Positions 1 through 20,319 of a stretch of DNA of 20,319 nt are shown here, piece after piece; the stretch's first letter is position 1, and each line of letters opens with the position of its first letter. This DNA is from a virus. The notes beneath the pieces were generated by a model. The model saw only the letters and a program-made list of their open reading frames with translations, was not told where the DNA came from and ran no database searches. Made by a program: the position numbers and the translations under genes. The stretch is from the IMG/VR virus record IMGVR_UViG_3300028833_003500, positions 1-20,319 of that record, one strand, 5' to 3'.

Positions 1-2
1 AA

Positions 3-140
3 CTTCATGATCCTGAAGAATTTGATGCAACAATTAATGTTTGGAAAAGGTCAGTAATTGATACTATTCCACTTGGTTGTTCTGTAAAATTCAGAATGGA
101 TGTTGAAGAAATGCTTGAAAAATTCAAAAGTATATATTAA
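3..140 (+). CDS. 3' end of a hypothetical protein (5'-truncated by the window)
   Basis: Open frame from base 3 (LHDPEEFDATINVWKRS...EKFKSIY) to TAA at 138-140, followed by a terminator hairpin. Confidence 0.6.
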   Translation, partial: LHDPEEFDATINVWKRSVIDTIPLGCSVKFRMDVEEMLEKFKSIY

Positions 141-162
141 AGATTATCCTTTAATCATGTGT

Positions 163-189
163 AGGGGTTGACGAAAGTCAATCCTTTTT
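163..189 (+). terminator. Intrinsic terminator with GAAA tetraloop
   Basis: GGGGTTGAC-GAAA-GTCAATCCT stem (two G-U pairs) followed by a T run, just after the upstream stop. Confidence 0.7.
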
Positions 190-196
190 CTATATT
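168..196 (+). promoter_or_regulatory. Sigma70-like promoter overlapping the terminator
   Basis: TTGACG (168-173), 17 nt, TATATT (191-196); upstream of RBS GAGG and the ATG at 223. Confidence 0.55.
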
Positions 197-222
197 GTAA
201 TCAATAAAGAGGTAATAATAAA

Positions 223-1521
223 ATGTTTGGAAAACCATTAGCATATATTGTAAGAATTAAGGATATCCGAGAGATTCCTGGGGCGGACAGAATTGAACTT
301 GCTACGGTTATGGACTATACTGTAGTCGTTAAGAAAGGTGAATATCAACCTGGTGATCTTAGTTTGTATGTAGAAGTAGATTCACTTCTTCCAGATGGTT
401 TGTCTGATGAACTTCGTGCTAAATATACTGCTATTAAGGAAGGTAGAGAATTAGCGGATGCTACAAAGGAAGAAATTGAAAACGCTCTCAAGGCAATTCA
501 AGAATCTTCTAAGTACCCATATTTTGAATTTCTCAGAGATAAGAAGTTCAAAATCAAGAGCATGAAGCTTGGAAAGTTTGGTGTTATTTCTCAAGGTATT
601 CTTTTCAAGCCTGCAGATCTTGGTATTACTGATGCAAAGGTTGGTAAGGATTATACTCTTCAATTCGGCATTACTGAAATTGTCCAAGATGAAGAAGAAG
701 CTGGTCTTAATACTGGTAAGAAGGATAACTGGCTTGTTCGCAAGCTTATGAGATATACTTGGTATCGTAACTGGAGGAAGCGTCATAACGTTTCTGAAAC
801 TTGGGATCCAACTAACCCTGGAAAGTCTGACGAGGAAAACGTCCAAAAGGTTTACACCAAGATGTTTGAACAATACAAGGGTAAGAAATGGGTTAAGACT
901 GAAAAGCTCGAAGGTCAAAACATTACCGTTTTCTCTGAAAAGATTGAACCAAGTTGGTTTGATAAGCTTTTCCATCGCAATGTGGAAAGCAAGAGAATCG
1001 GCGTATGTTCTAGAACTAGGGAACTTAATAAGAATGGTTCTGGAAAGGCTTTCTGGGACACAGTTCTTAGACTTAAACTTGATGAAAAAATCAAGAAGAT
1101 TCCAGGTGAATGGTTCTGCCGTGGTGAACACGTCGGTCCAGGTATTCAAAAGAATATCTATAACCTTCCAAGAACTGATATTATCTTCTTCGACTTTTAC
1201 AAAAAAGTTTACTTCGAAGATACTATAAATAGAAAAGTATTGTTCAAGTGGGAAAAGTTGAATTTCGAAGATTCTGTTCTTTTCGCTGAACAATGGGGAT
1301 TGAAGTTCGTTCCAGTTCTTGATGACAATTACGAATTACCAGAAGGTCATGTAAATGATAAGGGTGTATTCGTTTCTGGTGCTGACATCATGCTTCAAGA
1401 ATCTGATGCAAATACCGTTTTCGGTAACAACCTCAGTCATAAAAGAGAAGGTTTCGTTCTTAGACTTCGTGACGACTATAACGTTTCGTTCAAGGTCAAG
1501 AATCCTAACTACAGTATTTAA
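223..1521 (+). CDS. ATP-dependent RNA ligase, DRB0094/Rnl2-like family
   Basis: N-terminal module LAYIVRIKDIREIPGADRIE...GDLSLYVEVDSLLP typical of this family; nucleotidyltransferase motifs I (TEKLEG), III (RGEHVGPGIQKN), IIIa (FFDF), IV (REGFVLR), V (FKVKN). Confidence 0.85.
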   Translation: MFGKPLAYIVRIKDIREIPGADRIELATVMDYTVVVKKGEYQPGDLSLYVEVDSLLPDGLSDELRAKYTAIKEGRELADATKEEIENALKAIQESSKYPYFEFLRDKKFKIKSMKLGKFGVISQGILFKPADLGITDAKVGKDYTLQFGITEIVQDEEEAGLNTGKKDNWLVRKLMRYTWYRNWRKRHNVSETWDPTNPGKSDEENVQKVYTKMFEQYKGKKWVKTEKLEGQNITVFSEKIEPSWFDKLFHRNVESKRIGVCSRTRELNKNGSGKAFWDTVLRLKLDEKIKKIPGEWFCRGEHVGPGIQKNIYNLPRTDIIFFDFYKKVYFEDTINRKVLFKWEKLNFEDSVLFAEQWGLKFVPVLDDNYELPEGHVNDKGVFVSGADIMLQESDANTVFGNNLSHKREGFVLRLRDDYNVSFKVKNPNYSI

Positions 1522-1530
1522 GGAAATTCT

Positions 1531-1842
1531 ATGGCAGAAACATTAAACGAAAGTGTAGCTCGTCAAGAGGCTACTAATGAGACTTTAACTAACCGTATGC
1601 ATACCCTGGAGGAGTTTTATACTGAGAAGTATAATCTTTTAAAGGGTATTAGCGAAACGCATCCAGATTGCTTTAAAACGCCGTTTAAACTTGTTTCTTT
1701 TGCAGAGGCTAAAGAATCTATACCTACTGTGAAAGACAAGTCCAAAACGCTTAATATGCAAATTGACAAGCTTTCTGAATTTTATGTTGGTCTCATGAAC
1801 CAATATGAACATATTAAAGATACTCATCCCGAATATCTTTAA
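1531..1842 (+). CDS. Hypothetical protein, 103 aa, helical
   Basis: AAGGA RBS overlapping the ligase stop, ATG start, coding-like composition; no recognised motif. Confidence 0.7.
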   Translation: MAETLNESVARQEATNETLTNRMHTLEEFYTEKYNLLKGISETHPDCFKTPFKLVSFAEAKESIPTVKDKSKTLNMQIDKLSEFYVGLMNQYEHIKDTHPEYL

Positions 1843-1866
1843 AAAATAAAAATAAATCTCTAACCG

Positions 1867-1895
1867 TTTACAAAACCAACCGTTTTTACTATATT
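1867..1895 (+). promoter_or_regulatory. Sigma70-like promoter
   Basis: TTTACA (1867-1872), 17 nt, TATATT (1890-1895); upstream of AAAGGA RBS and the ATG at 1913. Confidence 0.55.
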
Positions 1896-1912
1896 TGTGA
1901 TAAAGGAATTAT

Positions 1913-2359
1913 ATGAAGGCTATTAGTTGTGGTGTAATTATTATTGATAAAGCATCTCGTAAGCTTTTGGCATGTCATCCTTCTTGTCACTCATATAGAG
2001 ACGGTAACTGGGATATTCCCAAGGGACATGTGGAAGGTAACGAGACTCATGTGGAAACAGCTTTACGTGAATTAAAAGAAGAAGCTAATATTGTACTTAC
2101 CGAATCTGATCTTTATGACTGTGGTATGTTCTTGTATACCAAGTATAAAGACTTACATCTTTATGTCGCAGAAACTGACATCAATCTTAAAGACTTAAGC
2201 TGTTCTACTACTTTCAATTTCGAAGGAAGAACTCCTTTGGAAGTAGACGATTACAAACTGATTGATGACACCGCTACCCAAACATATTACAGAAGTTTGG
2301 GACCGCTCGTAGCCGATTGCATTAAACGCTACAAAGAGCGTGACATAAATAAGGTATGA
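1913..2359 (+). CDS. NUDIX hydrolase
   Basis: Nudix box GHVEGNETHVETALRELKEEANI preceded by WDIPKG. Confidence 0.9.
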   Translation: MKAISCGVIIIDKASRKLLACHPSCHSYRDGNWDIPKGHVEGNETHVETALRELKEEANIVLTESDLYDCGMFLYTKYKDLHLYVAETDINLKDLSCSTTFNFEGRTPLEVDDYKLIDDTATQTYYRSLGPLVADCIKRYKERDINKV

Positions 2360-2811
2360 ATTTAGAGACGTTTAAACAAGTTGAGGAAAAAGCAAAAACA
2401 GATTTATCTATGCCTGATACTTTGGAGGCAATTATTAAAAAGAATAATATTTTGCCAGCCGTTATTCAAGAATGGATTAAATTGTATCAAGATCAGAAAT
2501 ATGTCTGTGCAAGCTTAAATGTAGAATTGTTGGAATTATACGGTGATTTGACAAAGTGTTTCAAAAGACCTAGAAATACAGTGGAATTACAAAAGAAATA
2601 CAATATCTCAATCAATGAATTTTGGGAAACAGCAAAAGAAATTGATTCGCAGATTAATTGTTGTACTCCTTATGTAGCAAAACTAAAACAGGTTAACCAA
2701 CAGAAATACTTTTTGGAATTCATCGAAAACACACTGAATAACATAAAGAATTTATCTTTCGCTATCAAGAATTACCTTGATTACAAGAAACTCATGATGG
2801 CGACATCGTAA
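2356..2811 (+). CDS. uvsY: UvsY-like recombination mediator (T4-like)
   Basis: Helical 151-aa protein; C-terminal LEFIENTLNNIKNLSFAIKNYLDYKK matches T4 UvsY LDFCSGALDAIKSRGFAIKHIQDMR as recalled; ATGA overlap with the NUDIX gene. Confidence 0.65.
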   Translation: MNLETFKQVEEKAKTDLSMPDTLEAIIKKNNILPAVIQEWIKLYQDQKYVCASLNVELLELYGDLTKCFKRPRNTVELQKKYNISINEFWETAKEIDSQINCCTPYVAKLKQVNQQKYFLEFIENTLNNIKNLSFAIKNYLDYKKLMMATS

Positions 2812-2821
2812 AAATTTTCGC

Positions 2822-2829
2822 TATAAATA
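2822..2829 (+). promoter_or_regulatory. T4-type late promoter box TATAAATA
   Basis: Exact match to the T4 gp55 late consensus in the intergenic region upstream of the sHSP gene. Confidence 0.55.
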
Positions 2830-2960
2830 TAACGAAAATGAGTTTAACAAGAGTTTAATTGGTTAGTTTCGCCAATTGAAACATGAATACACAAATGTGA
2901 TTTATGTCTTTAACAATGAAACGAAAAGAGACACGTAAGGTCTCGAAAGGATAGAATACT

Positions 2961-3389
2961 ATGAATAATATTTTTGAAAATCTTCTCAAGGAACTCAATG
3001 CATTCGATGCATCTTTTAATGACACTGCTGAAAAGGTCAATGTCCCGCTCAACATCATTCACGAAGAAGATGGTTCGAGCACTATCGAAGTTGCAGTCGT
3101 TGGTAAGACCCGTGAAGACATCAAGCTCAAGGGCACCATTGAAGACGGTAAGGCATATCTTACTATCGAAACTGTTGAGAAGGAAGCTACAGACGCTGAA
3201 AAGGATGCTGAAGCAAAGCGTGTTTACACAGTTCGTAAGATCAAGGGTAGCGGCAAGCTCTCTATCAAGATCTTCGTTCCGGCTAACCTCAGCATGAAGG
3301 AACTCACCGCTAAGGTTGAAAATGGTCTTTTGACCATCAATATCCCGGTCTGTCCTGAAGCCCGTCCGGTTGAATTTAACGTTGGCTAA
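2961..3389 (+). CDS. Small heat-shock protein (Hsp20/alpha-crystallin)
   Basis: 142 aa; PLNIIHEEDG..IEVAVVGKTREDIKL and AKVENGLLTINIP motifs, C-terminal VEF (IXI-like); AAAGGA RBS. Confidence 0.9.
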   Translation: MNNIFENLLKELNAFDASFNDTAEKVNVPLNIIHEEDGSSTIEVAVVGKTREDIKLKGTIEDGKAYLTIETVEKEATDAEKDAEAKRVYTVRKIKGSGKLSIKIFVPANLSMKELTAKVENGLLTINIPVCPEARPVEFNVG

Positions 3390-3414
3390 TAACCAATTTT
3401 AAATCAAAAATATA

Positions 3415-3445
3415 AAAGTAAGTCTTAATTGACTTACCTTTTTTT
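3415..3445. terminator. Bidirectional intrinsic terminator
   Basis: GTAAGTC-TTAATT-GACTTAC stem flanked by A and T runs, between convergent genes. Confidence 0.75.
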
Positions 3446-3448
3446 ATT

Positions 3449-4093
3449 TTAAACATTTTCTTGTGCTGTATAGAAGAACTCTTCTTCTGTTGCATACGTT
3501 ATCGCATCAGCAGAATCTAACATATCTTCGTATTTCTTTAGTCGTTCTTCTGTCAAGAATGCGTCTGGTTCAATTTGTTTAAGAACTAATTTTGCTTCTC
3601 TGAATGAACCTGTCTGAACCAATGAAATTACTGTCAATAACTTCTGTGCAATTTCTAATGGTGTCACTGTTTCGAAATCTGTAAAGATACATTCTTCACG
3701 GAATAACGAGATGAATTCGTTGCCGACTGTGATGTTATAGTCAACCTCGCCAGCGACTCCATCAATAGCAGAAATTCTTGATGCATTGGAGTTATATTCG
3801 GTGATAAATCTGAAGCGGTCAACTGGCTTGTCCATAAAGTCAAGCACTTCATGTTCATCGAATTCTTCCAGAATTGCTTCAGCATTCTTTGACCAGAATT
3901 CTTTATTGTTATAGACACATTCGCCATCTACATAAACAATTCTTGAAATGTATTTCATATCGACGTCCTGTAAAATGTAAAAATCTTCTTCATTTTCATT
4001 TAGCTCTTTCATTCTAGCTCTAAGATTAGCTAAACTACTTGTGTTGTGTGTTAATTTTCCTGTTTGTTTGTTTACTGCATAATAATGACTCAT
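3449..4093 (-). CDS. Hypothetical protein, putative tail-fibre assembly/accessory protein
   Basis: Last gene of the fibre operon; the C-terminal helical segment resembles the 117-aa ORF at 7525-7878. Confidence 0.55.
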   Translation of the reverse strand: MSHYYAVNKQTGKLTHNTSSLANLRARMKELNENEEDFYILQDVDMKYISRIVYVDGECVYNNKEFWSKNAEAILEEFDEHEVLDFMDKPVDRFRFITEYNSNASRISAIDGVAGEVDYNITVGNEFISLFREECIFTDFETVTPLEIAQKLLTVISLVQTGSFREAKLVLKQIEPDAFLTEERLKKYEDMLDSADAITYATEEEFFYTAQENV

Positions 4094-4095
4094 TA

Positions 4096-5484
4096 TTAAA
4101 CCTCATTACCATTTATTTTTAGGTAATACTTTCTATTACCAGTTGTAGCAGATCTAAGTGTATTAGAAATTACGCCTTCACCAGAAATCTTCTGTTTTAC
4201 CAAATCATCGCTAGTACCTATTTCAGTCATATAATTACCATAAGTACCAGAATTGTCAATCATAGAACTTAAAGTTGTATAATTATATACTTTTTGCCAA
4301 GATCCATCATAATAGTAAACATTATCATCATTGTCACCTGATATAGTTCCGCCTTTAATAAAATAAAAACCACCGTTTATTGGATTTGTAGGTAATGTAT
4401 CTATTGGTGTAAGTGAAGATATTTGACTTGTATAACCAGATTGCATTTTGAAGACATGACCAATAATATCAGACGCATTCCAACCATATTCCCAACTACT
4501 AGGTCCAGTTGTGCATAAAGCAGATGTATATGATTTAATATCTTTTAATAAATTTGCTAAACGCAGAGCTGCGGTATTTTTACTTGCATAATCAGTCACA
4601 TTACTTGGAGTATTAGATGATTTGTATGCAAATCTACCAGAAAATATAGGGCCGTTTTGCGGCATAAATCTAAATGAATCATCTACTGACATAGCACAAA
4701 ATGCAATAATATCTTCTGCTCGTATATTACCAGTTTCTACTCCTAATTCCCCTTTATATGGTTTTCCATTGCCAGCATCTGAACGAACAAAACACACATG
4801 CTGTTCAAAGATGGTATTACTGCCTTCCCATACAAAAAAATCATTTTCAGATAATGGAACTACTGTGCTTAAATCACTTGCTTCACCACCGTATGTGCCT
4901 AAAGTAGTTATATCTGTTGTAGTAACAGTATCACGATCATTATGATATGCTTTATAAACGCCGTTTTCACCATCAAAATATGCGGGCCAGAATGTATCTT
5001 CACCAGGACTTTCATTATTATGCTGATATACAATGTAATAAGTTTTGCCACCTTTTAACAACACATTTTGATTATTAACATAGCGCTTGTAACCAGCAAG
5101 TTGATATTCAGTTGCAGAATCTGGACCATTGTCAGCATTAAACGCTGCAATATATAAGCCAGATTCATGAAGAATTTTTACTCTAGCTTTATCATTATTA
5201 CCTTGACTAGATGTAGTAAAAATTTCAATTGTTTGTACATATATGTCTGCTATTGGCTTATATTGTATAGCAACGAGCTTATCACCAGCAACTAATGTTC
5301 TTTGTGCATGATCTCTTAACCAAATGAGTTTAAGATCACCTGCATTATTAGATGGAGACCAATATACAGCTTTAATACTGTGAGCATTACCTGCAGCATC
5401 GCACCAAATAATATTTCTGGTTCTTGCTGCCAAATTAGTCTGACTGGGATGTGTTGGTCTAATATGTTCTAGTTCACCGGCCAT
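4096..5484 (-). CDS. Putative fibre-tip / receptor-binding protein, 462 aa
   Basis: Directly follows the collagen fibre; N-terminal IIWCD..SIKAVYW..LKLIW segment; Tyr/Gly/Asn-rich, beta-type composition; LPTNPINGGFYFIK..YYYDGSW motif of the kind seen in fibre proteins. Confidence 0.5.
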   Translation of the reverse strand: MAGELEHIRPTHPSQTNLAARTRNIIWCDAAGNAHSIKAVYWSPSNNAGDLKLIWLRDHAQRTLVAGDKLVAIQYKPIADIYVQTIEIFTTSSQGNNDKARVKILHESGLYIAAFNADNGPDSATEYQLAGYKRYVNNQNVLLKGGKTYYIVYQHNNESPGEDTFWPAYFDGENGVYKAYHNDRDTVTTTDITTLGTYGGEASDLSTVVPLSENDFFVWEGSNTIFEQHVCFVRSDAGNGKPYKGELGVETGNIRAEDIIAFCAMSVDDSFRFMPQNGPIFSGRFAYKSSNTPSNVTDYASKNTAALRLANLLKDIKSYTSALCTTGPSSWEYGWNASDIIGHVFKMQSGYTSQISSLTPIDTLPTNPINGGFYFIKGGTISGDNDDNVYYYDGSWQKVYNYTTLSSMIDNSGTYGNYMTEIGTSDDLVKQKISGEGVISNTLRSATTGNRKYYLKINGNEV

Positions 5485-5493
5485 ATTACCTCA

Positions 5494-7521
5494 TTAAACA
5501 ATATCATAAACGAAATAGTATGTATTTGCTTCTGTGACTGTTGGAACTTCTGTAACGTTAATTACACATGCACCAATATCAAACCCACTAGCTGTCTTTC
5601 TTAACATATAATTAGGACCATTTGTTGGGTCAAAACTTGACATAGAATTATAAGATGTAGTTGGAACATGAACAACTTTTGATTGATTTCCCTGAGACTC
5701 AACAGTAATATTACCATAAGAATTAGCACCATCAGGAGCAAAGTTAATTTGTAAAGATGTTCCATTTAAATCACCAACATTACCGCCTTGAACATTCTTT
5801 AAGAAACCACCGCCATAACTATTTACACCTAACCAGTTAGTACCTATAGCGGTTGTATCAGTAAGACTATTTACTCTGGATTGTCCCATTAAAGTAGCAG
5901 TAGTATTTACAGCTAAAATATTTTTTCCAGTAGATTTAACGATAACATTACCAGATACTGTTCCACCAGATAATGGAAGATAATTATCATCTAACCAATC
6001 TTTTGTTGGAATTACATCTGTTTTTACACCTAATTTTGTGCTTACAGATTTACCATTACCTGATAATGTTGTAGTGTCTATATTAGCTGTTGCTACGAAT
6101 GTTCTATCTGATTCTGCCTTTGAATAACATTGATCATTGAAGTCACACCAACCACTTACATTACCAGCATTATCTGTTCTTAATACTAAATAATTATTTA
6201 CTAATGAAGAATCTGGTTTAATAACATACTTTGCAAATTCAGTAGCTAATTCAGCTGCACCACTTGTTTCAGTCTTTTTATAATAATATGTTAAATCGTC
6301 AGCATCTTTCGTTATAAATCCTCGCTGACCAACCCAAGTTTCTGCTTGACTTAAAGCATTAGCGCTAGCTTCATTCACATATGTTTTCGTTGCATAATCG
6401 CCTTTTGGCTGATATGTAGTAGAAGCATCACTTGTTGTCAAGTAATTAGCCATATCAGATTTAGTTTGATATGTTTGATCAGCAGCAGTTGAATCAAGTT
6501 TTGTACTCAAAGCATTGGTAATTTCCGTTGCACCGCTTGTTTCTGTCTTTTGATAATAATTTCCACTATCTGTTAATTGAGCAACTGCTGTAGGAATATC
6601 AGATGTCAAGGCATATTCAGGAGGAACTGATGTCAAATAACCTTGATCTTTAACCCAAGTTTCTGCTTCATTATAAGCATTAGCACTTGCAGCTTCAACA
6701 TAAGCTTTAGTAGCATAATCAGCAGAAACAGAAATAGTATAATTTGAGGCAACTTTAGTAACTTCAATACCTTCTCCGCCAAGAAGATTAACAGTTGCAC
6801 CTTGTCCATCCAGACCGTTTGAAATATTAAATATATGCTGACCATCACTATCTGTAATAGTAACCTCAGTACCACCTGCCGGGAATTGTTCTGATACTGG
6901 AATGGCAGCAGTAACAACTGTCGGTGAGAAACCATCAGAACCATTAGCACCAGAAACACCACTCATAACATCGATGGATTCTGTTTTAGTAGTTCCGTCA
7001 TCATCGTAAGTAAATATAACTCTGCTACCACCTGTAATAGTTTCAGTAGAAACAGTCGGAGAAATACCATCTTTACCATTAGTTCCAGATGCGCCTTGAG
7101 CACCGCTTAATATATTAAACTGTGCAAGAGGATCACCACCACTTGTATAACTAATTGTTACTTGTGTACCGCCAGCAATAGTAGCAGTTGTAGCAGTGAT
7201 TGGAGTAGCATCATCACCTTTATCACCTTTTTCGCCAGTATCACCTTTTGTACCACTAGGACCTTGTTCACCTTGTGGACCAGCAGGACCTTGTGCACCA
7301 GAAATATAAGCAGCTTCTGGTGATGTAGCAGAAGATGCAAGTGTCCAGTGAACATAACCATCACTTTCAACACTAGGTTTCCACATTAAATCACTTTTTA
7401 CAATTGTTCCACCACCTCCACCAGCAAGAGGATAACCGCTAATAGCAGAAACACGTCCTGCTTCATCATATTCAAAGACGTTTGGTGTTATACTTGGATT
7501 TTGAATTATCATTTCTGCCAT
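5494..7521 (-). CDS. Tail fibre protein with collagen-like segment, 675 aa
   Basis: Ten uninterrupted Gly-X-Y triplets, repeated G..G..G.SPTV motifs, paired internal repeats (ASANA...AETWV..QG, YY.KTETSGA.E), C-terminal NTYYFVY. Confidence 0.75.
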   Translation of the reverse strand: MAEMIIQNPSITPNVFEYDEAGRVSAISGYPLAGGGGGTIVKSDLMWKPSVESDGYVHWTLASSATSPEAAYISGAQGPAGPQGEQGPSGTKGDTGEKGDKGDDATPITATTATIAGGTQVTISYTSGGDPLAQFNILSGAQGASGTNGKDGISPTVSTETITGGSRVIFTYDDDGTTKTESIDVMSGVSGANGSDGFSPTVVTAAIPVSEQFPAGGTEVTITDSDGQHIFNISNGLDGQGATVNLLGGEGIEVTKVASNYTISVSADYATKAYVEAASANAYNEAETWVKDQGYLTSVPPEYALTSDIPTAVAQLTDSGNYYQKTETSGATEITNALSTKLDSTAADQTYQTKSDMANYLTTSDASTTYQPKGDYATKTYVNEASANALSQAETWVGQRGFITKDADDLTYYYKKTETSGAAELATEFAKYVIKPDSSLVNNYLVLRTDNAGNVSGWCDFNDQCYSKAESDRTFVATANIDTTTLSGNGKSVSTKLGVKTDVIPTKDWLDDNYLPLSGGTVSGNVIVKSTGKNILAVNTTATLMGQSRVNSLTDTTAIGTNWLGVNSYGGGFLKNVQGGNVGDLNGTSLQINFAPDGANSYGNITVESQGNQSKVVHVPTTSYNSMSSFDPTNGPNYMLRKTASGFDIGACVINVTEVPTVTEANTYYFVYDIV
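7210..7299 (-). repeat. Collagen-like Gly-X-Y repeat (10 triplets)
   Basis: GAQ GPA GPQ GEQ GPS GTK GDT GEK GDK GDD, residues 75-104. Confidence 0.9.
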
Positions 7522-7524
7522 GAA

Positions 7525-7878
7525 TTATTCCTCTGTATCGTCTGCTTCAATTAAAGACTTAAGTAACCAATTTTTAATATTTATAAGCTTTTTGCTATGT
7601 GACACATCAAGCTGCTGAACCATTAAACTAGCAGTATAGAAATATCCACTTCTAATTAAAGAAAGAATACTTGGAACTACATTAATAATTGGAAGCATAT
7701 CTGATTGTGTAACTTCTAACAATTTTTCATGCAAATCTCTATCCAGATATGGTGCAATTTTGTAATTCCAATCAAGACCGGATATATGACTTGCAGAATT
7801 AAATAAATCATAATATGCACCATAAAATGCATTATTATAATTTTGTGAAATCTTTTCTTTATTATAAGTAACTAACAT
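7525..7878 (-). CDS. Hypothetical protein, 117 aa, putative fibre assembly chaperone
   Basis: Lies between the two fibre genes; GAGGA RBS; paralogous motif shared with 3449-4093. Confidence 0.55.
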   Translation of the reverse strand: MLVTYNKEKISQNYNNAFYGAYYDLFNSASHISGLDWNYKIAPYLDRDLHEKLLEVTQSDMLPIINVVPSILSLIRSGYFYTASLMVQQLDVSHSKKLINIKNWLLKSLIEADDTEE

Positions 7879-7890
7879 ATATCCTCATAA

Positions 7891-10800
7891 TTAATTTGTT
7901 CTTGTTCTAAAGCCAACATATGGTTTAATACCGCCAAATTTATCCATTGAACCGGCGTTTGCAAAATTATAATATGGTCTGGTAAAATCAAGTGTTGTTA
8001 TATTTTCTAAACCTAGCCATGGTTTTGGATTACCAATATCTACGGTTGTATTCGAACCCATGCCTAAACCAAGAACATTGTGCCAAGTTCCGCCATGGTT
8101 ATTAAGTTTATCAATTCTTATACATACATAATATAATTGTTCAGGATACATTGTACCTAACTCTTCTATTGGGTATAAGTTTCTTGTATTCATTACTACC
8201 TGACCACCAGCTGTCGGAATTAATCCATATTCACTTTCCCATAGCATTTTTGCTTGACCAGCAACACCTTCATAAACAGCAATAGAAACATATTCGTTAG
8301 AATCAGCATTACCGCCATTCATATATGCTTGTGTTAATGGACTAAATTCATATTCTATTGCTGGTCTAAATAAGTATGAATATTGCATACTACCAACCAA
8401 ATTTCCAACAGTATTTAAAGCACCGAATGGGATAGTTTCAGTCATACGACCATTAATAGAATTAACTAACTTATCAAATACTACTGGGTCAATTGGAGTA
8501 TCTGTAGAACCATTTGTAAGTGTAAGCTGATTATTGCTATTTAATGTGAAAATCTGATTATCATAATTAAGACCAATCTTTCTACTATCATTATTGACAG
8601 AAATTGGACTATCACCAATATAATCGTTCATGAGAACACTATTATCATTAGTGCTTACAACTTCTTCAACAATACTTGCTGTAACATTCAAATGAGCAGT
8701 TGCTGGAATTTCGCTACCGCCATAAACAACACAGTATTTTCTTGTTGGAGCAACAGTATGGTCAACTGTAATAGCAATAGTAGCATTGCTAGTTCCGACT
8801 TCTGTTGGGTAGTAATTTTGAGTAGAAACAAGTTCTGTATTGTCAGTAGCACTCAATATGAGCTTATTTAATAAGTAAGCGTGTGTTCCTGGGTTATTAT
8901 TGTCAATGGTTTCATTGATACAGAAAGTAAATTTATTTGTCGTTTCTGGTAATGTAATCAAACCATTTTCATCAACTACAATATTATGATAATTAGTTCC
9001 GTTAAATGGAATTATTGTGCCAGCAGAAACAACACTTGTGCTTCTGTAAGTATCATACATGTATTCCAAATCATTAGCACTTAAACCAACGTCCCATGTA
9101 TTTGTTTCAGCATTATATTCTGCAGAAACACCATTACTTCCAACAATTTCAGCACCAGAAATGAAGTAATAATCCTTATCGTTGTATGTTCCAGACTGTG
9201 CCATTGCATACTTTGCAGAAATATCATAGAATACAGGTTCTGGAATTTCACCCTTCTTTACGTAATCTCTTTCAACTGTTGCTGATAAATCATCGATTGT
9301 TGCAGAAACTTCATCAATAGCACCAAATAATGTTGTACAAACATCTGCAATTTGATCAACGGTATTATCAAATTCATCTTGATCAACTTTTTCGTTAAGT
9401 TCTGTAGACCAATCTTTTGCACTTAATGTAAATGTTGTCTTGTCTTCATCACGAGCTGTTGCAACATGTAATAAAGCTTCATCTTCAGAAACAACATTGT
9501 AAGAACCGCCTAATGTAGCTAGATTAACACCTTGCCACTTAGAACTATCTCCATCCTTGACTAAGAAATATGCTAAACCAGCAGCACTGATAATATCAGA
9601 AGCAGAAGTAACCCAATCACCAGAAGCAATCTGAATAGAACTTACAGAACTGATTGCAGAAAATTGTTCGATTGTTAACTTATCTTGTTTTGCACTGAGT
9701 TCATTTGTCCAGTCATAACCAGAAATACCATAATCATCAGTAATCTTAATATATTCATTAGCTGCAGTATAAGTTGGAACTACTGGAATATCTGTCTTCT
9801 TAGCATATTCACTAGAAACAGTAGCAGATAAATCGTCAAAGTGGTTATCAACTTCTGTTTTTGTATAATACTCAGTTAACTTTGATGCACTGACATATTC
9901 ACCAACAGGCTGGAATGTCTCATTAGCCCAGCTAGAAGTTTCTCTAAATTCTGCATTAACTTCAGACTTAGTATAATAATTGTCTAAGGTAGTTGCACTG
10001 ACATAATTACCAATCGGCTGGAATGTTTCATTAGCCCAAGCAGAAGTTAAATCGAACATTGCACTAACTTCAGTCTTAGTATAATACTTTAATAATTCTG
10101 CAGCTAATTCTTCATCAGTTACATAACCTTGTAAATCAATAGATGCCATACCTACGCAAACAAAGTCATATAAACTTGTTTGTGCATCTTTCTTCCAAAT
10201 CCATTCTCTATAATTATCTTTTTCTTGTAAATCTGAAACTTTAGTTAAATAAATAGTTTTTTCATTTGGAATAGAACCATCTGATAATTTACCATCGATT
10301 AAAACTGGTTTTCCTAAATTTTGTTCATCACCATTTACAATTCTAAAACCGCCAAAATTAGCAAGTAATTCATCAATTTCTTCTTGAGAATAAGTTTCAT
10401 CCTTTTTATAATAATTATCTAAAGATGCACTTGTAAGATAATCACCTTTAACTTGGAATTTACCATTTGCCCAAGCAGAAGTAGCATCAAATTGTGCATT
10501 AACATCTGAAGTTTTTGCATATGGTTCTAATGCATCAGATTTTAAATAACCTTGACCATTTACCCAATTTTGAGTAGTGGAAACAGCTGCAGCAGAAGCT
10601 TCACGTGCATATTCTTTTGTTGCATAATTACTTAAATCTGCTTCTTTCAAATAATGCTGGTTTGTAACCCAAGTAGTTGCAGAATTAACTGCTGCTGCAG
10701 AAGCATCTTTTAATTCATTATGAGAAACTACATCAGCGGTAAGATTAATCTGATGTCCAATAACCTTAATTCCATCTCCGCCATAATAAGCTTCAGCACC

Positions 10801-11178
10801 AGGAATATTATCAAAACGTTCATTGACCCATGCTGCAGAGGCATCAAATTCACGTCTTACATCAGCTGATAAAGCATATGGTTCAAGGTTTACTTGTTTT
10901 AAAAATCCTTGTTCATTAACCCAATTTTTAGAAGCATATGGGTCAAAAACAGATGGATGAATCTGTTGTGCAGAAATACCAGAAGTATTGACCTTAATCT
11001 TGTCATCAGAAATAGCAATAGTATTATCAGCAGGTGTTAATTTATTTTGCTTATTATCTATTACATTTCTTACTTTTTGACTCAATTTTAATGGTGTTCC
11101 GCTAAGACCATTACCTTCAAGGGTATCATCATGTTTTACTGAATTTATAGCAAGTACTTTACCGTTTTTTATAATCAT
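7891..11178 (-). CDS. Long tail fibre-like protein, 1095 aa
   Basis: Multiple shaft repeats (SAAWVN, W(V/A)N..Q, YY.K.EV), KQDKLT/KQNKLT motifs, beta-rich C-terminal region; late-promoter box and AAAGGA RBS upstream. Confidence 0.75.
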   Translation of the reverse strand: MIIKNGKVLAINSVKHDDTLEGNGLSGTPLKLSQKVRNVIDNKQNKLTPADNTIAISDDKIKVNTSGISAQQIHPSVFDPYASKNWVNEQGFLKQVNLEPYALSADVRREFDASAAWVNERFDNIPGAEAYYGGDGIKVIGHQINLTADVVSHNELKDASAAAVNSATTWVTNQHYLKEADLSNYATKEYAREASAAAVSTTQNWVNGQGYLKSDALEPYAKTSDVNAQFDATSAWANGKFQVKGDYLTSASLDNYYKKDETYSQEEIDELLANFGGFRIVNGDEQNLGKPVLIDGKLSDGSIPNEKTIYLTKVSDLQEKDNYREWIWKKDAQTSLYDFVCVGMASIDLQGYVTDEELAAELLKYYTKTEVSAMFDLTSAWANETFQPIGNYVSATTLDNYYTKSEVNAEFRETSSWANETFQPVGEYVSASKLTEYYTKTEVDNHFDDLSATVSSEYAKKTDIPVVPTYTAANEYIKITDDYGISGYDWTNELSAKQDKLTIEQFSAISSVSSIQIASGDWVTSASDIISAAGLAYFLVKDGDSSKWQGVNLATLGGSYNVVSEDEALLHVATARDEDKTTFTLSAKDWSTELNEKVDQDEFDNTVDQIADVCTTLFGAIDEVSATIDDLSATVERDYVKKGEIPEPVFYDISAKYAMAQSGTYNDKDYYFISGAEIVGSNGVSAEYNAETNTWDVGLSANDLEYMYDTYRSTSVVSAGTIIPFNGTNYHNIVVDENGLITLPETTNKFTFCINETIDNNNPGTHAYLLNKLILSATDNTELVSTQNYYPTEVGTSNATIAITVDHTVAPTRKYCVVYGGSEIPATAHLNVTASIVEEVVSTNDNSVLMNDYIGDSPISVNNDSRKIGLNYDNQIFTLNSNNQLTLTNGSTDTPIDPVVFDKLVNSINGRMTETIPFGALNTVGNLVGSMQYSYLFRPAIEYEFSPLTQAYMNGGNADSNEYVSIAVYEGVAGQAKMLWESEYGLIPTAGGQVVMNTRNLYPIEELGTMYPEQLYYVCIRIDKLNNHGGTWHNVLGLGMGSNTTVDIGNPKPWLGLENITTLDFTRPYYNFANAGSMDKFGGIKPYVGFRTRTN
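9841..10086 (-). repeat. 108-bp (36-aa) tandem repeat, about 2.3 copies
   Basis: YYTK(T/S)EV begins at 10086, 9978 and 9870; TS(A/S)WANETFQP(I/V)G.YVSA occurs twice, 108 bp apart. Confidence 0.85.
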
Positions 11179-11202
11179 ATGCAGCTTTCCTTTTTCTATT
11201 AT

Positions 11203-11210
11203 TATTTATA
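11203..11210 (-). promoter_or_regulatory. T4-type late promoter box TATAAATA driving the fibre operon
   Basis: The plus strand reads TATTTATA, 25 nt upstream of the fibre ATG. Confidence 0.65.
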
Positions 11211-11244
11211 ACCCAAAATAATCGGATATATTCCAATTTTATCT

Positions 11245-11252
11245 TATAAATA
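11245..11252 (+). promoter_or_regulatory. T4-type late promoter box TATAAATA driving the three leader-bearing genes
   Basis: Exact match followed by AAGGAG RBS and the ATG at 11272; divergent from the box at 11203-11210. Confidence 0.65.
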
Positions 11253-11271
11253 ATAGTAAGGAGATTAAATT

Positions 11272-11907
11272 ATGAAAAAAATGGCAGAAGCTATTAAAGT
11301 TATTAAAGAAAACGGTTATAAAATCATAAAGGAAGATGTTTATACATCAAATTTCCAGCTTAATCAAAGAATTAAGGAATATTTGGAAAATGATAAGTTC
11401 ATTATTGTTCTTCTCATTGGTATGTATGGACGTCAGGTAGACTTCGAAAAGCGTGGTAGACGCACAGTTTTACGTAATTTTAAAGGTTTTAACCAAACTG
11501 ATGCTGCTTACCTTTCTCCATTAGCAGAAAAAGTTCAGAATGGTCAAGTTTTGACCCCACGTGAACTTGCTTTCGTAAAGTCTTGTTTAAGAAAATACAA
11601 AAATACACAATGGTCTGAAGTTCTTAAGGAACTTGGTTATGTTAGAGAAGAAAAGAAACCAGGACGTAAGATTGAACTTTTCTTCGATGAAATGGAATTT
11701 GCTCCAATTGATGATGATGAAATCGAAACTATAGTTCCAAATTCTGAAGCAGACTATATCGCAAAGGCTTTATCTTTAGCTCAGGAAGATGGTGGTATGC
11801 TCGACGATGAAGATTTACCAAGAGCAAAACAAATCGCTGCTGACCTTTATAATCAAGGTCTTATTGCACCACAAGACGCTGCAGATAGAATTAACGAAGA
11901 ACTCTAA
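11272..11907 (+). CDS. Leader-bearing protein 1 (putative internal head protein), 211 aa
   Basis: N-terminal leader EAIKVIKENGYKIIKE; central RQ..E...T...N.KGFNQTDA.YLS..A......LTPRE...LRKY..Q segment resembles a conserved phage domain of unknown function (recalled, not searched); acidic tail. Confidence 0.6.
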   Translation: MKKMAEAIKVIKENGYKIIKEDVYTSNFQLNQRIKEYLENDKFIIVLLIGMYGRQVDFEKRGRRTVLRNFKGFNQTDAAYLSPLAEKVQNGQVLTPRELAFVKSCLRKYKNTQWSEVLKELGYVREEKKPGRKIELFFDEMEFAPIDDDEIETIVPNSEADYIAKALSLAQEDGGMLDDEDLPRAKQIAADLYNQGLIAPQDAADRINEEL

Positions 11908-11925
11908 TATTTAAAGAATACTCCT

Positions 11926-12357
11926 ATGAACTTAAAAGAAGCTATAAAAATTTTAAAAGAAAATCATTACAAAATAAAATCTCCTTTATTAAATGAAGCT
12001 GAAATACGCTTTAATACTGCTGATGATTATCTGGCATATCGTTCTAAACTTATAAATTCTTCTTGGGCACAAAATACCGTCCAAATAGGCTGTCAAAATA
12101 CCATTCTCTCCGAAAAAGAACTAAATGCTACTGGTAAAGACATTGGCGAAATTGTCATTGAACGTTATTGTAAGGATTTTGAATCTAATAAAAAAGATCT
12201 TCAGGAATCTTGGAATTTAGGTTGGGAATCAGAAGACCCAAATCCAATGACTGAAGATACTTTTAAGAAATTAAAGAGTAAAAAAGCAGTTTATGAAGAA
12301 TGTAATGCTATTTACCAAAAAGGTGCAATAATGCATGCATTTTTAAATAATTTTTAA
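11926..12357 (+). CDS. Leader-bearing protein 2 (putative internal head protein), 143 aa
   Basis: N-terminal MNLKEAIKILKENHYKIKSPLLNE; remainder unrecognised. Confidence 0.6.
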   Translation: MNLKEAIKILKENHYKIKSPLLNEAEIRFNTADDYLAYRSKLINSSWAQNTVQIGCQNTILSEKELNATGKDIGEIVIERYCKDFESNKKDLQESWNLGWESEDPNPMTEDTFKKLKSKKAVYEECNAIYQKGAIMHAFLNNF

Positions 12358-12370
12358 TTAAGGTTTTAAA

Positions 12371-12979
12371 ATGAACTTATTAGAAGCAAGAGAAATACTC
12401 AAAAAGAAAGGTTACACTGTTCATAGACTTAACGAATGTGGCGGTTTTAGCGGCGGTTGCGGCGGAAGCAGCAGTTATAGTTCTAGCTGTGGCAGTAGTG
12501 GTTGCGGTTCCAGCTATAGCTCTGGATGTGGTAGTAGCAGTAGTTATGGTGGTGGATGTGGTACAATATCCAGAAGCGTCAGAGTAGGTTGCGGAACTTA
12601 TATTTCTGATAGTTGTCATAGTAGTGGTTGTGGTGGTTATTATTATGACGATGATGAAGATGAAACACCAGAAACTATTATTGTCAAAGGTAAAAGATAT
12701 GAATTTGCTGGATATAATTCATATTATGGTTGTGCAGAATATACTAATTCCAGAACTGGTAAAACTATACTTGATGTAACTAATAATGAAAGACCATCTA
12801 AATTTTCAAAAATTATAAGTCTTGCTCGTAAATTAAGAATTAGTGAAGTAAGAACAGTTGAAATAATTGAAACTTTATATGAATCTGGTATTAGTCGTGA
12901 AATTGCATATAATTTACTTGCTAAATTAAATATGCTACCAGATAAATTACTTAGAATGCCAATAACACATGTTAAATAA
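12371..12979 (+). CDS. Leader-bearing protein 3 with Gly/Ser/Cys-rich repeat region, 202 aa
   Basis: Leader MNLLEAREILKKKGYTVHRLNE, then 9 Cys in residues 23-87 (8 followed by Gly), an acidic DDDEDE linker and a globular C-terminal part; AAGG RBS. Confidence 0.7.
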   Translation: MNLLEAREILKKKGYTVHRLNECGGFSGGCGGSSSYSSSCGSSGCGSSYSSGCGSSSSYGGGCGTISRSVRVGCGTYISDSCHSSGCGGYYYDDDEDETPETIIVKGKRYEFAGYNSYYGCAEYTNSRTGKTILDVTNNERPSKFSKIISLARKLRISEVRTVEIIETLYESGISREIAYNLLAKLNMLPDKLLRMPITHVK

Positions 12980-12995
12980 CTAAGTTTAAATAATA

Positions 12996-13030
12996 TAAAA
13001 AGAGTCAAGAAAACCTTGACTCTTTCTTTT
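12996..13030. terminator. Bidirectional intrinsic terminator
   Basis: AAGAGTCAAG-AAAAC-CTTGACTCTT with flanking A and T runs, between convergent genes. Confidence 0.8.
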
Positions 13031-13230
13031 TAACCACATGTAGTAGGACCACCACATCTCATATAAAATCCACAACTATACGATACCCATTGTGGAGGAT
13101 TTCCAAAATGTGCATTGGCATAGTCATAATAACCACCAGTTCCACATCCTACATATCCACCACAACCAGTAATTTTGAGTTGTTTCATACCTGCGGTTTT
13201 AAGTTTTTGTCTTAATTCAGTTAATGTCAT
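13030..13230 (-). CDS. 66-aa leader + Cys-Gly core peptide (candidate RiPP-like precursor)
   Basis: GAAGGT RBS; ATGA overlap with the radical SAM stop; all five Cys are followed by Gly; the leader aligns without gaps to 12371-12979. Confidence 0.7.
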   Translation of the reverse strand: MTLTELRQKLKTAGMKQLKITGCGGYVGCGTGGYYDYANAHFGNPPQWVSYSCGFYMRCGGPTTCG

Positions 13231-14156
13231 AATATACCTTCTTCACCATTCTTTTTCAATAACCAATCAATATATACTGGATCATTTTCATATTCAGATA
13301 TATCATCTGTCAATGAATAATCACCAAATATCCATCTTTCAAATTCTGTATTTGTTACTAGATCCCAGTCATCATAAACTTGACCGTCAATAGTAATCAA
13401 AATATCATTTACAAATATCTTATTACCATAAACTACTTTAGAATGTTCCAAACCTCTATGATAACTGATTAATGTATCACCGTCCCAGAATCTATCGTCA
13501 TTACAAACCATACAACCACCAGAACTTTCATATTCATATTCAAGAATTAATTTCTCAAATACATCATCTCTGTTCTTTAAAGTATCTTTCGTAATATTCC
13601 TATAATCTGCTCTGATACAGATAGAAACATTTTCTAATGGTCTATAAGGTTCTATAAACTGTTTAAATTCTTCTAGGTTAAATTCCTTAGAAAGAACAAC
13701 ATTCAATTTAATATGTTTCTTAATTAAATGTGCAAAAATATTGATAGGCAAGACATCTTCATAGAATTTCTGATGCATATGTCTTGAAATATTCAAACCG
13801 CCGATTTTATCATTCTTGTTAATAAAATCAATCATTGTCATAATTTTCGCAGTTTCTATAGTTCCAGGAATTTCTGCAAATGTAGGAAATGTCGTATTGA
13901 TATAAACTGGTTTCTTCATAGCATCAATAAGAATCTGACATTTCTCAATATCTGCTAATGGTTCTCCACCTGTTAATACAAATTCTTCAATTAACGGATT
14001 TTCATTAAGTTTTTTGATTTGTGCAAGAATTGCATCAATATCACAAGTTCTTTGTTTATACATCTGCTTAGATGTACAGAACTTGCAATGATTATTACAA
14101 TCCCATGGCACAAAAATCGTGCAACTTAAATTACTTCTCCCTTTAATATATCTCAT
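13227..14156 (-). CDS. Radical SAM enzyme of unknown specificity, 309 aa
   Basis: CxxxCxxC (CNNHCKFC), LTGGEP, YINTT and LNISRH core motifs; an extra CxxC (GGCMVC); C-terminal ILITIDGQVY hairpin. Confidence 0.9.
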   Translation of the reverse strand: MRYIKGRSNLSCTIFVPWDCNNHCKFCTSKQMYKQRTCDIDAILAQIKKLNENPLIEEFVLTGGEPLADIEKCQILIDAMKKPVYINTTFPTFAEIPGTIETAKIMTMIDFINKNDKIGGLNISRHMHQKFYEDVLPINIFAHLIKKHIKLNVVLSKEFNLEEFKQFIEPYRPLENVSICIRADYRNITKDTLKNRDDVFEKLILEYEYESSGGCMVCNDDRFWDGDTLISYHRGLEHSKVVYGNKIFVNDILITIDGQVYDDWDLVTNTEFERWIFGDYSLTDDISEYENDPVYIDWLLKKNGEEGIL

Positions 14157-14159
14157 ATT

Positions 14160-14810
14160 TTATACAAGTTTAATTAATCTATAATACTTATCACTATCGT
14201 AGAATCGATCAGCAATCGCATACTTATTATTTTCTTCATCTTCTGCTAAAACGATTCCACCATCAAACCTACTAGTTCCAGAATATCCAATTAATGCCAT
14301 TGGTGTATCTTCATCAAACTCAGCAACACTCATTTTAATAACACCATTAACAAGATATTCGGTGTTATCAGTTGAAACATTAATAAATGGAGTTGAAAAT
14401 GCGTCAAGTTCTTCTAATTCTTTCTTAAATGCATTGTTAATAAGAATATAATTACCTGCACAACGGCGAGTACTTGTTCTAATAGAATTACATTCCTTCA
14501 TTAAATGAGTTAATAATACGCCACAACGTTCTTCTTTAGAAGCTGCAGACTCTGGATCTTTGTGTATTTCAATAACCTTAGCCACATCCATACATGCATG
14601 AATTACATCTAATTCTTTCTTACTTTCATCACTTGCATCTTTCCAATCTTTTTCATGGATAAGTTGTCTTTCAAGACCCAATGTTAATTCTGGACGGTCA
14701 GCTTCTCTACCATCGAATAACAGTTCTCTTGGAATATATCTTAAAACGGATGCACAGTTTTTAAATAATCCGTCTTTCTTCTGGACTTTAATTAAGTCTT
14801 TAATTGTCAT
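14160..14810 (-). CDS. Truncated gp23-like major capsid protein paralogue A (216 aa from ATG 14810)
   Basis: Segments matching T4 gp23 as recalled: DLIKVQ, LGLERQLI, LLTHLMKECNSIRTSTRRCAGNYILIN, LIGYSGTSRFDGGIV, KYYRLIKL. The start at 14810 has an AAGGT RBS and aligns with the start of paralogue B. Confidence 0.7.
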   Translation of the reverse strand: MTIKDLIKVQKKDGLFKNCASVLRYIPRELLFDGREADRPELTLGLERQLIHEKDWKDASDESKKELDVIHACMDVAKVIEIHKDPESAASKEERCGVLLTHLMKECNSIRTSTRRCAGNYILINNAFKKELEELDAFSTPFINVSTDNTEYLVNGVIKMSVAEFDEDTPMALIGYSGTSRFDGGIVLAEDEENNKYAIADRFYDSDKYYRLIKLV

Positions 14811-15312
14811 TTTGTAACCTTTGTCTTTCATCTCTTGTTAATAGCCTTTGATTTGTGCTTCCCCTAAACTTTAAATTCAAATCTCTCTGTTCAAGAATAA
14901 ATGGTCCGTCAACCAGAATATCAACCATTTCTAATAAAGAAGAAGTTAACCCATTTATATTTTGACACTGACCTTCTAATAAATCTTTTTCATAAATATA
15001 ACCAGTAAATAACCAAACATTTTTACCAGGATATGCACGTTTGAAATTAGCAATGAGCTTATAGATTTCTGCTTGGTTTTCTTTTTCCATTGGTTCTCCA
15101 CCAAGAACTGTCAAACCAGCAATATATGGTTTATTACAAGCTTCAATAATTTCATTTTCTGTAATTTCTGTATATGGTTGACCATAATCAAAATTCCAGG
15201 TTTCTGGATTAAAACACCCTTTACAATGATTTCTACAACCTGAAACAAAAAGTGTTACTCGACAACCGTCACCATCGACAATACTCATTGGATCAATTTT
15301 ACTGTAATTCAT
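14800..15312 (-). CDS. nrdG: Anaerobic ribonucleotide reductase activating enzyme (radical SAM)
   Basis: SIVDGDGCRVTLFVSGCRNHCKGCFNPETW, LTVLGGEP, DILVDGPF, FRGSTNQR. Confidence 0.95.
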   Translation of the reverse strand: MNYSKIDPMSIVDGDGCRVTLFVSGCRNHCKGCFNPETWNFDYGQPYTEITENEIIEACNKPYIAGLTVLGGEPMEKENQAEIYKLIANFKRAYPGKNVWLFTGYIYEKDLLEGQCQNINGLTSSLLEMVDILVDGPFILEQRDLNLKFRGSTNQRLLTRDERQRLQNDN

Positions 15313-15958
15313 CTTTTACCCTTAAAAGTCTATAATAATTCTCTGTTCCTTCCATATCGGTATTAATTGAAAAATGAGTCTCGGTAGGACTAAGTGCTGC
15401 AATAGCACCACATACACACGAATTATTAGAATGATATGCCATAATAGCTTCTGGATAATTTGAATAATCATCAAAGTCCATTTTAAAAGCATCTCTACCG
15501 ACAATTTTTAATACACCTGGAGCAGATTCAGTAATAAATTGACAATTCATAAAACCAGATGTTAAGTCATGTAATAAATCATACATCTTAGTATTCAATA
15601 CAATAATATTACCAAAGCCTTGATGTGTTGCAATAGCAATATCATTACAAAGTTGTATTATCTTAGTAACAATCGTTGATGCACGTTCAATTCCGGAATC
15701 GTGCCAAAAAGGATCATTACCTATTGGGTTTTTCATTTCTGTAACTTTTGCAACCTGCTTACATGCTAAAACGATTTCTTTATATAAGTCTGAAGAATTA
15801 CTACATAAAGGTTGCCAATTTGGCGTATGACCATATTTAGGTTCAAAACTACCATATTCATAACCTTCTCTTATATCAGGTTTATATCGCATTACAGTTG
15901 GTAAACTATGTTCAAAATCAATTCCTCTTTGAACACCGACAAGATCCATTATACTCAT
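15299..15958 (-). CDS. Truncated gp23-like major capsid protein paralogue B, 219 aa
   Basis: MSIMDLVGVQ, IVTKIIQLCNDIAIATHQGFGNIIVLN, APGVL, FDDY and NYYRLLRV match gp23 segments as recalled; clear paralogue of 14160-14810. Confidence 0.7.
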   Translation of the reverse strand: MSIMDLVGVQRGIDFEHSLPTVMRYKPDIREGYEYGSFEPKYGHTPNWQPLCSNSSDLYKEIVLACKQVAKVTEMKNPIGNDPFWHDSGIERASTIVTKIIQLCNDIAIATHQGFGNIIVLNTKMYDLLHDLTSGFMNCQFITESAPGVLKIVGRDAFKMDFDDYSNYPEAIMAYHSNNSCVCGAIAALSPTETHFSINTDMEGTENYYRLLRVKDELQ

Positions 15959-16248
15959 TTTTTACTTTCCTTATCATATTTCAGTTTTAACCCGAGAAGG
16001 ATAAATATAAGTATAGTTGCCAAAGTATAATTTACATATTGCGGATATTGCCACATTCCACTTATATAATTAGTATAGAAAATATAAGCAGCACTACATA
16101 AATTACCGATAATTGACAAAATAATAAAGAAAATACTTATATCACCTGTCGACTTAGTTTTATAAGCTTTAATAACTTGTGGTAATGAACAAACTGCAAA
16201 AGCACCAGCTCCACAAAAACCACAAATTAACATTAAAGTATCTAACAT
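15955..16248 (-). CDS. PQ-loop / SemiSWEET-type three-helix membrane transporter, 97 aa
   Basis: SLPQVIKAYKTKSTGDIS signature and three hydrophobic segments; start placed at ATG 16248 behind an AAAGGA RBS rather than at the TTG at 16293. Confidence 0.85.
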   Translation of the reverse strand: MLDTLMLICGFCGAGAFAVCSLPQVIKAYKTKSTGDISIFFIILSIIGNLCSAAYIFYTNYISGMWQYPQYVNYTLATILIFILLGLKLKYDKESKK

Positions 16249-16265
16249 TCGCTTCCTTTTATTTA

Positions 16266-16293
16266 AAGATAGAAAAATCATACGGTTTTTCAA
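16266..16293 (-). promoter_or_regulatory. Possible sigma70-like promoter overlapping the nrdD terminator
   Basis: TTGAAA, 16 nt, TATCTT, ahead of the PQ-loop RBS. Confidence 0.35.
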
Positions 16294-16307
16294 CCCGTAT
16301 GATTTTT
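16273..16307 (-). terminator. Intrinsic terminator downstream of nrdD
   Basis: 13-bp stem AAAAATCATACGG / CCGTATGATTTTT with a 9-nt loop. Confidence 0.7.
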
Positions 16308-16322
16308 TTCTAGTTGTTTTTA

Positions 16323-18794
16323 TTAAATATTATGACGGTCTCTCAATTCTGCTAATTTTCCATCATTCCATGACTTGAAAATAGTCTTCTTAGGAGAACC
16401 AGTCAAATATCCGGTAATTCTTCTAACACGAATAATCTCATCTTCATTCTTGTTACCGCAACATGGACATTCATTATTGATGATTCCATGGAAATGGCAC
16501 TTAGTACAAGTATCACTATCAAATGTACAAGTGAAATATCCTAAGTCACCATCATACATAGCATCAATAGTTGCCTTGACTGCTTCAAGATTCTTAGACA
16601 AGTCACCGTTCAACTTATAATAGAAGATATGACCAGCATTTGTAATCTTGTGATAAGGTGCTTCCATCTTAATCTTGTTTTCAAGAGTAGTTTCCAAAGA
16701 ATAATCAAGCATGTGGCTATTTGTATAATAACCCTTACCGAAGACTCTCTGTAAATCTACATCAGCAAGCTTCTTTTCGTTCTGAAAAAGATTTTTATCG
16801 ATGTTAGCAAAACGACCTGCAACTGCTTCAGCCGGTGTAGCGAAACAAGACCAGTTCAAATGAGTTTCCTTCTGTGTCTTATCAACAAATTCACGAATAG
16901 TCTTTACAATAGAGAAAGCATAATCATCAATTTCATGGTCGACACCATAAGTCTTACCTGTCAAGAGTAACATGGTTTCAGCAAGACCGACGTAACCGAT
17001 TGACAACGAAGCCTGCTTAAGAACTTCACCAATCTTATCAGTAACTTCATGCGGTTGGTCATCAGATGTGAGATAAAGACCCTGTTGCATAGTGAACGGG
17101 AAATTCTCATATGTCTTGTTAGAAATCAATGCAAATCTGTCAAGCAAACTTCCCTTTGCATCTTCAAGCATTTCAGCAAGCTTTTCAAAGAAAATAGTCT
17201 TACGTTCTTGTTCATCTTTAGCTGCGATATGAGCTTCAATAGCAAGTCTAGGAAGGTTAATTGTATGGAATGCAAAGTTACCTCTACCAGTTGTCTGTTC
17301 AGCACCATTGATATTACCAATAACTCTAGTTCTACAACCCATAGTAGAAATAGTTGTATTTTCAATGAGCTTCTTCAACTTTAACTTATTTCCAGAAATT
17401 TCTTCAATTTCCCAATAATCACCTTGACCTACATCATACTGATAAACAAACTTATCAAACTTCTGATCTTGCATTGGAATAATTGTTGCTTCATCTTTAC
17501 CACGAACCTTAACACCAATAGCATTTTCAAAAATTTCAACTTCCTTAGTTTCATACTTGATGTATGGCTTATTGAAGGAACTATCGACCTTTACAAAGTT
17601 CGGGTAGAATCTACGAGCAAGACACTTAATAGAATCGAGATACAAATCATAGTTAGGATCTTCTGGATTCTTTGTATAACCTTTCATCAACTTGAAAATC
17701 AAGATTGGGAAAATTGCTGTCAATCCATCGCCGAGACCTTCCATCTGAGACTTAATAAGATTCTTGCTAATCATACGGCCACAATTAGAAGTATTAAGAC
17801 CGAAGTTCAAAGAACTGAATGGAACTTGGTTTCCTGAACGAGACTGTAAAGAATTCAAATTACCAATAAGACCTTCCATAGCCTGATGTGTATCATCATC
17901 TGTCTTCTGAATTGCCTTGATAACACAAATCTTAGGGAACTTAGTATAAAGAAGTGCAGAAGGCCAGTTCATAGAAGCTGTTGCAACTTCATCAAGATTG
18001 GTCATTTCTTCATGATCTGGATTATATTCTATATATCTTTCTAATTCTTCCTTAAGATTCTTTCTAAATGAAATATCGACAAATGGTGCTAAATCAAAAT
18101 CGAGATTATCATCAGCGATACCACCATATTGCTGGTTGGACTGAAGCTGAAGGATAACTGCTGTCAATGCTGCTGCAGTCTGGATTGACTTCGGAGAACG
18201 TAAGAAACCAGTTCCGGAGTCAAAACCATTCTTCAACAACTTTCCAACTGGAGCAAACAAGCAGTTGAATGTCAAATTATACTGGTTAAGGTCATGGATA
18301 TGTAAATGCCCGTCCTTATGTTCCTGTGCATACTTTCTGTTGATGTTATTCAACAGATTATACATCTTGTTCGTTTCAGATGCAATCTTACCGTATGTTC
18401 CAGCAGGAGTAGCACCAGACTCATTTGCATTGTCTCTTAAAATATTCGAACTTTTAATGTCAGATTCTGTAATTTCCTTAATGGTCTTTACAATTTCTGA
18501 TTTTGTTTCACGTGCACGGTTACGTTCGTCTCTATATAAAATAAATGCCTTGGCAACTGTTCCGAATCCGCTATTCATTAATGTTTTTTCAATAACATTC
18601 TGAATATCTTCAACTTTTGCTGACTTAGCATCATTTGCGGAAATCTTCTCGACTACTTCATCAACTAATTGGTCTATACCTTCTTCTGTATATTTTTCAT
18701 TTATTGATTTAAATGCATTTTCTATGGCTGTATATACTTTTGCAATATTGAATTTTCGTCTGCGATTATCTCGCTTAATTACGTTTTTAATCAT
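16323..18794 (-). CDS. nrdD: Anaerobic (class III) ribonucleoside-triphosphate reductase
   Basis: N-terminal ATP-cone (VIKRD...FN..KV), HIHDL, NC, QSRSGNQVPFSSLNFG, MGCRT, TPAE, YTNS, Zn site CxxC...CxxC, glycyl-radical loop RRITGYL. Confidence 0.97.
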   Translation of the reverse strand: MIKNVIKRDNRRRKFNIAKVYTAIENAFKSINEKYTEEGIDQLVDEVVEKISANDAKSAKVEDIQNVIEKTLMNSGFGTVAKAFILYRDERNRARETKSEIVKTIKEITESDIKSSNILRDNANESGATPAGTYGKIASETNKMYNLLNNINRKYAQEHKDGHLHIHDLNQYNLTFNCLFAPVGKLLKNGFDSGTGFLRSPKSIQTAAALTAVILQLQSNQQYGGIADDNLDFDLAPFVDISFRKNLKEELERYIEYNPDHEEMTNLDEVATASMNWPSALLYTKFPKICVIKAIQKTDDDTHQAMEGLIGNLNSLQSRSGNQVPFSSLNFGLNTSNCGRMISKNLIKSQMEGLGDGLTAIFPILIFKLMKGYTKNPEDPNYDLYLDSIKCLARRFYPNFVKVDSSFNKPYIKYETKEVEIFENAIGVKVRGKDEATIIPMQDQKFDKFVYQYDVGQGDYWEIEEISGNKLKLKKLIENTTISTMGCRTRVIGNINGAEQTTGRGNFAFHTINLPRLAIEAHIAAKDEQERKTIFFEKLAEMLEDAKGSLLDRFALISNKTYENFPFTMQQGLYLTSDDQPHEVTDKIGEVLKQASLSIGYVGLAETMLLLTGKTYGVDHEIDDYAFSIVKTIREFVDKTQKETHLNWSCFATPAEAVAGRFANIDKNLFQNEKKLADVDLQRVFGKGYYTNSHMLDYSLETTLENKIKMEAPYHKITNAGHIFYYKLNGDLSKNLEAVKATIDAMYDGDLGYFTCTFDSDTCTKCHFHGIINNECPCCGNKNEDEIIRVRRITGYLTGSPKKTIFKSWNDGKLAELRDRHNI

Positions 18795-18870
18795 CTATTT
18801 CCTCTTTATAAACGCTTAATAAACATTTAATTCACAACACTAATAACTTTCATTTTCTTTATCGGTTTTA

Positions 18871-18878
18871 TATTTATA
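18871..18878 (-). promoter_or_regulatory. TATAAATA box upstream of nrdD
   Basis: The plus strand reads TATTTATA, in the intergenic region 77 nt before the nrdD ATG. Confidence 0.45.
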
Positions 18879-18886
18879 GCACAATG

Positions 18887-18923
18887 AAAAATGTAGCCTT
18901 TACTATTTTAAAGCTACATTTTT
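18887..18923. other. Inverted repeat (terminator or operator)
   Basis: AAAAATGTAGC, 15 nt, GCTACATTTTT, immediately upstream of the TATAAATA box. Confidence 0.5.
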
Positions 18924-19013
18924 GAGAAATTTTTCACTAAGATTTAACATAAACTTCAACCGACAAATATAATTATTTATTATTTTTTACGTTACAAATT
19001 TCATATCAAATAT

Positions 19014-19044
19014 AAAAAAAACTATGCAAAATTTTGCATAGTTT
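19014..19044 (-). terminator. Intrinsic terminator (perfect 26-bp palindrome plus T run)
   Basis: AAACTATGCAAAA/TTTTGCATAGTTT at 19019-19044, followed by a T tract on the minus strand. Confidence 0.7.
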
Positions 19045-19066
19045 AAATTAATTTGTAAATTTTTAT

Positions 19067-19270
19067 TTAGAAACGAATTGTGAAATTAAACGCTTGATAA
19101 CCGTTAATCCAGAGTAACCAGTTAGGAGAAATTTCAAAATATTTGTAATGATAACTAGAATACTGAGTATTCCAAAAATCTATCTCCTTACAAAATTCAG
19201 AAGTGAAGAAAGGTGAACATGCAAATGACATGCCACATAGTAACAGTAAGATTCCAATTATTCTTTGCAT
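19067..19270 (-). CDS. Small exported, aromatic-rich protein, 67 aa
   Basis: AAGGA RBS 8 nt upstream; signal-peptide-like MQRIIGILLLLCGMSFA; overlaps the HNH stop. Confidence 0.6.
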   Translation of the reverse strand: MQRIIGILLLLCGMSFACSPFFTSEFCKEIDFWNTQYSSYHYKYFEISPNWLLWINGYQAFNFTIRF

Positions 19271-19740
19271 TTCTTTTTTCCTTTTTTAGTTTCTGTTTTT
19301 TCAGTTTTTTCAGTAGCTGCTGGTGCTTTAGATTTGACCATATTAGGCTGTTGTTTTACTGGAATATGTTTATCTAGGTCTACATCACCAATCGCGTCCA
19401 GAAGCACTCTTAAACGCGTTACAATCTCTTTTTTATTCTTACTATATTCTATCATACCTGCTAGGTCTTTTAACCTCATAGACCATCTATAATAGTCATA
19501 ATACTTAATACAGACTTTCTTCAGGTTAAACCCAGACTGCAATAATTCGACGTCTGGATAAGCTCTGGCAAGCAAATGATGTGCAATCATATGTTCCCTA
19601 GGGGTCAAATAAATCCAGTTCGTAGGCACGTCTGGACCACCCAATGACTGAGGAATTATATGATGCTTATCATATAATATCGATGGTTCTCTCCCTGCCG
19701 CTTTGGCAATAATTGCGAAATATGTTTTTAAATAATTCAT
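19258..19740 (-). CDS. HNH endonuclease-like protein (Mob-type N-terminal domain)
   Basis: KHHIIPQSLGGPDVPTNWIYLTPREHMIAHHLL; Lys-rich C-terminal tail. Confidence 0.8.
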   Translation of the reverse strand: MNYLKTYFAIIAKAAGREPSILYDKHHIIPQSLGGPDVPTNWIYLTPREHMIAHHLLARAYPDVELLQSGFNLKKVCIKYYDYYRWSMRLKDLAGMIEYSKNKKEIVTRLRVLLDAIGDVDLDKHIPVKQQPNMVKSKAPAATEKTEKTETKKGKKKCKE

Positions 19741-19919
19741 TTATATATTGTAAATTCTTGGTCACATGCATCTGGATTTTCTTCGTTAACAGTAATACAT
19801 TTCTGATACATATCTTCAGGAGAAGTAGAACTTTCAGAACTACATCCAAATATCATTAAACTAAATACGAAAATAAAAATAACTACAAATACTACGATGT
19901 CAATTTTTGTTTTTTGCAT
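19737..19919 (-). CDS. Small predicted lipoprotein, 60 aa
   Basis: Basic N-terminus, hydrophobic stretch and lipobox-like IFG-C, Ser-rich linker, two further Cys; ATGA overlap with the HNH gene. Start placed at ATG 19919. Confidence 0.6.
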   Translation of the reverse strand: MQKTKIDIVVFVVIFIFVFSLMIFGCSSESSTSPEDMYQKCITVNEENPDACDQEFTIYK

Positions 19920-19927
19920 AATATTAT

Positions 19928-19955
19928 AATATAGCAAATATTTTTTAGTTGTAAA
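19928..19955 (-). promoter_or_regulatory. Sigma70-like promoter
   Basis: TTTACA, 16 nt, TATATT; same boxes as the promoter at 1867-1895. Confidence 0.5.
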
Positions 19956-19963
19956 CCCTAAAA

Positions 19964-19990
19964 TAAAAAACCAGGATTTACTCCTGGTTT
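19964..19990 (-). terminator. Intrinsic terminator
   Basis: AAACCAGGA-GTAAA-TCCTGGTTT followed by a T run on the minus strand, just after the stop at 19996. Confidence 0.75.
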
Positions 19991-19995
19991 ATTTA

Positions 19996-20319
19996 TTACT
20001 TGTTGTTTGGTCGCTTATAACCAAATGTCTTCATTGTTTCATCCTTCTTTACAGTTCTATCACCTTTGACTTGATCCTTATAATCACAACGGTGTTTTGC
20101 AACAGAAGTACTGAACAACTTGGTTATATATGCGCCTGTTCCTAAAGCATGATGATTCTTTGCCTTGACGTTTCCATCCTTATCAGACAACCAGTCGATA
20201 ACCATCTGGACTGTTCCTGCTGTAGTAGTCTTAGCTTCATCATTCAATGTAAATTCGATATTAAAATCATTTACATAGTTTGCGGTAGTTGTATATACCC
20301 AAAGATGAAGTTTATAAGT
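19996..20319 (-). CDS. 3' end of a larger protein (5'-truncated), possible Ig-like C-terminal domain
   Basis: The frame stays open to the window edge (TYKLHLWVYTTTANYVNDFNIEFTLNDEAK...), so the TTG at 20247 is probably not the start; W...GTGAYITK and KTFGYKRP motifs. Confidence 0.65.
   Translation of the reverse strand, partial: TYKLHLWVYTTTANYVNDFNIEFTLNDEAKTTTAGTVQMVIDWLSDKDGNVKAKNHHALGTGAYITKLFSTSVAKHRCDYKDQVKGDRTVKKDETMKTFGYKRPNNK

Follow-up and report, generated by a model that had tools for sequence, protein, structure and literature searches.

A radical SAM gene overlapping a short Cys-Gly open reading frame

The window analyzed here, that is, the complete stretch of 20,319 nt of the virus record IMGVR_UViG_3300028833_003500, is a 20-kb fragment of the genome of a giant phage of sheep and goat guts. 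It contains a gene on the minus strand (13227–14156) that encodes a radical SAM enzyme of 309 aa with a CX3CX2C motif (C20/C24/C27) and a second motif, GGCMVC (C215/C218). The TGA stop codon of this gene (13229–13227) overlaps in an ATGA configuration with the ATG start codon (13230–13228) of a 66-aa open reading frame on the same strand (13030–13230). A Shine-Dalgarno-like AGAAGG box (13237–13242, minus strand) lies 6 nt upstream of this ATG and within the end of the enzyme gene, as read directly from the sequence, an arrangement of translational coupling. All five Cys residues of the 66-aa peptide are followed by Gly, and the peptide ends in CG. Given that Gly makes up about 20% of the peptide, the probability of five of five by chance is about 3e-4. 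A bidirectional intrinsic-terminator hairpin at 12997–13027, recognized as terminator-like sites on both strands with stems of 11–14 bp followed by T runs, separates this transcription unit from a convergent one. The latter contains a gene on the plus strand (12371–12979) for a protein of 202 aa with ten Cys residues, eight of which are in CG motifs. This protein consists of an N-terminal tag of 22 aa ending in LNE, a Cys-Gly/Ser/Tyr array (residues 23–88, 12437–12634, plus strand) that contains the eight CG motifs and is predicted to be disordered, an acidic stretch, and a C-terminal domain. Thus, everything that an earlier note, made from the sequence alone, had described at this locus is present.

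The peptide gene differs from its copy at locus L006 at four sites, all of which are synonymous. Orthologous but fast-evolving peptides at two further loci (L002 and L005) retain the CG motifs. Contigs from RNA libraries of three studies cover the peptide gene, but this is weak evidence and is not counted as proof of expression, because the contigs may derive from contaminating DNA and show neither strand nor level. The earlier note had also claimed that the N-terminus of the peptide aligns without gaps, through CGG, to that of the 202-aa protein. This alignment is real (10 of 25 residues identical), but only weakly significant (permutation p = 0.002). A profile of the N-terminal tag of this phage (see below) scored the 202-aa protein at 27.6 bits, but the peptide at only 0.7 bits.

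Co-occurrence and fusion of the enzyme with Cys-Gly sequences

To assess whether the pairing of the enzyme with a Cys-Gly sequence is more than chance, which the earlier note had named as a test, we collected loci encoding homologs and applied one fixed rule for the presence of a CG-rich partner. Of 42 loci of the enzyme subfamily with the extra CxxC motif, 34 had such a partner, which was adjacent in 27 and fused to the enzyme in 7 cases. By contrast, only 4 of 142 loci of the sister subfamily lacking CxxC passed the rule, and all four were spurious, being Arg-rich off-frame ORFs in high-GC DNA (Fisher p = 5e-25). The association holds for 17 of 21 lineages at 70% identity and for 11 of 12 at 50%. 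Four lineages (L013, L015/L017, L036, and L037) show no partner within reach. The partners occur downstream, upstream, convergent, or fused, in DNA of 26–63% GC. CxxC and the CG partner co-vary across the family. The genomic context of the sister subfamily in Oscillospiraceae consists of housekeeping genes and gave no clue to function.

An exhaustive profile search yielded 205 clusters (50% identity) at E ≤ 1e-30. Among the best 150 cluster representatives, 113 have the CxxC..YHR signature, and 82 of these (73%) carry a C-terminally fused tail with at least two Cys residues. Of the 82 tails, 64 end exactly in Cys, 6 in CG, and 5 in CGG. The enzyme and the peptide of the window, taken together, align colinearly with fused relatives (sequences P0019–P0023), so that the 66-aa peptide is the split-off equivalent of their C-terminal tail, and the “leader” proposed in the earlier note corresponds to their linker.

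In 31 partner sequences, 142 of 184 Cys residues are followed by Gly and 12 are C-terminal, compared with an overall Gly content of 14.7%. Only the CG motif is conserved, whereas the number of Cys residues (2–11) and their spacing vary. There are cases of in-frame repeat gain (locus L010 compared with L002) and loss (L007), and the length of the array in the 202-aa protein differs between orthologs. Several free-standing partners have no leader and start directly with MCG. In three lineages, two different CG proteins accompany one enzyme. Proteins equivalent to the convergent 202-aa protein are present at L002 and at L014/L038. In the complete relative of the phage (G001, 415,750 bp), 3 of 3,334 ORFs passed the CG rule, and the two genuine ones, one of which corresponds to the 202-aa protein, flank the enzyme gene.

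Family assignment and predicted structure of the enzyme

The enzyme belongs to the radical SAM superfamily. It scored 40.4 bits with the Pfam model Radical_SAM (PF04055, 4.4e-10; cut-off 29.5 bits), and the only other Pfam match was Fer4_12 at 1.6e-7. In an alignment of 23 sequences, C20/C24/C27 and the SAM-binding motif TGGEP are invariant, as is a second site comprising C215-x-x-C218 followed by Y232-H233-R234-G235. Outside of the SAM cluster, C215 and C218 are the only invariant Cys residues. A SPASM domain was not detected (no hit at E ≤ 0.1), and no RiPP recognition element (RRE) was found by Pfam in the enzyme or its neighbors. The AF2 model of the enzyme (pLDDT 89.9) starts directly with the radical SAM core. 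No NCBIfam model reached its cut-off. The scores were 26.8 bits for MoaA (TIGR02666, cut-off 284), 21.8 for QueE (TIGR03963, 260), 19.1 for viperin (NF038283, 180), 16.2 for YydG (TIGR04078, 300), and 19.5 for the CXXX-repeat maturase (TIGR04115, 350), as well as 32.6 and 23.7 for the NrdG/PFL-type activating enzymes (TIGR02495, 131.15, and TIGR02491, 126.1). The best NCBIfam hit was NrdG2 at 4.7e-8. A genuine NrdG is encoded two genes upstream, at 14800–15312. The enzyme gene lies in an nrdD/nrdG operon in this window, but this context is not conserved in other phages.

Structural alignment of the model (VIA) gave Z scores of 14–15 with GDGT-MAS, SuiB, MoaA, and ChlB, and further neighbors include viperin, SkfB, CteB, and PqqE, as well as PFL-AE (Z 12.2). 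The nearest folds are thus those of the peptide-modifying SPASM/Twitch enzymes and MoaA, although the nucleotide enzymes MoaA and viperin are equally close. The best sequence match in the PDB is the peptide epimerase YydG/EpeE (5e-5). A prediction of the complex of enzyme and peptide gave weak support only, with a score of 0.54 compared with 0.01 for the best control. That mark was reached by 58 of 80 solved complexes and by 2 of 110 mismatched pairs, but at 0.60 or under by only 7 of the 80 solved complexes and by both mismatches. The runs shared at least 29% of the contacts, the pLDDT of the partner was at least 39, and the peptide's own fold is uncertain. For the 202-aa protein, the AF2 model was too poor for a fold search (pLDDT 41.7), with values of 21–28 in the CG region.

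Other searches were negative. A megablast search of the region against a phage collection found no match, and a tblastn search with the enzyme found only two unannotated faecal phage fragments at 29–33% identity. Pfam, PHROGs, and NCBIfam searches with the 66-aa peptide, the 202-aa protein, and ten other CG partners gave nothing meaningful, and the ESM Atlas returned only generic names. Neither a protease nor an exporter gene is present in the window or recurs in related loci. Full-text literature searches on radical SAM enzymes in phages, on RiPPs, and on Cys-Gly proteins found no description of this family, and a study on the mining of phage RiPPs does not cover it (PMC11118758).

An N-terminal tag shared by proteins of the phage lineage

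The tag of the 202-aa protein is shared by at least 18 proteins of the complete relative G001, one of which is an SLT transglycosylase. At the N-termini it ends mostly in (I/L)xE, but it also occurs internally and in tandem. G001 encodes a gp21-type prohead protease (Peptidase_S77, 6.9e-29) and a gp23-type capsid protein (Gp23, 8.3e-70). A search with the tag profile in three other jumbo-phage records that carry the enzyme gave one unrelated hit. The tag is therefore lineage-specific and not a feature of the enzyme family. The prohead-protease family was found in only 2–3 of 5 other records, so that there is no general link between the enzyme and T4-like heads.

Discussion

The results described above indicate that the 309-aa protein belongs to a previously uncharacterized radical SAM subfamily, which is defined by the canonical CX3CX2C cluster motif plus a second, incomplete metal or cluster site (CxxC followed about 14 residues later by YHRG) in a Twitch-like C-terminal beta domain. 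We consider it somewhat more likely than not that this subfamily modifies flexible Cys-Gly arrays, in cis or in trans. In this view, the array is the enzyme's own C-terminal tail in most members, whereas in this phage the tail has been split off as a translationally coupled 66-aa peptide, and a second array sits on the neighboring 202-aa protein, a probable second target or partner. We propose that a Cys thiolate of a (G/S)-C-G motif docks at the open site of the second cluster, that the 5'-deoxyadenosyl radical abstracts a hydrogen from the unhindered neighboring backbone, most plausibly from the Gly C-alpha, and that a Cys-centered modification follows. Our first choice is an S-C-alpha (sactionine-type) thioether, possibly between adjacent residues. 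The gene pair, the motifs, the coupling and fusion throughout the family, and the non-membership in known families rest on the analyses presented here, whereas the role of the array as a substrate, the entire chemistry including any thioether product, and any cleavage, packaging, or other role in the virion are inferred. Furthermore, the second site has only two invariant Cys residues plus a His, so that an auxiliary [4Fe-4S] cluster is not assured, and a self-modified enzyme tail has no obvious use.

The interpretation given in the earlier note was partly supported. The functional coupling of the enzyme with Cys-Gly sequences is borne out by co-occurrence, fusion, and genome-wide exclusivity, the suggestion of a further substrate agrees with the probable role of the 202-aa protein, and the enzyme belongs to none of the known small-molecule families tested. 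However, the proposed leader-plus-core architecture of a RiPP is not the rule in this family. The suggested link to virion packaging is plausible for the 202-aa protein, which carries the genome-wide tag in a phage with a T4-type prohead protease, but it is not shown for the peptide.

A possible, though less likely, alternative is that the Cys-Gly array is not the substrate but a functional arm of the enzyme, the thiols of which ligate or replenish the second cluster, relay reducing equivalents, or serve as consumable sulfur donors, one Cys per turnover. The real substrate would then be an unidentified small molecule, nucleotide, or nucleic acid, and in this phage the arm would be supplied in trans by the peptide. 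The prevalence of C-terminal fusions ending exactly in Cys fits such an arm at least as well as a substrate. This positional constraint is typical of swinging-arm tails, such as the C-terminal Cys pair of RNR R1, the GCUG end of TrxR, the CC tail of MerA, and the C-terminal Cys of HypE. The co-variation of CxxC and CG, the structural proximity to MoaA and viperin, and the nrdD/nrdG context in this window are also compatible with this view. On the other hand, the number and spacing of the Cys residues are hypervariable, arrays also occur in the N-terminal part of larger proteins that do not end in Cys (the 202-aa protein and the partners at L014, L125, and L128), two different CG proteins accompany one enzyme in three lineages, the nrd context is not conserved in other phages, and no candidate gene for a second substrate co-occurs.

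A classical sactipeptide- or ranthipeptide-type RiPP, as first proposed, in which a leader-guided maturase cross-links the core and a free bioactive peptide, for example an antibacterial, is released after removal of the leader, is disfavored. The presence of a Cys-rich small ORF translationally coupled to a radical SAM gene and the structural neighbors SuiB, SkfB, CteB, PqqE, and ChlB would fit. However, the SPASM Cys set, an RRE, a protease, and an exporter were not found in the searches described above, the NCBIfam maturase models scored far below their cut-offs, most relatives have the “core” fused to the enzyme, and several free partners have no leader.

A glycyl-radical-type activase is very unlikely. 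Such an enzyme would abstract the C-alpha hydrogen of the Gly after Cys to generate a peptide-borne glycyl or thiyl radical, or to trigger backbone cleavage or amidation at Gly, without forming a cross-link. The N-terminal half does resemble activases (Fer4_12, NrdG2, and PFL-AE), Gly is the invariant neighbor of Cys, and some NrdD proteins have a Cys just before the radical Gly. However, the scores are far below the family cut-offs, the arrays are predicted to be disordered, so that nothing would shield a radical, an RVxG-type motif is absent, and activases lack the extra CxxC beta domain, which here co-varies with the partner. Formation of thiazoles as in microcin B17, which the Gly/Cys/Ser-rich composition might suggest, was rejected because no YcaO or dehydrogenase gene is nearby, and formylglycine formation because the C/S-x-P-x-R motif is absent. 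That the enzyme is an ordinary small-molecule enzyme (MoaA-, QueE-, or viperin-like) next to unrelated or non-coding CG ORFs is, despite the similarity of its fold to MoaA and viperin, refuted for practical purposes by the co-occurrence and fusion data, and it is also contradicted by the scores far below the cut-offs and by the purely synonymous changes in the peptide gene compared with L006.

Radical SAM enzymes that act on Cys-rich peptides are a main source of new peptide chemistry, and all characterized thioether-forming ones use SPASM/Twitch domains with full Cys sets, usually together with an RRE. The subfamily described here is compact (about 270–310 residues without the tail) and comprises at least 205 clusters at 50% identity, and the members examined lie mainly on large gut and rumen phage contigs. 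In addition, it carries its presumed substrate on its own C-terminus, which makes it unusually easy to test, with one gene and one mass spectrum. If the array is a substrate, the family defines a new minimal recognition logic (a Cys-Gly dipeptide without a leader) and probably a new cross-link. If it is an arm, the enzyme would be a radical SAM enzyme with a built-in multi-Cys relay or consumable sulfur source, a design of which we know no example. Because one carrier in this phage lineage bears the tag of a T4-like head system, it is a testable idea that giant phages chemically modify proteins that they package. A more far-reaching possibility, which remains doubtful on present evidence, is a new radical post-translational modification specific to Cys-Gly motifs, for example adjacent-residue S-C-alpha rings or inter-motif thioethers, installed by a minimal, SPASM-less enzyme in cis on its own tail or in trans on tagged proteins destined for the capsid interior. 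This would amount to an enzymatic chemical maturation of phage internal proteins, a class distinct from sacti- and ranthipeptides.

Comparison with known systems

The tag of the 202-aa protein recalls the internal proteins of T4 (IPI–III and Alt), the capsid-targeting sequence (CTS) of which is cut by gp21 at (L/I)xE. The tag of 22 aa ends in LNE, and the relative has the gp23-type capsid and gp21-type protease genes, but the tag has no sequence similarity to the T4 CTS, and its putative cleavage and packaging are inferred by analogy. For the fused architecture only, an analogy is provided by enzymes with a fused or self-supplied substrate, such as the BURP-domain peptide cyclases and the suicide sulfur donors THI4 and LarE. 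In these, the reactive residues are part of the enzyme polypeptide, so that several motifs could give several turnovers, but the folds and chemistries are unrelated.

For the proposed chemistry, the sactionine of the enteropeptins, a thiomorpholine ring between Cys and its neighboring residue, is a precedent showing that a radical SAM enzyme can join a Cys sulfur to the C-alpha of the adjacent residue (PMC12395415), which would explain an obligatory small neighbor such as Gly. The resemblance is only a chemical analogy, because the acceptor in enteropeptin is the residue before Cys (N-methylornithine), and the enzyme family is different, with a single site and a classical leader peptide. EpeE/YydG, which forms epipeptides, is, like the enzyme described here, a compact radical SAM enzyme without an RRE. 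It modifies peptides and abstracts a backbone C-alpha hydrogen, but its substrate is unrelated, and epimerization has not been shown here.

MoaA (GTP 3',8-cyclase), the prototype of the Twitch-type radical SAM enzymes, is the best Foldseek hit (7e-7, TM 0.53) and aligns with Z 14.6 over residues 1–279. The C-terminal CX2C followed about 14 residues later by a third conserved ligand-type residue resembles the CX2CX13C site of MoaA, the free Fe of which binds the substrate. However, the third residue is His233 instead of Cys, a molybdopterin context is absent, and the partner is a polypeptide. The ranthipeptide/SCIFF and sactipeptide maturases (CteB, PapB, SkfB, and AlbA; radical SAM-SPASM) share the genetic coupling of a radical SAM enzyme with a Cys-rich polypeptide and are near structural neighbors (Z 12–13.5). 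The second cluster site may have an open position that could accept a substrate thiolate. Substrate Cys residues ligate an auxiliary cluster in CteB and PapB, and one report points in the same direction (PMC10177961). In contrast to these maturases, which have a SPASM domain with a set of seven Cys residues binding two auxiliary clusters, the enzyme described here has only CxxC plus His and no RRE, protease, or exporter, its target motif would be Cys-Gly in a Gly/Ser/Tyr low-complexity array that is usually fused to the enzyme itself, and the family is carried mainly by large gut phages.

Organization and origin of the locus

The minus strand carries a single operon that consists of nrdD (16323-18794), a PQ-loop protein, a 219-aa protein, nrdG (14800-15312), a 223-aa protein, the 309-aa radical SAM gene (13227-14156) and a 66-aa ORF (13030-13230). 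The TGA stop codon of the radical SAM gene overlaps the ATG of the peptide, and an AGAAGG box is located 6 nt upstream. A hairpin at 12997-13027, which scores as a terminator on both strands, separates the operon from three convergent plus-strand genes encoding proteins of 211, 143 and 202 aa. The enzyme has a CX3CX2C motif (C20/C24/C27) and a GGCMVC motif (C215/C218). All five Cys residues of the peptide are followed by Gly, and the peptide ends in CG. The 202-aa protein contains ten Cys, eight of them in CG, in a Ser/Gly/Tyr-rich stretch directly after a 22-residue N-terminus. Thus, what the earlier note had described, a radical SAM gene overlapping by ATGA a small Cys-Gly ORF next to a convergent 202-aa protein, is accurate.

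Some further features of the neighborhood were recorded. The 112-aa PQ-loop membrane protein (15955-16293, minus strand; 3e-13) sits inside the nrdD-nrdG operon and is conserved there in relatives (locus L001). Two proteins of about 220 aa flanking nrdG (14160-14831 and 15299-15958, minus strand) give weak hits to the middle or C-terminal part of the T4 major capsid protein family (Gp23: 8.9e-6 and 1e-3). In one close relative (L007:1927-3840), an extra gene for a 637-aa Cys-rich, zinc-finger-like protein is inserted between nrdD and the downstream genes, whereas this gene is absent from the window. Two large minus-strand genes, 5494-7521 and 7891-11178, encode proteins that look like tail fibers, one of 675 aa with a collagen-like repeat and one of 1095 aa with internally repeated sequence, and are transcribed divergently from the tagged-protein genes described below.

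The window, a 20-kb fragment of a virus record, has an 89%-identical copy in a complete 415,750-bp phage genome with terminal repeats (hereafter G001). G001 encodes a gp23-family capsid protein (8e-70) and a gp21-family prohead protease (7e-29). The pair of proteins with weak Gp23 similarity also scores in G001, at 148-150 kb, far from the true capsid gene at 86 kb. Near-identical DNA was found in sheep, goat and bovine gut or rumen metagenomes from 13 studies.

The enzyme does not belong to a known family

In the enzyme, Pfam detects only Radical_SAM and Fer4_12, and every NCBIfam model scores far below its cut-off: NrdG2 32.6 against 131 bits, MoaA 26.8 against 284, QueE 21.8 against 260, viperin 19.1 against 180, YydG 16.2 against 300, and the CXXX-repeat maturase 19.5 against 350. 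A confident AF2 model (pLDDT 89.9) is closest to MoaA, SuiB, EpeE and viperin-like enzymes by Foldseek. By VIA-align, it is closest to GDGT-MAS, SuiB, MoaA and ChlB (Z 14-15), followed by viperin, SkfB, PqqE, EpeE, anSME, PFL-AE and CteB (Z 12-13.7), over residues 1-280. Therefore, in the predicted structure, the C-terminal beta domain that holds CxxC corresponds to the Twitch/SPASM region of those enzymes. Among solved structures, the best sequence match is YydG/EpeE (5e-5). In 23 homologs, the invariant residues outside the SAM cluster include C215, C218 and Y232-H233-R234-G235, that is, CX2C followed by a His about 14 residues later. This arrangement resembles the three-ligand auxiliary site of MoaA, but it is not a full SPASM Cys set.

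Pairing of the enzyme with Cys-Gly sequences

To assess whether this pairing is real, we collected loci from viral, genome and metagenome collections and applied one rule to all of them. A partner was defined as any ORF within 1.5 kb with at least 3 CG in a 60-residue window and at least 60% of its Cys followed by Gly or C-terminal, or as an enzyme tail with at least 2 Cys ending in Cys. In the subfamily with CxxC..YHR, 27 loci had an adjacent partner, 7 a fused one and 8 none. In the sister subfamily without CxxC, 4 of 142 loci scored, and all four were Arg-rich off-frame ORFs in high-GC DNA (Fisher p = 5e-25). After clustering, 17 of 21 lineages at 70% identity and 11 of 12 at 50% have a partner. 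Of the cases without a partner, two narrowly miss the rule (L039, L129), and in one the contig ends 626 nt downstream of the enzyme gene (L037). The sister subfamily (L040-L114, L131-L197; for example L043:3989-4876), with proteins of about 295 aa that often end in FEPYDL..., is mostly chromosomal in Oscillospiraceae. It is a widespread stand-alone gene there and in other Clostridia (one sequence is listed in 258 index blocks), sits among housekeeping genes, and is also uncharacterized.

The partners are located downstream, upstream (L123, L124, L128), convergent (the window, L002, L014/L038) or fused, in DNA of 26-63% GC. Across 31 partners, 142 of 184 Cys are followed by Gly and 12 are C-terminal, and the residue before Cys is Gly in 48% and Ser in 14%. 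In the complete genome G001, 3 of 3334 ORFs pass the CG rule, and the two genuine ones flank the enzyme gene. In two related jumbo phages, the leaderless CG peptide is followed by a second, different radical SAM gene (L016:7900-8811 and L018:7500-8423; Radical_SAM 3e-8 and 1.3e-14). The array may meet more than one radical enzyme there.

The fused form is the rule. An exhaustive profile search of 1.84 billion cluster representatives found 1577 relatives at E <= 1e-3 and 205 at E <= 1e-30. Of the best 150, 113 have CxxC..YHR, and 82 of these (73%) carry a C-terminal tail with at least 2 Cys (median 4 Cys, 63 residues). Sixty-four of the 82 end exactly in Cys, six in CG and five in CGG, and 209 of their roughly 300 non-terminal Cys are followed by Gly. 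The enzyme and the peptide of the window, joined end to end, align colinearly with fused relatives of 58-62% identity (P0019-P0023), such that the N-terminal part of the peptide falls on their linker and its CG part on their Cys-rich end. Therefore, the 66-aa gene is best read as a split-off enzyme tail, with a one-base frame difference at the ATGA junction, and the "leader" proposed in the earlier note corresponds to the linker.

Several comparisons bear on whether the peptide gene is real. It differs from its copy in locus L006 at four sites, all synonymous, whereas the enzyme has 34 amino-acid changes. Against L001 and L007, the five replacements cluster at residues 47-56, between CG motifs. 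Orthologous peptides next to enzymes of 67-73% identity are only about 36% identical but keep every aligned CG and the terminal CG. The CG arrays also change length in frame between close relatives: the peptide of L010 (6912-7166) has an in-frame duplication of a 19-residue unit compared with that of L002 (6913-7110), and the ortholog of the 202-aa protein in L007 (7164-7646) has a deletion of about 43 residues in its array compared with the window (12371-12979). Contigs from RNA libraries of three studies cover the peptide gene although, being contigs, they do not prove transcription.

An N-terminal tag shared by unrelated phage proteins

The 202-aa and 143-aa proteins start with a motif of roughly 20 residues (consensus MNLxEAKxxLKxNGY, usually ending in (I/L)xE) that heads at least 18 otherwise unrelated proteins scattered over G001. 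Its occurrences were recorded at 11272-11907, 11926-12357 and 12371-12436 of the window, and in G001 (loci L198-L218) at about 49, 67, 129, 152-153, 177, 197, 207-208, 216-217 and 272-274 kb. One of the tagged proteins is an SLT transglycosylase that resembles internal virion proteins. The motif also occurs internally and in tandem, including in two proteins encoded near the gp23-like capsid and gp21-like protease genes. Given the presence of a gp21-type protease, a T4-like targeting and cleavage tag is a reasonable, although inferred, reading.

The earlier note had aligned the N-termini of the peptide and the 202-aa protein and suggested that the same leader may link modification to virion packaging. 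The pairwise ungapped similarity of the two N-termini has a permutation p of 0.002. However, a profile of 16 tags scores the 202-aa protein at 27.6 bits and the 66-aa peptide at only 0.7 bits. The tag was not found as a family in three other jumbo phages that carry the enzyme, and several partners have no N-terminal extension at all and start with MCG. Therefore, the tag belongs to this phage lineage and not to the enzyme system. It may route the 202-aa protein into the capsid, whereas for the peptide this remains conjecture.

Possible mechanism and alternative explanations

The analyses described above show a tight evolutionary coupling between the CxxC site and Cys-Gly arrays that are predicted to be disordered (pLDDT 21-28). 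The rest is inferred, namely, that the array is the substrate, the chemistry including any thioether product, and the presence of the 202-aa protein in the virion. We infer that a Cys thiolate of the array meets the second metal or cluster site, as substrate Cys does in CteB and PapB-type enzymes, and that the deoxyadenosyl radical attacks the unhindered neighboring backbone. The obligatory Gly would fit hydrogen abstraction at Gly C-alpha, or a ring between adjacent residues, and the enteropeptins are a precedent for an adjacent-residue sactionine (PMC12395415). A complex prediction of enzyme plus peptide gave weak support only, with a score of 0.54 against a best control of 0.01. That mark was reached by 58 of 80 solved complexes and 2 of 110 mismatched pairs, but at 0.60 or under by only 7 of the 80 and by both mismatches; the runs share at least 29% of contacts, and partner pLDDT is at least 39.

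On present evidence, we consider it somewhat more likely than not that the array is the substrate. A thioether is the most likely single chemistry, although overall it is less likely than not. The alternative that survives best, albeit less likely, is that the array is a functional arm, that is, a ligand, a relay or a consumable sulfur donor, serving a reaction on something else; the dominance of fused tails ending in Cys is the main argument for it. A classical secreted RiPP appears improbable, and glycyl-radical-type activation slightly more so. A known small-molecule enzyme is the least likely possibility. Taken together, the interpretation in the earlier note, a candidate RiPP-like modification system with a leader and a Cys-Gly core, was only partly supported.

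Relation to known systems

Neither a paper nor a curated model describing this family was found in the literature and family-model searches. The present locus contributes the split, translationally coupled form, its colinearity with fused relatives, the second, tagged carrier in a T4-like head background, and the negative result for the "leader" of the peptide. The general combination of a radical SAM enzyme with a Cys-rich polypeptide is known from other systems, in contrast to the enzyme architecture, the target motif and the self-fusion of this family, which are not.

Follow-up and report, generated by a model that had tools for sequence, protein, structure and literature searches.

Two miniature HK97-fold relatives of the T4 major capsid protein gp23 flank nrdG in a giant T4-like phage: possible capsid-core mimics

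The stretch of DNA under study (hereafter the window) is an entire viral contig of 20,319 bp from a giant, uncultured, T4-like phage of ruminant-gut samples, and is estimated to represent about 5% of a genome. Seven genes on its minus strand make up a compact operon, which opens with nrdD and closes with a small gene for a Cys/Gly-rich peptide, and in which nrdG is bordered on both sides by genes for miniature proteins of the HK97/gp23 fold, termed mini-A and mini-B and collectively the minis (Table 1). The remaining genes of the window encode RNA ligase, Nudix, UvsY-like, Hsp20-like, tail-fibre-like and homing endonuclease products, and no head genes were found within the 20,319 bp.

Table 1. 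Features of the operon and its surroundings on the window, with protein identity to the window in related lineages (G001, G002, L015, L029)
Feature	Position	Strand	Length	Description	G001	G002	L015	L029
Terminator-like hairpin	19019..19044	-		Upstream of the operon promoter region				
TATAAATA	18871..18878	-		T4 late-promoter consensus, 77 nt upstream of nrdD				
nrdD	16323..18794	-	823 aa	Anaerobic ribonucleotide reductase, first operon gene; ATP-cone, NRDD and glycyl radical domain (PF13597, E 1.1e-149)	99%	96%	92%	
PQ-loop gene	15955..16293	-	112 aa	PQ-loop/SemiSWEET-like membrane protein, between nrdD and mini-B (Pfam PQ-loop, E 3.1e-13)	97%	95%	89%	
mini-B (mini-gp23 B)	15299..15958	-	219 aa	Miniature HK97/gp23-fold protein	93%	86%	34%	27%
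nrdG	14800..15312	-		Anaerobic ribonucleotide reductase activase (radical SAM), minis on both sides	98%	75%	66%	74%
mini-A (mini-gp23 A)	14160..14810	-	216 aa	Miniature HK97/gp23-fold protein	98%	71%	42%	53%
Radical SAM gene	13227..14156	-	309 aa	Radical SAM protein; start 3 nt past the mini-A stop				
Cys/Gly-rich peptide gene	13030..13230	-	66 aa	Last operon gene				
Terminator-like hairpin and T-run	12997..13027	-		Closes the operon				

The product of nrdG was identified by its matches to Pfam Fer4_12 (E 1.3e-48) and NCBIfam TIGR02491 (169.7 bits; cut-off 126.1), and the PQ-loop gene scored under the cut-off of the NCBIfam SemiSWEET_2 model. An alternative upstream ATG at 14831 would extend mini-A to 223 aa. 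The reading frames of the operon overlap or abut throughout: one ATGA joins the stop of the PQ-loop gene to the start of mini-B, the last codons of mini-B contain the nrdG start, and the last codons of nrdG contain the mini-A start. Translation of the minis, NrdG and NrdD is probably coupled. An earlier note on this DNA had described a metabolic-operon setting far from head genes, and this description is borne out by the nrdD/nrdG operon itself and by a near-identical relative, G001, a complete phage genome of 415,750 bp with terminal repeats, in which the one full-length gp23-type major capsid protein (MCP; 439 aa, E 8.3e-70) is encoded about 61 kb from its own mini pair. No second full-length gp23/gp24-like gene was found in the complete 415,750-bp genome.

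Both minis are true gp23/HK97-fold proteins, and the relationship lies far beyond chance. Mini-A and mini-B align with each other over their full length at 26% identity (BLASTP, E 1e-17) and are thus paralogues. Against Pfam PF07068 (Gp23), mini-A scored 25.8-25.9 bits (E 8.9e-6), above the curated cut-off of 24.4 bits, and mini-B by itself reached 19 bits (E 1e-3), below that cut-off; the same model matched 20 of 28 diverse minis at E <= 0.01. BLASTP against the 439-aa MCP of G001 returned E 2e-14 for mini-A and E 3e-9 for mini-B. By hhalign, the MCP of the lineage was matched at 98.0% by a family profile of A and B, and at 98.9% (E 1.2e-17) by a profile of the 28 diverse minis, mini residues 39-215 corresponding to MCP residues 185-426. 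Identity between the minis and the full-length gp23 proteins found, the MCP of their own lineage included, is no more than about 26-28%.

The structural models lead to the same family. Mini-A was modelled by AlphaFold with a pLDDT of 82 and a pTM of 0.80, and mini-B with a pLDDT of 89.9 and a pTM of 0.87. Foldseek ranked T4 gp23 structures first for the mini-A model (E 8.5e-8) and placed gp23-type proteins on top when mini-B was compared with predicted viral structures, and VIA-align gave Z 13.8 for mini-A to gp23 and, for mini-B, Z 14.2 to gp24 and 13.7 to gp23 (effectively a tie), with 191-203 residues matched in a span of gp23 106-519/520. Encapsulin structures matched the models at the general HK97 level only (Z ~10), and the A-domain encapsulin 2PK8 reached Z 8.5 against residues 91-216 of model A, its A-domain half. 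Among other resources, PHROGs assigned mini-A to a generic major-head family only and had no match for mini-B, PADLOC and NCBIfam had no match for either protein, and the ESM Atlas yielded weak capsid-like leads only. In Pfam, DUF1884 was matched neither by the window minis at E <= 0.1 nor by any of the 28 minis at E <= 0.01; Gp23 was the only hit apart from a sub-threshold DUF7854 in mini-A, which was dropped (20 bits against a cut-off of 32; absent from the other 27 minis).

The proposal of two mutually paralogous miniature gp23 relatives, put forward in the earlier note from sequence motifs, is therefore corroborated by BLASTP, Pfam, hhalign and AlphaFold/VIA-align alike. All of the gp23 motifs that it had listed are present (VGVQ, LxLxRQxI, N.I..TRRG.GN.I, GYxG....DxG and YYR) and have counterparts in the aligned MCP of the lineage. 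Of the comparisons that it had recommended, Foldseek against gp23/gp24 and a comparison with the real capsid protein (by BLASTP, with that of G001) came out in its favour.

Alignment with the MCP delineates what has been retained and what has been lost. The minis start at about MCP residue 100, in the VGVQ strand, and so have neither propeptide nor N-arm. MCP segment 119-184 (about 66 residues from ALRY to the next P-domain strand), which holds the E-loop and the insertion domain, is represented by a stub of 13-17 residues that forms a small hairpin in model B. The spine helix is 15 residues long, with a 26-residue gap relative to the MCP and two thirds of it lost, and a further gap of 18 residues takes away the late P-domain CPY... 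hairpin. The A domain, the core P-domain strands, the short spine helix and the terminal YYR strand are retained; mini-A terminates directly past this last strand and mini-B carries a tail of 5 residues. These hhalign gaps and models agree with the parts that had been listed as missing (propeptide, insertion domain, most of the spine helix and the late hairpin segment), but the accompanying statement that mainly the axial domain is left proved wrong, since the models match gp23 106-519/520 and keep the P-domain sheet with the short spine helix.

Both proteins had also been said to begin at the gol-peptide region. This is right as to position, the N-terminus of the minis being the most conserved early segment of gp23 (VGVQ...ALRY) with its two flanking strands kept, but it does not extend to the centre of the segment, where the P-M-x-x-P-x-G-x-A-F common to 20 full-length proteins is replaced by variable sequence. 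As these central residues are not kept, Lit-type recognition of the minis is not to be assumed.

The minis are thus complete minimal HK97 cores of about 190-220 aa, about the smallest natural HK97 core, and they have lost every lattice-locking element, namely the propeptide/N-arm, the E-loop with the insertion domain and the late P-domain hairpin. By sequence and fold they belong to the gp23 superfamily, yet they fall short of its full architectural definition: a shell protein presents a propeptide/N-arm, an E-loop with insertion domain, a long spine helix and a P-hairpin, none of which they have, and sits in a head module, a place that is held in G001 by the separate 439-aa MCP in the head region about 61 kb away. 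A shell could not plausibly be built from them.

The TATAAATA motif upstream of nrdD is kept in G001 and L015 despite a changed surrounding spacer. In G001 the real MCP gene has the same motif 58 nt upstream, neighbouring head-region genes are also preceded by it, and in the window it further precedes tail-fibre-like genes. Its count in the window (6 observed against 3.6 expected) is not significant alone, and it is the placement that matters. Judging from the sequence, the operon is probably transcribed, at least partly, from a T4-type late promoter and co-expressed with the capsid protein.

A late-type promoter motif in common with the MCP gene would suit a component of head assembly, whereby A and/or B would join the MCP as a vertex, cap or size/shape subunit like gp24 or Ccm. 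Their derivation from the MCP, the retention of the A domain for intra-capsomer contacts, and a complete G001 genome lacking a second full-length gp23/gp24-like gene speak for such a role, as does the example of Ccm, a homologue of the capsid protein by which assembly is redirected (PMC8569155). Even so, this reading is rated as unlikely, given that the minis lie 61 kb from the head module and within an nrd operon, that the capsomer-connecting N-arm, E-loop and P-hairpin are missing, that a single copy would suffice but two paralogues have been retained, that divergence is much faster than a lattice component should show, and that distant members reside in replication and nucleotide-metabolism regions.

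Word-based searches recovered 27 full-length mini-A clusters (69-99% identity) and about 20 mini-B clusters, nearly all of constant length, and an exhaustive profile search gathered 81 proteins at E <= 1e-3, in which minis of about 190-250 aa rank ahead of full-length gp23. Family members of this size have a VGVQ-like strand at the start and a YYR strand at the end, and the positions conserved across the 28 diverse minis are the hallmarks of gp23 (the R of ALRY, N.I..TRRG.GN, Y.G....D.G and KYY). No conserved cysteine or cofactor-like residue was detected across the 28, and a redox or cofactor role was rejected, the family having no conserved cysteine. In a tree of the shared region, which is unrooted and has long branches, 23 of 24 full-length gp23 proteins form one clade with 98% support, the minis fall on the opposite side and one label change suffices. 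The tree shows no more than that the minis are not recent copies of each phage's own MCP gene, and that they may have a single origin.

The distant members occur in varied surroundings: one comes after dUTPase and gp32 and adjoins a PD-(D/E)XK nuclease, another is near a Dda-like helicase and DHFR, and two are directly downstream of metallophosphatase-type enzymes. None of the family contexts examined was a head module. Cultured-phage records, queried by megablast of the region and by tblastn of A, B and four distant minis, returned full-length capsid genes only and no mini, and a description of the family was not found in the literature on truncated gp23 paralogues in T4-like phages, capsid decoys and exapted HK97 proteins. 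The family appears to be diverse and patchy, and to be limited to T4-like phages that are uncultured. A conserved 73-aa gene that stems from one gp23 strand segment is likewise kept in the lineage of the window, which indicates that gp23-derived small proteins are recurrent in it.

Pairwise dN/dS at low to moderate divergence was 0.09-0.31 for mini-A and 0.29-0.59 for mini-B, and the pairwise values of the other operon genes were 0.10-0.28 for nrdG, 0.03-0.11 for nrdD and 0.03-0.15 for the PQ-loop gene; at the largest divergences the mini values are unreliable, dS being saturated. In dN the minis run 2-13 times faster than NrdG and NrdD. The dN/dS of mini-A equals that of nrdG in the sole unsaturated comparison, so that the argument from rates is a modest one. 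The minis are under purifying selection, though a looser one, and are not pseudogenes. Decaying or functionless duplicates of the MCP gene, as the internal deletions in some metagenomic variants (P0064, P0074 and P0112) might indicate, are extremely improbable: intact frames of unvarying length are seen in about 50 clusters (90% level) and in 28 diverse members (50% level), the folds are compact and confident (pLDDT 82 and 90), the translational coupling is kept, and dN/dS, which the earlier note had proposed as a check, is about 0.1-0.6 and hence below 1, speaking against neutral decay. The pseudogene reading was rejected on these grounds as practically refuted.

The order mini-B, nrdG, mini-A is found with its overlapping frames in five lineages (the window, G001, G002, L015-L017 and L029); the 309-aa radical SAM gene is missing in the L015 lineage. 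The slots are fixed and their contents turn over fast, the minis being the fastest-changing genes of a conserved operon, and deeply different alleles occupy the B slot. Recombination between the nrdG-A and nrdD-PQ-B blocks is suggested by G002, where dS is higher in the former than in the latter.

That the overlapping B-nrdG-A order is kept in five lineages, though the minis are down to 27-53% identity, argues for an enzyme-associated scaffold. By analogy with the Family 4 A-domain encapsulins, A and B would form a capsomer-like ring or oligomer which binds and stabilises the oxygen-sensitive radical enzymes NrdG and NrdD. The two distant minis directly after metallophosphatase-type enzymes, the others beside dUTPase/gp32 or DHFR, and the match of 2PK8 to model A are consistent with this, and there is a precedent in the Family 4 encapsulins, which are encoded downstream of hydrogenase, OsmC, GAPDH and DeoC and for which a complex with GAPDH has been reported (PMC8346489). 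A scaffold is nonetheless considered rather unlikely. No enzyme partner is constant across the mini family, the minis outpace NrdG and NrdD in dN, a conserved cysteine or other cofactor-like residue is absent, most annotated non-structural neighbours in T4-like genomes are nucleotide-metabolism genes anyway, and the function of the Family 4 encapsulins is itself unproven.

Decoys, assembly modulators and a repurposed oligomeric scaffold, the roles put forward in the earlier note, are all still candidates. Over both the scaffold and the head-assembly component we tentatively favour, at rather less than an even chance, a conflict role in which the minis would be soluble, non-assembling mimics of the capsid core. 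Such mimics would bind proteins as look-alikes of the folded gp23 core and would serve neither catalysis nor shell building. They might tie up a partner whose usual ligand is freshly synthesised capsid protein, most likely a host sensor of T4-type capsid proteins, or alternatively the assembly pathway of a co-infecting relative or satellite; with two diverged paralogues, two different partners could be engaged or a mixed oligomer formed.

A conflict-role mimic is preferred because it is precisely the locking elements that have been lost; because the conserved positions are the family signature of gp23; because the minis are the fastest-changing genes of the operon, with allele turnover at fixed sites; because the family is patchy, seen only in uncultured T4-like phages and in changing non-structural contexts; because the lineage keeps the 73-aa gp23-strand gene; and because T4-type capsid proteins are known to trigger host defences, as in the Gol/Lit system (PMC3014915) and in other capsid triggers that have been reviewed (PMC13728456). 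The late-type promoter common to the operon and the MCP gene lends it further support.

Several observations weigh against the mimic. A published precedent for a capsid-fold decoy was not found in the literature, and binding of an activating sensor could trigger it instead of blocking it. That the overlapping B-nrdG-A order has stayed fixed through deep divergence is more in keeping with a partner of NrdG than with a free accessory gene, and the conserved motifs are perhaps no more than requirements of the fold. In addition, mini-A does not differ from nrdG in dN/dS where the comparison is unsaturated, and the centre of the Gol-like segment is not kept.

The loss of the locking elements from a retained core is also what would be expected of a chain-terminating subunit. 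The minis could accordingly be a weapon against competitors, entering the capsomers of related co-infecting phages or of satellites and stopping lattice growth as a dominant-negative poison, with the resident MCP diverged enough to escape. The rapid allele turnover at a fixed site would fit. Such a poison is purely inferential, has no precedent that could be found, and must be squared with minis that are remote (only about 26-28% identity) from every full-length gp23 found, their own MCP among them; it is judged quite improbable.

Carried further, the mimic reading would make the minis the first capsid-fold immune antagonists, made together with the MCP and binding host sensors or chaperone-type detectors without activating them, as part of a broader tendency among giant phages to retain small versions of their own virion proteins. 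This extended form is somewhat unlikely.

Comparison with known systems helps to place the minis. With T4 gp23/gp24 (PF07068; PDB 7VRT, 6UZC, 5VF3, 1YUE) they share the family, the fold and the hallmark motifs VGVQ, ALRY, N.I..TRRG.GN, GYxG..D.G and YYR, whereas they have about half the length or less, have lost the connecting elements, lie in an nrd operon instead of a head module, and branch apart from the clade of 23 of 24 full-length gp23. The gp24 vertex protein is the top structural match of mini-B, tied with gp23, and here again the minis are of half length and without connectors. The Family 4 A-domain encapsulins (DUF1884, 2PK8) are, like the minis, truncated HK97-fold proteins and are encoded beside enzymes in anaerobes (Andreas and Giessen 2021, PMC8346489). 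Like them, the minis lie directly beside an enzyme gene in a conserved operon (B-nrdG-A in five lineages), but Family 4 members are proteins of about 100 aa that consist of the A domain only, match DUF1884, are unlike gp23 in sequence and occur in archaea and in bacteria of the Rhodothermus type, whereas the minis are phage genes whose products of 216-219 aa keep a P-domain core. The minis do not belong to the DUF1884 encapsulins, and they are probably neither gp24 proteins nor encapsulins of the classical kind.

Ccm of SaPIbov5 resembles the minis as an extra MCP homologue that does not serve as the main shell protein (PMC8569155), but it is satellite-encoded and takes part in shell assembly, whereas the minis are phage-encoded and without lattice-locking parts. 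As capsid-core mimics, the minis would interfere with the sensing of a virion protein by the host, as the competitive inhibitor DSAD1 does with the structural-protein sensor DSR2 (PMC11087589). DSAD1 is, however, no copy of the virion protein that is sensed, whereas the minis are copies of the capsid core with a target that is only hypothesised.

Shells of tailed phages, herpesviruses and encapsulins are universally built on the HK97 fold. Overall, we present a phage that keeps two stripped-down copies of this fold under selection, outside the head module and around nrdG. If the minis are capsid mimics for host sensors, they would constitute a new class of counter-defence and a tool to probe capsid detection; if they bind NrdG/NrdD, the puzzle of the A-domain encapsulins would extend to phages and radical enzymes. 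In either reading, a minimal HK97 core of about 190-220 aa is useful for protein engineering and for the annotation of huge-phage genomes.

With both Pfam Gp23 and the profile built from the minis, a single full-length gp23-type gene, and no separate gp24-like vertex paralogue, was detected in the whole genome of G001, the complete relative (415,750 bp). The same genome carries a 73-aa ORF in which a copy of one gp23 strand segment, VGFKG....GIIYCPY, precedes a basic helical tail; the ORF scores 28 bits against Pfam Gp23 and matches the full-length capsid protein (MCP) of the lineage with a BLASTP E of 4e-6. Its family is conserved, comprises 37 clusters, of which many are exactly 73 aa long, and shares its huge contigs with the minis.

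Three proteins from metagenomic relatives (P0064, P0074 and P0112) are short variants resembling internal deletions. In P0074 the start of mini-A is fused to its end. In P0112 the beginning of mini-B is followed by the start and end of mini-A, an arrangement in which nrdG would be removed. They could represent deletion alleles that occur in nature or artefacts of assembly.

Locations of the features are compiled in the table below.

Positions of genes and motifs in the window and in relatives' DNA (L005, L011)
Feature	Location	Strand	Remark
TATAAATA motif	window 18871-18878, 11203-11210, 7578-7585	-	
TATAAATA motif	window 11245-11252, 2822-2829, 1224-1231	+	
HNH-type homing endonuclease, 160 aa	window 19258-19740	-	PHROG 655, E 2.3e-24
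NrdD, 823 aa	window 16323-18794	-	
PQ-loop / SemiSWEET-like membrane protein, 112 aa	window 15955-16293	-	between nrdD and mini-B
Radical SAM protein (309 aa), then Cys/Gly-rich peptide (66 aa)	window 13030-14156	-	
Three proteins	window 11272-11907, 11926-12357, 12371-12979	+	divergent from radical SAM/peptide pair
Tail-fibre-like protein, 1095 aa	window 7891-11178	-	
637-aa gene of G002	L005:2568-4481	+	
73-aa ORF of G001	L011:1408-1629 (G001 about 232.9-233.1 kb)	-	copy of one gp23 strand segment

The PQ-loop protein is strongly conserved in the operons of relatives (89-97% identity, dN/dS 0.03-0.15). A further relative, G002, has an inserted gene between nrdD and the PQ-loop gene that the window lacks; its product bears repeated Cys/His zinc-finger-like motifs. 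The NrdD of the window matches the Pfam NRDD model as two segments, the best C-terminal one beginning at residue 476; this suggests that several tens of residues are inserted compared with a typical NrdD.

At the other end of the operon, the Cys/Gly-rich peptide and the three divergently transcribed proteins have an N-terminal motif, L.EA..ILK..GY.I, in common, and the 202-aa member of the three also contains a long Cys/Gly/Ser-rich stretch. The first half of the 1095-aa tail-fibre-like protein holds many copies of a Y(A/V)....(V/F)....(S/T)(A/S)W(A/V)N-type motif.

The homing endonuclease gene lies directly upstream of the promoter region of the nrdD operon. All six copies of TATAAATA in the window share the orientation of the downstream gene, most of them stand directly 5' of a gene start, including those of nrdD and tail-fibre-like genes, and the motif also occurs upstream of the MCP gene in G001. 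Taken together, this placement and orientation fit promoters of the T4 late type.
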